DNA from: Clostridia bacterium
GTDB lineage: Bacteria; Bacillota; Clostridia; Oscillospirales; CAG-272
Length of the DNA: 64,000 nucleotides
Reading direction: 5' to 3'
Assembly (NCBI GenBank): GCA_017453255.1
Contig: JAFTKN010000006.1
Location: 45,856-109,855, forward strand
A program made the translations under genes and the position numbers. A model generated the notes under the pieces. That model was not told where the DNA came from, did no database searches, and was given only the letters and a program-made list of their open reading frames with translations. Below are positions 1 through 64,000 of the stretch, piece after piece. How positions within the stretch are numbered: position 1 is the first letter of the stretch; every line of letters begins with the position of its first letter.

Positions 1-890
1 ATTTTATCCTCATCCTTTGATTCAAGAGCCTCAGACATATCTTTAGCTACTTCCTGTAAAATGTCCTCAAGCTTTTCTCTATCAAGCTCTTCATCCTTGC
101 TTTGCTGATCCTGCTCGATTTTATCAAGAATGTCTTGAACATCCTTGTTATCCTCCTTAGACATTTCCTCAAAGGATTCCTTGATTGCGTCTTGCTTTGC
201 CTGTTCCTTTTCAAGTACTTCCTCAATGTCCTTGATAGCTTCGTCTATAGCCTCGGATTTCTCCTCGTTTGTATCAGCCTTTTCCATGTCCTCTTCGAGC
301 TTATCCAAGATTTCGTCAAGCTCTTTCTTTACTTCCTCAGGAATCTCTGCATTTTCAATTTTTTCTTCAATATTTTCAATTTCTTCTGAAAACGCATCTT
401 CAGAAGTTGCAGCTTCCATTTTTGGAGCGAGTAATACAAACAAAAGCACAACTGCTACAATCATAGCAATAACTGAGATAGGACGAACGATAGGCTTTTT
501 AATTCTTAATGCATTTGCACCAAGACCAGCCATACGCTCTCTTGCATCATCTCTTTGCATTTTAGCAACATAGCTTCTATCATTTTGATACTCAACCATT
601 GTTGTAACACGCTCATCAAGACCAAGGTCGTCTATACGCTTTGCGATATCCTGTTCTCCTAATTTCATCCGTACCGTAAAAATCGAAATTCCAACGGTAA
701 TAGCACACACAAGGCCTGTTATTACGGTTACAAGAACAGCTGCTAATGAATTGTTGCCTGCTAAAGCAAAGCATGCAGCAAAAACAAGAGAAGTTGCAGA
801 GCCGAATAGTAAGCCCATAACTACTGCCTTAATGATAGACTCAACAACAAGTCTTTGTTTATAAGGTTTCATTAATTGATTTAAATCCAT
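1..890 (-). CDS. Hypothetical membrane-anchored protein with an acidic, coiled-coil-like distal region (C-terminus lies beyond the window start)
   Basis: ATG at 888-890 with GGAGGT 5 nt upstream. I hand-translated 361-890 with no stop; 1-360 was read only roughly. Sequence begins MDLNQLMKPYKQRLVVESIIKAVVMGLLFGSATSLVFAACFALAG, has further hydrophobic segments (LVCAITVGISIF, PISVIAMIVAVVLLFVLLAP), then an E/D/K-rich stretch. It is absent from the ORF track because it is truncated. Confidence 0.6.
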   Translation of the reverse strand, partial: MDLNQLMKPYKQRLVVESIIKAVVMGLLFGSATSLVFAACFALAGNNSLAAVLVTVITGLVCAITVGISIFTVRMKLGEQDIAKRIDDLGLDERVTTMVEYQNDRSYVAKMQRDDARERMAGLGANALRIKKPIVRPISVIAMIVAVVLLFVLLAPKMEAATSEDAFSEEIENIEEKIENAEIPEEVKKELDEILDKLEEDMEKADTNEEKSEAIDEAIKDIEEVLEKEQAKQDAIKESFEEMSKEDNKDVQDILDKIEQDQQSKDEELDREKLEDILQEVAKDMSEALESKDEDK

Positions 891-922
891 AAATACCTCC
901 TAAAGTATTCTTTTACTATAAT

Positions 923-951
923 ATTATAACACGCAAGGTCGATTTTTGCAA
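923..951 (-). promoter_or_regulatory. Sigma-A-type promoter for the 1-890 gene
   Basis: On the minus strand TTGCAA (946-951), a 17-nt spacer and TATAAT (923-928), about 30 nt upstream of the RBS. Confidence 0.45.
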
Positions 952-1432
952 TAGAAACAATTTTTTAAAGGTTCAAACCTCGTTTTTTTGTTAAATTGCA
1001 CAATTTTTTCAATTTTCTTTCAAAACCATTTCTTAAAATTTTATCTATTTTAACCAAAGCGTGTTTTTTGGTAGATATCATTTTAAGACCTTTTCGAGAG
1101 CAATATCTCGGGCTACTGTTTGTTATCCACTCCTTTTTTAGATTTTTTTAGCAATACGGGAATTTTGCTTGGTTTCCACCCTTATATTATGTGTCGGTGG
1201 CTCCCACTGTTATATTACCACATATAATGGTAGCTTTGTTAAGAAATTCCAAATTTTCAACGCTATTTCAGACCCCTTTTAACCTATTTTCACACAATTT
1301 TCACTTTAGAATTTTTTAAGGATTTTTTCAGCATTTTTTCTTCGCAATTTCTTCACAAATCAAGACGTTTTTTCTTCACCTTAGGTTGCGTAAAAAGTAA
1401 TAAATTAACAATTTATTTACATTTTTTATGAT

Positions 1433-1470
1433 AAAAAAAGGACCTACTTGTAAAAAGCAGGTCGTTTTTT
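1433..1470. terminator. Bidirectional intrinsic terminator at the distal end of the polysaccharide locus
   Basis: Stem GACCTAC/GCAGGTC (1441-1463, one mismatch) flanked by an A-run (1433-1440) and a T-run (1465-1470). It sits 10 nt past the fnlC stop. Confidence 0.6.
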
Positions 1471-1479
1471 ATTGTTTTC

Positions 1480-2664
1480 TTATTTTTTTCTCCAAACCAT
1501 TTTGTCCACAATTTTTGTGTAGGATTGAATAATTTTAACTACCTTTGTTGATACATTTTCGTCTGTATAAGCGTCAACTGGTATTCCAAAATCACCATTT
1601 TTATTCATTAAAATTGCTGTATCAACAGCCTGTAAAAGCGATTTTTCATCTATTCCAGCAAGAACAAAGCAAGCCTTGTCAAGCGCCTCAGGTCTTTCAG
1701 TTGAGGTACGAATACAAACTGCAGGAAAGCTCATTCCTATGCTTGTATAATAGCTACTTTCCTCAGGAAGTGTACCACTATCCGACACAACGCAGAAAGC
1801 ATTTGCCTGTAGGCAGTTATAGTCATGAAAGCCAAGAGGCTCGTGCATGATAACTCGCTTATCAAGCTCAAAGCCAGATGCCTCGAGTCTTTTCCTTGAA
1901 CGTGGGTGGCAGGAATAAAGCATGGGCATATCATACTTTTTCACAAGAGCATTTATAGCATTGAATAGTGATAGAAAATTTTCCTCAGTATCAATATTTT
2001 CCTCTCTGTGAGCTGACAAAAGCATATATCCCTTAGGCTTTAGGTTTAGTCGTTTTAGAATATCAGATTTTTTGATTTCATCAATATTATTTGATAAAAC
2101 CTCAGCCATAGGTGAGCCTGTTACATATGTTCTCTCCTTTGGCAAGCCACATTCATGAAGATATCTTCTTGCATGCTCGGAATATGCTAAATTCACATCA
2201 GAAATTATATCTACAATTCTTCGATTTGTTTCCTCTGGTAAGCATTCATCCTTACAACGATTACCTGCCTCCATATGGAAAATAGGAATATGTAGTCTTT
2301 TTGCACTAATTGCTGACAAGCAAGAGTTTGTATCACCTAAAATCAAAAGTGCATCAGGCTTGATTTGGTTCATTAGCTTGTATGAGCAGTTAATTATGTT
2401 GCCCACAGTAGCGCCTAAATCGTCACCAACTGCATCCATATAAACCTCTGGCTCATCAAGCTTTAAATCATGGAAAAATATGCCGTTTAGATTGTAATCA
2501 TAGTTTTGCCCTGTATGTGCTAAAACACAATCAAAATATGTTCTGCATTTGTTAATTACAGCACCAAGACGAATAATTTCAGGTCTCGTACCAACGATTA
2601 TAAGAAGCTTAAGTCTTCCATCGTTTTTAAAGCTGACATCACTATAGTCTGTTTTTATCTTCAT
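1480..2664 (-). CDS. fnlC: UDP-2-acetamido-2,6-dideoxy-L-talose 2-epimerase, a non-hydrolysing UDP-GlcNAc 2-epimerase family member (FnlC/Cap5G/WbjD type)
   Basis: 394 aa. LLIIVGTRPEIIRL, HTGQNYDYNL and FHMEAGNRC are epimerase_2 signatures. It lies in the canonical position after fnlA/fnlB. Confidence 0.85.
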   Translation of the reverse strand: MKIKTDYSDVSFKNDGRLKLLIIVGTRPEIIRLGAVINKCRTYFDCVLAHTGQNYDYNLNGIFFHDLKLDEPEVYMDAVGDDLGATVGNIINCSYKLMNQIKPDALLILGDTNSCLSAISAKRLHIPIFHMEAGNRCKDECLPEETNRRIVDIISDVNLAYSEHARRYLHECGLPKERTYVTGSPMAEVLSNNIDEIKKSDILKRLNLKPKGYMLLSAHREENIDTEENFLSLFNAINALVKKYDMPMLYSCHPRSRKRLEASGFELDKRVIMHEPLGFHDYNCLQANAFCVVSDSGTLPEESSYYTSIGMSFPAVCIRTSTERPEALDKACFVLAGIDEKSLLQAVDTAILMNKNGDFGIPVDAYTDENVSTKVVKIIQSYTKIVDKMVWRKK

Positions 2665-2673
2665 ATTTAGCTC

Positions 2674-3870
2674 CTACACTATTTCAAAAAATGTATCTGG
2701 TTTATTTGGATCAAAGGCTTCATTTGCCCACATAACAGTAACTAAGTTTTCGCTTTCGGACAAATTTATTATGTTATGGGTATAGCCTGGTAGCATATGA
2801 ACAGCCTCAATTTTTTCACCACTAACATAAAATCTAAGCACCTCATCTGTGCCAATTTTACGTTGCTCTATCAAGCCCTTTCCTGCTACTACAATGAAAA
2901 TTTCCCATTTTGTGTTGTGCCAATGCTGTCCCTTTATAATGCCTGGCTTTGATATATTTATCGACACTTGTCCACACTTTTCACTTTTTAAAAGCTCTGT
3001 AAAGCTTCCTCTTTGATCCTCATTCATCTTTAAAGGAAAGCTTACCTTTTCCTTTGGTAGATATGAGAGAAATGTAGAATAAAGCTTCTTTGCAAACGAG
3101 CCCTTTGGAATTTCTGGAATTACAAGATTGCTTGGTTGAGAATTGAATTTATAGAGCAAATCTACTATTTCGCCAAGAGTTACCTTGTGGGTTACAGTCG
3201 CATAGCAATATTTACCATTTTTATCTGGTACAGGCTCTAAGCCGTTATATTCGCATCTATTCTCCATGCCCTCTAAGCAATTAAGCATTTCGTCAATCAA
3301 GTCATCAATATACAAAAGCTCTAAGCAAACACTTCTATCATTTACCTGTATGGGCAAATCGTTAGCAATATTGTTGCAGAAGGTTGCAACTGCCGAATTA
3401 TAATTAGGTCTGCACCATTTTCCAAAAAGGTTTGGAAAACGATATATCAATACCCTTGCGCCTGTTTCCCTTCCATATTCATATAAAAGCTCCTCGCCAG
3501 CAAGCTTGCTTTTTCCGTAATCAGATGAAGCGTATCTTCCGATAAGTGTTGCCTGAATTGATGAGGAAATCATTACAGGACAGGTGTTTTTGTGTGCTTT
3601 AAGCTGAGAAAGAAGCTCAGAGGCAAAGCCAAAATTGCCCTTCATAAATTCCTCTTCATTTTTTGGTCTATTTACACCAGCAAGATTAAATACAAAATCT
3701 GCATTCTTGCAGTACTCGGCAAGCAATGCCTTATCGGTACAAACGTCGTACTCATAAATCTCGTCTATTTTAACCCGTCTTGTTTTGTCCTTTTCGTCCT
3801 TTATGTTCTTAAGTGCACAGCAAAGATTTCTTCCAACAAAGCCGTTTGAACCTGTTACAAGTATGTTCAT
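2674..3870 (-). CDS. fnlB: UDP-L-FucNAc pathway reductase/epimerase with an N-terminal SDR domain and a C-terminal cupin (FnlB/Cap5F/WbjC type)
   Basis: 398 aa. It has MNILVTGSNGFVGRNL (Rossmann), FGKWCRPNYNSAVATFC, GSFTELLKS..GQVSINISKPGIIKGQHWHNTK and MWANEAFDPNKPDTFFEIV. These align by eye with Cap5F as I recall it. Confidence 0.85.
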   Translation of the reverse strand: MNILVTGSNGFVGRNLCCALKNIKDEKDKTRRVKIDEIYEYDVCTDKALLAEYCKNADFVFNLAGVNRPKNEEEFMKGNFGFASELLSQLKAHKNTCPVMISSSIQATLIGRYASSDYGKSKLAGEELLYEYGRETGARVLIYRFPNLFGKWCRPNYNSAVATFCNNIANDLPIQVNDRSVCLELLYIDDLIDEMLNCLEGMENRCEYNGLEPVPDKNGKYCYATVTHKVTLGEIVDLLYKFNSQPSNLVIPEIPKGSFAKKLYSTFLSYLPKEKVSFPLKMNEDQRGSFTELLKSEKCGQVSINISKPGIIKGQHWHNTKWEIFIVVAGKGLIEQRKIGTDEVLRFYVSGEKIEAVHMLPGYTHNIINLSESENLVTVMWANEAFDPNKPDTFFEIV

Positions 3871-3914
3871 TTTATAATCCTTTTCGTCAAATTATGCACA
3901 CAGGGTGCGATTTT

Positions 3915-5090
3915 TTAGAAATTATATGGAAATCCAACCATATGTAGCTCTTTATCGTAGGATTCAATTTCCTCTTTTGAAACATCGTCCAAGCGATTGA
4001 AGGTTTTTAATGATTTTTTACCCTTAAACAAGGCTACAACAAGTCTAACTATCCACATAATTGGTAGCATAAACGGAGCTTTTTTAAGCCACTTGTACTT
4101 CGAGCACATTTGCTTGTAGGACGGAAAAAGAAGTCCTCTTTTTTTCTTGCGCTTAGCCTTTTTCAAATCCTTTTCCTTGCCTGAAAGCTTTAGTGCCTCT
4201 GCTCTTTTCTTTTCCTTGGTTGCACCATATGCTCCTGAGGTGAATATTTTTCTTGTGATAAGATCAGTAACCTCGTTTTCCTCTCCACCACAAAACCATA
4301 CATCAAGCGTCTTTTTTGTATTTTTGTAAAACTCTAAAAGCCCCATTTTTTCAAGCTCGCTCTCTATGTAAGCATAGTCGAGCTGAAGCTTATTCATAAA
4401 TACATAAAAATCGGTCATAAATTTAATTCCGATTCCACCATCACGATAGTGTTTAGCAAAGTGGGTGAAAAGATAAATAAAGGTATCCTCATCCTTCATT
4501 TTATACTCGTATCTGCCATTTTCTACCAAAAATAGCTTTTCCCATTCCTTACCCTCATAATATCTCGCCAAGTCCTTTGTATAGGAAGGAATAAGTCTTT
4601 TATGTATCTCAACCACAAGCTCATCCTTACACCAAATTATCTCATGGTCGCTTTCACATTTGAATGTAAATCCGAGCTTTTCCAAGATTGCCTTGATTTT
4701 AGGATATTTTTCGATTTTTACATATATGTCTGCATCGCTCATCATACGCATTTCTGGATACGTGTAGAGCTTTTTTAAGATTGTACCCTTCATTTTTAGA
4801 TGTTCTATGCCCTCTTTATCAAAGCACTCAAAAAGCTGATTTAGCATACTAAGCTGTGCTTCACTAAAGGAAACCAGACTTGCACTTGTCATCATAAATT
4901 TCATAAATGCTGGACTTTTCTCAAGCTCTGGTATTTGAGCAAGACCATAAAATATTAGAGGTATAATCTGATGTGCTTTTGCAAGCTTATATAGAGAGTC
5001 AAGCTCTATTTTTGGACACTCTTCTGGTTTTTTTTCATCAAGAGAATCCTTTATTAAAGCAATAACCTCTCTTTCAAGAGCTGTTAGCAT
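3915..5090 (-). CDS. Uncharacterised nucleotidyltransferase-family protein (NTP_transf_5-like) with a basic, hydrophobic C-terminal tail
   Basis: 391 aa. LKMKGTILKKLYTYPEMRMMSDADIYV matches the LKG...R..sDiD core of that family. The C-terminus has a KKAKRKKKRG stretch followed by a hydrophobic segment (APFMLPIMWIVRLVVALF). Confidence 0.6.
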   Translation of the reverse strand: MLTALEREVIALIKDSLDEKKPEECPKIELDSLYKLAKAHQIIPLIFYGLAQIPELEKSPAFMKFMMTSASLVSFSEAQLSMLNQLFECFDKEGIEHLKMKGTILKKLYTYPEMRMMSDADIYVKIEKYPKIKAILEKLGFTFKCESDHEIIWCKDELVVEIHKRLIPSYTKDLARYYEGKEWEKLFLVENGRYEYKMKDEDTFIYLFTHFAKHYRDGGIGIKFMTDFYVFMNKLQLDYAYIESELEKMGLLEFYKNTKKTLDVWFCGGEENEVTDLITRKIFTSGAYGATKEKKRAEALKLSGKEKDLKKAKRKKKRGLLFPSYKQMCSKYKWLKKAPFMLPIMWIVRLVVALFKGKKSLKTFNRLDDVSKEEIESYDKELHMVGFPYNF

Positions 5091-6145
5091 TAATTCTCGT
5101 CCTTTTTAAGTTCTTCTTTTATATAATCAAGGGAAAGTAGCTTTGCCTTAACCTGCTCAACATTTAAAAGCTCGGTGTTATGGGAATTAAACTCTGTAAG
5201 TGGATTTCTCTCCACATCGCCGTCCTTGAAGTACTTATCGTAGTTAAGGCCACGCTTATCACATGGTACACGATAGAAATTGCCCATATCTATTGCGTTT
5301 GCACACTCCTCGTTTGTAAGAAGTGTTTCGTACATTTTTTCACCATGACGAATACCTATAACCTTTATTTCACTCTTGCCTTCCTTATCAAATAGCTCCA
5401 TTACTGCCTTAGCCTGTGTTTCGATTGTGCAGGCAGGTGCCTTTTGAACAAGGATATCACCACTTGTTCCGTTTTCAAAAGCGAATAATACGAGGTCAAC
5501 AGCCTCCTCAAGTGACATAATAAAGCGTGTCATTGTTGGGTCAGTTACTGTAATTGGATTGCCGTTTCTGATTTGGTCAATCCAAAGTGGAATTACTGAA
5601 CCACGTGAGCACATTACATTACCATATCTTGTGCAACAAATTTTTGTTTTGCTTGGGTCAACTGTTCTTGACTTTGCCACGATTACCTTTTCCATCATAG
5701 CCTTAGATGTGCCCATTGCGTTTACAGGGTAAGCTGCTTTATCGGTGGAAAGACAAATTACAGTCTTAACGCCTTCCTCAATAGCAGCAGTAAGCACGTT
5801 TTCAGTACCTAAAACATTTGTTTTTACAGCCTCAATTGGAAAAAATTCACAGGACGGAACCTGCTTTAAAGCGGCTGCGTGGAATATGTAATCAACGCCG
5901 TGCATAGCGTTTTTTACGCTTGCAAGGTCACGCACATCACCAATATAGAACTTAATTTTCTCAGCCACCTCAGGCATTTTTGCCTGAAACTCGTGTCGCA
6001 TATCGTCCTGCTTTTTTTCATCACGAGAGAACACTCTAATTTCACCAATATCGGTTCTCAAAAATCTATTAAGCACAGCATTTCCAAAGGAGCCTGTACC
6101 TCCTGTTATCATAAGTGTTTTACCACTAAATATTGATTTATCCAT
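5090..6145 (-). CDS. fnlA: UDP-N-acetylglucosamine 4,6-dehydratase/5-epimerase (FnlA/CapE/WbjB type)
   Basis: 351 aa. KTLMITGGTGSFGNAVLNRFL..IRVFSRDEKKQDDMR is the hallmark N-terminus of the CapE/FnlA subfamily. Confidence 0.9.
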   Translation of the reverse strand: MDKSIFSGKTLMITGGTGSFGNAVLNRFLRTDIGEIRVFSRDEKKQDDMRHEFQAKMPEVAEKIKFYIGDVRDLASVKNAMHGVDYIFHAAALKQVPSCEFFPIEAVKTNVLGTENVLTAAIEEGVKTVICLSTDKAAYPVNAMGTSKAMMEKVIVAKSRTVDPSKTKICCTRYGNVMCSRGSVIPLWIDQIRNGNPITVTDPTMTRFIMSLEEAVDLVLFAFENGTSGDILVQKAPACTIETQAKAVMELFDKEGKSEIKVIGIRHGEKMYETLLTNEECANAIDMGNFYRVPCDKRGLNYDKYFKDGDVERNPLTEFNSHNTELLNVEQVKAKLLSLDYIKEELKKDEN

Positions 6146-6180
6146 TTTTTACCTCTTAATTTAATTATAAATATATAAAT

Positions 6181-6209
6181 ATAATAACATATATTATTAT
6201 TTTTGTCAA
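6181..6209 (-). promoter_or_regulatory. Internal sigma-A-type promoter for the fnlA cassette
   Basis: Minus strand TTGACA (6204-6209), 17-nt spacer, TATTAT (6181-6186), directly after the terminator hairpin. Confidence 0.5.
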
Positions 6210-6214
6210 TTAAA

Positions 6215-6238
6215 AAGGCTTTGAATAACCAAAGCCTT
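6215..6238 (-). terminator. Intrinsic terminator overlapping the stop of the 6237-7367 gene
   Basis: 9-bp stem AAGGCTTTG/CAAAGCCTT with a 6-nt loop. In the minus sense it is followed by a U-run (forward A-run 6212-6216). Confidence 0.55.
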
Positions 6239-7367
6239 AAAGTAGTTTTTTCAAATCTGCAACAAACGCATCGTTATGCTCATCAACCACAGCACGTAAA
6301 TCTATATCACTTTTCAAATCAATACTTCTAATTGCATCGGCAATAGCCTTAGGATCATCTCCGCTATAATAGGTTATATGCTTGCCTAAGCTTGAGCTTT
6401 TTACAGGCAAAATATCAGCACTGACAACCCTTAATCCATTTGACATATAAGATAAAATTTTTGATGGAAATGAGGTATTGTTAAATTTAGCATTAGGACT
6501 TTGAGTGCTTAAGCCTATTTTACAGCGTTGTAATCTTGCCTTATATTTATCTCCCGAATGATAGCCCTCATATGATATTGTGCAATCGGAGAGCTCAACT
6601 GCCTCTCTTGCTTTTCTATCAAAAAGAGCCATTATTTTACTATTTCCCTTACCCAGTATGTGTAAATAGTAGTTATTGTCCAAATATTTTGCTGTCTCTA
6701 AGGCATTAAATACGCCACCCTTATTCATGTTAAATGTACCTGAATAAACAAGATGTATTTTCCCATCATTTATCGGTTCAATAAGCTTTGGCTCGCTTTT
6801 ATATGTACCCATACAAATTGTATATGGCTTTTTTTGTGTATTTAGCTCCTTTTCCAAAACAGACGAGGAGAAAATATACTTATCGGCAAGGGATATTTGT
6901 AAAAGCTCCTTTTTCCTGTTAATTTTGTTATTTACAGAAGCATCAGCATATATTTCGCAAACCTGCAAAACTAATGTGAATTTTTTCTTTTTACGTAATT
7001 TTTTAAGTACCCTTGAAAACGCAAGCGAATGATAAACTAATAGTGTATCGCCATCACTAATCAACTCATTTAGCTGATTGAAAAGGATTCTTTCTTGCTT
7101 TATTTTTTGGAAAAGCTTTAAAAAAATGTTTTTCTTTGCAGTTCTTTTTGCACAGGCTAAGTAAATTATATCTGTTTTTTCATTTATTATGGAGCTTTCT
7201 TTGTCTAATTTACGTCCATCAGGCAACGAGGCAGCAGTTATAACAGTTAATTCCTTGTCTGCTTCATTTATTGCCCCGATAACATAATCAATCATTGTCT
7301 GAGCAGTCAAAAACACAGATCTCTTGCCTGGCTCTGAATAATGACCTAAATAAAATAACTTGCCCAT
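6237..7367 (-). CDS. Putative GT-B-fold glycosyltransferase (divergent)
   Basis: 376 aa, in a glycan locus. The C-terminal half resembles GT1/GT4 (HLVYSGTFNMNKG..., FPSKILSYMSNGLRVV). No strong motif, so the call is weak. Confidence 0.45.
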   Translation of the reverse strand: MGKLFYLGHYSEPGKRSVFLTAQTMIDYVIGAINEADKELTVITAASLPDGRKLDKESSIINEKTDIIYLACAKRTAKKNIFLKLFQKIKQERILFNQLNELISDGDTLLVYHSLAFSRVLKKLRKKKKFTLVLQVCEIYADASVNNKINRKKELLQISLADKYIFSSSVLEKELNTQKKPYTICMGTYKSEPKLIEPINDGKIHLVYSGTFNMNKGGVFNALETAKYLDNNYYLHILGKGNSKIMALFDRKAREAVELSDCTISYEGYHSGDKYKARLQRCKIGLSTQSPNAKFNNTSFPSKILSYMSNGLRVVSADILPVKSSSLGKHITYYSGDDPKAIADAIRSIDLKSDIDLRAVVDEHNDAFVADLKKLL

Positions 7368-7399
7368 TTATCAAACTCCTTCAAACTCTACTTTCTTTA

Positions 7400-7428
7400 A
7401 TAATACCATAGGTGAACAATTTTGTCAA
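7400..7428 (-). promoter_or_regulatory. Internal sigma-A-type promoter for the 6237-7367 gene
   Basis: Minus strand TTGACA (7423-7428), 17-nt spacer, TATTAT (7400-7405). Confidence 0.5.
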
Positions 7429-7485
7429 CGAGCTCATTGTGACATAAATTTAAGAATTACAACCACGTCCCCCTGTATTACAACC

Positions 7486-7513
7486 AAAAAGCCGAGATTT
7501 ACTCGGCTTTTTT
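7486..7513. terminator. Bidirectional intrinsic terminator after rfbB
   Basis: GCCGAG/CTCGGC stem (7491-7507) flanked by an A-run and a T-run. Confidence 0.65.
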
Positions 7514-7514
7514 A

Positions 7515-8534
7515 TCATCTGTTTTTATACATTTTCTCGTAATAATTTTGATACTCGCCAGAAATAATAGTTTCCCACCATTGACGATTATTCAAATACC
7601 ATTCGATAGTCTTGTCTATTCCTACTGCAAACTTTGTTTCAGGTAACCAGCCAAGCTCAGAGTGAATTTTTGTTGGGTCAATTGCATAACGCATATCATG
7701 TCCCTTTCTATCTGCAACATAGGTAATTAAATCCTCACTTTTACCAAGCTTTTTGCAGATAAGCTTAACAATGTCAATATTAGCCATTTCATTATGTCCA
7801 CCAACATTGTAGACCTCACCAACTCTGCCCTTGTGAATGATCAAATCTATCGCCTTACAGTGATCCTCAACATAAAGCCAATCTCGAACATTTTCGCCTT
7901 TTCCATACACAGGTAGGGTTTTTTCGTTAAGTGCATTAGCAATCATTAGTGGAATTAGCTTTTCTGGAAAATGGTATGGTCCATAGTTATTTGAGCATCG
8001 GCTTATAGTTACAGGCAAGCCATATGTTCTATAATAAGCCAGCACTAAAAGATCTGCTCCTGCCTTAGATGAGCTATACGGACTGCTTGTATGTATTGGT
8101 GTTTCTTCGGTGAAAAACAAATCAGGACGATCAAGAGGTAAATCTCCATAAACCTCATCAGTTGAAACCTGATGATATCTTTCAATACCATATTTTCGAC
8201 AAGCATCCATCAAAACCTGTGTGCCTAAAATATTTGTTTGTAGAAAAACCTCTGGATTTTCTATAGAACGGTCAACATGGCTTTCAGCGGCAAAGTTTAC
8301 AACAATTTGAGGCTTTTCACTTTCAAATATGCTGTAAATTCCATCACGATCACATATGTTGGTTTTATAGAACTTGAAATTAGGATTTTTCATAGCCTCG
8401 GCAAGCGTTGACATATTTCCTGCATATGTCAAGCAATCTACACACACGATTTTATAATCAGGGTATTTATTTAACATGTGGTAAACAAAGTTTGAGCCTA
8501 TAAATCCAGCTCCGCCAGTTACAATTATTGTCAT
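7515..8534 (-). CDS. rfbB: dTDP-glucose 4,6-dehydratase
   Basis: 339 aa. Has TGGAGFIGSNF and YSSSKAGADLL (the YxxxK catalytic motif), and the gene order is typical of RmlB. Confidence 0.92.
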   Translation of the reverse strand: MTIIVTGGAGFIGSNFVYHMLNKYPDYKIVCVDCLTYAGNMSTLAEAMKNPNFKFYKTNICDRDGIYSIFESEKPQIVVNFAAESHVDRSIENPEVFLQTNILGTQVLMDACRKYGIERYHQVSTDEVYGDLPLDRPDLFFTEETPIHTSSPYSSSKAGADLLVLAYYRTYGLPVTISRCSNNYGPYHFPEKLIPLMIANALNEKTLPVYGKGENVRDWLYVEDHCKAIDLIIHKGRVGEVYNVGGHNEMANIDIVKLICKKLGKSEDLITYVADRKGHDMRYAIDPTKIHSELGWLPETKFAVGIDKTIEWYLNNRQWWETIISGEYQNYYEKMYKNR

Positions 8535-9407
8535 TTATCTTCCCTCCTTGGCAAGTGAAATTAGATATTGACCATAATCTGTCATCTTTAATTTCTCGCC
8601 TAAGCTAAGTAATTGTTCCGTGGAAATGAAGCCTCGTCTCCAAGCAATTTCCTCTATACAAGAAACATAAAAGCCCTGACAATCTTGAACAGTTTTTACA
8701 AACTCAGATGCCTTTAGCATGCCCTCAGGTGTTCCTGTATCGAGCCACGCCATACCACGGCCTAAAAGTGCTACATTTAATTCGCCCATTTCAAGATACG
8801 CATTGTTTACAGCTGTAATCTCTATTTCACCACGTGCTGAGGGCTTTATATTCTTTGCAATTTCTACAACTCTATTGTCATAGAAATAAAGTCCTGGTAC
8901 AGCATAATTTGACTTTGGATTTTCTGGCTTTTCCTCTATTGAAAGAACCTTATGGTTTTTATCAAACTCTACAACGCCAAAGGCTCTTGGATCTTTAACA
9001 GGATATCCAAAAATTGTCGCCCCTGTGTCATTTTTTATCGCATCTCTTAGAATCTTTGTAAGATTAGGACCATAAAAAACATTATCGCCAAGAATCAAAC
9101 AAACGCTATCATTTCCTATAAAATCTTCCCCTAAAATAAACGCATCAGCAAGTCCTCTTGGTGACTCCTGAACCTTATATGTAAGATTAATTCCTATTTC
9201 CTCGCCTGTGCCTAATAGTTGCTTATAAACAGGTGTATCCTCAGGGGTGGAAATAATCAAAATATCCTTTATTCCTGCAAGAAGCAAGATTGAAAGCGGA
9301 TAATATACAAGTGGCTTATCATAAATTGGCAAAAGCTGTTTTGACACCGCCTTTGTCATTGGGTAAAGCCTTGTACCCTTTCCACCTGCTAAAATAATGC
9401 CCTTCAT
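8535..9407 (-). CDS. rfbA: Glucose-1-phosphate thymidylyltransferase
   Basis: 290 aa. [18 protein letters not shown] and the overall RmlA pattern. Confidence 0.92.
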
Positions 9408-9419
9408 TTGTTTTCTCCT

Positions 9420-10520
9420 TTATTCAAGAATAATGTCGCAGATTCTATCTACAATTTCCTCTGTCAAATCTGCAAAGAGTGGCAGAGTTAAAACTCTTTG
9501 TGCTATATGCTTAGCAACAGGGGTCTTGTCCTCTCCTGCTGTTTCTAAATCCTTATAGCAATCAAAACCATTTATTAAGGGATAAAAATATTTTCTTGCT
9601 ATTATATCATGAGGTTTTAGCTTGTCAAAAATCTCATCTCGTGTATATTTATATCCATCAAAAACTACGGGAAAGTATGCGTAATTTGGCAAAACATCCT
9701 TTTGCTCAGGGCAAAGAATTATGCCCTCAGCACCGCTTAATCTTTCACGATATCTGCTGACAGCTTGTCCTCTTTTTGCTATTTCCTCATTAATATGTCT
9801 AAGGTTGCAAATTCCCATAGCAGCTTGAAACTCGTTCATTTTCGCATTTCCTGCTATGTATTTGCCTTCCTCTGGAGTATGCAATCCAAAGTTTTTAAGG
9901 TCATCAAGCACGCTTGCAAGGGAGCTATCCTTGTATGTTACTGCTCCACCCTCTATTGTGTTAAAAACCTTTGTTGCGTGGAAGCTAAACATAGATACAT
10001 CACCAAAATTGGCAGAGCTTATACCCTTGTATTTTACGCCAAAGGCGTGAGCAGAATCGTAAATAACCTTCAAGCTATGCTTTTTGGCTATTTGCTCGAT
10101 TTTTTCCACGTCGCACATATTTCCGTAAACGTGGACAGGCACAATTGCAACGGTATTTTCCGTGATAAGTGCTTCGATTTTATCTACATCTATTGTATAA
10201 TCCACCGAATTTATATCGCAGAATACAGGAACAAGTCCACATCTTGCAATTGCGTGAGTAGTTGAAGCAAAGGTAAAGGGTGTGGTTATTACCTCCTTAC
10301 CCCTCTCAAAGCCCATTGACTCAATTGCACCCTCAAGGGCAAGATGTCCGTTTGTATATAGAGTTATATTCGGCGTTGATAAATAATCTTTCAAATCTGC
10401 CTCGAGCTGCTTGTGCTTTTTTCCCATATTGGTCAGCCAACGGCTGTCCCAAAGCTCCTTTATTTCCTCGCAATACTCCTCATAGGAGGGCATTGACGAG
10501 CGTGTTACGTTTATTGACAT
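9420..10520 (-). CDS. DegT/DnrJ/EryC1-family PLP aminotransferase. Probably makes a dTDP-4-amino-4,6-dideoxyhexose (WecE/VioA-like); regiochemistry not determinable
   Basis: 366 aa of the DegT family (SFHATKVFNTIEGG with the lysine). It sits next to rfbA/rfbB, and no 3,4-ketoisomerase is seen in the locus. Confidence 0.8.
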   Translation of the reverse strand: MSINVTRSSMPSYEEYCEEIKELWDSRWLTNMGKKHKQLEADLKDYLSTPNITLYTNGHLALEGAIESMGFERGKEVITTPFTFASTTHAIARCGLVPVFCDINSVDYTIDVDKIEALITENTVAIVPVHVYGNMCDVEKIEQIAKKHSLKVIYDSAHAFGVKYKGISSANFGDVSMFSFHATKVFNTIEGGAVTYKDSSLASVLDDLKNFGLHTPEEGKYIAGNAKMNEFQAAMGICNLRHINEEIAKRGQAVSRYRERLSGAEGIILCPEQKDVLPNYAYFPVVFDGYKYTRDEIFDKLKPHDIIARKYFYPLINGFDCYKDLETAGEDKTPVAKHIAQRVLTLPLFADLTEEIVDRICDIILE

Positions 10521-10536
10521 AAATTAAGACTCCAAT

Positions 10537-10899
10537 TTAATCTTTTTTGTCCTCACAAGAGGGCATTTCTGACTCCTTTTCGCGACTTTCCACTTTGTTG
10601 TCACAGGGATCATCAGTCACTACCTCGTCCTTACTTTTCTTTTCCTTTTTTGGATACTTAAATGTAATAGTTTTGTTAATATACAAGGCAATCAAGCCTA
10701 TCAAAACTGCAACTGCAGCAGCTACTGTAACCCAAGGATAGTATTGCTTGTAGAGAAACACGGAAATGTTAGCGCCCGTCTCTCCACCTGCAATAATAGC
10801 ATAAATGAATGGAAACACAGGCAAAAATCCTGCAAACAATGATGATATAATCATAACACCATATATTTTATTCAGTACGTTATATATTTTTTCTCTCAT
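10537..10899 (-). CDS. Small membrane protein with an acidic, Cys-containing tail; function unknown
   Basis: 120 aa with three hydrophobic segments, then KKEKKSKDEVVTDDPCDNKVESREKESEMPSCEDKKD. It lies 13 nt downstream of the DctM-like gene. Confidence 0.5.
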   Translation of the reverse strand: MREKIYNVLNKIYGVMIISSLFAGFLPVFPFIYAIIAGGETGANISVFLYKQYYPWVTVAAAVAVLIGLIALYINKTITFKYPKKEKKSKDEVVTDDPCDNKVESREKESEMPSCEDKKD

Positions 10900-10912
10900 A
10901 TTGCACCTCTCA

Positions 10913-12316
10913 TTATACCAAGCCGAATAGCATATAATGCCCGAATATTATCATCAAAACAGAAAGCACATAGTGAATTGCTATCCACACACCACAGTTT
11001 AACAGTGTTGGCTTTGTTTCAGATTGAGCAATACCCATTGCTGTATAAACGCAAGCACAGTAAGGTGGGGTTACACCATGCATAGCACCACAAATACAAG
11101 GAAGCATAGCAGCTGCGAGAAGTGGACTTCCCCCTGCTCCTGCAATAATAGTTATTATGACGCCACCGAAAATTTTAACCTGTGTAGAACCTGGCAAAAG
11201 CATACCCAAAATAGCCATGAATAATGGCAAAATAACTGCAAGCGCCCAAAGTGGCATATTAATATTATCGAAAAGCTCCTTAACAACACCATTTACGTTG
11301 GTATCTGAAAGTGCGTTGCTTACAAAGTATGCAAACAATACGAGAGCCGAGGTTGGAACAACGCTCTTCATCCCCTTGCAAGCGGATTCAAGCATAAACT
11401 TAGGTGTCATTTTCTTGATTGTGTCCTTGCCTGACAGCAAAATACCACAAATTACGATTAGTGCAGGAATTATCAAAATAACAGAATCATTAAATGCCTT
11501 AGCTCCATCTACCAAAATCTTTACACTACCATCTGCTAAAGTTTCAGTAATATTAAGTCTTGATTGGAAGAAGTTCTCAAACACGCTTGTTAAAAGGAAT
11601 GGCGCAAATACTATAATTGGTAAGAATACAGCCTTCCAGCCTCTTTTCAATGTTTGTCTAAAGCTTGGTATATCTGCCTTTTCCATTGGCTCTACCTTAT
11701 AGTAGCGACACATACAATAAAGCGTAATTATGCGCTGAATAATGAACCAAATAGAAATAGCCCAAAGCACTAGCCAATACTGTGAATAAGTATATTGACC
11801 AGGGAATAGAGTGTCAAGGGCTGCAAAGGCAATAGCTATCATACCCGATGGTGGTATCATATTACCCATTGTGCTTGCGTGCGCTTCAACATTGGCAGCT
11901 AAATGCCTAGGATATTTAGACTTTATCATTGCAGGAATTGTGAAAACTCCTGTAGTAGCAACGTTACCGGGTCCACTTCCTGATAGTGAGCCCATATAGG
12001 TGCTTCCTATAATTGCAACATAGCCTGCACCACCTCTTAGTCTTCCAAAGATAGAAAGAATTAATGAAACACAATCGTCAATAACCGTAGTTTTGGAAAG
12101 TAACGAGGCAGACACTACAAAAACTATAATTACGTATAGACTTGGTGCCGTAAGTGCATCCCATATGTATTCTCCAACCTTGTCCCATTTCCACATAACG
12201 AATAAAAGGACAACGAAGGCAACAAGCATACTTTCGTGCAGCGGCCTTTTTACAACTGCAAAGAAAAGTATTGCAACAGCAAAAACTATTATTAAATATA
12301 CAAATTCAATTGGCAT
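10913..12316 (-). CDS. DctM-like (TRAP-transporter large permease family) membrane protein; no DctP or typical DctQ partner
   Basis: 467 aa, polytopic. GSLSGSGPGNVATTGVFTIPAMIKSKYPRHLAANVEAHASTMGNMIPPSG resembles the DctM consensus (GSs.A...a.g.i.iP.M...GY....a....a..g.lg.liPPS). Confidence 0.6.
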   Translation of the reverse strand: MPIEFVYLIIVFAVAILFFAVVKRPLHESMLVAFVVLLFVMWKWDKVGEYIWDALTAPSLYVIIVFVVSASLLSKTTVIDDCVSLILSIFGRLRGGAGYVAIIGSTYMGSLSGSGPGNVATTGVFTIPAMIKSKYPRHLAANVEAHASTMGNMIPPSGMIAIAFAALDTLFPGQYTYSQYWLVLWAISIWFIIQRIITLYCMCRYYKVEPMEKADIPSFRQTLKRGWKAVFLPIIVFAPFLLTSVFENFFQSRLNITETLADGSVKILVDGAKAFNDSVILIIPALIVICGILLSGKDTIKKMTPKFMLESACKGMKSVVPTSALVLFAYFVSNALSDTNVNGVVKELFDNINMPLWALAVILPLFMAILGMLLPGSTQVKIFGGVIITIIAGAGGSPLLAAAMLPCICGAMHGVTPPYCACVYTAMGIAQSETKPTLLNCGVWIAIHYVLSVLMIIFGHYMLFGLV

Positions 12317-12330
12317 TTTTTACTCCTTGT

Positions 12331-13620
12331 CTATACTTGCTTTCTTGATTCATAAATTTGGGGTTCAAAGCACGAAACTATCATATTTTGACCATTTTCG
12401 TCACAAATTTTAAGTGTACTATAAATAAATTCCGTTGTTTCCTTGGCTTCCCTACCATTTTTACAAACCATATCAATTTCGCAAAAGCGCTGAGCAACAT
12501 TGTGAGTTTCCTCAATTGTATCGCCCACTACGTACCTATCAAATACAGCAACAACCGATGGGTGCTTTTTTATTTCCTCAAGTCCTTCAATTGAGCCGAT
12601 TTTACCAGCCCTTAGAGTTGGCAAAACCTGTCCTACGGTTTTTCCTTGAAGCCATACGTCGTCCTTATCGAACATAGACTCGTAGCTTGACATTTTGCCA
12701 GTCAAGGCAAATTCAACCAAGGGATGCATTGGATTTTTGCCACAGGCGTGAGTAAACATTCTTTCATACTCTCCACCTGGTAGGCGAAGTCCTGGATCGT
12801 AAAACCTTACAGTATCGCCATCCACAAAGCCCTGCATAAACACAGGTGCGTTTTCAATGCCAAGATCCTTATAAAGTCCTTCGACTCTTTTATGCACGTT
12901 ATCCATATAAAGCTTCGTAAACACAGAGGGTGAGGCTGAGCCTACTGCAAGCTTATCCAAGCCGTCCTCGTGCCTTCCAAGTATTCTATCAACTGTTCTA
13001 ATTGGGCAAGCACGACCATTTATCATAATAATAGTCATGGAAAAGTCGTTTGCCTGACCCATATATTTTTCAATAACCACCTGTCCATTTGAACTTACAC
13101 TCTTTGCAAATCCAATGGCTCTCTCTGCCTCATCGTAACTATTACAAATAGTTTGCCCACGACTTCCACGGCTTTCACCTGGCTTTACAAGTATAGGAAA
13201 CTCCACATTTTTTTGTTTAATGTCCTCTTCCTTGTATTCGGGAATAACATCTACTCCGTTTTTGCGACAAGCCTCTTTAAACAAATTCTTGTCAGTAAGC
13301 ACATCAAACTGCTCTCTCGTACCAAAGCAAGGCAAGCCCAGTCTTTCACAAACCTGCTGATATGGCTTTTGACAGGCATCAAGAGAGGTGGAAATTACGC
13401 CGTCAATTTTTTCTTCTCTGCACATTTTTACAATCTCATCAATGTCGGTTATATTGTGCATAAAATATTTGTCCGCCATTTGCTTGGCAGGCGCTTTTTC
13501 TAGGGGCAGATAGTCAGTTACATAAACTATAACACCTAACTCCTTAGCAGCCTCAACCAGCTTACAATGCTGAAAGGCACCACCTATCACTAATAGCTTT
13601 TTTCCTTTTAAATCGTTCAT
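12331..13620 (-). CDS. ATP-grasp ligase (substrates unknown)
   Basis: 429 aa. KKLLVIGGAFQHCKLVEAAKELG pre-ATP-grasp domain, FPILVKPGESRGSRG and VIEKYM are typical ATP-grasp elements. Confidence 0.7.
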   Translation of the reverse strand: MNDLKGKKLLVIGGAFQHCKLVEAAKELGVIVYVTDYLPLEKAPAKQMADKYFMHNITDIDEIVKMCREEKIDGVISTSLDACQKPYQQVCERLGLPCFGTREQFDVLTDKNLFKEACRKNGVDVIPEYKEEDIKQKNVEFPILVKPGESRGSRGQTICNSYDEAERAIGFAKSVSSNGQVVIEKYMGQANDFSMTIIMINGRACPIRTVDRILGRHEDGLDKLAVGSASPSVFTKLYMDNVHKRVEGLYKDLGIENAPVFMQGFVDGDTVRFYDPGLRLPGGEYERMFTHACGKNPMHPLVEFALTGKMSSYESMFDKDDVWLQGKTVGQVLPTLRAGKIGSIEGLEEIKKHPSVVAVFDRYVVGDTIEETHNVAQRFCEIDMVCKNGREAKETTEFIYSTLKICDENGQNMIVSCFEPQIYESRKQV

Positions 13621-13632
13621 AAAGTTTTCCCT

Positions 13633-14637
13633 TTAAACTACTGTTACTGATAATTCCTTATAGCCCTTTGTCCCGACCTCAGCCTCAAGCATTTTTGATG
13701 GAACATTTAGACACTTATGCCAATTTACTATTGCCCTTGGTAAATCACAACCACCCATATGGCTAAACGGATAACCACCACCAAAGCGAGCATTCATTTC
13801 AAGAATATATGGTACGCCATTAACTAAAAATGCATCAACGTCCATATTGCCAATATGCTTTGTTATGCGACCAAGTCGCTCACACTCTGTTTTAATAGTT
13901 GGTTCATCTACTATCTCGGAAATATCTGTTTCACCTGCACGCATAGCAATTTTTTTCTTAAGAATTGAATTTTGGTAATTACCCTTTAGGTCATTTATGA
14001 TATCAACACCATACTCCTGACCATTAAGGCATTCCTGATATATAATCTTGTCCTCAACAGACGAGGATTCATATTTTAAGTAGCTTTTATTTATAGTTCT
14101 TGTATTTCTTCTAAAGAAGTACAAAAGCGCCATTTCGTCCTCTGCAATTGACATCGCAATAGAGCCACAGCCAAAGCGAGGCTTAACAATTACAGGGTAG
14201 CTAATTTCTCCCTTATCAAGTGCGTTTATAGTATCCTCTAATGTAAGATAGGTTTTTGGTACGTTAAAACCATTTTCCTTTAAAAATTCATAGGTTTTCC
14301 ACTTATCATTACAAATAGTAATCAATTCCTCATCAGATACAATAGCTCTTGTGCCTATTTCTGAAAATTTATCCTTGTTTTTTGCAAGAACTAATAAATC
14401 AATATCAAAAAGAGATATTAGCATATCTATTTTGTTTTCCTTGCAATAGTCAAGCAAAAATGGTATGTAATTTTCGTCGTAAATAAGGGGAGATATAACC
14501 GCCTTGTCTGCATAATGGAAGGCTACGGTTTTGTCATCAGAGTTACAAACATGTACCTGTCCGCCCTCCCCCAATGCTTCCTTAAAATATTTTACCATGT
14601 AGGCACGTCTGCCTACCGATGTTAAAAGAATGTTCAT
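13633..14637 (-). CDS. ATP-grasp ligase of the carbamoyl-phosphate-synthase-like subgroup (substrates unknown)
   Basis: I place the start at MNILLTSVGRRAYMV (14637, 2 nt after the upstream stop), not the ORF-track start at 14691. Has YPVIVKPRFGCGS and ILEMNARFGGGYP. Confidence 0.7.
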   Translation of the reverse strand: MNILLTSVGRRAYMVKYFKEALGEGGQVHVCNSDDKTVAFHYADKAVISPLIYDENYIPFLLDYCKENKIDMLISLFDIDLLVLAKNKDKFSEIGTRAIVSDEELITICNDKWKTYEFLKENGFNVPKTYLTLEDTINALDKGEISYPVIVKPRFGCGSIAMSIAEDEMALLYFFRRNTRTINKSYLKYESSSVEDKIIYQECLNGQEYGVDIINDLKGNYQNSILKKKIAMRAGETDISEIVDEPTIKTECERLGRITKHIGNMDVDAFLVNGVPYILEMNARFGGGYPFSHMGGCDLPRAIVNWHKCLNVPSKMLEAEVGTKGYKELSVTVV

Positions 14638-14638
14638 T

Positions 14639-16555
14639 TTATTTTTCCTTGATATAATATATGAGATGTAAATCCATTGGTCTTGGCTCATCTTCTTTTT
14701 CGTATTTCACAAATCCAAGACTATCATACATTTTAATAGCCACTTCATTGTTTGTGCTTGTGTATAAATTTACACTTTTAAAGCCTTTATTTTGTGCAGT
14801 CTGGATAAAATCAGATACAAGCTTTTTTCCTATGCCTTTGCCCCTTGCTTTATCCAAAACAGCAACTATTGAAATATATGCACTTTCCTTTTCTTCGTTA
14901 TTGGTATAACCTGCAACCAAGCCAACGATTTCCTCGTCATTCATTTCATAGCAAATTGTCGCATTTTTGATTAGCTTGTCTGCAAAAGCATTCAGGTCCT
15001 GCTTTTCGGAAAGTGGAACAGGAAAATCACTATCAACCTTTTTCAAAAATTGCAACAAAGAATCTTTTGATATTTCGATTGTGCCATTGTCACTTTCAAT
15101 CGTATTCTTTTTCTTTCGTTTTTTAAGAAAAGAAATAAGCATAGTTTTGCAAAATACGAAGCCTTTTAGCCTAAATATAGCCGAGCCTAAAACATAAACC
15201 ATTACGCCTGTAACTATTTGAATTGCGAGCATTAAAAATGAATTCATAGCAATAAAGCTAATTGCATATGTTGCACCAAACATTGCTCCTGCAAGTAACA
15301 ACGATGGTAAAATATCCTTCATTTGCTCTAAATACGAGTAATTTATTAGTTTTTTGTTCGGGAATGCATTAATAAAACAGCTTATCAAGGTTGTGATAAT
15401 TCCTGTAGCCGCAATCGCAATAGGTGAATCAAAGCAAAATACCGCTATTACAAGCGAGCTTATGCCTATTGTTTTTTTTATAATTTCAAGCTTTAAAAAT
15501 ATGTCACTTCTGCCAACTGCGTTTATCGCCTGCAAATTACACGAATGCACAGGTGTAAATGCAAGTGAAAAGCAATAAATCATCATATATGGTACTGCAA
15601 GAAGCCACTTTTCGGTTAGCAACACAGTAATTAATGGCGTAGCAACTGCTGCAAGTCCTGCCATCATAGGAAAAATTATGTATGAGCTAACTACGATTGA
15701 ATTTCTCATAAGAGCTTTTAGCTTCTTTTTATCGTCTTGCTCCTTTGAAAGTGCAGGAAGCATTACCGCTTGAACAGAGCCATTTATAGCATTTATTACA
15801 AAGTGTGGAAATTGCTTTCCTCTATTATAATAACCTAATGTTTTAGTATCATATTTTGCGCCAACAACTAAGCTTCTAACGTCTTGATATGAAACATCTA
15901 TTAGGTTTGACACAAGAAGCTTCCAACCGAATTTCAAAAGTGTTCCAACTCTTTTAAAGTCGATTATTAGCTTTGGTAGCCATCTTACAGTTATAAGCAT
16001 AACAAGACAGGTTACTACAAGATTAGCAAGTGTTTGAACAACAAGTGCCCAAAGTCCTCCACCATTCAATGCTATAACTATTCCAGAAACGCCAGCTACC
16101 AAAATGCCTAAGATATTGCTAAAAAACACCTTTTTGAAATTCATCTCACGTCTCACCTTAGCGAGCTGAACTGAGTTTATCGCTCCAGGAAAAAGCATCA
16201 GAGCAATTACTCTAAATGGCGCTATTATTTCTGGAGCTTCATATGCATTTGCAATCACAGGAGACAAAAAGAATATACCTACATATAATATTCCTGCTAC
16301 ACCAAGTGACACCCAAAACACCGACGAGAAATCCCTCTCATCTGCATCCTTTTTTTGAATTAAAGCGGTACTAAAGCCACTTTGAACAAAAACAGTTGCT
16401 AAATTTACAAAAATTATCATTATGGACAAAGAGCCATAATGCTCTGGAGATAAAATTCTTGCAAGAACTATTTGCAAAACGAATTGCACGCCCTGTACGC
16501 CAAATCGCTCAAGTAGCTTCCAGCCAAGCGCTTTAGAAACGTTATTATTACTCAT
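14639..16555 (-). CDS. Wzx-type oligosaccharide flippase (MOP superfamily) fused to a C-terminal GNAT acetyltransferase domain
   Basis: 638 aa. The N-terminal ~480 aa are polytopic with a Wzx-like start (ALGWKLLERFGVQGVQFVLQIVLARIL). The last ~155 aa (nt 14642-15106) are soluble and carry GNAT motif A (VLDKARGKGIGKKLV). Confidence 0.75.
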   Translation of the reverse strand: MSNNNVSKALGWKLLERFGVQGVQFVLQIVLARILSPEHYGSLSIMIIFVNLATVFVQSGFSTALIQKKDADERDFSSVFWVSLGVAGILYVGIFFLSPVIANAYEAPEIIAPFRVIALMLFPGAINSVQLAKVRREMNFKKVFFSNILGILVAGVSGIVIALNGGGLWALVVQTLANLVVTCLVMLITVRWLPKLIIDFKRVGTLLKFGWKLLVSNLIDVSYQDVRSLVVGAKYDTKTLGYYNRGKQFPHFVINAINGSVQAVMLPALSKEQDDKKKLKALMRNSIVVSSYIIFPMMAGLAAVATPLITVLLTEKWLLAVPYMMIYCFSLAFTPVHSCNLQAINAVGRSDIFLKLEIIKKTIGISSLVIAVFCFDSPIAIAATGIITTLISCFINAFPNKKLINYSYLEQMKDILPSLLLAGAMFGATYAISFIAMNSFLMLAIQIVTGVMVYVLGSAIFRLKGFVFCKTMLISFLKKRKKKNTIESDNGTIEISKDSLLQFLKKVDSDFPVPLSEKQDLNAFADKLIKNATICYEMNDEEIVGLVAGYTNNEEKESAYISIVAVLDKARGKGIGKKLVSDFIQTAQNKGFKSVNLYTSTNNEVAIKMYDSLGFVKYEKEDEPRPMDLHLIYYIKEK

Positions 16556-16572
16556 TTTATCTCCTTTCTTTA

Positions 16573-17871
16573 TTATTTTTCTTCATCTTCTAATATGCGC
16601 AGTTTAAATATTCTAACTATTAACCGAACCAACGCATTAAAAACCTTAGCCTTAAACAATTTAATACCTCTAAGAGTACTTTTATTATTCTTGTTTTTTT
16701 GGTTAAAAATGTATTCTGGATCGTTTGTTTTAACAGATTTCGCTCTTTCAAAGCATTTTTTAGTTAACTCTATATAGTCATCATTGCTCATTTTAATAAG
16801 TCTTTCAATATACGGCTTTATAGGATTTGCTGGATCTTCTCTTAAATATGTACCTTCCATTTCATGAATATATCCATATGTTTCGCAAGTCCTTGAGTAA
16901 TGCCTTGTGCAAAGTGATGGCAAGGCACAAATTGCACCATCAAAAAGCGCTCCTGCGAGTCCAATATTTAAATGCCCTTTTTCAAAATGCCTGCTTAAAT
17001 CAAATGGACTTACCGCCCCCACAAGTTCTATACTTTCTTGCGTTGCTTTTGACATTTTCGCTATTTTCTCAAGCACCTCATGTTCATCTGGTCCATATCC
17101 AATTATAACAAGCTTCAAGTTATTATACTTTTCCTTAAGCTCTACGAAATCATCTAACAAACCCAAAATATAACCTTTGTGAGGAAAATCAAATCTTCCA
17201 CAGGTTACTATTGTAAAATTGTTAACTCTTGAATTGGCCTTTTCTATAAAATAACTGTCGTCATAATCTTTAATATAATTGATTTTCTTTAAAACTTTTT
17301 CTTCCTTGCTGTCAATTTTTACACCATAATTCTTTTCATAGTAGTCTAAGTGTTTCAAGGAATATGCCCTTATACAATCCTTTTCAACAAGTTCCTTCAC
17401 ATAGTTCTTTACAAAGGCTGTCCAATATTTTTTTCCAAGCTTCGTTCTAAATGCTCTTTCTGGATAATACGCAATTCCTGTAAAATGTGGCAATGCAAGA
17501 ATATGGTTAAATTCCTCTACTTTCGCATATCGTCTAATTTTTTCAGCCTTCATAAAACTTATAATGTCCATGCTTATCATTGTAACGTGCTCACTGCTTG
17601 CAAAACTTATTTTTTTATGAGGATACCATGATATTGAGTTTCCCTTTATGTACACTATTTCTACCAATGGGTGTGAAATAATATCTTTAAAATAACACCT
17701 TTCAAATGATAATTTATTTGTTAGCCAAATTACTCGGTATCCATTTTGGGTTGAATGCTGAATAAGTTTTGCTAAATATGTTTCTATTCCTCCGATTTGC
17801 AATCCAAAATAATTTACAATTAAGGTCTTTTTAGAAATGCTTTTCTCACTTTGTTCCTTTTTCTTAATCAT
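16573..17871 (-). CDS. Putative GT-B glycosyltransferase (divergent)
   Basis: 432 aa. N-terminal LIVNYFGLQIGGIETYL resembles the GT4 GG.e motif. No other strong motif. Confidence 0.45.
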   Translation of the reverse strand: MIKKKEQSEKSISKKTLIVNYFGLQIGGIETYLAKLIQHSTQNGYRVIWLTNKLSFERCYFKDIISHPLVEIVYIKGNSISWYPHKKISFASSEHVTMISMDIISFMKAEKIRRYAKVEEFNHILALPHFTGIAYYPERAFRTKLGKKYWTAFVKNYVKELVEKDCIRAYSLKHLDYYEKNYGVKIDSKEEKVLKKINYIKDYDDSYFIEKANSRVNNFTIVTCGRFDFPHKGYILGLLDDFVELKEKYNNLKLVIIGYGPDEHEVLEKIAKMSKATQESIELVGAVSPFDLSRHFEKGHLNIGLAGALFDGAICALPSLCTRHYSRTCETYGYIHEMEGTYLREDPANPIKPYIERLIKMSNDDYIELTKKCFERAKSVKTNDPEYIFNQKNKNNKSTLRGIKLFKAKVFNALVRLIVRIFKLRILEDEEK

Positions 17872-17896
17872 TTTAACTTCCTATAAAATTCTAATT

Positions 17897-19081
17897 TTAA
17901 GCCAAATAAAGCTCAACATACTCTTTGAACTTTAGATTTTTATCAAATTCTCTTGCCTTGTCAAAGCAAGCTTCCTTGGCAAAGGGCTTGTCCTGACATA
18001 TGCGAACAATCTCCCTTTCCATTGCGTCTATATCATCTATTTCAACTACGCTACCACAGTCCTCATTTACACATTCAGGACTTCCACCCGCATTAAAGGT
18101 TACGACAGGAGTGCCACAGGCAAGGGACTCTATGTTTACAAGTCCTAAAACCTCTTCTCTTGTGGGATTTGCATATACATCACAAGCTGTGTAAATTTCG
18201 GCAAGCTCTCTTTGATTATTCGTTCTATGTATTGAAATTATGTTACTTGGCAATTGCTTGTCAACATTATCATTTGTACCTACTAAGACAATCTGATAAT
18301 CACTTGTCAAACACTGAGATAACTTAACAAACACATCAAGACCTTTTCGTTTTGTCCAGTTAGACGCAACGCCTAAAACAATTTTTTTGTTTTCTAAACT
18401 ATAATTTTTTCTAAAATCACTTTCGGTAGGCTTGAAAACATCTAAGTCTATTCCATTATTTATAACCTTTACAGGATAGTCCTTCAAGAAAGATTGCTTC
18501 ACATTATCAGCAAGCCATTTTGAAGGAGTAACTATAGTTAAATCATTAATTCCAGCAAACCACTCTTTTTTAAGTTTCCACATTTTCTTGGTTTTATCCA
18601 CATAAGTGTATGGATAGATTTTATAACGAGGGCACTCATAACACCCAGTTTTCCATTTTTGACATCCTTCATATTCAAAGTGTGAGCATTGAGCAGTAAA
18701 TCCCCAACAATCATGAAGTGTCCATATAACCTTTACGTTATTACTTTTTATATATTCAAATAACATCGGAACATTCAAATACCAACCATGTAGATTATGC
18801 AGATGCAACACGTCTACATTCAACTCAGTTAATCTTTTTATAAGATTTTTTGTTGCTTTCTTTGAACCTTTTTCGCTTATTCCTGTAAAAACACTTCTTA
18901 CTCTATTTAGCAAACTTGAACACTTAGATCCAATATACTCGTGTCCTTTTGGTGGAACTTCTTTCTTATATGCGGAAAATGTTACTACATTATGTCCGTT
19001 TTGACGTGCTAATGAGGCTGTATTTAGCATGATTCCACCCGTGCTTCCACGGAATCCTGTGTTTATTTCAGCTATTATCAT
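17897..19081 (-). CDS. Family 4 glycosyltransferase with a Cys-rich insert
   Basis: Start taken at ATG 19081 (AAAGGTG RBS), not the GTG at 19090. C-terminal EEVLGLVNIESLACGTPVV is the GT4 E(x7)E region. It also has HDCWGFTAQCSHFEYEGCQKWKTGCYECP. Confidence 0.75.
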   Translation of the reverse strand: MIIAEINTGFRGSTGGIMLNTASLARQNGHNVVTFSAYKKEVPPKGHEYIGSKCSSLLNRVRSVFTGISEKGSKKATKNLIKRLTELNVDVLHLHNLHGWYLNVPMLFEYIKSNNVKVIWTLHDCWGFTAQCSHFEYEGCQKWKTGCYECPRYKIYPYTYVDKTKKMWKLKKEWFAGINDLTIVTPSKWLADNVKQSFLKDYPVKVINNGIDLDVFKPTESDFRKNYSLENKKIVLGVASNWTKRKGLDVFVKLSQCLTSDYQIVLVGTNDNVDKQLPSNIISIHRTNNQRELAEIYTACDVYANPTREEVLGLVNIESLACGTPVVTFNAGGSPECVNEDCGSVVEIDDIDAMEREIVRICQDKPFAKEACFDKAREFDKNLKFKEYVELYLA

Positions 19082-19092
19082 TAAAATCACCT

Positions 19093-20172
19093 TTAAGCAA
19101 AAATTTTATCCCAACCGATAAATTCATATAAGTAAGCCGAACCATTTAACTCGTTAGTGAACAATGCTATTAATAAAACTATGGTTAAACCAACTACAAT
19201 AAATTTAAATCCAGGCTCGTTTATTCGATCATAAAGTTGTACCATGAGCAAACATAGGAAAATGGAAAAGTACATTGCTACACGCATTATAGCTCCGTTC
19301 AATCCAACAAAAGGCATAATCAAAAGTGCAACAATGATTAAACATGTAAAATAATTATATTCCTTGTCTTGATCCTCATTGCTTGGAAATAACCCCTTAA
19401 ATATCACCGATACAAAAGCTATAAATAGTAAAAGCAAGGTATATGTTGTTGCTTCTCCGTGCTCAAGAATTTCGTAATCACTATATCTTTCAAAAAAGTC
19501 TATCAAAAAGAAGAAAATATTATTTCTTGTTAGATACAAAACTGGAAGCGCAATCAATGATCCTATGAAAAACTTTCGTCCCGTTTTTATAACCACACTT
19601 AAAATATATACAACCAAAAATATCAAGGCCGTTTGATGAAACATAAAAGCTATCAAGACCTTTATTGCAAATCTGATTAATTGTTTCTTTTTAACATTTT
19701 CATACGCCAAAAGTAATATAGCCAGTGCTATGCTTTGTCTGATACCTGTTAAAAAGAATGTATAGAACATACATGTAAATATTGTCAAGCTTAAAAATGG
19801 TCTTTTTGAATTTTTCCAAACCCAATATCCCACTGCCGAATATTCAAATAGAGATGTGATTAATAAAAAGTGGCTAAAATTATTGCTTATTCTACTAAAT
19901 AGCCAGCAAAACCAAACATATCCCTGTTCCATTTCACTATATTTATTTGGAGCAAACAATGTTCCAAATTCATATTTTGAAATGTCTTTAAAAATACCAT
20001 AGTATGTTAGAGTATCGTGTCCTACATCAAGCGAACGTGCACCCGCTATAAAACCCAATAATAAAACCATTACTATGAATATAAATTTTTGTCCTTTTTT
20101 AAATCGCTCAGAATCGAAGAAAAATGCACTTTCTGCGACAAGAGCGCCAACTAATACCAAATATATTGTCAT
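19093..20172 (-). CDS. EpsG-family polytopic membrane protein, the likely Wzy-type repeat-unit polymerase
   Basis: 359 aa with about 10 hydrophobic segments and EpsG-like composition, located between GT genes. Confidence 0.65.
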   Translation of the reverse strand: MTIYLVLVGALVAESAFFFDSERFKKGQKFIFIVMVLLLGFIAGARSLDVGHDTLTYYGIFKDISKYEFGTLFAPNKYSEMEQGYVWFCWLFSRISNNFSHFLLITSLFEYSAVGYWVWKNSKRPFLSLTIFTCMFYTFFLTGIRQSIALAILLLAYENVKKKQLIRFAIKVLIAFMFHQTALIFLVVYILSVVIKTGRKFFIGSLIALPVLYLTRNNIFFFLIDFFERYSDYEILEHGEATTYTLLLLFIAFVSVIFKGLFPSNEDQDKEYNYFTCLIIVALLIMPFVGLNGAIMRVAMYFSIFLCLLMVQLYDRINEPGFKFIVVGLTIVLLIALFTNELNGSAYLYEFIGWDKIFA

Positions 20173-20193
20173 TTCTATTTTCCTTTTAGGTGC

Positions 20194-21168
20194 TTATTTT
20201 ACCTTAATCTTACGATAAACTTTTCTTGCTATATTTCTTAAAGCTCCAATAAACCACTTAAGTCCACAGCTTAGAGGTAATGTAAAATAATACTGAACCC
20301 AGTTTGTATATTTCCTTAAATATGTTTTCTTTACATATTTAAATGCCTGTTTCATATGTCTATATTTTAACCCTTTATAAAACTTTACAATTATTTTACC
20401 GATATTATCAATATTCATTTTTGCTAAGTTGTCAGCTATTTGAATATGCAAATCGTTAAGTTCTTTATCAAAAAGATTTACTTTTGTTTTTCCCACCTGT
20501 TGCTTATGAGATCTATTCTTAACAAGTCTATCCTCTTTCATGCAATAGAACTCATACCCAGCAAATAAAAGCCTATACCAATACTCAACATCTGATACGG
20601 TTCGTATTTTCTCATCAAAACCACCAACATTTTTCACGCAAGAGGAAGGTAGTAAAAATGCGCACCCCGATAATCTATAATTAAAAACATTATTTATTAT
20701 CGTTTCGATTGGTTTTTCATGTTCTTTAACACCACTATAATCAGGGAGCCTTATTGTTTTCCCCTCTTTATCTATTGACTCAGTAGCACATCTTATTGTA
20801 ATTTTATCTAAATTTATACTATCATCTTTCTCTAACAACTTGTTAATAAACAAAATTTGTTTTTCGATTTTTTCTGGCTTGTATAAATCATCGTGGCTAA
20901 GCCAAGAAAACCATTCACCTGTCATTTTTGTGAAAGCAAAATTTAATGCGGAAGAAACTCCACCATTTTCCTTATGATAATATTTAATTTGATCTCCATA
21001 AGAAAGCGCTATTTTTTCACTTTCACCATTGTCTGTCGAACCATCATTTACAACTATAATCTCACAATTCTTATATGTTTGAAATAATGCAGCATCAATT
21101 GCTTGAGATAAATAATTACTTCCATTGTATACAGGAATAATAATAGTAACTTTAGGTTGATAATTCAT
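20194..21168 (-). CDS. Family 2 glycosyltransferase
   Basis: 324 aa. VTIIIPVYNGSNYLSQAIDAALFQTY..IIVVNDGSTD is the canonical GT2 N-terminus. Confidence 0.85.
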   Translation of the reverse strand: MNYQPKVTIIIPVYNGSNYLSQAIDAALFQTYKNCEIIVVNDGSTDNGESEKIALSYGDQIKYYHKENGGVSSALNFAFTKMTGEWFSWLSHDDLYKPEKIEKQILFINKLLEKDDSINLDKITIRCATESIDKEGKTIRLPDYSGVKEHEKPIETIINNVFNYRLSGCAFLLPSSCVKNVGGFDEKIRTVSDVEYWYRLLFAGYEFYCMKEDRLVKNRSHKQQVGKTKVNLFDKELNDLHIQIADNLAKMNIDNIGKIIVKFYKGLKYRHMKQAFKYVKKTYLRKYTNWVQYYFTLPLSCGLKWFIGALRNIARKVYRKIKVK

Positions 21169-21583
21169 TCTTTGCCTCGTTATTTAATTTTTCTCTTAAA
21201 ATTGTAGATGATATACCATCTGTGTGTTCTAAATAAACAATTTCTACACCAACAGGCTTAAATTGCTTTTCATACATATTCCATTGAGGAGTTCCTTTCC
21301 AATCTGAGCCTACAAACATTTTGTTAAATTGATAAACTTCCCATGCCGAAAACTTATCCTTGTTTATTTGAGGAACTACTTTGTCTACGTATTTAATAGC
21401 TTCAACAATAGCACATCTTTCTTCAAACGAAATAATGGGCTTCTTATTCTTGTCTCGAACAACAAGCTCATCTGTACTTACACCAACGATTAAAAAATCG
21501 CATTGTTCTTTTGCCTTTTTAAGTATGTTTAAATGTCCTATATGAAACATATCATATACACCTGTTGTATATCCGATGACCAT
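21152..21583 (-). CDS. tagD: Cytidylyltransferase, TagD-like (glycerol-3-phosphate cytidylyltransferase family)
   Basis: 143 aa. GYTTGVYDMFHIGHLNILKKAKE (HxGH) and GISSTILREKL (ISST) match TagD/CTP-transferase motifs. The alcohol-phosphate substrate is not certain. Confidence 0.7.
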   Translation of the reverse strand: MVIGYTTGVYDMFHIGHLNILKKAKEQCDFLIVGVSTDELVVRDKNKKPIISFEERCAIVEAIKYVDKVVPQINKDKFSAWEVYQFNKMFVGSDWKGTPQWNMYEKQFKPVGVEIVYLEHTDGISSTILREKLNNEAKNELST

Positions 21584-22390
21584 TTATTTATCCTCTTTAT
21601 TTGTTTCAAGTTTCTTCTTTGACTCTTTTTCAAAATATGTAGCTCTTCTGCAATAAATCAATATGACTGCAAGAAAAGAAAGTATATAGTAGATTGTATA
21701 CACAATTAGCATGATATCAAATGTATTTGTAAATAGCGCAACAAAAAGCCATGGCATGAATAGTCCTGCAACTCCAAAATTTTTATCAATTTGCTCTCTA
21801 ATATATGCAAAGCTTCTCTTGTTCTCTGTATCTTTAAGTGTTATGTCGTTAAGCTCACCAAGCTCTTTTTTTGCGGCAAAATAGCAAACTAAATATTTTT
21901 GATGAATTAATCTTGTATAAATATTAGAAATTGCTCCAATTGCAGCTATTAAAATAAATAAAAATCTATATTGTTCTCCAATGTGAGTAACTAAAAACGA
22001 TGTGTGATAAGCTGCCATTCCCAATCCAATAGTAGTAAATGCGAACGGACCATAGCCAGCAATCGCATCGTAAAAATCACCCATAAACGATTTTTGTTTT
22101 TTCACTCTAGCGATATTGCCATCAACACAATCTAAAACTAACCAAAAGTTTGTTAAAACGACTCCAACAAGCATGCACCAAAAATTAGGTATGCAGAATA
22201 AACATGCTCCTGCAAAAATAACTACCCATGATAAGAGCGACACCATATTAGCACTCCAACCAGTATTTATAAATGCATAAGTGAATGGAAAAGAAATCTT
22301 GCGAATCAATAATCGTACCCAAATAGAACTTCTACCATTTTTCTTTTTTGGCAAAGAATTAACAATTTCTTTAAAACTATAATGTTTCAT
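21584..22390 (-). CDS. CDP-alcohol phosphatidyltransferase-family membrane enzyme
   Basis: 268 aa, polytopic. LDCVDGNIARV fits the D-x2-D-G-x2-A-R signature. Confidence 0.75.
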   Translation of the reverse strand: MKHYSFKEIVNSLPKKKNGRSSIWVRLLIRKISFPFTYAFINTGWSANMVSLLSWVVIFAGACLFCIPNFWCMLVGVVLTNFWLVLDCVDGNIARVKKQKSFMGDFYDAIAGYGPFAFTTIGLGMAAYHTSFLVTHIGEQYRFLFILIAAIGAISNIYTRLIHQKYLVCYFAAKKELGELNDITLKDTENKRSFAYIREQIDKNFGVAGLFMPWLFVALFTNTFDIMLIVYTIYYILSFLAVILIYCRRATYFEKESKKKLETNKEDK

Positions 22391-23582
22391 TTTTTATCCT
22401 TTCGTTTTGCAAAATTTCCAAATATATATCTTGCATTACCTTAAGTGCATTAGACAACTCAAAAGGTTCAACAGCTTTTAAGCAAGCCTCTTTCATACTT
22501 TCTCTAAGTTCTTTATTAGATGCAAGTTTTTCTATCGCAAAGGCAAATCCTTTCACATCTTTTGGTGACAATGCGTATCCTGTTTTCCCATCAATAACAT
22601 AATCAAGTATTCCATGCACATTAGATGAAACAAGGGGTACTCCTGCAGCCATTGCTTCTATTCCGGCTAAGCCCAGCCCTTCTATTTTTGAAGGAAAGGC
22701 ACTTATATCAGCAGAATTACATAACTCGGGAATATCTTTTCTAAAACCTAAAAATATTACATTTTCAAAAATTTCATATTTTTTAGCTAAATTTTCAAGA
22801 TATTCCTTTAATGGACCTTTTCCACAAATAACATAATATATATCTTTTCGTTGTAGTTTACCCAGTGCTTTGATAATAACCTCGTGATTCTTTCTATCAA
22901 TCATTTCACCAATTGATAAAAGCATTATTGCATCCCTTGGAAGTCCAATACTTTCTTTATATGCTTGCTTATCAATTTGCACATTTTTGATTCTATTAAT
23001 ATCAACTCCTACACTTGGAATGTATCTTGTGTTTTTTGTGTGGAATTTTTGTGTTCTGTTAAAATCCTCTTTATTAATTGTAACAATATAATCGCAATGG
23101 CGTGAAAGATGCTTTTCGATTGGATAATAAATAAGCCAATTTTTCTTTGGCGATGCGTTATGAAAATGAAAACCATGACATGTGTACATAACTACACTAC
23201 CTTTTTTTCTTGCTTTTTTTGCAGCAAGACGCGTCATCATCGATGCCGCTGGTGTATGACAATGTATCAAATCAAAGTTATTTTCATTAATAATTTTTTT
23301 CAGTTGCTTATATGCACTTATATTCTTTATGCTAAGTGGGCTTCTATTAAAATGAATATTATGTATAACTATTCCATCAGCTCTTAATTTTTCTATGTAA
23401 TGTATAGTTCTTTCACTATCCGTATCTTCAACATAGTCAAAATTACACGCTATATGAACGTCGCACCCTAAGTCCTTTTTTAAAAAGTCCACATTTTCTT
23501 TATTAAACCATTCGATAAAAGAAACTACACTTGCTACAATTAATACTTTTTTCAAAGTCCTTCTCCTGACATTATTTTCCAA
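22377..23582 (-). CDS. Family 4 glycosyltransferase
   Basis: 401 aa. PSKIEGLGLAGIEAMAAGVPLVSSNVHG is the GT4 C-terminal motif. Confidence 0.8.
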   Translation of the reverse strand: MENNVRRRTLKKVLIVASVVSFIEWFNKENVDFLKKDLGCDVHIACNFDYVEDTDSERTIHYIEKLRADGIVIHNIHFNRSPLSIKNISAYKQLKKIINENNFDLIHCHTPAASMMTRLAAKKARKKGSVVMYTCHGFHFHNASPKKNWLIYYPIEKHLSRHCDYIVTINKEDFNRTQKFHTKNTRYIPSVGVDINRIKNVQIDKQAYKESIGLPRDAIMLLSIGEMIDRKNHEVIIKALGKLQRKDIYYVICGKGPLKEYLENLAKKYEIFENVIFLGFRKDIPELCNSADISAFPSKIEGLGLAGIEAMAAGVPLVSSNVHGILDYVIDGKTGYALSPKDVKGFAFAIEKLASNKELRESMKEACLKAVEPFELSNALKVMQDIYLEILQNERIKNETL

Positions 23583-24342
23583 TCAATTCCAAAGCCTCGG
23601 ATTGAAGCTTATCATATTCTTCCTTTGTTACTTTGCCGTTTGAGAGGAGATAGTCTCCGAGGTCTGTTGCTGTTGCTTCGCCCTCCTCGGTAATGCCGTC
23701 ACGCTTAAAAACCTTAAATGCAGTTTTAAAGATTATTCCTATATCTCTCCAAAGGCTAATTTTTTGTATGTATTTTAAGTCGTATTCAAATTTCTTTTCC
23801 CAAGACATATTGTTTCTTCCACTACACTGTGCAAGTCCTGTTAGCCCTGGCTTTACTGTATGTCTTTCGTTTTGTTCATCAGTCATAAACACCATATCTC
23901 TAACAAGCTGTGGTCTTGGACCTACTATTGACATATTGCCAATGAATATATTTATTAGCTCGGGTAGCTCGTCAAGTGATGTGGAACGGAGAAATTTGCC
24001 GTATTTTGTAAGGCGCTTTTCGTCTGGTAAAAGGTTACCATTTTCGTCCTTTTCGTTTGTCATAGTGCGAAATTTAATAAGCTTAAATATCTTTCCGTTT
24101 TTTCCTGGGCGAAGCTGTGTAAAGAAGGGATTTCCCTTCATTTTAATAGCTCCCAATATAATCAATATTAATAAAACAGGTGATAGAACTGATATTGCTA
24201 TAAAGCTTAATAAAATATCGTAAAAGCGTTTAAAGAAATGCCTATACCAAAGTGCTGAAAGAAGCACAAAAGCAACAAGTCCTATTAAGCCTATTATCAA
24301 ATATCCCCAAACGGTAGTTGTCATAAATTTGACGAAATCCAT
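23572..24342 (-). CDS. Initiating undecaprenyl-phosphate sugar-phosphate transferase (small PglC/WbaP-C type bacterial sugar transferase)
   Basis: 256 aa. One N-terminal re-entrant/TM segment, then KFRTM, SLDELPELINIFIGNMSIVGPRP and KPGLTGLAQ. Confidence 0.85.
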   Translation of the reverse strand: MDFVKFMTTTVWGYLIIGLIGLVAFVLLSALWYRHFFKRFYDILLSFIAISVLSPVLLILIILGAIKMKGNPFFTQLRPGKNGKIFKLIKFRTMTNEKDENGNLLPDEKRLTKYGKFLRSTSLDELPELINIFIGNMSIVGPRPQLVRDMVFMTDEQNERHTVKPGLTGLAQCSGRNNMSWEKKFEYDLKYIQKISLWRDIGIIFKTAFKVFKRDGITEEGEATATDLGDYLLSNGKVTKEEYDKLQSEALELIGK

Positions 24343-25475
24343 CAGATGAAAAACTCCTTTATGGCATTTATTACATAATCCTGCTCGTCCTCGGTCATTT
24401 TTATATCGCTAGGCAAACAAAGTCCACGAGCAAAAATATCCTCATTTACAGGCTTGTCCTCAACGTAAATAAAATCACAATCTTTGAACACTGGTTGCAT
24501 ATGCATTGGCTTCCAAATTGGCCTTGTTTCGATATTTAATTCATTTAATTTATTCATTAAATCCATTGGGTTTTTGTTAATTCCCTCATTTATAGTTATG
24601 CAGGTAAGCCAAAAGTTTGGAACACTATTTTCCAAATATGGATTCAATGTAACAGGAAGCTCCTTGAAGCCTTCCTTATAGCGATTATATATTTTTTCCT
24701 TTAAAGCTCTATGCTCATCGAGGTGCAAAAGCTGGCCTCTACCAATGCCTGCGACTACGTTTGACATACGGTAATTGTAACCAATATGCTCATGCTGATA
24801 CCAAGGAGCCTTTTCTCTTGCTTGCGTTGCTAATTTAAATGCTTGCTCACGTGCACCACCAATATTAGTTATAAGCATACCACCACCAGATGTGGTAATA
24901 ATCTTGTTTCCATTAAAACTAATTGCATTATATTGACCAAATGTACCACACTCTCTGCCTTGATATTTAGCACTAAGAGCCTCGGCGGCATCCTCTATTA
25001 AAATAGCATTATGCTTTTTACAAATTTCTAAAATTTCATCCATTTTTGATGGAGTACCATATAAATGAGCAAGTACGACTACCTTTGCCTCGGGATATTT
25101 TTCAAACGCTTTTTCGAGAGCGCGTGGATCCATATTCCATGTATCCCTTTCTGAATCTATGTAAACCTGCTTTCCTCCCTCGTACGAAACAGGATTAACC
25201 GTTGCGGCAAATGTCATATCTGAGCACAAAACAATATCTCCCTCTTTAACTCCAGATAGCTTTGTCGCAAGATGTAGTGCTGCTGTTCCTGAGCAAAGAG
25301 CAAGTGTTTTAAAGCCGTCATCAATACCCTTGTTTAAATATTGGTCCATTTCCATCTCAAAATTGTCACAGTTAAAGCCAAGGGGAGCAATCCAGTTTTT
25401 ATCAAACGCTTCCTTAACATATTCCATTTCCTCACCGTGCATTGTCGGTGTAGATAACATAATTCTCTTTTCCAT
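24342..25475 (-). CDS. DegT-family PLP aminotransferase (PglE/EpsN-like, probably acting on a UDP-4-keto-6-deoxy-HexNAc)
   Basis: 377 aa of the DegT family (ISFNGNKIITTSGGG with the lysine). It is the first gene of the locus and lies next to the PglC-like transferase. Confidence 0.8.
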   Translation of the reverse strand: MEKRIMLSTPTMHGEEMEYVKEAFDKNWIAPLGFNCDNFEMEMDQYLNKGIDDGFKTLALCSGTAALHLATKLSGVKEGDIVLCSDMTFAATVNPVSYEGGKQVYIDSERDTWNMDPRALEKAFEKYPEAKVVVLAHLYGTPSKMDEILEICKKHNAILIEDAAEALSAKYQGRECGTFGQYNAISFNGNKIITTSGGGMLITNIGGAREQAFKLATQAREKAPWYQHEHIGYNYRMSNVVAGIGRGQLLHLDEHRALKEKIYNRYKEGFKELPVTLNPYLENSVPNFWLTCITINEGINKNPMDLMNKLNELNIETRPIWKPMHMQPVFKDCDFIYVEDKPVNEDIFARGLCLPSDIKMTEDEQDYVINAIKEFFI

Positions 25476-25517
25476 AGCTTAAATCTCCAAATAACTAAAA
25501 CAGTTATAATCTATACA

Positions 25518-25546
25518 ATTATATTATATAAAAAGGGTTTTGTCAA
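25518..25546 (-). promoter_or_regulatory. Consensus sigma-A promoter of the polysaccharide locus
   Basis: Minus strand TTGACA (25541-25546), 17-nt spacer, TATAAT (25518-25523), about 40 nt upstream of the ATG at 25475. Confidence 0.6.
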
Positions 25547-25632
25547 CCTTTTTTAGTTTTTAAATATTATATAGATTAAATATATAGACAAAAAAAGCAG
25601 GGAGCTGGGTTGGAAAAAAATATTTTTGGCGT

Positions 25633-25664
25633 AAAAAAAGCCTCGAAAAATTGAGGCTTTTTTT
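25633..25664. terminator. Bidirectional intrinsic terminator after the cyclophilin gene
   Basis: GCCTC/GAGGC stem flanked by A7 and T7 runs. Confidence 0.6.
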
Positions 25665-25672
25665 AATTTCGA

Positions 25673-26512
25673 TTAGTGGTGATCTTCACCATCGGCGTGA
25701 CTATGATAAGTTATACTCTTGATAACTGGTCTTTCGTCAATTGAAATAATTTCACTTGTTGCTTTATCGCAGATATCTTTGATAACTTCAAATCCGTCTG
25801 TTACTCTACCAAAGGCTGCATATTTTCCATCGAGACTTGCTGTATTACTTGCACTTGTTTCATCAACTATAAAGAATTCAGAGCTTGCACTATCATTATC
25901 ACTACCAAGACGAGCCATTGAAATAACTCCCGCTACGTGCTTGATTGGGTTATCCACACCATTTTCACTAAACTCACCCTTGATTGTATCCGCTTCAATC
26001 TTATTGCCTGATACATCATATCCACCGCCCTGTGCCATAAAGCCATCTGTTGCTCTATGGAAGGTCAAGCCATCATAAAAGCCCTCTTCAATAAGCTTAA
26101 CGAAGTTATCTACAGTTATAGGAGCCTCATTACCATAAAGCTCAATAGTGATTGGGTAATTCTCATATCCCTCAATTACCATTGTTACATGATGAGTTGC
26201 CTCAAAATCCTGTTCTCCTGCTTTGTCGTTCAAATAAGAATCATCTGCTTTCAAATTAGTAGAGCCAAAGCCAGATGTTCCTGTGCTTTTGTTGCTTGAG
26301 TCATTATCTGTATTCGAAGAGAAGTCGAGGTTTGCAATCAAGGTGATTAAGCAAATAAATGCTGCAACGGCTAACACAACTAACACGCCGATACCAATCT
26401 GCTTAGCTACCTTTTTAATCTTTTTTCTGCGCTTAGCCTTTTCCTTCTCAATCTTTGCTTGGAGAGTCTTTTCAGTAACATAGTTACTGTTTTTTCTTTG
26501 TTTCTTTCCCAT
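25673..26512 (-). CDS. Membrane-anchored cyclophilin-type peptidyl-prolyl cis-trans isomerase
   Basis: Start taken at MGKKQRKNSNY (26512, GGAGG RBS). It has a basic N-terminus, one TM segment, an S/T/N-rich linker, then the cyclophilin core (FHRATDGFMAQGGG). Confidence 0.85.
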   Translation of the reverse strand: MGKKQRKNSNYVTEKTLQAKIEKEKAKRRKKIKKVAKQIGIGVLVVLAVAAFICLITLIANLDFSSNTDNDSSNKSTGTSGFGSTNLKADDSYLNDKAGEQDFEATHHVTMVIEGYENYPITIELYGNEAPITVDNFVKLIEEGFYDGLTFHRATDGFMAQGGGYDVSGNKIEADTIKGEFSENGVDNPIKHVAGVISMARLGSDNDSASSEFFIVDETSASNTASLDGKYAAFGRVTDGFEVIKDICDKATSEIISIDERPVIKSITYHSHADGEDHH

Positions 26513-26522
26513 GTTTCCTCCG

Positions 26523-26693
26523 TTAATTACCACCGAATGCTGCTAATAAAACAAGTGCTAAGCCTGCAACAAAGCAAACTGTAGCAAGGATAATCATAAA
26601 TGTCTTATTGTTCTTACGCTTTTGAACAATCTTTTCACTTTCTTGTCTTTTAGCCTCGGTTTGATAATTACTATTTTTTCTTTTTTTAGACAT
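26523..26693 (-). CDS. 56-aa basic, single-TM protein (unlisted small ORF)
   Basis: MSKKRKNSNYQTEAKRQESEKIVQKRKNNKTFMIILATVCFVAGLALVLLAAFGGN. Its N-terminus resembles that of the downstream cyclophilin. No clear RBS was checked. Confidence 0.4.
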   Translation of the reverse strand: MSKKRKNSNYQTEAKRQESEKIVQKRKNNKTFMIILATVCFVAGLALVLLAAFGGN

Positions 26694-26785
26694 TAATGTG
26701 TCCTTTCAATTTAATTTCCTTGATAGTATAGCATAATTTTTAAAGATATTCAACATTTTTTTGACACATTTTCAAGTTTTTAATA

Positions 26786-26814
26786 TTGACTTTATATTTC
26801 AGTTGTGATATACT
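26786..26814 (+). promoter_or_regulatory. Sigma-A promoter with an extended -10 for scfA
   Basis: TTGACT (26786-26791), 17-nt spacer, TGaTATACT (26806-26814). Confidence 0.55.
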
Positions 26815-26849
26815 TTAGTCGAAAAGTACAGAAATCGGAGGATTTATTC

Positions 26850-26999
26850 ATGGAACACATTAAGACAATTAAGACTGGTAATCTTTGCGAAAGCGCTAAG
26901 AACGGTGGCTGTGGTGAGTGCCAAACATCTTGCCAATCTGCTTGCAAGACAAGCTGTGGTATCGCTAACCAAGCGTGCGAAAACAACGAAAGAAAATAA
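26850..26999 (+). CDS. scfA: SCIFF (six-cysteines-in-forty-five) ranthipeptide precursor
   Basis: MEHIKTIKTGNLCESAKNGGCGECQTSCQSACKTSCGIANQACENNERK. The GGCGECQTSCQSACKTSC core is the family hallmark. GGAGG RBS. The ORF-track start at 26805 is too early. Confidence 0.9.
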   Translation: MEHIKTIKTGNLCESAKNGGCGECQTSCQSACKTSCGIANQACENNERK

Positions 27000-27017
27000 T
27001 TTAACGCACACAAAATT

Positions 27018-27057
27018 CGGACTGCAAAAGGACTAACCTTGTGCAGTCCGATTTTAT
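27018..27057 (+). terminator. Strong hairpin with a U-rich tail between scfA and scfB (probable partial terminator/attenuator)
   Basis: CGGACTGCA/TGCAGTCCG (27018-27026 with 27042-27050) plus an inner AAGG/CCTT, then ATTTTATT. The scfB RBS follows immediately. Confidence 0.55.
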
Positions 27058-27068
27058 TAAGGAGAAAT

Positions 27069-28436
27069 ATGGTACATCAATATAAATTGGGTGGATATAA
27101 CATTGTTCTCGACATTTGCTCTGGTGGTGTTCATGTTGTTGATGATGTTGCCTATGATATCATTGAAATATACGAAAAACAGACACGTGACGAGGTTATT
27201 TCCACAATTTCCGAAAAATACAAGGATATAAGTAAGGTAGATATTGAAGCATGCTATGACCAAATCACGGGATTAAAGCAAGAGGGGGCGCTTTTTACCC
27301 CTGACACCTTTGAGCCTATGGCGGACAAGCTTAAGGAGAAAACCGCAGGAGTTGTTAAAGCTCTCTGTCTTCATGTTGCACACACCTGTAACCTAAACTG
27401 TTCTTATTGCTTTGCCTCACAGGGAAAATATCACGGTGAAAGAGCCGTTATGTCCTTAGAGGTTGGTAAGCGTGCCCTTGATTTTCTTATAGAGAACTCA
27501 GGCACAAGACGTAACCTTGAGGTTGACTTCTTCGGTGGCGAGCCTCTTATGAATTTTCAAATGATTAAGGACTTAGTTGCCTATGCTCGTGAAATTGAAA
27601 AGATACATAACAAGAATTTCCGTTTTACTCTAACCACAAATGGAGTTTTGATTGACCAAGATGTAATTGATTTTGCTAACAAGGAAATGTCAAACGTGGT
27701 GCTTTCTCTTGACGGACGAAAGGAAATACACGACAAATACAGAGTTGATTATCAGGGCAAGGGAAGCTGGGAGAAAATTGTTCCTAAATTTCAAGAGCTT
27801 GTAAAGGCTCGTGGTGGAAAAAACTACTATATGCGTGGTACGTTTACCCACTCTAACCCCGACTTTTTAAAGGATATTAAGGTTATGCTTGACCTTGGCT
27901 TTAATGAGCTTTCTATGGAGCCTGTTGTATGTGCTAAGGGTGATAGTGAGGAGCTAACAGAAAAGGACTTCCCTATTGTTTGCGAGCAATACGAAAAGCT
28001 TGCAGAGCTTATGATCAAGAAAAGAAAAGAGGGTAAGGAATTTACCTTCTATCATTATATGATTGACCTAAAGGGTGGACCCTGTATCTATAAAAGGATA
28101 TCTGGCTGTGGCTCTGGAACTGAATATATGGCGGTTACTCCATGGGGAGATTTATACCCATGCCACCAATTTGTCGGCGAGGAAAAATACAAGCTTGGTG
28201 ATATTTATAATGGCGTTACTAACAAAGCTGTGAGGGAGGATTTTGCCTCCTGCAATGTATATGCTCGTCCCGACTGTAAGGATTGCTGGGCTAAGCTATA
28301 CTGCTCTGGTGGCTGTGCAGCAAATGCTTACCATGCGACAGGAAGCGTGCGTGGTGTTTATGAATATGGCTGTAGATTGTTTAGAAAACGTATGGAATGT
28401 GCCATAATGGTAGCGATTGATAAGGAATTAGGCTAA
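27069..28436 (+). CDS. scfB: Radical SAM/SPASM SCIFF peptide maturase
   Basis: Start at MVHQYKLGGY (AAGGAG RBS). Has CNLNCSYC (the CxxxCxxC radical SAM cluster) and a C-terminal Cys-rich SPASM region (CKDCWAKLYCSGGCAANAY). Confidence 0.9.
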   Translation: MVHQYKLGGYNIVLDICSGGVHVVDDVAYDIIEIYEKQTRDEVISTISEKYKDISKVDIEACYDQITGLKQEGALFTPDTFEPMADKLKEKTAGVVKALCLHVAHTCNLNCSYCFASQGKYHGERAVMSLEVGKRALDFLIENSGTRRNLEVDFFGGEPLMNFQMIKDLVAYAREIEKIHNKNFRFTLTTNGVLIDQDVIDFANKEMSNVVLSLDGRKEIHDKYRVDYQGKGSWEKIVPKFQELVKARGGKNYYMRGTFTHSNPDFLKDIKVMLDLGFNELSMEPVVCAKGDSEELTEKDFPIVCEQYEKLAELMIKKRKEGKEFTFYHYMIDLKGGPCIYKRISGCGSGTEYMAVTPWGDLYPCHQFVGEEKYKLGDIYNGVTNKAVREDFASCNVYARPDCKDCWAKLYCSGGCAANAYHATGSVRGVYEYGCRLFRKRMECAIMVAIDKELG

Positions 28437-28457
28437 AATTAGAAAAGTGGTGATTTT

Positions 28458-29786
28458 TTGAACACACCTATTTGGGACTTTGTAAACAAATACAAAAGCT
28501 CAGACTCTGTAAGAGCGCATATGCCTGGACATAAGGGAAATGGACCTTTAGGGTTTGAGAAGCTTGATATTACCGAATTTGATGGAGCTGATTCTCTTTT
28601 TTCTGCAAATGGGATAATCAAGGAAAGCGAGGAAAACGCAAGAAAGCTTTTTAACACAGGAGCTACACTTTATTCCTGCGAGGGCTCATCTCTTTCCATA
28701 AGGGCTATGCTCTATCTTGCTATGATAAACAAAGCTGACAATCAAGGCAATTATGTTATAGCTACGAGAAATTCCCATTCTGCTTTTATTACCGCATCTG
28801 CCCTTTTAGGCTTTGATATTATGTGGCTTAGCACAGGCAAGCACTTAAGCTGTAAAATCACAGCTCTGGATATTGAAAAAGCCTTATCCAGTGTCGATAA
28901 AATGCCTTTCGCTGTATATGTAACAAGTCCAGATTATCTTGGAAATATGCTTAATATCGAAGAAATTTCCAAGGTATGTAAAAAATATTCTGTTCCCCTT
29001 TTGGTAGATAATGCACATGGTGCTTACTTAAGGTTTTTAGAAAATGATATACACCCGATTAGCTTAGGAGCTGATATGTGCTGTGACTCTGCACACAAGA
29101 CATTACCTGCTTTAACAGGTGGTGCTTATTTGCATATTGCAAAAAAAGAAGACAATTATATCAGCTTAGCTAAGAACGCTATGAGGCTTTTTGCTTCTAC
29201 ATCACCATCTTATTTAATCCTTAGCTCCCTCGATTTATGTAACAAATATTTGGACTCAGAGTTTAAAGACGAGCTTAAAAATGCTATTTGCTTAATTAAG
29301 GATTTAAAAAATCAGCTTTCATTTCTTGGTTTCTTAATAGAGGGTGATGAGGAATTAAAGATTACCATAAGCACAAAGGACTACGGCTACTATGGCTATG
29401 AAATAGCCGAGCTATTAAAAAATGAAGGTATTTTCGTTGAATTTTATGATAGTGACTATGTAGTTTTGATGCTTTCTGCTCAAACCTCTAATATTGACGT
29501 TGAAAAAATCAAAATCGCCCTTTCAAGTATCGAAAGAAAAGATAAAATAATCGACACTCCCCCTCTTATTTCTTTGCCAAAGAAAAAATATAGCATAAGA
29601 GAAGCTTCTCTTATGCAAAGTGAGGAAATTAGTGTAGATTTGGCTTTGGGAAGGGCTCTTGCCTCTTCATCTGTTGCCTGCCCACCTGCTATAAATGTAA
29701 TTAATGCCGGTGAGGTATTTGACAAGGATATTATAAATGCTTGTAAATATTACGGAATAGATATTGTCAGAGTTATTAAGCTATAA
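28458..29786 (+). CDS. PLP-dependent Orn/Lys/Arg decarboxylase-family protein
   Basis: 442 aa. N-terminal HMPGHKG and internal CDSAHKTLPALTGG (PLP lysine) are typical of the family. TTG start, taken from the ORF track. Confidence 0.7.
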   Translation: MNTPIWDFVNKYKSSDSVRAHMPGHKGNGPLGFEKLDITEFDGADSLFSANGIIKESEENARKLFNTGATLYSCEGSSLSIRAMLYLAMINKADNQGNYVIATRNSHSAFITASALLGFDIMWLSTGKHLSCKITALDIEKALSSVDKMPFAVYVTSPDYLGNMLNIEEISKVCKKYSVPLLVDNAHGAYLRFLENDIHPISLGADMCCDSAHKTLPALTGGAYLHIAKKEDNYISLAKNAMRLFASTSPSYLILSSLDLCNKYLDSEFKDELKNAICLIKDLKNQLSFLGFLIEGDEELKITISTKDYGYYGYEIAELLKNEGIFVEFYDSDYVVLMLSAQTSNIDVEKIKIALSSIERKDKIIDTPPLISLPKKKYSIREASLMQSEEISVDLALGRALASSSVACPPAINVINAGEVFDKDIINACKYYGIDIVRVIKL

Positions 29787-29818
29787 AAAAACAGGAATTT
29801 AAAAATTCCTGTTTTTTA
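29786..29818. terminator. Bidirectional intrinsic terminator between convergent genes
   Basis: ACAGGAAT/ATTCCTGT stem flanked by A7 and T6 runs. Confidence 0.65.
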
Positions 29819-31099
29819 TTTTTCTTCAAGAAGCTTAGTAACACTTGATAGCTTTACACAGAGGCAAAATAGCTCTGTTGCAGTTACTAAATCAGCAAGT
29901 GGTGGGTAAGATGGAGCAATTCTAATATTAGAATCCTGTGGGTCCTTACCATATGGGTATGTTGCGCCAGCACCTGTCATTACGACGCCAGCCTTCTTGC
30001 ATTTTGCAACAATATCCTTAGCACAGCCAGAGAGTGAGTCAAAGGAGATAAAATAGCCACCCTTTGGCTCTGTCCATGTGCCTATACCTAAGCCACCCAA
30101 TTCTCTATTTAGTATTTCTAAAACAGCCTCAAACTTTGGTCTTAAAATATCAGCATGCTTACGCATATGCTCAATCATTCCATGAATGTTACCGAAAAAT
30201 CTGACATGGCGAAGCTGATTTACCTTATCATGACCAATTGTCTGTATTGAAAGCTGTTTTTTTATTTCAGCCAAGTTATTAAGTGATGATGCAAGAGCTG
30301 CAATACCTGAGCCTGGGAACGAAATTTTAGAGGTTGATGCAAACTTATAAACCAAGTCAGGATTTCCTGCCCTCTTGCATTCAGCCAAAATCTCAACTAA
30401 ATTATCCTGCTTATCATCGTATAAATGGTGAATTGTATAAGCGTTATCCCAATAAATTCTGAAGTCCTTTGCCTTTGGCTTTAATCTTGCAAAGCGACGT
30501 ACTGTAAGATCGGAATAAGAATAGCCCTGTGGGTTTGAATATTTTGGAACGCACCAAATACCCTTAATGCTTTCATCCTCGCTAACGAGCCTTTCAACCA
30601 TATCCATATCAGGTCCGTCCTTAGTCATAGGCACATTAATCATTTCAATGCCAAAATATTGAGTGATTGCAAAGTGTCTATCGTAGCCAGGAACTGGACA
30701 TAGGAACTTAACCTTGTCAAGCCTTGACCAAGGGGTTGAGCCCATTACACCATGTGTCATTGAGCGAGCTATTGTATCGTACATAACATTAAGGCTTGAG
30801 TTTCCGTAAATGATAATATGATCAGATGGAACCTCCATCATATCAGCCAAAAGCTCCTGTGCCTCCTTAATGCCGTCTAAGACACCATAGTTACGACAGT
30901 CTGTACCATCATCACAGGTTAGGTCAACCTCGCTTGACAATACATCCATCATTCCCATTGATAAATCAAGCTGTTCAACACATGGCTTGCCTCTTGCCAT
31001 GTTGAGCTGTAAATCCTTAGCCTGATATTCCTTATATTTAGCCTTTAATTCTGTTTGAAGAGCCAAAAGCTCTTCCTTTGTCATTTCAGTATATTTCAT
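29816..31099 (-). CDS. Class I/II PLP aminotransferase, of the putative aspartate aminotransferase type common in Clostridia
   Basis: 427 aa. NMARGKPCVEQLDL near the N-terminus and STSKISFPGSG (PLP lysine). Confidence 0.7.
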   Translation of the reverse strand: MKYTEMTKEELLALQTELKAKYKEYQAKDLQLNMARGKPCVEQLDLSMGMMDVLSSEVDLTCDDGTDCRNYGVLDGIKEAQELLADMMEVPSDHIIIYGNSSLNVMYDTIARSMTHGVMGSTPWSRLDKVKFLCPVPGYDRHFAITQYFGIEMINVPMTKDGPDMDMVERLVSEDESIKGIWCVPKYSNPQGYSYSDLTVRRFARLKPKAKDFRIYWDNAYTIHHLYDDKQDNLVEILAECKRAGNPDLVYKFASTSKISFPGSGIAALASSLNNLAEIKKQLSIQTIGHDKVNQLRHVRFFGNIHGMIEHMRKHADILRPKFEAVLEILNRELGGLGIGTWTEPKGGYFISFDSLSGCAKDIVAKCKKAGVVMTGAGATYPYGKDPQDSNIRIAPSYPPLADLVTATELFCLCVKLSSVTKLLEEK

Positions 31100-31124
31100 A
31101 ATGGAATCCCTTCCGTTGATAGAT

Positions 31125-31478
31125 TTAATCTTTATTTTTCAAGGTGGTAACAGAAGATACTATCATTCTTCTAATTCCAATGCAGTCGTTTTTTAATGTT
31201 GTATATTCCTCTTCGTCCAAGTCACCAATTTCCAACAGCAACACAAGCCAATACTCGCATTCATTACACTCTTTTAAAGCAATTTCAAACTTTGATATAA
31301 AATCCTTCGTTCCTTGTGCGTATTGTGCCTCGTGAACATTTGCTCCAATTGAAGTTCCGCACCTTAATAATTGTCCCAATATAGCACTTTCAACTCGTTT
31401 TTCTTTAAGTGCTCTGCAAAGCAAGATTATTTTTTTAGCAAACTTCTTTGTTTTATCTCTCAAAACACTATTTGACAT
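31125..31478 (-). CDS. Four-helix-bundle protein (23S rRNA intervening-sequence protein / Avd-like family)
   Basis: 117 aa. SIGANVHEAQYAQGTKDFISKFEIALKECNECEYWLVLL is the characteristic core of this family. Confidence 0.8.
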   Translation of the reverse strand: MSNSVLRDKTKKFAKKIILLCRALKEKRVESAILGQLLRCGTSIGANVHEAQYAQGTKDFISKFEIALKECNECEYWLVLLLEIGDLDEEEYTTLKNDCIGIRRMIVSSVTTLKNKD

Positions 31479-31488
31479 AAATTCTCCA

Positions 31489-31663
31489 GTTATGAGTGAA
31501 CCTTGTTCACGTTATGGATTTCACTTAAGTGAAATGTTATAAGCCTTGCTACGCAAACCGTTATGATATGATTGCTAACTTTCAACGTGCGTAGCACTCA
31601 TAACATTGCGTAGCAATTCATAGTTTGGCATCGCCAATTATAACTTGCGAAGCAATCATAGTT
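31489..31663. repeat. Convergent array of about 8 short units, each a 7-nt GTTATGA-like motif plus a small variable hairpin
   Basis: Left half on + has GTTATGA/GTTATGG/GTTATAA/GTTATGA at 31489, 31511, 31536 and 31560, each followed by a palindrome or stem half. Right half has hairpins at 31587, 31606, 31625 and 31645, each followed by TCATAAC/TTCATAG/TTATAAC/TCATAG, the reverse complement of the left motif. Confidence 0.6.
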
Positions 31664-31694
31664 GAATTCTAATTCGCACAGCGAATTAGAATTC
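31664..31694 (-). other. Perfect 14-bp-stem hairpin overlapping the asnS stop codon
   Basis: GAATTCTAATTCGC-aca-GCGAATTAGAATTC. No U-tract follows on the minus strand, so it is not a canonical intrinsic terminator. Confidence 0.6.
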
Positions 31695-33080
31695 AGCAGA
31701 GCCAGTTGTACGTGGATACGCCTCAACGTCTCTAATATTAGAAACACCTGTAATATACATTATCAATCTTTCAAAGCCCAAGCCGAAACCAGCGTGCTTT
31801 GTTCCACCGTATTTTCTAAGCTCTAAATACCACCAATAATCCTCTTCGTTGAGGTTAAACTTTTCCATTGCCTTTAATAGATAATCCATTCTTTCCTCAC
31901 GTTGTGAGCCACCAATAAGCTCACCTACACCTGGAACAAGCATATCCATAGCAGCAACAGTTTTACCATCGTCGTTAAGACGCATATAAAATGCCTTAAT
32001 ATCTGCTGGGTAATCGGTAACAAATACAGGCTTACCAAATACCTCCTCGGTAATATATCTTTCATGCTCTGTTTGAAGGTCAATTCCCCATTTTACAGGG
32101 TAATCAAACTTTTTACCACTCTTCAAAAGTAGCTCAACTGCCTCAGTATAGGTAACGTGACCAAAATCATTTTCTAAGAGGTTCGTAAGACGAGCAACGA
32201 GTGTTTGGTCAACAAACTTATTAAAGAATTCGATTTCAGCAGGACACTCATCCATTACGTATTTAACAACGTATTTAATCATATCCTCAGCAAGACGCAT
32301 ATCATCCTTGAGGTCTGCAAATGCAATTTCAGGCTCCATCATCCAAAACTCTGCTGCGTGACGAGCTGTATTGGATCTTTCAGCACGGAAGGTTGGACCA
32401 AAGGTATATACATTTGAAAACGCCATAGCATAGGTTTCTGCACTTAGCTGGCCTGATACGGTTAAATTTACACTCTTACCAAAGAAATCCTTAGAAAAAT
32501 CAATCTTTCCATCCTCAGTTTTAGGAAGATTTTCAAGGTCAAGAGTTGTAAGACGAAACATTTCGCCAGCACCCTCACAGTCACTTCCTGTTATGATTGG
32601 AGTATGAACATAGATAAAGTTTCTTTCGTTAAAGAACTTGTGTATAGCAAAGGCAGCAACGCTTCTAACTCTGAAAACTGCACTAAATAAATTTGTTCTT
32701 GGACGAAGGTGCGCTATTGTTCTCAAAAAGTCAAGAGTATGTCTTTTCTTTTGAAGTGGGTAATCTGGAGTAGATGTTCCCTCAATTTCCACCTTTTTTG
32801 CCTTAATTTCAAAGGGCTGTTTAGCCTCAGGTGTTAGAACAAGAGTACCTGTAACCACAAATGCAGTTCCAACATTTTGCTTAGCAATTTCCTTATAGTT
32901 ATCTAAAAACTGCTCCTCAAAAACTACCTGAATGTTTGTAAGGTAGCTACCGTCATTTAACTCAATAAAGCCAAACTGATTACTTGCACGAATGGTTCTT
33001 GCCCAGCCACAAACTGTAATCTCTTTATCGGCAAAAGACTCAGGAGATAAAAATATTTTCTTAATTTCAGTTCTTTGCAT
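31686..33080 (-). CDS. asnS: Asparagine--tRNA ligase
   Basis: 464 aa, class IIb. [21 protein letters not shown] and GFGLGFERL motifs. Confidence 0.93.
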
Positions 33081-33155
33081 TTTAATACCTCTTTTACAAA
33101 TATTAAATAATAAATAATAATATCACATATAATATTATTTTACAATAGTATTTTG

Positions 33156-35531
33156 TTATTTTTTCCAAAAATCTGTAATTTGCTTTAGTAAATCCTTAGC
33201 AGATGTTTGATATTTTATATGCGACCAAAAGCTTGGCATTATTTCCTTGTATTCCTCTGAAGCAAAGCGGTCATCTACCAGTAAAACAACACCACGCTCG
33301 TCGTCACTTCTGATCACCCTACCTGCTGCCTGAGTTACCTTTATCATTCCTGGATAGGTATAAGCATAGGAATAGCCACTTTCTCTCGTTACGTCAAAAT
33401 GCTCCTTAACTATATTAAGCTCATTGGATATAGTTGGGAGTCCAACGCCAACAATCATAGCGCCAATCAATCGCTCGCCTCTTAGGTCAATTCCCTCGGA
33501 AAAGCTACCGCCGAGCACACAAAAGCCGACAAGCGTTCCCTCTGGCTTATTTTCAAAGCTATCCAAAAAGTCGATTTTCGCCTTTTCGGACATACTTTTA
33601 CTCTGGCAAGTAATATTAATTTGAGGATATTTTTCCTTAAATACCTCCATTACGTCGCTTAGATACTTATACGAAGGAAAATAGACAATATAGTTTCCTT
33701 TTTTGCCTGCAATCATAGCTCTAATTATGTTTGCTACAGTCTGCGCACTTTTTTGTCTGTCCTGATACCTTGTGCTGACATTCGGCACACCAATTAAGCA
33801 AAGATTTTCCTGTTCAAATGGAGTTTTTAGGGACAACGTGTCTGTTTTTTCGCATCCGAGCACGTCTGAAAAATAGTCTATAGGAGTTAATGTTGCCGAA
33901 AAAAGTATAGAGCAAACACCTTTTTTCATATTGAGATGAAGCAGAGTTGATGGGTCTAAGCATAAAATACGCAACTTAACCTCGTCATTAATTGCCTCTG
34001 CGTACATAGTAAAGCGCTCATCATATATATCAAGCACGGAAAGAAGCTTTTTACACTCCTTGCTTACTGTGTTTAATTCGTCATCATCATTATCCCTTGA
34101 AAAGAGCTTTTTACATCCTGCGCAAAATTCACTTATTGGAGAAATCAAGTCGCTTGGGAGGGCATTGTTTTTGTAAAAACCACACACGTCCCCCTCTATT
34201 TCCTGCATTTCACTAAGTGCATAGCTCTTATAGTGATTAAATAATGACAATATTTCAGTCAAGGAATCACCTATATATTTGTCACCAGCATACCTCTCAT
34301 AAAGCCCCTTGAAATCACTTTGATTTAATGTAACCGAGTACATTTCCCTTGCTCTATCTGGTAGGTTATGCACCTCATCTATTAAAAAGCAATATTTAGC
34401 ATAAACAAAGTCAAAATATCTTCTTAAGTACGCTTGAAGGTCAAAAAGATAGTTATAATCGCAAATTATTACCTCGCACCATTCAGAAAGCTCTAATGTT
34501 AGCTCGTATGGGCAAATGGAATATTTTTTGGCTATTTCGTCAATTATATCCTTTGTATATGTTTTATAATTTAATAGTAGCTCCTTAATTGCATCATTGA
34601 TTTTATCGTAAAAGCCCTTTGTTCTCTTGCAATGCTTAGGGTCACAATGCTTAAGCTGTCCGAAGCGATATGTGACACAGCTTTTATCCTTAGCGTTTAT
34701 GTGTATTGCTCTTATATGAGGCATTTGCTCTCTTAAAAGCTCTATCGCATTTACTGCCGATATTGCCGTAGTTGTCTTTCCTGTTAGATAAAAGATTTTA
34801 TCAATTAAGCCAGCGCCCATAGCCTTTAGGGCTGGGTACATTGACGCCATTGTTTTTCCTGTTCCTGTTGGAGCTTCAACAACTAATCTTTTGTGGGTAC
34901 GAATAGCTCTAAAGGCTTCGATTATAAATTCTCTTTGTGACTCTCTTGGCTCAAAGGGGAAGCGAAGGCTTGAAAGCTCATTCATTGTGCTTGTCGCTCT
35001 TTCCTTTATCACACCTGCATATGGAGAAAAGAAATCTGCAACACTATCAAAAAATATATCTAAATCTTCTCTTGTGAAGGTGTTTTCAAAGCTCCTATGC
35101 TTCCTTCCGTCAGGGCTATCATAGAAATAATTTATTTCTGTTTTTACCTCAAGCTGACCAAAGCACTCACTTATAATATATGCGGAAAGCATGGCACTTT
35201 TTGTATCTATTTCAAGCTCACCATTTTCAACAAAATCAAGATTATAGGGCAAGTTTTTAAGCAGTAAAACATAGTATTTTCCATTTTCGTAACGTATAAC
35301 CTCTGGCTGAGAATATATGCAAAGAAAAACACCATTAACCTCGGTTGTATATGAATATTCATCTATTATTTGAGGCTTTTTCTCAATCATTCTATGAGAG
35401 CCAACAAAGCCACCCATCTTTCCACCAGGCTTAGCAAAGGGGTCGATGCTACCGCCTCGAAAAAGAAATTTTGATATTTCATCTGTGCTTATATATAGCT
35501 TTTCCTTATCTCTATCATAAATAGCAGGCAT
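33156..35531 (-). CDS. DinG/XPD(Rad3)-family ATP-dependent DNA helicase with an Fe-S cluster domain and an N-terminal extension
   Basis: 791 aa. APTGTGKT (motif I), DEVHNL (DEAH-type motif II), four spaced Cys (KSC..KHC..KHC..ICPYE) and QAAGRVIRS (motif VI). Confidence 0.8.
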   Translation of the reverse strand: MPAIYDRDKEKLYISTDEISKFLFRGGSIDPFAKPGGKMGGFVGSHRMIEKKPQIIDEYSYTTEVNGVFLCIYSQPEVIRYENGKYYVLLLKNLPYNLDFVENGELEIDTKSAMLSAYIISECFGQLEVKTEINYFYDSPDGRKHRSFENTFTREDLDIFFDSVADFFSPYAGVIKERATSTMNELSSLRFPFEPRESQREFIIEAFRAIRTHKRLVVEAPTGTGKTMASMYPALKAMGAGLIDKIFYLTGKTTTAISAVNAIELLREQMPHIRAIHINAKDKSCVTYRFGQLKHCDPKHCKRTKGFYDKINDAIKELLLNYKTYTKDIIDEIAKKYSICPYELTLELSEWCEVIICDYNYLFDLQAYLRRYFDFVYAKYCFLIDEVHNLPDRAREMYSVTLNQSDFKGLYERYAGDKYIGDSLTEILSLFNHYKSYALSEMQEIEGDVCGFYKNNALPSDLISPISEFCAGCKKLFSRDNDDDELNTVSKECKKLLSVLDIYDERFTMYAEAINDEVKLRILCLDPSTLLHLNMKKGVCSILFSATLTPIDYFSDVLGCEKTDTLSLKTPFEQENLCLIGVPNVSTRYQDRQKSAQTVANIIRAMIAGKKGNYIVYFPSYKYLSDVMEVFKEKYPQINITCQSKSMSEKAKIDFLDSFENKPEGTLVGFCVLGGSFSEGIDLRGERLIGAMIVGVGLPTISNELNIVKEHFDVTRESGYSYAYTYPGMIKVTQAAGRVIRSDDERGVVLLVDDRFASEEYKEIMPSFWSHIKYQTSAKDLLKQITDFWKK

Positions 35532-35645
35532 CTTTACCTCCTCCTTTCTGTTGACAAGCTGGTGTTTTTAATGTATAATTTAATATAAGTATATCATATA
35601 TACCTTTTAATTTAAAGAATATTTTTTTATTTAGAGGAACAAAAA

Positions 35646-36281
35646 ATGATTTTAGAGCCTAAAAAAACTACTCTTGCGTATAGATGCCCTGCCTGTGGCT
35701 ATGTTACAACAAGCATTGTAGGTGCATTTTCCCTCTCTGGTGATATGTTTAAGCTTAAATGTAGCTGTGGGGAAAGCTTCGTTATTATAGAAAAGGGTAA
35801 TGACGATATGGTTAATTTGACTGTGCCCTGTGTTGCCTGTCCTAAGCCACACTATTTCACTCTTTCCTCAAATCTATTTTTCAGCACAGATATATTTATG
35901 CTTCCTTGCCCTCTTTGTGGGATAGACCTTTGCTTTATAGGTAAAGAAAAGCAGGTCAGTCAAGCTATTGAGAAATCAAACGAGGAGATTTCAGCTATGC
36001 TTGGCGATTATACAATAGACCAAATTAAAAGCTCAGAGGCTGAAAACCTACTTGACCCACAGGTTTACGATATTGTTAAGTTTGTAATTAGCGAGCTTAA
36101 TGACGAGGGCAATATCCATTGCTTATGCAATGAGGGTGAGGGCGAGTATGATTGCTCTATTTTACCAGAGGGCGTGTCCATAAAATGCAGAAAATGTAAT
36201 GCGAAAAAGGATATTGAAATCACAGGCACTATTGCTGCACAGGAATTTTTGAACAATACAAATGAAATCACATTAAAATAA
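35646..36281 (+). CDS. Cys-rich hypothetical protein with several zinc-ribbon-like CxxC pairs
   Basis: 211 aa. CPACG, CSCG, CVACP, CPLCG and CRKCN pairs. AGAGGA RBS. Confidence 0.55.
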   Translation: MILEPKKTTLAYRCPACGYVTTSIVGAFSLSGDMFKLKCSCGESFVIIEKGNDDMVNLTVPCVACPKPHYFTLSSNLFFSTDIFMLPCPLCGIDLCFIGKEKQVSQAIEKSNEEISAMLGDYTIDQIKSSEAENLLDPQVYDIVKFVISELNDEGNIHCLCNEGEGEYDCSILPEGVSIKCRKCNAKKDIEITGTIAAQEFLNNTNEITLK

Positions 36282-36308
36282 CAGGGATTTACAAAATCCC
36301 TGTTTTTG
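36281..36308 (+). terminator. Intrinsic terminator
   Basis: ACAGGGATT/AATCCCTGT 9-bp stem followed by TTTTGTTT. Confidence 0.65.
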
Positions 36309-36418
36309 TTTACTTTTGTCATTTTAATTTGAATTTTGTAGCATTTTGTTTTTATTAGTCATAGTATTATATCAGGGGAATACAAAATCCCTCAATCTAT
36401 AAAAAGGAACTCTCATAT

Positions 36419-36538
36419 ATGGAACATAATAATATGGGAAGCGGTACTACTATGAACTGTTTATGTAATCTTTTTGACAACGAAATTATCTGGATTGTAA
36501 TCTTAGCTGTTATAATCCTTTGCAGTTGCTGTAACTAA
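36419..36538 (+). CDS. Possible 39-aa Cys-rich hydrophobic peptide (unlisted small ORF)
   Basis: MEHNNMGSGTTMNCLCNLFDNEIIWIVILAVIILCSCCN. It is followed by the 36558-36585 terminator. The RBS is weak (AAAAGGAAC), so this is tentative. Confidence 0.3.
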   Translation: MEHNNMGSGTTMNCLCNLFDNEIIWIVILAVIILCSCCN

Positions 36539-36557
36539 TTTATTAAGCAATAGAATA

Positions 36558-36585
36558 AGGGAGCTGACATAATCAGCTCCCTTTT
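36558..36585. terminator. Intrinsic terminator shared by convergent transcripts
   Basis: AGGGAGCTGA/TCAGCTCCCT 10-bp stem plus a T-run. Confidence 0.6.
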
Positions 36586-36591
36586 GCATAT

Positions 36592-38772
36592 TTAATTTGA
36601 ACTATATCCCCACTGTATTTCTCCAAAATAATTATAGTCATTAATCCAATACTCATCCCAATCAGCAGGCTTACTATCTATTTCGCAATAAATTGTGTTG
36701 TTAAAGCCCTTTAGTATAGCATACCCTATTTCAACTACACTCTTAGGAATTACTATTTCTGTAAGATTACAATATGCAAAAGCCCTTGAGCCAATTTTGT
36801 ATAAGCGACTGCTTAGCTTTATTTCCTTTAACCAAGTGCATCCTTCAAACGCACTTTCACCGATTTCTATAACGCTTTCAGGCAATATAACGCTTTCAAG
36901 ATTTTCACAATTATAAAACGCATTATTTCCTATGCTATAAAGCTTATTTCCAAAGACTACTGTTTTTATTTGGGTACAGCTTGCAAATGCACCGCCTTCA
37001 ATTTTAGTTACGTTGCTTCCTATGGTTACACTACTAATTCGACTATTTTGCTTAAAAGCGTCTTCACCTATTTTTGCAACAGGTATTTCGTTTATTATAT
37101 CGGGAATAATCAATTCTGTATTTGTACCATTATAGCCTATAACAACTGCATAATTATTTTCGTTAGTAGAAAACCAAATCAGTCCGTTTTCATTTCCAAA
37201 GCTTGAAACATCCCAGCAAACATTATTACTACCATTAAATTTTGGAGACCAATAATATGGGAATGATTTTGCCTGACAGAAAATATTTAATTTTCCTCCG
37301 TCCTTCCTAGAAAAAACATCCGTGCCCACAAAAACAACTGTATTTGGAATAAACACCATATCTAAGCTTGTTTTAGAAAAAGCACCATCAAAAATTTCAG
37401 CAACTGTTGGTAATATGTCTATGCTTTTTAATCTACTACAATTTGCAAAAGCATCATTTCCAATGCTTGTTATATTTAAAAGTGAAACGTTTCTAATTAA
37501 TTCGCAACCTTTGAATGCACCCTCTGGAATTATTTCTATTTTAGGTGGAAGGCTTACCTCAGTAATATCTGTGCCTGCAAAGGAATATCTACCTATACTA
37601 AGTAGCTTTGCAGGCAAATTCAAGCTTGTTATTGATGTACCTGAAAATGCATAGTCGCCTATTACCTTTAAGGTGTATGGAAGCTTGACATCATTTAGCT
37701 TTGTGCAGGACGAAAATGCCTCGTTGCCAATTGTAGTTATTCCATCCTCCATAACTACCTTTTTAAGCTCACTACAATAAGCAAACATACTTTCCCCTAT
37801 TACACTTATATTACTTGGAATAAAAATCTCCTCCAAGCTATAGCATCCCGAGAAAGCGCTCTCTCCAAGTGATGAAATCCCCTGTCCTAATGTTAAGCTT
37901 TTGAGTGAACTCATAGATGAAAATGCCTTTTTTTCTATTACAGTCACGCTATCTGGTATTGATATTTCTTCGACACTTGAACACATTGCAAATGCTTTTT
38001 CGCCGATTTCGGTTACGCCCGAGGTAAGCTTAACGGTTTTTAAATTTCTGCAATTATAGAACGCTTGTTTACCAATTTTCTTAATTTCTTTTGGTATTTC
38101 CACGCTTGTTAGTGTTAATATATTGTTAAATGCGTATTCGGCTATTTCTGTAACAGGCTTACCTCTATACGTTTTTGGAACAACAACCTCTTCAATAGAC
38201 GTATCAGCTAAAAGCAGAAGTCTATACTCGTTATCATTAATCTTTTCAAAGAAAAATGGCTGATATTCCGTTTTCGCATAAAAGGTTATATCACCTGTTG
38301 TACCACGGCTTATTTCTGTAATTTTTTCTGTATATTCTCTATCTGTGTACCAGCCTAAAAAGTCGGCACCGATTTCCACCGCGTCTTCTAAAAGAATTTC
38401 ATCCTCAATTGTATATGTAGTTGGATTATTTGTAGCAACACCTACATATTTGATTTTATATTCAATAGGAGTGTAGTTTGCTACAAATGTAGTATCTCCT
38501 GTTATTGTGTAACCATCAAAATACCAGTTTTTACCATCAACAAGCCAGCCATTAAAGATGTAGCCCTGCTTTTCGGGAGACTCTGGTTTTTCAACCTTGT
38601 CACCCTTATTTACCGCCACCTTTGTTACTTCACTTCCATTACAGCTATCAAAGTAGGCATAAAAGGATTCCTTTTCCTCTTCTTCTATTTGCTCACTATC
38701 TGAGCATGAGGCAAGGAAAATACATACAAAAATACATATTACTAATAATACTAATAAATTAATTTTTTTCAT
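36592..38772 (-). CDS. Surface lipoprotein with N-terminal Listeria-Bacteroides-type repeats and a long BspA-type leucine-rich-repeat region
   Basis: 726 aa. Lipobox FLASC after a signal peptide. GYIFNGWLVDG and FLGWYTD repeats. Many ~23-aa units of the form I..IG..AF..C..L..V.LP..v..I. Confidence 0.8.
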   Translation of the reverse strand: MKKINLLVLLVICIFVCIFLASCSDSEQIEEEEKESFYAYFDSCNGSEVTKVAVNKGDKVEKPESPEKQGYIFNGWLVDGKNWYFDGYTITGDTTFVANYTPIEYKIKYVGVATNNPTTYTIEDEILLEDAVEIGADFLGWYTDREYTEKITEISRGTTGDITFYAKTEYQPFFFEKINDNEYRLLLLADTSIEEVVVPKTYRGKPVTEIAEYAFNNILTLTSVEIPKEIKKIGKQAFYNCRNLKTVKLTSGVTEIGEKAFAMCSSVEEISIPDSVTVIEKKAFSSMSSLKSLTLGQGISSLGESAFSGCYSLEEIFIPSNISVIGESMFAYCSELKKVVMEDGITTIGNEAFSSCTKLNDVKLPYTLKVIGDYAFSGTSITSLNLPAKLLSIGRYSFAGTDITEVSLPPKIEIIPEGAFKGCELIRNVSLLNITSIGNDAFANCSRLKSIDILPTVAEIFDGAFSKTSLDMVFIPNTVVFVGTDVFSRKDGGKLNIFCQAKSFPYYWSPKFNGSNNVCWDVSSFGNENGLIWFSTNENNYAVVIGYNGTNTELIIPDIINEIPVAKIGEDAFKQNSRISSVTIGSNVTKIEGGAFASCTQIKTVVFGNKLYSIGNNAFYNCENLESVILPESVIEIGESAFEGCTWLKEIKLSSRLYKIGSRAFAYCNLTEIVIPKSVVEIGYAILKGFNNTIYCEIDSKPADWDEYWINDYNYFGEIQWGYSSN

Positions 38773-38884
38773 ACTATCACCCCTTCTAATTATATAATGA
38801 CATAATTTACCCTCAAATGTATTAAAATTTTGAAAATTTTTCCTTTCCTCATATATATAGACGGGATTTTTCTAATTGTGGTTA

Positions 38885-38914
38885 CAAAAAAAGGAGCAGA
38901 TTTTCTGCTCCTTT
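38885..38914 (-). terminator. Intrinsic terminator after ispH-rpsA
   Basis: AAGGAGCAGA/TCTGCTCCTT stem. The forward A-run gives a U-run in the minus sense. Confidence 0.65.
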
Positions 38915-38919
38915 ATATA

Positions 38920-40968
38920 TTATTCAGCGTCTGAAATATCAGCTGTTTCTTCAACTGACTCAACCACTTCCTCAGTAGCCTCAGTAGCTACCTCCTCAGC
39001 AGCTTTTTCCTTCTTTGGAAGTAAAGCTCTAATTGAGAGAGAAACCTTTTGCTTTTCCTCGTCAATAGCTGTGATTTGTGCGTTAACTACGTCACCAACC
39101 TTGATAATATCCTCGATTTTTTCAATCTTTTGGTCTGCGATTTGGCTAATGTGGATAAGACCATCAACACCTGGTACAATTTCAGCAAATGCACCGAAGG
39201 TTGTAATACCAACAACCTTAACCTCAGCAACAGAGCCAACCTCATACTTAGATTTGAAAATGTTCCAAGGATTTTGGTCATCTGTCTTATAGCCAAGTGA
39301 AATCTTTCCATTTTCCTTATCTACGCTCTTAACAAATACCTTAATTGTTTCGCCAACGCTTACAACCTCGCTTGGATTCTTAATTCTCTTCCAAGAAAGC
39401 TCTGTAATATGTACTAAGCCGTCAACTCCACCAAGGTCAACGAATGCGCCATAGGATGTGATGCTCTTAACAGGACCCTCAAATACCTGTCCTTCCTCAA
39501 TGCTTGCCCAGAAAGCCTCCTTAGCAGCATTCTTCTTAGCAATTTCAACTGCCTTAATTGAAGCGATTGCTCTCTTCTTATCCTCTTTGATTTCAACAAC
39601 CTTTACCTCTTTAGTTTCACCAACTAATGAATTAAGGTCGCCATCCTTTTTAACGCCTGTCATTGATGCAGGAATAAATACTCTTACACCATCTATTTCA
39701 GCAACCACGCCACCCTTTGTAGCCTCAGTAATCTTTGCATTTACTACCTCGCCACTCTTTGCGTAGTCAACGATTTTAGTCCAGTTTTTAACAACATCAA
39801 CCTTTTTCTTTGAAAGAATAGCAATTCCGTCGCTATCACTTTTACTAATTACAGATGCGTCAACTGCGTCACCATAGTTAAATAGTTCTGATAGCTTAAC
39901 GTCATTTGAGTCTGTAATCTGGTCTCTTGTGATTATACCTGTTAGCTTATCGCCAAGGTCAAGACGAATTTCATTCTCAGAAATTGCCATAACAAAGCCT
40001 GTAACTGTTGCTCCTACATATATTTTCGCTTTCTTTGCCATTTCCTCTTCGAGCATTTCGGCAAAGTTTTCTTGATTTGTTGTGTTCATTTTTTCTTTTA
40101 CCTCCTGAATTAAACTGTCTGGTGTGGAAGCTCCAGCAGTTATACCTATATTTTTTGCGTCACCGAGCATATCTCTATCTATATCCCTTGCAGTTTGCAC
40201 CCAAAAGGATTTTTCACAATATTTTTTGCAAACAGTATAGAGCTTTTGAGTGTTAGAGCTTTCCTTACCACCAATAACTATCATAGCATCACAACGGCTC
40301 GACAGCTCCCTTGCCTCATTTTGTCTTTTTTCGGTCACACTACATATTGTATCAAAAATTTTCGCATTTGTACAGTATTTTTTTATAATTTTTTGACATT
40401 TTTCCCATTCTGTTAATTTTTGTGTCGTTTGAGCAACCATATTTATATTAAAATTCGACAAATCTCTACTTTTTAAAAAATTCTCAAGCTCATCCGCTGA
40501 TGAAAATACATAGCCCTGCCCCTTGACATAGCTCATTATTGCCTTTACCTCAGCGTGCTCCCTTTGTCCTATCAGGATAAAAATTTGATTATCTCCTGAA
40601 TTCTCCATGGCGATTTTATGTATCTTTTTAACATATGGGCAGCTTGTGTCAATTATCTCAATATTGCTATTATTTTTCTTCGCATCTAAAAGCATTTCTT
40701 CGATATTCTTTTCAATGCCATGAGTTCTTATTATAATAGTTACACGAGTTTGGTCGCTTGCCCTATTCAGCACATCAGAGATATCCTCTTTTTTTAAGGT
40801 GACAACACCCATTTCTGACAAATAGCTATTATACTGTTCATTATGAATTAGCTTACCCAGTGTGCATAAAATGTGATTTTCGCCTTTATTTCTTATTTGC
40901 TCCTCGACTATATCCGTTGCACGTCTTACACCAAAGCAAAAGCCCGCATTTTTAGAAATCTCTATCAT
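38920..40968 (-). CDS. ispH: Bifunctional 4-hydroxy-3-methylbut-2-enyl diphosphate reductase (IspH) / ribosomal protein S1 fusion
   Basis: 682 aa. N-terminal GFCFGVRRA and the IspH fold pattern. The C-terminal half has four S1 repeats (GxV..I..fGaFV.l.g..GLlHIS type). Confidence 0.9.
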
Positions 40969-41654
40969 TTCTTTTCCTCAAGCATGGGTGGATTTTCAAA
41001 CCTATTCAAGCACCATTTTTCAGCAGTTTCCTTAGTTAGCCTTGGAAGCTCATTTAACTCGCAAACCCTAGAAAAAGCATACTCTGTAATTTGTCTGTGC
41101 TTTTCCTTGCCAGTTAAGTGACCAAACATTTCCTCTAATTTTTCATAAGGGATAAATTCACCAACTATAAAGTCTGTTTTATGAAACATTTTAAGCTTGT
41201 TTTTCTTTGTACGGATGCAAACAGGTAAAATTCCCACCTTGGCTCTGTCAGCCATCATACCGAGTCCATCCTTGACAGGTGTTTGTCTTGGATCTTTTTT
41301 TCTTTGTCTTGTGCCCTGTGGGAAAATACCCATACATTCCCCACTCTTTAGCATTTCAATACACTTTTTAACTGCTGTTACGTCACCATGACCTCTATCA
41401 ATAGGTATAGCTCCCATATTTTTTGCGAAGCCACGCAAAAATGGAACCTTGAATACCTCTTTTTTAGACAGATAGTGAATTTGTCTGCTAAGTCCTACAG
41501 AAAATACAGCAACGTCAAGAGCACTTGTATGGTTACAGCATGCTATATATGGTACATCATTTGGCTCGTTTGCAAGCCCCTTATATCTAACCTTATAAAG
41601 ATTATTGACTAATCTTGCAACTCTCTTTTTAGTTTTTCTATATTTCTTATTCAT
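40965..41654 (-). CDS. plsC: 1-acyl-sn-glycerol-3-phosphate acyltransferase
   Basis: 229 aa. NHTSALD (HX4D) and FPQGTR motifs. Confidence 0.8.
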   Translation of the reverse strand: MNKKYRKTKKRVARLVNNLYKVRYKGLANEPNDVPYIACCNHTSALDVAVFSVGLSRQIHYLSKKEVFKVPFLRGFAKNMGAIPIDRGHGDVTAVKKCIEMLKSGECMGIFPQGTRQRKKDPRQTPVKDGLGMMADRAKVGILPVCIRTKKNKLKMFHKTDFIVGEFIPYEKLEEMFGHLTGKEKHRQITEYAFSRVCELNELPRLTKETAEKWCLNRFENPPMLEEKK

Positions 41655-42319
41655 ATTTCTACCTTTGATTTAATTATTTCAATTGCTTTTTCTACTGTAC
41701 CATCTATATCAAGCTCTGAGTTATCAAGCAAAATTGCATCCTTTGCCTGCACTGCAGGTGCTGTCTTTCTTGTAGAGTCATTTTTATCCCTTAATTCTAT
41801 ATCAGCCAAAACACTTTCAAGAGTACAGCTTTCGCCCTTTGCAATGAGCTCCTTATATCTTCTTTCAGCTCTTGCTTTGCTGGAGGCTGTCATATAAATT
41901 TTAACCTCAGCATCAGGAATAATTACAGTACCTATATCACGTCCGTCCATTACAACGTCATTTTCTCTTGAAATTTTTCTTTGTGTTTCAAGTAAAAAAT
42001 TTCTTACCTCTGGAATTGCAGATACTCTTGAGGCATACATAGCTATTTCGCCTGTTCTTATAGTGTCGCCTACATTTACCCCGTTTAATGTTATTACCTG
42101 CTCACCATTTATAAATTCCATTCCTAAATCAATTTCAGGTAGCAGACTAATTACCCTTTCCTCGTCGTTTTTGTCAACGCCCTTATTTCTTACATAAAGT
42201 CCGACTGTGCGATAAAGCGCGCCTGTATCAACGTAGATAACTCCTAATTTTTTTGCAAGTGCCTTTGCTACAGTGCTTTTTCCTGCACCACTTGGTCCAT
42301 CTAATGCTATACGTAACAT
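41651..42319 (-). CDS. cmk: Cytidylate kinase
   Basis: 222 aa. IALDGPSGAGKST and DGRDIGTVI. Confidence 0.92.
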   Translation of the reverse strand: MLRIALDGPSGAGKSTVAKALAKKLGVIYVDTGALYRTVGLYVRNKGVDKNDEERVISLLPEIDLGMEFINGEQVITLNGVNVGDTIRTGEIAMYASRVSAIPEVRNFLLETQRKISRENDVVMDGRDIGTVIIPDAEVKIYMTASSKARAERRYKELIAKGESCTLESVLADIELRDKNDSTRKTAPAVQAKDAILLDNSELDIDGTVEKAIEIIKSKVEI

Positions 42320-42333
42320 AATATTCCCTTTCC

Positions 42334-43572
42334 TTACATACAGGCGCTTGCGCCTGCAAGCACTCCTGTTGAAAATGCAATTTGTAAATTGTAGCCACCT
42401 GTATAGGCATCTACGTCAATTACCTCACCACAGAAAAACAAGCCCTTATATTTTTTGCTTTCCATAGTTGATGGTTTAATTTCCTTAACGCTGATTCCAC
42501 CCTGAGTAATAATTGCCTCCCTTATAGGTCTAAAGCCCTTTATATTCAAGGTTAAGCCTTTTATTACATTAACTAAGTCGTGCCTTTGCTCCTTAGTAAT
42601 ACTATTTACCTTTGAGTCGGGTGGTATTTGACTTTCTTTTATTATATATGGAATAATTTTTGCAGGCAAAAGCTTTCCTAAGGAGTTTTGAAAATCCTTA
42701 TTTTTTTGCTCCGAAAAATCATTTAATATTCGCTTGTCAAGTGTTTTTTGATCAAGAGCTGGCTTAAAATCAATAGAAACGGAATATTTGTCGCTTTTCA
42801 TATCCTTCATATGACACGAGGCTGACAAAACAAGAGGTCCACTAATTCCAAAATGAGTAAAGAGCATTTCGCCCATTTCGGAAAAGACAATTTTTCCATT
42901 TTCCTTGTTTTTTACCGAAAGAGTTACATTTTTAAGAGATAAGCCCATCATTGAGCTTACACACTCATAAGTTTCTAAGGGCACGAGGGACGGAACTAAA
43001 TTACTCACCTCAATGCCAAGCCTTTTCGCAAAGAGAAAGCCATCACCATCAGAGCCTGTTTGTGGATAGGATATACCTCCTGTCGCCACTATTACAGAAT
43101 CAAAATCATACTCTTTTCTGCTTGTTTTTATTCCCTTAACCTGATTTTCTTTAATTAAAATATCAAGCACCTTTTCATTTTTTATTGTGCAACCATAGTC
43201 AAGACAAGCTTTTTTAAGCCCATTTACTATGTCGTGAGCATTATCAGACACGGGAAAAACCCTTCTGCCTCGCTCTGTTTTTAATGGTATTCCAATATTT
43301 TCAAAAAATGCTTTTGTATCGCTTGTGTTGAAATTAGAAATTGATGCGTAGAGGAATTTCGGATTAGATATTACGTTTTTCAAAAATTCCTCATTTTCAC
43401 AATCATTTGTGACGTTGCATCTGCCCTTGCCTGTTATTGCAAGCTTTTTACCAACCCTGTCATTCTTTTCAAATATGGTGACCTTGCCACCATTTAAGGA
43501 GGCATATATTCCTGCCATCATTCCAGATGCACCTGCACCGATTATGGCTATTTGCTTTTGGTCATAGCTCAT
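42334..43572 (-). CDS. HI0933/BaiN-like NAD(P)/FAD-dependent flavoprotein
   Basis: 412 aa. IAIIGAGASGMMAG dinucleotide fold and C-terminal GLFFCGEVIDVDAYTGGYNLQ. Confidence 0.8.
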   Translation of the reverse strand: MSYDQKQIAIIGAGASGMMAGIYASLNGGKVTIFEKNDRVGKKLAITGKGRCNVTNDCENEEFLKNVISNPKFLYASISNFNTSDTKAFFENIGIPLKTERGRRVFPVSDNAHDIVNGLKKACLDYGCTIKNEKVLDILIKENQVKGIKTSRKEYDFDSVIVATGGISYPQTGSDGDGFLFAKRLGIEVSNLVPSLVPLETYECVSSMMGLSLKNVTLSVKNKENGKIVFSEMGEMLFTHFGISGPLVLSASCHMKDMKSDKYSVSIDFKPALDQKTLDKRILNDFSEQKNKDFQNSLGKLLPAKIIPYIIKESQIPPDSKVNSITKEQRHDLVNVIKGLTLNIKGFRPIREAIITQGGISVKEIKPSTMESKKYKGLFFCGEVIDVDAYTGGYNLQIAFSTGVLAGASACM

Positions 43573-43592
43573 ATTATGCCCCTCATTTCTAA

Positions 43593-45182
43593 TTATTTGT
43601 TCAATTCTGCCTTGCGTTTTTCATTTAGCTCTTCAAGTGTGCCACTATAATCGTACATTGTACCATCTTCCTTAATTTCGATTATACGATTAGCAACTGT
43701 ATTTACTGTTTCGTAGTCGTGAGAATAGAAGATTATATTGCCCTTAAAGTCCTTTAAGCCGTTATTCACAGCAGTTATGGATTCAAGGTCTAAGTGGTTT
43801 GTTGGCTGGTCAAGTAGTAGGAAGTTTGAGCCAAAGAGCATCATTCTTGAAAACATACATCTTGCCTTTTCTCCACCTGAAAGCACACTAACCTGCTTAA
43901 AGATTGAGTCGCCAGAGAATAACATTCTGCCAAGGAAGCCACGAAGATAGCTTTCTGTTTGGTCCTTTGAATATCTTCTCATCCAATCAAGGATTGAATC
44001 ATTACAGCCGTTAAAATATTCAATATTGTCCTTTGGATAATAGGATTTTGTTATGCTTATACCCCACTTGAAGCTACCTGTATAGCTCTCGTCCTCCTCG
44101 GTTAGCACCTTAAAGAGTGCGGTTATAGCCATTTCATTACCTAAAAGTGCAATTTTGTCGCCCTTGCTAACTGTAAAGGAAAGATTTTTGAAAAGTCCCT
44201 CCTTTGTTAGGTCGGTAACTGTTAAAATATCCTTTCCTGCCTCTCTATCCATATCAAAGCCGATAAATGGATATCTACGGCTTGAAGCAGGAAGCTCCTC
44301 TATTGTAAGCTTGTCAAGAAGCTTTCTTCTTGAGGTTGCCTGTCTTGATTTTGATTTGTTTGCGCTGAAACGAGAAATAAAGCTTTGTAGCTCCTTGATT
44401 TTTTCCTCATTACGCTTATTTTGTTGCTTAATCATTCTTTGAATAAGCTGGCTTGACTCATACCAAAACTCATAGTTACCAACGTACATTTTAATGCCTG
44501 AATAGTCAATATCAACTATATTCGTGCATACGTCGTTTAAGAAGTGACGGTCATGGGATACAACCAATACTGTGCCGAAATAATCGGACAAGAAGTCCTC
44601 AAGCCATGTAATTGCATCAATATCAAGACCATTTGTTGGCTCGTCAAGTAAAATTATATCAGGATTTCCAAAAAGGGCTTGTGCTAAAAGCACCTTAACC
44701 TTTTCGCTCTCCTTTAGTTCTGCCATTTGTAAATATAGAAGCTCCTCGCTAAGTCCTAAGCCCTGAATTAGCTTAGAGGCATCGCTTTCAGCCTCCCAAC
44801 CATTAAGCTCTGCAAACTCACCCTCAAGCTCAGATGCTCTTATTCCATCCTCGTCAGTAAAGTCTGTCTTTGCATATAGCTCGTCCTTTTCCTTCATTAT
44901 GGAATAAAGCCTTTGATTACCCATAATAATTGTGTCAAGAACTGTATATTCGTCAAATTCAAAGTGGTTTTGCTTCAAAACGGACATTCTGACATCGTTT
45001 GGTATGGAAACCTCACCCTTTGTTGGCTCAAGCTCGCCACAAAGTATTTTTAGAAATGTACTTTTTCCTGCTCCATTTGCGCCTATTACTCCATAGCAGT
45101 TGCCTGGAGTAAATTTAAGGTTTACGTCCTTAAAAAGAAGCTGACCACCAAAATTAAAGCTTAAATTGTTTACATTAATCAT
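43593..45182 (-). CDS. ABC-F family ATPase (two ABC domains, no TM domain)
   Basis: 529 aa. GANGAGKST and LLDEPTN in domain 1; LSGGEKAR and LLLDQPTNHLD in domain 2. Confidence 0.88.
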   Translation of the reverse strand: MINVNNLSFNFGGQLLFKDVNLKFTPGNCYGVIGANGAGKSTFLKILCGELEPTKGEVSIPNDVRMSVLKQNHFEFDEYTVLDTIIMGNQRLYSIMKEKDELYAKTDFTDEDGIRASELEGEFAELNGWEAESDASKLIQGLGLSEELLYLQMAELKESEKVKVLLAQALFGNPDIILLDEPTNGLDIDAITWLEDFLSDYFGTVLVVSHDRHFLNDVCTNIVDIDYSGIKMYVGNYEFWYESSQLIQRMIKQQNKRNEEKIKELQSFISRFSANKSKSRQATSRRKLLDKLTIEELPASSRRYPFIGFDMDREAGKDILTVTDLTKEGLFKNLSFTVSKGDKIALLGNEMAITALFKVLTEEDESYTGSFKWGISITKSYYPKDNIEYFNGCNDSILDWMRRYSKDQTESYLRGFLGRMLFSGDSIFKQVSVLSGGEKARCMFSRMMLFGSNFLLLDQPTNHLDLESITAVNNGLKDFKGNIIFYSHDYETVNTVANRIIEIKEDGTMYDYSGTLEELNEKRKAELNK

Positions 45183-46281
45183 TACTAAATTCCTTTTTTA
45201 CTGTATCTAACGCAGAGATAATTACCTTATCCATATCGTAGTATTTATATCCACCGAGTCTTCCACCAAAGATTACACCCTTAGCCTCCTCGGCAAGCTT
45301 TTCATATTTCTTGTATAAATCGTTATTTTTATCGTTGTTGACTGGGTAATATGGCTCGTCGCCTATTTTCCATTCAGATGAGTATTCCTTGGAAATTACA
45401 GTTTTTGGCTGAGTACCAAATTCAAAATGCTTATGCTCGATTACTCTTGTATATGGCACTTCCCTCTCTGTATAATTTACAACTGCATTTCCTTGATAGT
45501 TTTCTATGTCTAAAATTTCATTTTCAAATCGCACGCTACGATATTCCAAAACACCGAGCTTATAGTCGAAAAATCTATCTATTTGACCTGTAAATACAAT
45601 TTTTTCTGCTATTTCGTCCTTGCTTTCAAGCTCGAAATAATCAGTATTTAGCCTAACCTCAATTCCATCAAGCATTTTTTCAATAATCTGGTTATAGCCA
45701 CCTATTGGTATTCCCTGATATCTGTCATTGAAATAGTTATTATCGTAGGTAAAGCGTAGTGGTAATCTTTTGATTATAAAGGCTGGTAAATCCTTACAAT
45801 CTCTTTGCCATTGCTTTTCTGTATAGCCCTTTATAAGCTTTTCATAAACGTCTGTGCCGACTAAGGATAGTGCCTGCTCCTCTAAATTCTTTGGCTCGGT
45901 AATGTTTAGTTCCTTAATCTGCTCGTTAATTATTGCCTTAGCCTCTTTAGGTGTTTTAATTCCCCACATTTTTGAAAAGGTATTCATATTAAAGGGTAGG
46001 TTATAAAGCTCGTCCTTATAGATAGCCACAGGGGAATTAATATAATTGTTAAACTCACAAAATTGGTTTACATAGTCCCAAACCTCTTTATTTGAGGTGT
46101 GGAAAATATGAGCACCATATTTATGAACATTAATGCCCTCAACGCTTTCACAATAGATATTACCACCTATGTGATTTCTTTTATCTATGACAAGACATTT
46201 TTTGCCTCTCTTTTTTGCCTCATAAGCAAAGGTAGCACCAAAAAGCCCTGCACCTACTATTAAATAATCGTATTTCTTCAT
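45175..46281 (-). CDS. glf: UDP-galactopyranose mutase
   Basis: 368 aa. YLIVGAGLFGATFA FAD fold and YEKLIKGYTEKQW, typical of Glf. Confidence 0.9.
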   Translation of the reverse strand: MKKYDYLIVGAGLFGATFAYEAKKRGKKCLVIDKRNHIGGNIYCESVEGINVHKYGAHIFHTSNKEVWDYVNQFCEFNNYINSPVAIYKDELYNLPFNMNTFSKMWGIKTPKEAKAIINEQIKELNITEPKNLEEQALSLVGTDVYEKLIKGYTEKQWQRDCKDLPAFIIKRLPLRFTYDNNYFNDRYQGIPIGGYNQIIEKMLDGIEVRLNTDYFELESKDEIAEKIVFTGQIDRFFDYKLGVLEYRSVRFENEILDIENYQGNAVVNYTEREVPYTRVIEHKHFEFGTQPKTVISKEYSSEWKIGDEPYYPVNNDKNNDLYKKYEKLAEEAKGVIFGGRLGGYKYYDMDKVIISALDTVKKEFSND

Positions 46282-46297
46282 TTCTTGTCCTTCTTTC

Positions 46298-47365
46298 CTA
46301 TTTTCCCTTTAGCTTTATTCTTATTTTGCCAAGTGTGTAACGTAGTCCTCTTTCTTTTATCCAATCGAAAATAGTCATCTTTTCTTTTTCGAGAATTTCC
46401 TCTGTTTTTTCAAGACTAAGACTTTCTGGCTCTTTTAATATTAACTCCATAATATGCGTCTGAGCCCTTGTCAAGCCTATTTCTTCAAGCTCTCCGTTTT
46501 TGTGTGCCTCTAAAAGCTGAGAATGAAATTTCATCAAGAAATCCATTTTATATTGCTCAGAAACTCTTTGATAACTATAAAAATAATTGTAAAATCTCGC
46601 TCTGTGATATGCTTTTGTGCACCTTTTCAAAAGTTCATTATCCCTTTCAAGAAAGTCTCTAATAAAGTCATATTCATCACACATACAGAAAACCTTTTCC
46701 TTACTGTTTATACTGGAATTAGGATTATCCTGTCTATAATGATAAAATGCCTTTTTTACAAAAATCACCCTTTTTGCAAGAGCGATTGTTTGAAACCAAA
46801 AGCCATTATCCTGATATGAGGCACCATTTGTTTCATTATGAAAAATTTTATTTTCCTCTAAAAAGCTTCTTCTATAAATTCCTGTCCAAGTATTCATTTT
46901 AAAATCAAATATTTCATCATTGTCTATGGAGGAAAGAACCTTGTTATAGTAGACTGCACTTGTTGGGACAGGCTTATATATTTTCTTTATATTATTTGAC
47001 GAAAACTCGTAATAATCAGATTTAACTATATCCACATCGTATTTTTTTGCGGTTTTATAAAGGTATTCAAGCATGTTTTTGCTAATAAAATCATCCGACT
47101 CCAAAATGCTCACATATTCACCACACGCAACCGACATTCCTGTATTGACAGCCTTACCATAACCACCGTTTTTCTTGTTGATGATTTTTATTCGGCTATC
47201 ATTTTGTGCAAACCTCTCAACAATATTCAATGAATTATCACTTGAACCATCGTTTACACATATGATTTCGATTTCCTTGAGTGTTTGAGAAATCGCACTA
47301 TTCAAACATTGAGATAAATATGGCTCAGAATTATAAATTGGAACTACAATACTTACCTTTACCAT
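46298..47365 (-). CDS. Family 2 glycosyltransferase
   Basis: Start taken at MVKVSIVVPIYNSEPYL (47365, AAAGGAG RBS), not the ORF-track TTG at 47482. Has ICVNDGSSD. Confidence 0.85.
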   Translation of the reverse strand: MVKVSIVVPIYNSEPYLSQCLNSAISQTLKEIEIICVNDGSSDNSLNIVERFAQNDSRIKIINKKNGGYGKAVNTGMSVACGEYVSILESDDFISKNMLEYLYKTAKKYDVDIVKSDYYEFSSNNIKKIYKPVPTSAVYYNKVLSSIDNDEIFDFKMNTWTGIYRRSFLEENKIFHNETNGASYQDNGFWFQTIALAKRVIFVKKAFYHYRQDNPNSSINSKEKVFCMCDEYDFIRDFLERDNELLKRCTKAYHRARFYNYFYSYQRVSEQYKMDFLMKFHSQLLEAHKNGELEEIGLTRAQTHIMELILKEPESLSLEKTEEILEKEKMTIFDWIKERGLRYTLGKIRIKLKGK

Positions 47366-47581
47366 TTTTTCTCCTTTGTCAGCCTTACGTACTATCACTA
47401 TAAGACAAATTAGTTTGATTTTCGTAATGCTAGCCATAAATATTCTATTATAAAGTATATCACAAACAAAATTTAAAGTCAATAATACTTTAAATACTAT
47501 TTATACTACATTAATTATAAAATTTTAAATTTAAAAACAAAAACAGGAATTTTTTAAAATCCCTGTTTTGTATAGCATTTT

Positions 47582-48178
47582 TTATTCGGTTTCTAAACGA
47601 TACAAATTTACAATGAAGTCGGCTGTTTTTTCAACACCTAATTCTGTGCTATTTAGCATCAAGGTATAGTTTTGTCTTTCGCCCCAGTTTTTGCCTGTGA
47701 AATACTTGTAGTTTATGCTACGTCTTTTGTCAGTTTCCTTTATAAGCTTTTCAGCTTCCTTTTCTGTTTGAGCCTTAAAATTCATAGTTCTTTTGATTTT
47801 ATCACTCATATTGGCATAAATAAAGATATCAAGAGTATCCATATCCTCAAGAATATAGTCAGCACTTCTACCAACAATTACACAAGGACCCTTTTTCGCT
47901 AAATCTCTAATAACCTTTTTCTGAATTGCAAATATTTTATCCTCAATGCTTTCTCCTGTTGAGCTTCTACCTATAAAGGAATAGGCAAAAATGCTCTTTG
48001 AAGGAGCATATTCGGACACCCTTTTAATAAAGTCATCAACAAAGCCAGATTCCTCAGCTATTTTTTCAATAATGTCCCTATCGTAGCAGGGTATTCCCAG
48101 CTTTTTGGCGACTAAAATACCAATATATTTTCCTCCACTGCCAAATTCACGGCTGATTGTAATTACCTTGTTACTCAT
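47582..48178 (-). CDS. Cytidylate-kinase-like family (AAA_28-type) P-loop protein
   Basis: 198 aa. ITISREFGSGGKYIG is the hallmark of this family. Confidence 0.7.
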   Translation of the reverse strand: MSNKVITISREFGSGGKYIGILVAKKLGIPCYDRDIIEKIAEESGFVDDFIKRVSEYAPSKSIFAYSFIGRSSTGESIEDKIFAIQKKVIRDLAKKGPCVIVGRSADYILEDMDTLDIFIYANMSDKIKRTMNFKAQTEKEAEKLIKETDKRRSINYKYFTGKNWGERQNYTLMLNSTELGVEKTADFIVNLYRLETE

Positions 48179-48358
48179 AATTGCTCCTTTCCCATCGGTT
48201 GACGATAGATTTCTTTTGTATTAATATTTTATCATACTATTTGTTAAATTGTCAATATTTTAGTGTTGATTCAATATTTTTTTGTGAAAAGTGTACAAAT
48301 TACGTTTTCGTATTGCACAAAAAAATCAAATGTGGTAGAATAAAAGAGAGGTGATGAT

Positions 48359-49363
48359 ATGAAAATTACAAGTAAAATGAGAAAAAGAGCCTTAAGCTCT
48401 ATAATTGAATATTTAACCTCAGTCGAGGATGCGACAAGAAGTGAGATTTTTGAGAATGCAATTTCCCTTTGTGGACTTAGGTGCGAGCAACTATATGACA
48501 CGTCTCCCAAGAGTAAATATAGCATACTTAAAAGCTACCTCGGAACTGCCCTAAACGACTTAATCAACAAAAAACACGTTTTACGTGACGGGGAGAGATA
48601 CAAATTAGCTCGTGAGGAATTTATCATTGTCAAGGAGGATATGGCTCACGACGAGATAAAAAGCTATTTATCAACTGGTCTTTACACGAAGGAGGATATT
48701 TTTACTCATTTAGAGCAATTTTTTGGAACCGACGCTACTCTTTCAACTCGTGACGATTACTCCCTAAGGTCTATTGCAGGCAATATCTTATTTGAGCTTA
48801 CTCAAAATGGCGAAATTGAGATAATTGACGGAAAATACACCTACTCTAAGGAGCTCGAAAAGCATACAAAATTAGACACTCCCCTGCCCGAAAAGGAATT
48901 TAAGCCTAAATTTTTCAAGGGACTTTGGTTAAGAGGTGGAAGCTTTTTTGAAAGCTTTGTTGCGAACCTTTTAGAAAAGTTCTTCTCCCTTTCTGGAAAA
49001 ATGGTGGTTTACTGTGATGTCAGTGGTGGAAGTGACGATGGTGGTATAGATGTTGTTCTTGAAATAGTCGATTACTTAGGCTTTGTTGAAAAAATCAAGG
49101 TACAAACTAAGAATAGAGATAAGGCACAGGTAAACGAGAAAGAGGTCAGAGAATTTTATGGTGCTATGAACGCACAGCGTGGCACACGTGGTATATATGT
49201 TACTACTACATATTTTCATCCATCTGCACAAGATTTAATAGACTCCCTTGATGACCTCGTGGGAATTGACGGAGATAAGCTATGGGATTTAATAAAGCGT
49301 ACTCAATACGGAATCGTTAAATCGAAGGACGGCTATAGCTTCGATACAGAAATATTTAATTGA
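48359..49363 (+). CDS. Mrr-like restriction endonuclease-domain protein (N-terminal winged-helix-like region plus C-terminal Mrr_cat PD-(D/E)xK domain)
   Basis: 334 aa. GGSDDGGIDVVLE...IKVQTKNRDKAQVNEKEVREFYGAM...GTRGIYVTTTYFHPSAQ fits the D-(D/E)xK Mrr catalytic core pattern (gDgGiD...vQaK). Confidence 0.7.
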   Translation: MKITSKMRKRALSSIIEYLTSVEDATRSEIFENAISLCGLRCEQLYDTSPKSKYSILKSYLGTALNDLINKKHVLRDGERYKLAREEFIIVKEDMAHDEIKSYLSTGLYTKEDIFTHLEQFFGTDATLSTRDDYSLRSIAGNILFELTQNGEIEIIDGKYTYSKELEKHTKLDTPLPEKEFKPKFFKGLWLRGGSFFESFVANLLEKFFSLSGKMVVYCDVSGGSDDGGIDVVLEIVDYLGFVEKIKVQTKNRDKAQVNEKEVREFYGAMNAQRGTRGIYVTTTYFHPSAQDLIDSLDDLVGIDGDKLWDLIKRTQYGIVKSKDGYSFDTEIFN

Positions 49364-49371
49364 GGTAATTT

Positions 49372-50337
49372 ATGTTTAATAGACTCGATGTTGAAGAAAT
49401 AATAAGACAAAAGGTATATGCTCGCTTTGACGGTTCACCTTATCTATATTTATATGATGCAGAGGATTTTCCTGCCCTAAACAAAAAGGGCTTCAGCTTT
49501 GAATCCTCTTTAGGTCATAGCATGCAAGCATATTTCTATTACTATGATAAGCCTATTGAAAATAGACTAATAATTTTCGAGCATGGTCTTTGGGGCTGTC
49601 ATCGCTCATATTTAAAGGAAATTGAAATGCTTTGCAAAAGAGGATATTTAGTTCTTGCACAGGACCATACAGGTTGTATGGAATCTGGTGGCAAGGATAC
49701 AAACGGCTTTGCAGAGTCCTTGCGTGACCTTAATGATTTGCTAAACGCAATTTATGAAATAGACGAGCTGAAAAATTATGATATTTCAATAATTGGACAT
49801 AGCTGGGGTGCTTATTCAACTATGAATATCACAGCTTTACACCCAAAAATCAGACACTTGGTGCCCATTTCTGGCTTTATTTCTGTTAAAGCCATAATAA
49901 AGCAAAACTTTCGTGGAATACTTGCCCTTCTAAGAAAAAAGGTTATGAAAATTGAAAAACGCTCGAACCCAGATTTCTTTAATTATTCTGCCGAAAAGAC
50001 GTTAAAGGCGACAAGCGCTAAGGTTTTAATCGTTCATTCGGTTGATGATGCAACCGTTGAATATGATTATAGCGCAAAGAAGCTTCAAAAATCACTAAAA
50101 AAGAAAGACAATGTAGAATTTCTCATTGTGAAAAACAAGGGGCATAATCCAAATTATACAGAAAATGCAGTTAAGCTTAAAAGAGCTATGCAAGCTGAAA
50201 TCAAGGAGCATATGCTTGATGGAAAGCTTGAGGACGAGGAATTTTGCAAGGAATTTTTAGCAAAGCATGATTGGGATAAAATCACCGAGCAGGATATAGA
50301 GGTTTGGAATAAAATATTTGAGTTTTTAGAGAAATAG
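49372..50337 (+). CDS. Alpha/beta-fold serine hydrolase
   Basis: 321 aa. Nucleophile elbow IIGHSWGAY, late VDD and KGHNP (candidate Asp/His). Starts 8 nt after the Mrr-like stop. Confidence 0.7.
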   Translation: MFNRLDVEEIIRQKVYARFDGSPYLYLYDAEDFPALNKKGFSFESSLGHSMQAYFYYYDKPIENRLIIFEHGLWGCHRSYLKEIEMLCKRGYLVLAQDHTGCMESGGKDTNGFAESLRDLNDLLNAIYEIDELKNYDISIIGHSWGAYSTMNITALHPKIRHLVPISGFISVKAIIKQNFRGILALLRKKVMKIEKRSNPDFFNYSAEKTLKATSAKVLIVHSVDDATVEYDYSAKKLQKSLKKKDNVEFLIVKNKGHNPNYTENAVKLKRAMQAEIKEHMLDGKLEDEEFCKEFLAKHDWDKITEQDIEVWNKIFEFLEK

Positions 50338-50394
50338 CTACTACTTAGCCTTGGTGCAGTCCCCTGCCTTTCAAGGAAGATTTACCAAAATAAT

Positions 50395-50425
50395 AAAAAA
50401 GTGCGACACGTGTCGCACTTTTTTT
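50395..50425. terminator. Bidirectional intrinsic terminator
   Basis: Perfect 18-bp palindrome GTGCGACACGTGTCGCAC flanked by A6 and T7. Confidence 0.7.
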
Positions 50426-50438
50426 GATTTTATTTGTT

Positions 50439-51422
50439 TTATAATAGATTTTTTCTTAATTCGCTTGCAGAGAGAGGACTTAGATATGCTGGTGGAATAT
50501 CAAAAACAGTTTTACAGCCTTTTTGTCCCTCCTTGTTCAAACGATATGCACTTCTTGCATATGCAACGATTACAGATGCTGTAAACTCTGGGTTAGAATC
50601 AAGGGTGAGCTTGTATTCGATTATATGCTTATTTTCCTTGTTTACACCTGTTTGTCCAGAACGAATAACTACTCCACCGTGAGGTATTCCCTTATGGTCA
50701 CGATCAAGCTCCTCCTTTGAGATAAAATTAACTGTTGTATCATAATCTGCAAAGTAGTTAGGCATTGTTTTTATTTCATTTTCAATTCGTTCCTTATCTG
50801 CTCCATCCTTTGCTACAACATAACACAAACGAGTATGCTTTTCTCTTGTAGTCAAATCAGGATTTTCTCCCTTTCTTACGCTTTCAAGAGAGCTTTCCAC
50901 AGGAATTGTATATTGCTTTGCATCTAAAACGCCCTCAATACGTCTAATTGCATCAGAGTGTCCTTGGCTAACGCCCTTACCCCAGAAGGTGTAGTCCTTA
51001 CCATATGTTAAAATGCAGTTTGCCATAAGTCTATTTAGAGAGAACATACCAGGGTCCCAGCCTACTGAAATAATACCAATTTTACCACTTTTTTCAGCCA
51101 CGTGGTCCACATTTTCAAAATGCTCAGGTATTTTTGCATGTGTATCAAAGCTATCAACAACATTGAAATATTTTACCATTTCTGGAGTTTGCTTTGGTAA
51201 ATCCGTTGCACTACCTCCACACAAAATCATAACGTCTATTTTATCAGCCATTTTTGGCGCATCCTCCACCTTATAAACAGGTGTTTCTGGATATAACGGC
51301 TTAAGTGCACTTGGCTCACGCCTTGTAAAAATAGCCACAAGCTCCATGTCGCTATTTTGCTTTACAGCACACTCTACTCCTCTGCCTAAATTACCATAGC
51401 CAAATATACCAATTCTAATCAA
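50439..51422 (-). CDS. ddh: meso-Diaminopimelate D-dehydrogenase
   Basis: IRIGIFGYGNLGRGV N-terminus and overall Ddh pattern. Start placed at TTG 51422 (AAGAGG plus 8 nt) rather than GTG 51431. Confidence 0.85.
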   Translation of the reverse strand: MIRIGIFGYGNLGRGVECAVKQNSDMELVAIFTRREPSALKPLYPETPVYKVEDAPKMADKIDVMILCGGSATDLPKQTPEMVKYFNVVDSFDTHAKIPEHFENVDHVAEKSGKIGIISVGWDPGMFSLNRLMANCILTYGKDYTFWGKGVSQGHSDAIRRIEGVLDAKQYTIPVESSLESVRKGENPDLTTREKHTRLCYVVAKDGADKERIENEIKTMPNYFADYDTTVNFISKEELDRDHKGIPHGGVVIRSGQTGVNKENKHIIEYKLTLDSNPEFTASVIVAYARSAYRLNKEGQKGCKTVFDIPPAYLSPLSASELRKNLL

Positions 51423-51521
51423 AATTATCACCTCTTTTAAATATGCTTTTATTTTAGCACACCTTACGTATCAATTCAAGATTTTTCCTAAATTTTTTCA
51501 CGTAATAATTAATATATTTAG

Positions 51522-51550
51522 TTGACTTTATATATCTTTCGTAGTATAAT
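51522..51550 (+). promoter_or_regulatory. Consensus-like sigma-A promoter of pflB
   Basis: TTGACT (51522-51527), 17-nt spacer, TATAAT (51545-51550). Confidence 0.6.
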
Positions 51551-51587
51551 ATATTCAAGACTGACATATAAAAAGGAGGTTGCTATT

Positions 51588-53816
51588 ATGAGAGAAGAAT
51601 GGTTTAGCTTTTCCGAGGGTGCTTGGGAAGATGAAATCAATGTTCGTGATTTTATTCAGAACAACTATACTCCATATTATGATGGTGGAGATTTTCTTAA
51701 GGGTCCTACACAAAGCACTATTGATTTATGGAATCAAGTTAAGGAGCTAAAGAAAAAAGAAATTGAGGCTGGCGGTGTTCTTGACATGGACACTAAGGTT
51801 GTCAGCACAATCACATCACACGATGCTGCTTATATTGATAAGGATAAGGAGCAAATTGTTGGCTTACAAACAGATAAGCCACTTAAAAGAGCGCTTCAGC
51901 CCTATGGTGGAATTAGAATGGCGCAAAAGGCATGCAAGGATAATGGTTATGAAATTGATCCTGAGGTAGTTGCGACCTATACAGATCACAGAAAGACACA
52001 CAATGCTGGCGTTTTCGACGTTTATACTCCTGAAATGAGAAAATGTCGTACTAATCACATTATAACAGGCTTACCAGATGCTTATGGCAGAGGTAGAATT
52101 ATTGGTGACTATCGTAGAGTTGCTCTCTATGGCGTTGACCGTCTTATCGAGGACAAGCAAAACGCTAAGGAAGGCTCTAAAATCACTATGTATGCTGATG
52201 TTATCCGTGATCGCGAGGAGATTGCCGAGCAGATTAGGGCCTTGACCATGCTCAAGGAATTGGCATTAAAGTATGGCTGTGATATTTCTAAGCCAGCTAA
52301 AACACTTAAGGAGGCTACTCAAGCTCTCTATTTCGCTTATCTTGCTGCTGTTAAGGAGCAAAATGGAGCTGCAATGAGTCTTGGTAGAACCTCGACCTTC
52401 CTTGATATTTATGCTGAAAGAGATTTGAAAAATGGCGTAATTACTGAGGAGGAGGCACAGGAGATCGTTGACCACTTCATTATGAAGCTTCGTCTTGTTT
52501 GCTTTGCAAGAACTCCTGAGTATAATGCACTATTTGCAGGCGACCCTACTTGGGTTACTGAGTCTGTTGGTGGTATGGGTACTGACGGACGTCCTTTGGT
52601 TACAAAGATGTCCTTTAGATATTTGAATACTTTAAACAATTTAGGTGCTGCTCCAGAGCCAAACCTTACTGTGCTTTGGTCCTCACAGCTTCCCGAGGCA
52701 TTTAAGAAATATTGTGCCTTCATTTCAATAAAGCACCACGCTATTCAGTATGAAAACGACGATTTAATGCGTCCACTACATGGTGACGATTATGCTATTG
52801 CCTGCTGTGTTTCCTCAATGAGAATCGGTAAGGAAATGCAGTTCTTTGGTGCAAGAGCAAATCTTGCTAAATGCTTGCTTTATGCAATTAATGGTGGTGT
52901 TGACGAAATGTCTGGCGATCAGGTTGGTCCTGTTTACCGTGCTGTAAGTGGTGACTACCTTGATTATGATGATGTTATGGATAAATATAAGGCTATGATG
53001 AAGTGGCTTGCGCAGGTTTATGTAAATGCACTAAATATTATCCATTATATGCATGATAAATATTCATATGAAAGACTTCAAATGGCACTTCACGACAAGC
53101 ACGTTAGACGTTGGTTTGCAACAGGTATTGCAGGTCTTAGTGTTGTAGCAGACTCACTTTCTGCTATCAAGTATGCTAAGGTTAAGGTTGTACGTGACGA
53201 GCGTGGAATTGTTAAGGATTATATAGTTGAGGGTGACTTCCCTAAGTATGGTAACGATGACGACAGAGTTGACGATATTGCTAAGGAGGTTTTACACACA
53301 TTCCTTAAATATCTAAGACAAAATCATACCTATCGTGAAGGTATTATTACCACCTCAATTTTGACTATTACCTCAAATGTTTCCTACGGAAAAAATACTG
53401 GCTCTACCCCTGATGGAAGAAAACAGGGCGAGGCATTTGCACCAGGTGCTAACCCAATGCACGGACGTGATGAAAATGGTGCAGTTGCTTCTCTTGCCTC
53501 TGTTGCTAAGCTTCCATTTATGGATTCACAGGACGGTATTTCAAATACATTTACTATCGTTCCAAGTGCACTTGGTAAAACCGACGAGGAAAGAAAGGAA
53601 AACCTTGTTGCATTGCTTGACGGATATACAACAAAGGGTGGCTTCCATCTAAATGTAAACGTATTTGATAAGGAGCTTTTACTTGATGCTCAAAAGCATC
53701 CAGAGCTTTATCCACAGCTTACAATTAGAGTTTCCGGCTATGCTGTAAACTTCATTAAGCTAACCAAGGAGCAACAGGACGAGGTTATTTCAAGAACCTT
53801 CCATTCAAGAATATGA
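51588..53816 (+). CDS. pflB: Pyruvate formate-lyase (glycyl radical enzyme)
   Basis: Start at MREEWFSF (AAGGAGG RBS). Has the active-site CCVS and the glycyl radical motif RVSGYAV. Confidence 0.93.
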
Positions 53817-54547
53817 TAGGACATATTCATTCTATAGAGAGCTTTGGAACAGTTGATGGCCCTGGAGTTAGATTTGTTGTCTTTTTCCAAGGCTGTCCTA
53901 TGAGGTGCTTATATTGTCACAACCCTGACACATGGAATTTTAATTCGGGACATGAATATACAGCTGATGAGATTATTACCAAAATGACAAGGAATTTACC
54001 CTTTTATAAAACGGGTGGAATTACTGCAACTGGTGGTGAGCCTCTTTGTCAAATTGATTTTCTTATTGAGCTTTTTTCCTTGGCTAAGGAAAGGGGAATC
54101 CACACCTGTCTTGATACGTCGGGCTGTACCTTTTCGGACGTCAACAAGGAAAAGCTTGATACTCTTTTGAAGCTTTGTGACCTAATTATGCTTGATATTA
54201 AGCATATTGACAATGACAAGCATATTAAGCTAACAGGACGTTCAAACAAAAGCATTCTTGATTTTGCAAGATATGTTAAAACGCAGGGTGTTGAATTACG
54301 CATTAGACACGTTCTTATTCCCAAAATAAATGATGATTTGGAAAGCTTAACCTCCTTAGCTGACTTTTTAAAGGAGCTTTTGCCTCTTGAAAAAATAGAG
54401 GTTCTACCCTATCATGATTTAGGCGTTTTCAAATATGAATCTCTTGGGGTTGAATATCCCTTAAAGGGCACGCCTGTTGCAAACGAAAGTGATGCAAAAA
54501 AAGCTCTTGAAATAATATTAAAGCAAATCAACAAACAGCAGGAATAA
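53813..54547 (+). CDS. pflA: Pyruvate formate-lyase activating enzyme (radical SAM)
   Basis: 244 aa. [31 protein letters not shown]. Confidence 0.93.
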
Positions 54548-54580
54548 AAGCCTGCTGTTTTGCAAATATAGGAGAAATTT

Positions 54581-56086
54581 ATGGCAGTTTTGAAATGTAA
54601 AATGTGTGGTGCTCCACTCGAAGCAGTGGCTGGTGCCGAAATAATTGAATGTAAATATTGCTTAACTCAACAGACTATTGAGGGTGCAGTTGACCAAAGC
54701 AAGCCTATGATGTATGAAAGAGGCGAAATGCTTTTAAATGATGGCTACTTTGAAAAGGCTGAGGGCTATTTTGAAAAGGCTCTTGACTTAAACTATAAAA
54801 GCTCCGACGCTTATCTTGGACTTGAAATGGCAAGATGCAAGGTTAAAACCATAGAGGACTTAGCAAAGCATTATGCAAAATCAAATAAGGAAGAAAGCCC
54901 AGAGCTTCGTCACGCTAAGGAATTTGCTAAGGATAAGAGTTGGGTTGAGATTTTCGAAAGCACTTTAAATATGGAAACCGAAATTGTTCAAGCTAACCTT
55001 AATGACATTGATAATAGGCTATCTGTTTTTAGAAACAAGTCAAAAGCCGCAAAAAACCTCGTTGCAGTTTCTGGTGATTCTTATGCTATTATTAACATCT
55101 ACGGTGAAGTTGAGCAGTTTTATCGAAGAAAAGAGAGTATCAAATTAGACTGGAAAAATATTACTTCTATTTACCTAAGAGATGGGGTGCTATTTGGTAT
55201 TGATGAAAACGGAACAGTAAAATGTACCGACCAAGCAATACAAGAGAAAATATCATCTTGGACAGATATTGTCCAAATAACTACTGATTACCCTTTCTTA
55301 GCACTAAAAAAAGACGGAACAGTGATTGCATTCCCTTACGATAATAGTAAAATAACTTTTGATTTCTCCCATTTAAAAAATATCGTTCAAATCGAAACAT
55401 TATATGGTTGCACTATGGCTTTAACAAATGAAGGTAAGGTTATTCCGTTTGAAATAGAGCCCTCATTTGCCTCAAAAATAGCTACGTGGGAAAATATCTC
55501 AGAAATATTTCTTTCAAAAAACCTTAGTTTCGAAATAACTGTACATGCTATTACTAAATATGGCGAGTTTCTCCACGCAGGCGGCAGTACTCCTTCATTC
55601 TTTCCTAACAAAAACTGGCATGATTTTGTTTCTGGCACCAGCCAAAATGGTTGTTTCATACTCGTTAAATCCGATGGTACTACATGTGGTGCAGATTTCT
55701 ACACAACAAGACGTAATGCTAGTGCAAAAAATCTTGAAAATGTTTTAGCTGTTCTTGCTGAACAAAGCTATATTTTAGCAATACAAAACGATGGTAACGT
55801 AATTATAAAAGAACACTATGACACACAACCTTACTTGCCCACGTATGATGAAAAAATTTTTAATTGCATAGATACAATCAATGAAGATAGACAATTTGCA
55901 ATAAAAAAATTAGAAATTAAAAAAAGAAAACAAGAGGAAGAGGCTAAGCGTCAAGAAGAGCTTAAAAAGCAACAAGAATTAATTGCATCACGCAAAGCAA
56001 GTGGTGTTTGTCAGCATTGTGGTAGTAAATTTAAGGGATTATTTACTAAGGTGTGCTCCTCTTGTGGTAAGAAAAAGGATTATTAA
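54581..56086 (+). CDS. Hypothetical protein: N-terminal zinc ribbon, TPR-like segment, a repeat (possibly beta-propeller/RCC1-like) core, then a coiled coil and C-terminal zinc ribbon
   Basis: 501 aa. CKMCG...CKYC at the N-terminus and CQHCG...CSSCG at the C-terminus. Recurrent DGTV/NGTV/EGKV/DGNV motifs roughly every 40-50 aa. Confidence 0.55.
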   Translation: MAVLKCKMCGAPLEAVAGAEIIECKYCLTQQTIEGAVDQSKPMMYERGEMLLNDGYFEKAEGYFEKALDLNYKSSDAYLGLEMARCKVKTIEDLAKHYAKSNKEESPELRHAKEFAKDKSWVEIFESTLNMETEIVQANLNDIDNRLSVFRNKSKAAKNLVAVSGDSYAIINIYGEVEQFYRRKESIKLDWKNITSIYLRDGVLFGIDENGTVKCTDQAIQEKISSWTDIVQITTDYPFLALKKDGTVIAFPYDNSKITFDFSHLKNIVQIETLYGCTMALTNEGKVIPFEIEPSFASKIATWENISEIFLSKNLSFEITVHAITKYGEFLHAGGSTPSFFPNKNWHDFVSGTSQNGCFILVKSDGTTCGADFYTTRRNASAKNLENVLAVLAEQSYILAIQNDGNVIIKEHYDTQPYLPTYDEKIFNCIDTINEDRQFAIKKLEIKKRKQEEEAKRQEELKKQQELIASRKASGVCQHCGSKFKGLFTKVCSSCGKKKDY

Positions 56087-56092
56087 TAAAGA

Positions 56093-56124
56093 AACGGAAC
56101 AGCATTGGCTGTTCCGTTTTTTGT
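56093..56124 (+). terminator. Intrinsic terminator
   Basis: 11-bp stem AACGGAACAGC/GCTGTTCCGTT plus a T-run. Confidence 0.7.
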
Positions 56125-56263
56125 TTCAAAATAATTCAGGGTAGTTTAGCTTGTAGTAGAGTATTTTAAGGTCTGTTGGCAGATAGACGCAGGACAATGA
56201 CTTTGCAGGCATATACGCTATTTACAAATAGCTCTCTAATAATATTGTCTATATGTTCTTCCC

Positions 56264-57766
56264 TCAACATAGCTCTACCCTTTTTCCTTTCCTATGAATG
56301 TGCATATTATCTATTGATATTTTTACATTGGGATTATTCTCAAATAGCTTTTCTAAATTTAGTTGCTCCTCTGCGCCACCACATTCGCTTATATACAATG
56401 TTTGAAGATTTTCCATTTCGCAAATAGGTGACAAATCCTCTACCCTCTCCTTGTTAATATGAAGTGTCCTTATCGTCTCATTTCCCCTCAAAAATTCGAG
56501 AGAGTCAATACCTGTGTCATTCAAGTATAAAAGCCTTAATTCCTTAAGCTGATTTACAAAATCCAGATTAGTTGGCTTAAAGCCTGTTATCCACAAATCC
56601 TCTAATCTTTTATTCTCTTTAATGAAGGATATATCTGTAATATTGTTTGATTTTTCAAAGGTGGCACTTCTTACATTTTTTAACGTCTTAAGCTCACTAA
56701 TTTTGCTAATATCAATACCATGAAAATTGATTCTACCCTTTCTTGCCCCCTCCATTCTCCAGTCGAGCATATCTCTCTCACTTTGTGAATAGTTCTTAGC
56801 CATTTGCTTAGAAAAACGTCTTATTTGATTTCTTGCCTCCTGTGGCTCAAGAATTGTTGCCTTATCTCCATAATAAATAGCCCATCTCATCATTTGCTCA
56901 TAGCTAGCCTTTATTCTAATAACGGCTCTATTTTCCTTTTCGCCACTTACCCTAAATTTTTTTCCGAAGGTATCAATAAAGCTACCGATTAATTCATTTT
57001 CTATTGTTATTACAAAATCTATCGGCATTTGAGAAAAAAGTCCATTTGAATATATAAATTCATTTATGTCACCATTTGGTCTTTTTTTAGGCTGATTTGT
57101 CACCTTTATTAAAGTAATTTTATCAACCTGATACGCATCAAGCACTCCGCTATCGTCATTTCCTATTAAATAGTAGTGATTATTATAAATTACTAATTTT
57201 TGCGGGCTTGTCTCCACGTTTTTCACCTGATGAAGTAGTTTATCAAGTCCGTACTCATTTTGGGTGAATTTTACACGCTTGCCTTTTCCGATTGCTTCAT
57301 TTATTATTTGTATGCTTGAAAAAAGAGTGTCGTTTTCACTTTTATCAAAATAATCAAGCTCGACGGCATTTTTTGCATAGCTTTTAAAATGCTTGCTTGT
57401 TAAATTTGTGAGCTTCTCTATCAATGACCTCGAGCTTTTCTTATCAAGATATCGACTTGACAAAACGGAATCTATTAATAGATGTATCTCACTTTCTGTA
57501 AGGTCGTTTGAAAGTTGAGGATTAAAATATGCTCCCTTAGTTGTTTTAACAACACCAATTTCACTTGACTCAAGGTCGCTTAAATAATTGGAAATTGCCT
57601 TTCTCTCAAGGACTATTCCAAAATCTCTTTCGAGAATTCTTCCTATTTCCTCTTGAGTCAAAATAATTCCATCACTAATTTTTTCTGTTTTGCTTGGCCT
57701 TGTGTGCCTTTTTAAAATATGATAAATTCTTAAGCACGCCATTCTTTTAGTTTCATTAAATGCCAT
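56264..57766 (-). CDS. HTH-WYL-WCX-type transcriptional regulator fused to a C-terminal leucine-rich-repeat domain
   Basis: 500 aa. The first ~75 aa are a wHTH typical of Firmicute WYL regulators (RIYHILKRHT...LTQEEIGRILERDFGIVLERKAISNYLSDL). A WYL-like core spans aa ~160-225 (RVKFTQNEYG...SPQKLVIYNNHYYLIGNDDSG.LDAYQVDKI). WCX-like region (AVIRIKASYEQMMRWAIYYGDKATILEP). Aa ~345-485 (nt 56312-56734) are ~22-aa LRRs (NITDISFIKENKRLEDLWI, LDFVNQLKELRLLYL, IDSLEFLRGNETIRTLHI, VEDLSPICEMENLQTLYI). Confidence 0.7.
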   Translation of the reverse strand: MAFNETKRMACLRIYHILKRHTRPSKTEKISDGIILTQEEIGRILERDFGIVLERKAISNYLSDLESSEIGVVKTTKGAYFNPQLSNDLTESEIHLLIDSVLSSRYLDKKSSRSLIEKLTNLTSKHFKSYAKNAVELDYFDKSENDTLFSSIQIINEAIGKGKRVKFTQNEYGLDKLLHQVKNVETSPQKLVIYNNHYYLIGNDDSGVLDAYQVDKITLIKVTNQPKKRPNGDINEFIYSNGLFSQMPIDFVITIENELIGSFIDTFGKKFRVSGEKENRAVIRIKASYEQMMRWAIYYGDKATILEPQEARNQIRRFSKQMAKNYSQSERDMLDWRMEGARKGRINFHGIDISKISELKTLKNVRSATFEKSNNITDISFIKENKRLEDLWITGFKPTNLDFVNQLKELRLLYLNDTGIDSLEFLRGNETIRTLHINKERVEDLSPICEMENLQTLYISECGGAEEQLNLEKLFENNPNVKISIDNMHIHRKGKRVELC

Positions 57767-57795
57767 ATTCCCTCTCCTTTGCTTTTTCCCTTTTT

Positions 57796-57824
57796 ATTAT
57801 ATCATTACATAACCCTTAACTCAA
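57796..57824 (-). promoter_or_regulatory. Sigma-A promoter (extended -10) of the WYL-LRR gene
   Basis: Minus strand TTGAGT (57819-57824), 17-nt spacer, TGaTATAAT (-10 at 57796-57801). Confidence 0.5.
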
Positions 57825-57832
57825 TTGGAATA

Positions 57833-57850
57833 TGTACCATAAATAGTACA
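57833..57850. promoter_or_regulatory. Palindromic candidate operator 1, TGTAC-N8-GTACA
   Basis: TGTACcataaataGTACA, 8 bp upstream of the -35 of the regulator promoter. Confidence 0.45.
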
Positions 57851-57901
57851 TTTATCGAACCCAACTGGTTTGATTGCTACAATTATTATAATCTTTTCAT
57901 A

Positions 57902-57918
57902 ATCCCAAAAAGCGTACA
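57902..57918. repeat. Left arm of a perfect 17-bp inverted repeat
   Basis: ATCCCAAAAAGCGTACA is the exact reverse complement of 58064-58080. Confidence 0.8.
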
Positions 57919-57946
57919 TAGAAAATACCACATCAATATGATAAAC

Positions 57947-57977
57947 AAAAACCCGACATTTTTTGTGTTGGGTTTTT
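57947..57977. terminator. Bidirectional terminator-like hairpin inside the divergent intergenic region
   Basis: AAAAACCCGACA-loop-TGTGTTGGGTTTTT (one G-U pair). The GC core with its T-run (57951-57977) is flanked by direct repeats ATAAACAAAA (57941-57950 and 57978-57987). Confidence 0.45.
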
Positions 57978-57989
57978 ATAAACAAAATA

Positions 57990-58017
57990 TTGACTTTCAA
58001 ACATAACGGTTTATTGT
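57990..58017 (+). promoter_or_regulatory. Sigma-A promoter of the helicase-MoxR-vWA operon
   Basis: TTGACT (57990-57995), 16-nt spacer, TATTGT (58012-58017), leaving a ~160-nt leader to the ATG at 58185. Confidence 0.45.
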
Positions 58018-58032
58018 ACTAATTTTAGTACA
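58015..58032. promoter_or_regulatory. Palindromic candidate operator 2, TGTAC-N8-GTACA
   Basis: TGTACtaattttaGTACA overlaps the -10/+1 region of the operon promoter. Confidence 0.45.
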
Positions 58033-58063
58033 CATTAAACCGATTTTGTTTTATTGCCATTTG

Positions 58064-58080
58064 TGTACGCTTTTTGGGAT
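58064..58080. repeat. Right arm of the perfect 17-bp inverted repeat
   Basis: TGTACGCTTTTTGGGAT is the exact reverse complement of 57902-57918. Confidence 0.8.
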
Positions 58081-58184
58081 ATTAATGTGGATAAAATGAA
58101 AATACAAGATTGTTTCTAATGCAACATAAATAATGTGGGAATGTGATTTACAATGACATTTACCACTAAAAGGAGGTTAAAGCT

Positions 58185-61100
58185 ATGAAGGACGAAAAAA
58201 GCAAGCTTACAACATTACAGTCAATGGTTGATGGCTTTTTCAAAAACTTAAAGGTTTTTAAGGAAATGCTATCAGGCGAGGATTTTGATACAGCCATGGA
58301 TTCTCTTACCTGCGCAACAAAGGAAATGAAAAAGCTATCAAGCGAGCTTAAAAGGAAGGACGAGGAGCGTGAGGCTCGATTAAGAGCCATCGAAGACAAA
58401 AAGGAGGAAATGGAGGATAGACGAATTGCTAAGGTTACCTGCCATGAGCTTCCTTTAGATTGGGAAAATGAGTTTTCTAACGATGAGCGTACCAATATTT
58501 TCTTTGACAAGCTTGAGGACGCTTATATTTATTGCCTTAACTCATTAGGTAGGGTTGATATTGAGTTTATTTCTGCTACCACTAAGCTAAGCTGTAGCGA
58601 GGTTATAAGGGGCTTAGGTGGTGCTATCTACCAAAATCCAGACAAATGGAACGAATGCTTCTATAAGGGTTGGGAAAGCTGTGATGAATATTTAAGCGGA
58701 AACCTTATTACAAAATGGAACAAAGCCAAGGAAGCAAACGAAAAATATAATGGCTATTTCAAGCGTAATGTAGATGCACTTGCTAAGATAATTCCTGATA
58801 GTGTAAAGCCTCGTGACATTTATATCACCTTAGGCTCTCCCTTTGTTCCTCCAGATATGATTGATGATTTCATTTATTATCTAATGGGTGGCTGTAAGCC
58901 TACTTCCCCACATTACGCTACCCATCACGATGAAAAAAGTGGCATTTGGGAAATTCCCGACAAGACTCGCTTCAGATATGGAAAAAATAGTGTTAAAAGC
59001 ACCGTTGTTTATGGCACTTCTGATATGGAAATGCTCTATTTACTTGAAAACACATTAAATATGAAGGCTATTGCAATTTACGATCAAGTAATTAGCAAGA
59101 CTAACAAAAGTGGTGTTACAAGGATTATAAATCAAGAAAAGACTCTTCTTGCCTTAGAAAAGCAGAAGCTACTAATTGAGCGCTTTCAAAATTGGGTATG
59201 GAGCGATAAGAAGCGTGTCGAAAGGCTTCAAATGATATACGATTCACAATTTGGCTGTATCAGGACAAGAAGCTATGACGGCTCGTACCTTACGTTTCCA
59301 AATATGAACCCAAGTGTTAAGCTACATAAGCATCAAAGAGATGCGGTGGCTCGTATTCTACAATCAGATAATACCCTTTTAGCTCACGATGTAGGTGCAG
59401 GAAAGACATATGTAATGATAGCTTCTGGTATGGAGCTTCGTCGCATGGGAATTTCCAAAAAAAATATGTTCGTTATTCCAAACAATTTAATGGGACAATG
59501 GAAGAGCATCTTTACCGAGATGTATCCAAATGCTAAGCTTTTGTGTATAGAGCCTAAGGACTTTACTCCAGTTAAGCGAAACAATGTTTTATATAAGATA
59601 AAGCATCAGGATTATGATGCTATCATTATGGTATATAGCTGTTTTGACATGATTCCGTTATCCTATGAATACTACGAGAACCTATATGACGAGGTTATTA
59701 AGCAGATTACTAAGGCTCGAAGTGCCTTTTCCTCTCAGGCAAGCGTCAATCTAAAAAAGAAATCTATTCAAAAAACACTTGAAAAGCTTAAAGCAGACAT
59801 AATGGGTAGTGACCTTGCTATAACCTTTGATGAGTTAGGCATAAATTCCTTGTTTGTTGACGAGGCACACAACTATAAGAATGTAACTATTGAGACTCAG
59901 ATTTCAAACGTATTAGGTATCAGCACAACTGGCAGTAAGAAATGCAACAGCATGCTACACAAGGTTGAATGTGTGCAAAAGAATAATGGTGGTCGTGGTG
60001 TTATCTTTGCAACAGGAACTCCTATTACTAACTCAATTACTGACGCATTTATAATGCAACGATACCTTCAGAGTGGTCAGCTCGCCCTTATGGGTCTTGA
60101 TAGCTTTGATGGTTGGGTTGGTATGTTTGCCGAAAAGCAACAGTCCTTCGAGGTCGATGTTGATACAGGCCGATTCCGTTTAGCCACAAGATTCTCTAAA
60201 TTTCACAATCTTCCAGAGCTTACCTCCATTCTTTCCTCGATTGCTGACTTTTACACAATAGATAAAAGCAAGGTGCTACCTGACTTTAAGGGCTACAAGG
60301 ACTCAATTATAACCAATACAGATGAATTTAAGGAATATCTTGCAAAAATATCCCATCGTGCTGATATGGTTAGAAGCAAATTGGTAAGTCGAAAAGAAGA
60401 TAATATGCTCAAGATTACAACAGATGGAAGAAAGGCAGCGCTTGACCTTAGATTAGTTGAGCCTACCTCTGCGTTTACCTATCAATCTAAGGTTGCAAGG
60501 TGCGCCGAGCTTGTAGCAGACTTATACCATAAAACAAGTAAGGATAAAAGTGCTCAGCTCATTTTCTGTGACACCTCTACCCCTAAAAAATGCTTTAATG
60601 TTTACGATGAGCTTTCAAGGCTACTTGTTTCTATGGGTGTAAGGGCTGACGAAATTGCCTACGCCCACGATGCTACAACAGATAAGAAAAGAGATCAGCT
60701 TTTCAAAGACGTAAGAAACGGCAAAATCAGAGTTCTTATTGGCTCAACATTTAAGCTCGGAATGGGTGTAAATGTGCAGGAAAGACTTATTGCTATTCAT
60801 CACATTGATGTTCCTTGGCGTCCTGCTGATATGATTCAGCGTGAGGGTAGAATCTTAAGACAAGGCAATACAAATGATGAGGTATATATTTTTAGATATA
60901 TAACCGAGGGAAGCTTTGATGCTTACTCGTGGCAACTTCTCGAGTCTAAGTCGAGGTTTATCTGTGCTCTGCTCTCTGGCTCTCTTAAGAGTCGTAGTGC
61001 TACTGATATAGATTCCTCTGTCTTAAATTATGCTGAGGTTAAAGCTCTCGCTATTGGAAACCCCTTAATCAAGGAAAGAGTCGAGGTATCTAACGAGCTT

Positions 61101-61655
61101 GAACGATACTACATTCTACATAAAGAGGAGGTATTAAGCAAGGATAGAGCCTTAAGCGAGCTTGGTACTATTCCAGCAAGAATTGAGCGTGCAAGGTTAC
61201 TTATTTCACAATGCAAGGCAGATATAGATGACTATAATGAGAAAAAGGTAAGCTATTCTAAGGAGGAAGCTAAGGAAATAAGACAGAAAATCGACTCTGC
61301 TCTTAAAGCCAACGTGCTTAATTCAGAGGAAACCGAGGTGCTAACATATCAAGGCTTTAAGGTAATAGTTCCTGCTTATATGAGTGAGGAAAAGCCCTGT
61401 GTATATTTAGTTGGTCAAGGCAAATATCTAATTGAAATGGGTACAGAGCTTGGTGTTACAAGACGTCTTGATTTCTTCCTTGAGGAGTTTGACCGTCAGC
61501 TTGCCAAATATAAAAACGGCTTAGAGATTTTATTAACAAGGCAAATAGATTTACAGGCTGAAATTAACAAGAAGAACAAATACACAGACAAAATTGAGGC
61601 ATTACAGGAAAGACTAAATAAAATCGACGAGGAATTGGGGGTAAACTGTGCATGA
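58185..61655 (+). CDS. Large SF2 helicase (SNF2/Res-like, DEAH) with ~390 aa of unassigned N-terminal sequence and a C-terminal coiled-coil region
   Basis: 1156 aa, AGGAGG RBS. Motif I AHDVGAGKTY (near 59390-59410), motif II FVDEAHNYKN (near 59860), FATGTPITNS, motif VI QREGRILRQGN (near 60840-60870). No methyltransferase or nuclease motif recognised. Confidence 0.75.
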   Translation: MKDEKSKLTTLQSMVDGFFKNLKVFKEMLSGEDFDTAMDSLTCATKEMKKLSSELKRKDEEREARLRAIEDKKEEMEDRRIAKVTCHELPLDWENEFSNDERTNIFFDKLEDAYIYCLNSLGRVDIEFISATTKLSCSEVIRGLGGAIYQNPDKWNECFYKGWESCDEYLSGNLITKWNKAKEANEKYNGYFKRNVDALAKIIPDSVKPRDIYITLGSPFVPPDMIDDFIYYLMGGCKPTSPHYATHHDEKSGIWEIPDKTRFRYGKNSVKSTVVYGTSDMEMLYLLENTLNMKAIAIYDQVISKTNKSGVTRIINQEKTLLALEKQKLLIERFQNWVWSDKKRVERLQMIYDSQFGCIRTRSYDGSYLTFPNMNPSVKLHKHQRDAVARILQSDNTLLAHDVGAGKTYVMIASGMELRRMGISKKNMFVIPNNLMGQWKSIFTEMYPNAKLLCIEPKDFTPVKRNNVLYKIKHQDYDAIIMVYSCFDMIPLSYEYYENLYDEVIKQITKARSAFSSQASVNLKKKSIQKTLEKLKADIMGSDLAITFDELGINSLFVDEAHNYKNVTIETQISNVLGISTTGSKKCNSMLHKVECVQKNNGGRGVIFATGTPITNSITDAFIMQRYLQSGQLALMGLDSFDGWVGMFAEKQQSFEVDVDTGRFRLATRFSKFHNLPELTSILSSIADFYTIDKSKVLPDFKGYKDSIITNTDEFKEYLAKISHRADMVRSKLVSRKEDNMLKITTDGRKAALDLRLVEPTSAFTYQSKVARCAELVADLYHKTSKDKSAQLIFCDTSTPKKCFNVYDELSRLLVSMGVRADEIAYAHDATTDKKRDQLFKDVRNGKIRVLIGSTFKLGMGVNVQERLIAIHHIDVPWRPADMIQREGRILRQGNTNDEVYIFRYITEGSFDAYSWQLLESKSRFICALLSGSLKSRSATDIDSSVLNYAEVKALAIGNPLIKERVEVSNELERYYILHKEEVLSKDRALSELGTIPARIERARLLISQCKADIDDYNEKKVSYSKEEAKEIRQKIDSALKANVLNSEETEVLTYQGFKVIVPAYMSEEKPCVYLVGQGKYLIEMGTELGVTRRLDFFLEEFDRQLAKYKNGLEILLTRQIDLQAEINKKNKYTDKIEALQERLNKIDEELGVNCA

Positions 61656-62767
61656 AAAGCCTATCTATAAGTAACATTCCACAAATGTCAGTTGAAAAAA
61701 TGACCGATATATTATCAAGTATCTTCGTAAAAGCAATTAAGACGGGGGTGGAGCTAAAGGCTCTGCCCTCGATGATGCTATGGGGACCTCCTGGTGTTGG
61801 TAAATCACAGGCTATTAGACAGATTGCAAAACAAATTAATGAACAAACTAAAAAGCAAGTTAATGTCACTGACGTTAGACTTCTCCTTTTTAACCCTATT
61901 GATTTGCGTGGTATCCCAACTGCAAATGCTGATAAAACCCTTGCTGTTTGGCTTAAGCCACAAATTTTCCAAATGAATAGTAGCTCCGATATTATTAACA
62001 TTCTATTTCTTGATGAAATTTCGGCAGCTCCTATGTCGATACAGGCGGCGGCTTATCAAATCACTCTTGATAGAGTTGTTGGAGAGCATAAGCTACCCGA
62101 TAACTGTATAGTAATCGCTGCAGGAAACCGAGTTACTGACAAAAGCGTGGCTTATAAGATGCCTAAGGCACTTGCTAACCGACTTTGTCATATTGAAATA
62201 GAAAGCTCAAGCGATTCCTTTATGAAATGGGCAATTTTAAATAATCTTGATAAAAGAATTCTCGGTTTTCTTTCCTTCCGTAACGATTATCTTATGAGCT
62301 TTGATTCTACAAACGAGGATCTTGCCTTTGCAACCCCAAGAAGCTGGGAAATGGTTAGCAATATTTTAAAGCTACATGGCGGTAGCGTTACTGACTGTTA
62401 TCCCCTTGTTGCTGGCTGTATTGGTACTGGTATTGCAACAGAGCTTGAAAGCTTCTGCCGAATTTATAATAGCCTACCTAAGATTGAGGATATATTTATG
62501 GGCAAGCCTGTTTCTATGCCTAAAAGCGTTGACGTTATGTACGCTCTTATTTCCTCAATGGTTGCATATGCAAGAGAGCATAAAAATGATATAAAGCAAA
62601 TTACCAACTCAATTAATTTTGCCTTAGGTATGCCCTCTGACTTCTCTTGTGTATTGTTAAAGAACTACATGGCTATTGAGAAAAATTATATGAATACTCT
62701 TATGAAAATACCAGAATTCTTTACTTGGATGCAAAAGAAGGGAGCGCTACTTAATGGCTCTATCTGA
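61652..62767 (+). CDS. MoxR-like (AAA_5-type) AAA+ ATPase
   Basis: 371 aa. Walker A LWGPPGVGKSQ (near 61783-61806), Walker B ILFLDEIS (near 62002-62020), sensor region AAGNR. The ATGA overlaps the helicase stop. Confidence 0.8.
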   Translation: MKSLSISNIPQMSVEKMTDILSSIFVKAIKTGVELKALPSMMLWGPPGVGKSQAIRQIAKQINEQTKKQVNVTDVRLLLFNPIDLRGIPTANADKTLAVWLKPQIFQMNSSSDIINILFLDEISAAPMSIQAAAYQITLDRVVGEHKLPDNCIVIAAGNRVTDKSVAYKMPKALANRLCHIEIESSSDSFMKWAILNNLDKRILGFLSFRNDYLMSFDSTNEDLAFATPRSWEMVSNILKLHGGSVTDCYPLVAGCIGTGIATELESFCRIYNSLPKIEDIFMGKPVSMPKSVDVMYALISSMVAYAREHKNDIKQITNSINFALGMPSDFSCVLLKNYMAIEKNYMNTLMKIPEFFTWMQKKGALLNGSI

Positions 62768-64000
62768 AAATGATTTGCGTAAATATTCTCAAAGACTCCT
62801 TACCTCAAAGACAAGAATTTTAATAAAGCATGGCTTTTATGGTCTTTTGCTTATGCATATGAAATTTGCTATTGATGAAGAATGTGAAACTGCCTATACT
62901 GACGGATATAAAATCGCATTTTCACCGAGCTTTATGGATGATTTAAGTGACAAGGAGCTTGATTTCGTTTTGATGCACGAGATTTTGCACGTTGTTTTAC
63001 AGCACTGCATTAGAGGTAAGAATTTACAACAATCCAGATATAATATTGCCTGTGATATAGTTGTAAACTCAAATATTCTTGCCTCTAACAACTTTGACCG
63101 TAAGTCAATTACTCTACAAAAGCATGGTGAGGCTATGCACATAGCTCCAGACAACAAGGAAGGATATTTATATACTGCTGAGGAGGTATATAAGATGCTT
63201 CCTGATGACAAGAAAATAAATCCCAGCTCCAAAGGAAGTAGCTCTATGGGTGACAGCGATGACGATAATCAGGACAAGGGTAGTGGTGGATATGGCTTGG
63301 GCAGAGCTAAAAAGAAGCTTGGTAGATATAAAGAGGGCTTTGACTCCCACGATAAGTGGCCACAGCTTGAGGAAGCAGATGCTTTACTAAGAGATGTTTG
63401 GATAAAACGGCTTAGAGATGCAGAAACGACTATAACCATACTTGAGCGCCAAAATGGTCGTGGTACAATTCCTGCTTGTGCAAAAAGGCTACTTAACGAG
63501 CTTAAAAAGCCTAAGCTTAACTGGAGAGTTATGCTTAATGATTTTGTTCAGACTGAGATAAACGACTATTCCTTCTCTCCCCCTGACAGACGCTTTAGCG
63601 AAAGTGACTTCTTTTTACCCGACTTTAACGACAGTGACGAAAAGATTGAAAATGTGTTATTTATGATTGACTCCTCTGGCTCAATGTCTGATGACGATAT
63701 AACAAATGCTTATTCGGAGCTTTATGGTGCAATTTCGCAGTTTGATGGAAAAATATCGGGCTATGTTGGATTTTTCGACGCAGCTATATATGAGCCCCTA
63801 CCCTTTTATAAGGTGAATGATATCTTATCTATAAAGCCAATAGGTGGTGGAGGAACGGATTTTCAAATTGTATTTGAATATGTTCATAAGCATATGGCTT
63901 CCAATCCACCCTCTTGCATAATTATTTTAACTGATGGAGATGCGCCCTATCCTCAACCGAGTGTTGCTATGGGTATTCCTGTTTTGTGGGTGATTAATAA
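62754..64000 (+). CDS. Two-domain protein with an N-terminal putative zincin metallopeptidase (HExxH) and a C-terminal vWA domain (DUF2201-like architecture); the 3' end lies beyond the window
   Basis: Hand-translated with no stop to the window end, so it is not in the ORF track. HEILH at 62976-62990, an S/D/G-rich linker, and the MIDAS motif DSSGS at 63669-63683. It overlaps the upstream gene by 14 nt. Confidence 0.75.
   Translation, partial: MALSENDLRKYSQRLLTSKTRILIKHGFYGLLLMHMKFAIDEECETAYTDGYKIAFSPSFMDDLSDKELDFVLMHEILHVVLQHCIRGKNLQQSRYNIACDIVVNSNILASNNFDRKSITLQKHGEAMHIAPDNKEGYLYTAEEVYKMLPDDKKINPSSKGSSSMGDSDDDNQDKGSGGYGLGRAKKKLGRYKEGFDSHDKWPQLEEADALLRDVWIKRLRDAETTITILERQNGRGTIPACAKRLLNELKKPKLNWRVMLNDFVQTEINDYSFSPPDRRFSESDFFLPDFNDSDEKIENVLFMIDSSGSMSDDDITNAYSELYGAISQFDGKISGYVGFFDAAIYEPLPFYKVNDILSIKPIGGGGTDFQIVFEYVHKHMASNPPSCIIILTDGDAPYPQPSVAMGIPVLWVIN

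Follow-up and report, generated by a model that had tools for sequence, protein, structure and literature searches.

The 500-aa open reading frame reported in a preliminary description at 56264-57766 of the window (the whole 64,000-nt stretch of DNA that was analysed) holds exactly: it lies on the minus strand, starts with an ATG that has an AAGGAG ribosome-binding site 7 nt upstream, and encodes a protein identical to the database entry MBQ7352574.1, labelled "WYL domain-containing protein". From its N-terminus, this protein runs through a wHTH, a three-helix linker, a WYL and a WCX domain, a junction helix, six leucine-rich repeats (LRRs) and a C-terminal cap. A divergent intergenic region of 418 bp separates its gene from an operon headed by a helicase gene (Table 1).

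Table 1. Features of the regulator gene, the divergent intergenic region and the adjacent operon, in window coordinates
Feature	Position	Strand	Basis
500-aa wHTH-WYL-WCX-LRR protein gene, complete	56264..57766	-	ORF list; ATG start
wHTH region	57512..57754	-	AF2 H7-21, H38-49, H55-67, E72-74, E79-81
Three-helix linker bundle, aa ~88-140	57347..57505	-	AF2 H91-103, H109-120, H125-135
WYL (Sm-like) domain, aa ~148-228	57083..57325	-	PADLOC WYL, Pfam WYL, DriD profile match
WCX (ferredoxin-like dimerisation) domain, aa ~246-328	56783..57031	-	Pfam WCX; DriD/PafC profile alignment
Junction helix, aa 329-344, WCX C-terminal helix to LRR	56735..56782	-	AF2 H330-342
Six 22-residue internalin-type LRRs, aa 345-480	56327..56734	-	LRR_4, PDB matches, repeat register
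C-terminal cap (β-hairpins, aa 481-500) and stop	56264..56326	-	AF2 E482-485, E488-493, E496-499
Strain-variable segment, LRR-coding 3' end and spacer	56122..56756	.	blastn vs L003
Best sigma-70-like promoter of regulator, TTGAGT-17-TATAAT with TG, 10/12	57796..57824	-	Promoter scan
Operator-like perfect palindrome TGTACCATAAATAGTACA	57833..57850	.	Motif count; conserved upstream of orthologues
Imperfect operator-like site TATCCCAAAAAGCGTACA	57901..57918	.	Inverted repeat I2
Strong hairpin between operator pairs, 13-bp stem	57947..57977	.	RNA fold
Operator-like perfect palindrome TGTACTAATTTTAGTACA	58015..58032	.	Motif count; promoter scan
Imperfect operator-like site TGTACGCTTTTTGGGATA	58064..58081	.	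Inverted repeat; motif in orthologous loci
Presumed regulated gene 1: DarB-like SNF2/DEAD helicase, 1156 aa	58185..61655	+	Pfam Helicase_C, ResIII, SNF2-rel
Presumed regulated gene 2: MoxR-type AAA+ ATPase (N4 gp24-like), 371 aa	61652..62767	+	Pfam AAA, AAA_3
Presumed regulated gene 3: DUF2201_N/DUF2201 (metallopeptidase-like and VWA-like), cut by window end	62754..64000	+	L001/L002 gene table; phrog_1314 2.7e-80, phrog_11956 5.7e-139

A WYL-class core with an intracellular LRR domain

MBQ7352574.1, from a gut Clostridia bacterium, is a predicted DNA-binding regulator of the DriD/BrxR type fused to an intracellular LRR domain. Its AF2 model (mean pLDDT 86.9, pTM 0.54) places the wHTH at aa 7-81, as three helices and a two-stranded wing, followed by linker helices at 91-135, the WYL domain at 148-226, the WCX domain at 249-326 and a further helix at 330-342. 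Foldseek aligns aa 1 to ~340 with DriD, PafBC, BrxR and CapW, and the alignments to full-length DriD, PafBC and BrxR span 340-354 columns and take in the wHTH, a domain missed by the Pfam HTH models. DriD and PafBC are the best structural matches (8tp8 and 9fnd, each at 2e-11), and among solved WYL regulators the family sequence profile reaches only DriD (3.8e-15) and PafC (1.9e-10). At the level of single domains, aa 144-323 score 2e-21 against PDLC01652, the PADLOC model for WYL, and Pfam finds both WYL (8.6e-4, 19.7 bits against a cut-off of 21.8) and WCX (7.3e-5, 23.5 bits against 23.9) just below threshold. The WYL strand motif reads H-Y-Y-L (197-200), with Y198-Y199-L200 near-invariant in the family; P308, the conserved proline before the C-terminal helix of WCX, is invariant in every alignment made; and the linker bundle is the best-conserved part among close homologues, at 86-92% identity. 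The wHTH, WYL and WCX assignments made earlier are thus borne out by the PADLOC match, the near-cut-off Pfam scores, the AF2 model and the superposition on DriD.

The C-terminal repeats are indeed LRRs, and where at least five had been proposed we count six units of 22 residues and a capping β-hairpin. The β-strands of the model start at 345, 367, 390, 412, 434 and 456, in a 22-residue register, and the repeats follow the consensus LxxLxLxxNxIxDxSxLxxLxx. Model confidence is high over the repeats (pLDDT 94-97), and profile searches support the LRRs as they do the WYL fold: Pfam LRR_4 passes its cut-off (28.6 against 27), aa 353-462 find the Roco LRR of Chlorobium (5il7, 2.9e-14) and InlB (about 1e-9), and the family profile reaches 5il7 at 4e-72. 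Foldseek superposes the tail on InlB at an rmsd of 2.2-2.5 Å. The internalin models of NCBIfam scored 22-27 bits on MBQ7352574.1, against cut-offs above 1000. With a pTM of 0.54, the model does not place the LRR against the core with confidence.

The maximum 19-residue hydropathy (KD) of the protein is 1.06 and therefore indicates neither a TM segment nor a signal peptide, in keeping with the intracellular LRR predicted in the preliminary description. A secreted internalin-like protein was considered and rejected, as the sequence lacks a leader and begins with a wHTH. Elsewhere in the window, the gene at 36592-38772 does encode the BspA-type LRR lipoprotein it had been taken for (LRR_5 at 1.2e-159, with a lipoprotein-like leader).

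Candidate operators and a phage-type operon

The TGTAC-N8-GTACA sites named in the preliminary description occur twice in the 64 kb, against 0.01 expected, and both lie in the intergenic region as the perfect palindromes TGTACCATAAATAGTACA and TGTACTAATTTTAGTACA, 182 bp apart from centre to centre. The former precedes the regulator ATG by 67 bp and the best -35 by 9 bp, and the latter overlaps the -10 of a promoter-like TTGACT-16-TATTGT facing the helicase operon. The imperfect site TATCCCAAAAAGCGTACA pairs with 58064-58080 as an exact 17-nt inverted repeat (100% complementary), and the motif TGTACNNTTTTTGGGAT, the same as in that site, is also found in the loci L005 and L006. The promoter calls are consensus matches, whose count in the region is not above shuffle expectation. 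The hairpin between the operator pairs is strong (-16.3 kcal/mol; z = -4.8 on the plus strand and -3.1 on the minus strand), and an Rfam scan of the intergenic region gave no match to a known RNA. The 18-bp operator-like palindrome also stands 5' of orthologous genes, down to 41% identity of the protein; the sites number four in the window, two in L005 and one in the LRR-less orthologous loci examined. Such sites may serve activation or repression: the nearer relatives of the core, DriD and PafBC, are activators, but the site that lies across a -10-like element is placed as repressor sites are.

Among the presumed target genes, the helicase matches phrog_10089 'DarB-like antirestriction' at 3.8e-241, and the MoxR ATPase matches phrog_1297 at 9.5e-94 and is 48% identical to Bacillus phage G gp566, with relatives annotated 'N4 gp24-like' in N4-type phages. 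On the full contig, a PP-loop (GMP_synt_C) gene follows the DUF2201 gene. PADLOC matched the operon to no known defence system: the SNF2 protein drew generic helicase-domain matches only (DrmD at 1.4e-14 across ~100 aa), the AAA protein matched through its P-loop alone, and the DUF2201 and PP-loop proteins drew none. Judged from these profile matches, the operon is a phage-type module and not a recognised defence system. Its divergent linkage to the WYL gene is conserved in the loci L001, L002 and L007-L010, for LRR-bearing and LRR-less orthologues alike. A convergent gene encodes an RCC1-like protein.

A fusion clade with a divergent repeat cassette

In an exhaustive search, core and LRR were found together in at least 66 more clusters (50% identity), and a full-text literature search found no published description of the wHTH-WYL-WCX-LRR architecture. 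The preliminary suggestion that the architecture is undescribed agrees with that search, and the rarity it implied does not hold: this is a sizeable LRR-fusion clade not found described in the literature, built on a core class that is itself known. Pfam LRR_4 is present in 63 of the 71 fusion-clade members, which share 23-35% identity, and Y326 and D332 at the junction are conserved across the clade; the architecture of core plus C-terminal LRR has been conserved, and selection maintains the LRR fold. In a tree of the core alone, the LRR fusions form one clade within which LRR-less members are nested, a topology that suggests a single ancient fusion followed by repeated LRR loss. The closest LRR-less relatives (P0005-P0010) retain both the operon linkage and the operator, and the LRR is therefore dispensable for basic regulation. 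Long-form members of the clade carry a second HTH after the LRR.

The genomic contexts of fusion-clade members are unrelated and point to no shared target or trigger. The search for conserved partner genes found only a short motif shared by the mini-DnaE-like genes of L001 and L013, and the 187-aa neighbours compared are unrelated. A phage- or plasmid-borne fusion was also considered and rejected, as tblastn of 50,697 phage and 72,556 plasmid records returned matches to the WYL core only, which cover query aa ~1-336 and never reach the LRR. No viral protein with the fusion architecture was found in the BFVD fold search, and narrow pattern scans of IMG/VR gave nothing relevant to it. Species-representative genomes yielded LRR-less relatives only, from goat and roe-deer gut Clostridia MAGs, and scans of JGI metagenomes found no further alleles of the fusion gene.

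Between near-identical strains, the LRR behaves quite differently from the core. Compared with P0002, the allele of the sister strain, identity is 89% over the core (pS 0.37) but only 43% over the LRR (pS 0.84), where synonymous divergence is saturated; such saturation beside an 89% core therefore points to replacement of the LRR cassette. The strain-variable segment has no DNA similarity to the sister strain, its flanks are 88-99% identical, and blastn similarity to the sister locus L003 stops at window position 56756, inside the junction helix, which marks a recombination breakpoint. In P0002 the LRR is intact, although promoter, N-terminus and helicase are deleted from that locus. The donor of the MBQ7352574.1 cassette was not found, the best LRR matches (P0002-P0004) reaching 43-45%. 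DGR-type mutagenesis was considered as a source of the variability and set aside: the LRR diverges by ~55% at the protein level with saturated synonymous sites, and the locus gene tables contain no reverse transcriptase.

Across the family, the scaffold positions of the LRR have an entropy of ~1.2-2.0 bits and the concave-face x positions one of 3.3-3.5 bits, which is nearly maximal. High surface variability and cassette turnover would also be expected under relaxed constraint, a consideration that, like the intact LRR in the partly deleted P0002 locus and the lack of a confident LRR-core contact in the model, runs against reading the LRR as an input.

The WYL pocket differs as well. The residues that line the ssDNA pocket are Y168, R176, R178, Y192, R204 and R207 in DriD, and S144, R164, R168 and R184 in CapW (PMC9186387, PMC11662680). 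DriD and MBQ7352574.1 align here at ~15% identity, and only the equivalence of R207 is therefore secure: this position is Arg in 59 of the 71 fusion-clade and 41 of the 45 LRR-less proteins, and Gln (Q213) in the subclade of MBQ7352574.1, which by this alignment has lost a near-invariant Arg that contacts ssDNA in DriD. In the same alignment D210 stands for R204, Q169 for Y168 and V184 for R178, leaving Y199, the equivalent of Y192, as the sole ssDNA-pocket residue kept.

Known relatives and a possible protein-sensing input

PafBC, DriD, BrxR and CapW make up class A of the wHTH-WYL-WCX regulators (PMC6789036), a class in which a palindromic operator of ~20 bp is bound, a ligand in the WYL/WCX crevice moves the wHTHs, and the dimer interface consists of crossed WCX C-terminal helices (PMC11662680, PMC6789036, PMC9186387). 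DriD of Caulobacter and PafBC of actinobacteria are ssDNA-sensing activators with the core and domain order of MBQ7352574.1, and their [YFW]-R-x-D-[RK]-[IM] motif and WYL-motif Tyr align with those of the family. However, neither has a domain after WCX, where MBQ7352574.1 has its LRR; identity to them is ~15%, and the presumed target is a phage-type operon rather than a DNA-damage regulon. BrxR and CapW, the WYL repressors associated with BREX, CBASS and other defence systems, share class and fold with MBQ7352574.1 (7qfz 4.7e-6, 9c5g 1e-5, 7t8k 3.4e-5), and the genetic layout is alike: in their loci the regulator gene adjoins the module it controls and a palindromic operator lies in the promoter region (PMC9122601, PMC11662680), as the presumed target operon and the candidate operators do here. 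On the other hand, these repressors adjoin recognised anti-phage systems whereas the operon here matches none, their group motif RWHVR is missing in MBQ7352574.1 (which has N-H-Y-Y-L-I-G instead), and the LRR is an extra.

For the LRR itself, repeat length and consensus are as in InlB, InlA and the Chlorobium Roco protein, whose LRR is likewise intracellular; yet MBQ7352574.1 has neither the signal peptide, LPXTG and cell-wall anchor of internalins nor a Roco-type Roc GTPase/COR. LRRs are a classic protein-recognition scaffold of innate immunity, and variable LRR recognition is coupled to an output in NLRs and in bacterial NLR-like STAND proteins, an output that in the NLRs CIITA and NLRC5 is transcriptional. 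Such sensors have a NACHT/NB-ARC/STAND NTPase, whereas MBQ7352574.1 has none (Pfam, NCBIfam and PADLOC scans found no P-loop NTPase domain in it), and its output would be the directly fused wHTH. The likeness is conceptual, and the evidence for homology stops at the generic LRR fold.

With a probability of roughly 0.5, we read MBQ7352574.1 as a WYL regulator of its own promoter and of the adjacent operon, with the LRR as an extra, variable input for protein binding. Inferred in this are the binding of DNA, the formation of dimers, the allosteric link and the kind of ligand. The protein would be a cytoplasmic, probably homodimeric member of the wHTH-WYL-WCX class, and the four TGTAC-N8-GTACA-type sites between the two transcription units are most likely what its wHTH domains bind; such binding would control both the regulator's promoter and the helicase/MoxR/DUF2201/PP-loop operon. 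The junction helix prolongs the last helix of WCX, the element by which solved relatives dimerise, and occupation of the concave face of the LRR would alter WCX/linker geometry and hence operator binding. Perhaps this input acts alongside nucleic-acid sensing by the WYL pocket or, in the subclade of MBQ7352574.1, partly replaces it. The sharp LRR difference between near-identical strains suggests, short of proof, a protein-sensing input to transcription.

The preliminary description had gone further, proposing that a macromolecule, for instance a phage protein, is recognised by the LRR and that this recognition feeds into transcription. This is plausible, and fits the variable concave face, the apparent cassette replacement and the lost Arg; the dispensability of the LRR for basic regulation, and an operon that is no recognised defence system, speak against it. 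In its fullest form, which we regard as rather unlikely, the clade would constitute an 'LRR-gated transcription factor', in which an exchangeable, hypervariable LRR recognises a foreign (phage or mobile-element) protein and switches the WYL regulator, the R-to-Q pocket of the subclade being superseded, to control a phage-derived helicase-MoxR-VWA module. If true, a single polypeptide would parallel LRR-based innate immune sensing, with transcription as its output.

Alternatively, the LRR could be a module for self-association or tethering, which either bridges operator-bound dimers (by looping or cooperative repression) or docks onto a constant cellular or operon-encoded partner. This is a possible but doubtful reading. 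The multiple sites of the LRR-bearing loci beside the single site of the LRR-less ones would suit it, as would the emergence of the LRR next to the WCX dimer interface and the second HTH of long-form members, which suggests an architectural or DNA-bridging role. However, the sample of loci with counted sites is very small, and tethering predicts a conserved surface, whereas variation is greatest on the concave face and near-identical strains differ across the entire cassette. Quite improbable, in our view, is a neutral or decaying appendage, an old accretion often lost, with the core alone regulating. LRR-less members are repeatedly nested in the fusion clade, the closest of them sit by the same operon type, and LRR divergence is very high, all as this would predict; but the frame is intact, the canonical scaffold is kept in most members despite their low identity, the junction motif is conserved, the repeats are confidently modelled, and saturated synonymous divergence beside a well-conserved core argues for a functional cassette swap and not for decay in place. 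That a frameshift, a sequencing error or a chimeric assembly made one spurious reading frame out of two genes is excluded for practical purposes, since the identical 500-aa protein is present on 7 contigs from several samples and independent assemblies, homologues at 64-73% identity and the about 66 clusters at 23-35% share the same continuous architecture, and the model runs an unbroken helix across the junction.

WYL regulators are emerging as the main transcriptional switches by which bacteria control defence and DNA-damage modules. Their only established inputs so far are nucleic acids or nucleotides in the WYL pocket. Should the LRR be merely structural, the finding would be one of an unannotated architecture, filed in databases under the name of its WYL domain. 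If instead the LRR is a variable protein-binding input, the clade would add protein recognition to the WYL class and, as bacterial DNA-binding factors go, would be unusual in carrying an LRR. It is also a tractable system, with a defined candidate operator and target operon, and with natural LRR-less sisters as controls.

Architecture of the WYL-LRR protein

The 500-aa ORF announced in the preliminary description lies exactly where it was placed (56264..57766, minus strand), with an ATG start and an AAGGAG ribosome-binding site 7 nt upstream; its product, MBQ7352574.1, carries only the label "WYL domain-containing protein [Clostridia bacterium]". Profile searches back every domain that had been named: the PADLOC WYL model matches aa 144-323 (2e-21), Pfam WYL (8.6e-4) and WCX (7.3e-5) fall slightly below their gathering scores, LRR_4 exceeds its own (28.6 vs 27 bits), and against the PDB the last 110 residues match the LRR of a Chlorobium Roco protein (5il7, 2.9e-14) and internalin B (~1e-9). 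The LRRs thus stand, although their number, first put at 'at least five', is corrected to six 22-residue repeats. As predicted, there is no signal peptide or TM segment (maximum 19-residue Kyte-Doolittle 1.06), and the product of the ORF used for comparison (36592-38772) is indeed an LRR_5 protein of the BspA type, headed by a lipoprotein-like leader.

AlphaFold2, given 35 homologues, produced a confident model (mean pLDDT 86.9; LRR blocks 94-97) that resolves the domains listed in the table; its pTM of 0.54 leaves the placement of the LRR relative to the core undefined. In Foldseek comparisons with the PDB, aa 1-~340 superpose on the known wHTH-WYL-WCX regulators DriD (8tp8, 2e-11), PafBC, BrxR and CapW, and the LRR tail on InlB at 2.2-2.5 Å.

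A clade of fusions with variable LRRs

The fusion is not unique to this protein. HMMER, run exhaustively over 1.84 billion representatives, gave 8,052 matches; 73 of 186 inspected proteins combine the core with a C-terminal LRR, which amounts to at least 66 additional clusters at 50% identity. Pfam detects WYL in 66, LRR_4 in 63 and WCX in 50 of 71 fusion proteins, which databases call just "WYL domain-containing protein". They come in two sizes, of about 500 aa or of 580-790 aa, and in the long ones a further HTH-type domain (Sigma70_r4, Sigma70_r4_2, FtsK_gamma or HTH_12) follows the LRR and ends the protein. Such wHTH-WYL-WCX-LRR-HTH forms include P0011, P0012, P0019, P0042, P0044, P0046 and P0047. 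The close relatives of the window protein come from herbivore-gut Clostridia MAGs; searches of annotated phages and plasmids, of BFVD and of JGI metagenomes, and pattern scans of IMG/VR, yielded no LRR-fused homologue. The impression that the architecture had not been described agrees with full-text searches combining WYL and LRR, which returned nothing relevant; a published survey of WYL architectures depicts just those represented by at least 100 sequences (PMC6789036).

A neighbour-joining tree computed from core sequences only, without support values and drawn from a sample that the search had enriched in fusions, places the LRR-bearing proteins in one large clade apart from the usual ~330-aa WYL regulators. 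Nested within it are a few proteins that lack the LRR, among them P0005-P0010 (41-53% identity), which form the window protein's sister group and stop directly after WCX. The junction residues Y326 and D332 are kept across the fusion clade. The simplest history would be a single ancient fusion, after which the LRR was lost more than once.

Scaffold positions of the repeats are conserved throughout the clade (~1.2-2.0 bits), and the x positions of the concave-face β-strands are near-maximally variable (3.3-3.5 bits). Compared with P0002, the sister-strain allele, the window protein is 89% identical in the core (pS 0.37) and 43% in the LRR (pS 0.84, saturated), while the P0002 LRR groups with those of the close homologues P0003 and P0004 at 70-72%, in line with core distance. 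At the DNA level both flanks are 88-99% identical, and similarity is lost from 56122 to 56756, the LRR-coding 3' end plus spacer. Together, this divergence, grouping and gap point to replacement of the window's LRR as a cassette, for which the sampled data offered no donor.

The convergent neighbour (54581-56086, plus strand) encodes a zinc-ribbon / TPR / β-propeller / coiled-coil / zinc-ribbon protein, and the middle of its sister-strain counterpart (L003 10417-11940) is a clear RCC1_2 propeller (3.8e-40). The gene ends are 96-99% identical and the ~1-kb middle (especially 54948-55921) has zero DNA similarity; it is a second strain-variable cassette, back-to-back with the variable LRR. Between the two genes the sister strain carries an extra 243-aa ORF (L003 9395-10126; no family match) where the window has a 178-bp spacer, further evidence for a recombination or insertion hot spot. 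The island of this strain (L003 7240-7937 and 8001-9413; L004) shows decay: of the helicase, pieces of 107 and 113 aa are left, the promoter and operator region is deleted, P0002 starts at TTG some 30 codons late, and a tyrosine integrase flanks the opposite end of the block.

The divergent operon and its operator-like sites

The WYL-LRR gene diverges from a four-gene operon, every member of which has a strong PHROG match. The MoxR ATPase shares 48% identity with Bacillus phage G gp566, and its N4-type phage homologues are annotated "N4 gp24-like". PADLOC recognised no known or whole defence system here, with only generic helicase-domain and P-loop matches for the helicase and ATPase and none for the DUF2201 and PP-loop proteins. 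Given these matches, the integrase flanking the block in one strain and the PADLOC result, the regulator's target is probably a phage-type or mobile-element module. A literature search found no paper on the helicase-MoxR-DUF2201-PP-loop block, which may represent a defence or anti-defence module not yet characterised. At the island's far end, past the window, lies a PvuRts1I-like/SRA (modified-cytosine-dependent restriction) gene (full contig L001, 1-51), hinting at a defence-island neighbourhood.

The block (window 58185-64000; L001 2568-9582) accompanies WYL regulators in several Clostridia lineages, and the LRR-less P0008 and P0010 show the identical divergent layout. Tabulating neighbours across the architecture, as had been proposed, recovered the operon for close orthologues but unrelated contexts for distant members (RtcB; a pentapeptide/DUF7663/LRR_5 cluster; a MoxR-DUF58-BatA cluster; a mini-DnaE-like gene), and the LRR is therefore not bound to one operon type. 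BspA-type LRR_5 proteins of 190-232 aa directly follow two unrelated WYL-LRR genes (L021 1881-2579, L024 4337-4909), either by chance or as a recurring association. Near two different WYL-LRR genes there are also stand-alone proteins of ~340 aa that match Pfam DNA_pol3_alpha (DnaE) (L001 761-1783, L013 1234-2250); since they have just a short motif in common (E 1e-4), this is probably not a conserved partnership. The genome encoding the WYL-LRR protein P0043 has a separate, ordinary WYL-WCX regulator directly upstream of SbcD-SbcC in an apparent operon (L022 1196-6116).

The TGTAC-N8-GTACA sites named for binding assays are present: the 64-kb window holds 2 against 0.01 expected, both in the 418-bp divergent intergenic region. 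Orthologous loci have the palindrome ahead of the regulator gene as well (P0004 at -83, P0010 at -201; with one mismatch, P0008 and two goat or roe-deer MAGs), and it is absent solely where the promoter region is deleted. The P0004 locus also has a close variant of the second element, TGTACGCTTTTTGGGAT. Between the two pairs of operator-like sites, in the middle of the divergent promoter region, lies a strong, terminator-like hairpin with no Rfam family match.

Features of the protein, intergenic region and operon (domains from the AlphaFold2 model; promoter calls are consensus matches, with no enrichment over shuffles)
Feature	Position	Remark
Winged HTH	aa 7-81	
Three-helix linker	aa 91-135	
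WYL β-barrel	aa 148-226	
WCX domain	aa 249-326	
Helix	aa 330-342	runs on into solenoid
LRR solenoid	aa 345 to 460	β-strand every 22 residues, then β-hairpin cap
TGTAC-N8-GTACA	57833-57850	operator-like; 9 bp upstream of regulator's best -35
TGTAC-N8-GTACA	58015-58032	operator-like; overlaps -10 of promoter-like element facing helicase
TGTACGCTTTTTGGGAT inverted pair	57902-57918, 58064-58080	exact, 17 nt
Hairpin	57947-57977	13-bp stem + U-run, + strand; -16.3 kcal/mol, z = -4.8
SNF2/DEAD helicase, 1156 aa	operon gene 1	phrog_10089 "DarB-like antirestriction", 3.8e-241
MoxR-type AAA+ ATPase	operon gene 2	phrog_1297, 9.5e-94
DUF2201_N/DUF2201 (metallopeptidase-like + VWA-like)	operon gene 3	phrog_1314
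PP-loop/GMP_synt_C	operon gene 4 (full contig, beyond window)	phrog_11956

The layout of the operator-like sites is consistent with what has been published on the class: dimeric wHTHs occupy a ~20-bp palindrome, and a ligand at the WYL/WCX crevice shifts them (PMC11662680, PMC9186387, PMC6789036). The regulator could be an activator or a repressor. Both profile and fold put the core nearer to DriD and PafBC, which are activators, the RWHVR motif of repressors is missing, and DriD sites overlap the -35 position (PMC13004042).

The WYL pocket and the role of the LRR

The DriD residues that contact ssDNA or hold it in position include R207, R204, Y168 and Y192 (PMC9186387). DriD W206-R207-L-D-R-M corresponds in the alignment to the family motif [YFW]-R-x-D-[RK]-[IM], and the R207-equivalent arginine is present in 59 of 71 fusion-clade proteins and 41 of 45 LRR-less relatives. 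The window protein and its three closest homologues have Gln instead (Q213); in the former, R204 further becomes D210 and Y168 becomes Q169, with the Y192 equivalent kept, R207's being the only secure equivalence at such identity. These substitutions suggest a nucleic-acid pocket altered or weakened in the window subclade.

What, then, might the LRR do? We give a probability of about one half to a WYL-class regulator of the adjacent operon in which the LRR, joined to what in solved relatives is the dimer-interface helix of WCX, is a variable protein-binding input that would tune operator binding. The variable concave face and the cassette swap fit the sensor role first proposed; the LRR's repeated loss in lineages where operon and operator stayed, and the lack of a recognised defence operon, count against it. 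The LRR could instead serve self-association or tethering, a less probable role, in keeping with the multiple operator sites at LRR-bearing loci and the additional HTH in the longer proteins. A neutral appendage seems improbable, as the fold is conserved and the swap was for an intact cassette. An artefact, the split ORF once allowed for, is all but ruled out by the identical protein on 7 contigs from several assemblies and by homologues at 64-73% identity that keep the fusion.

The WYL-LRR proteins make up a genuine clade of considerable size, for which we found no published description and whose evolutionary signature is suggestive.
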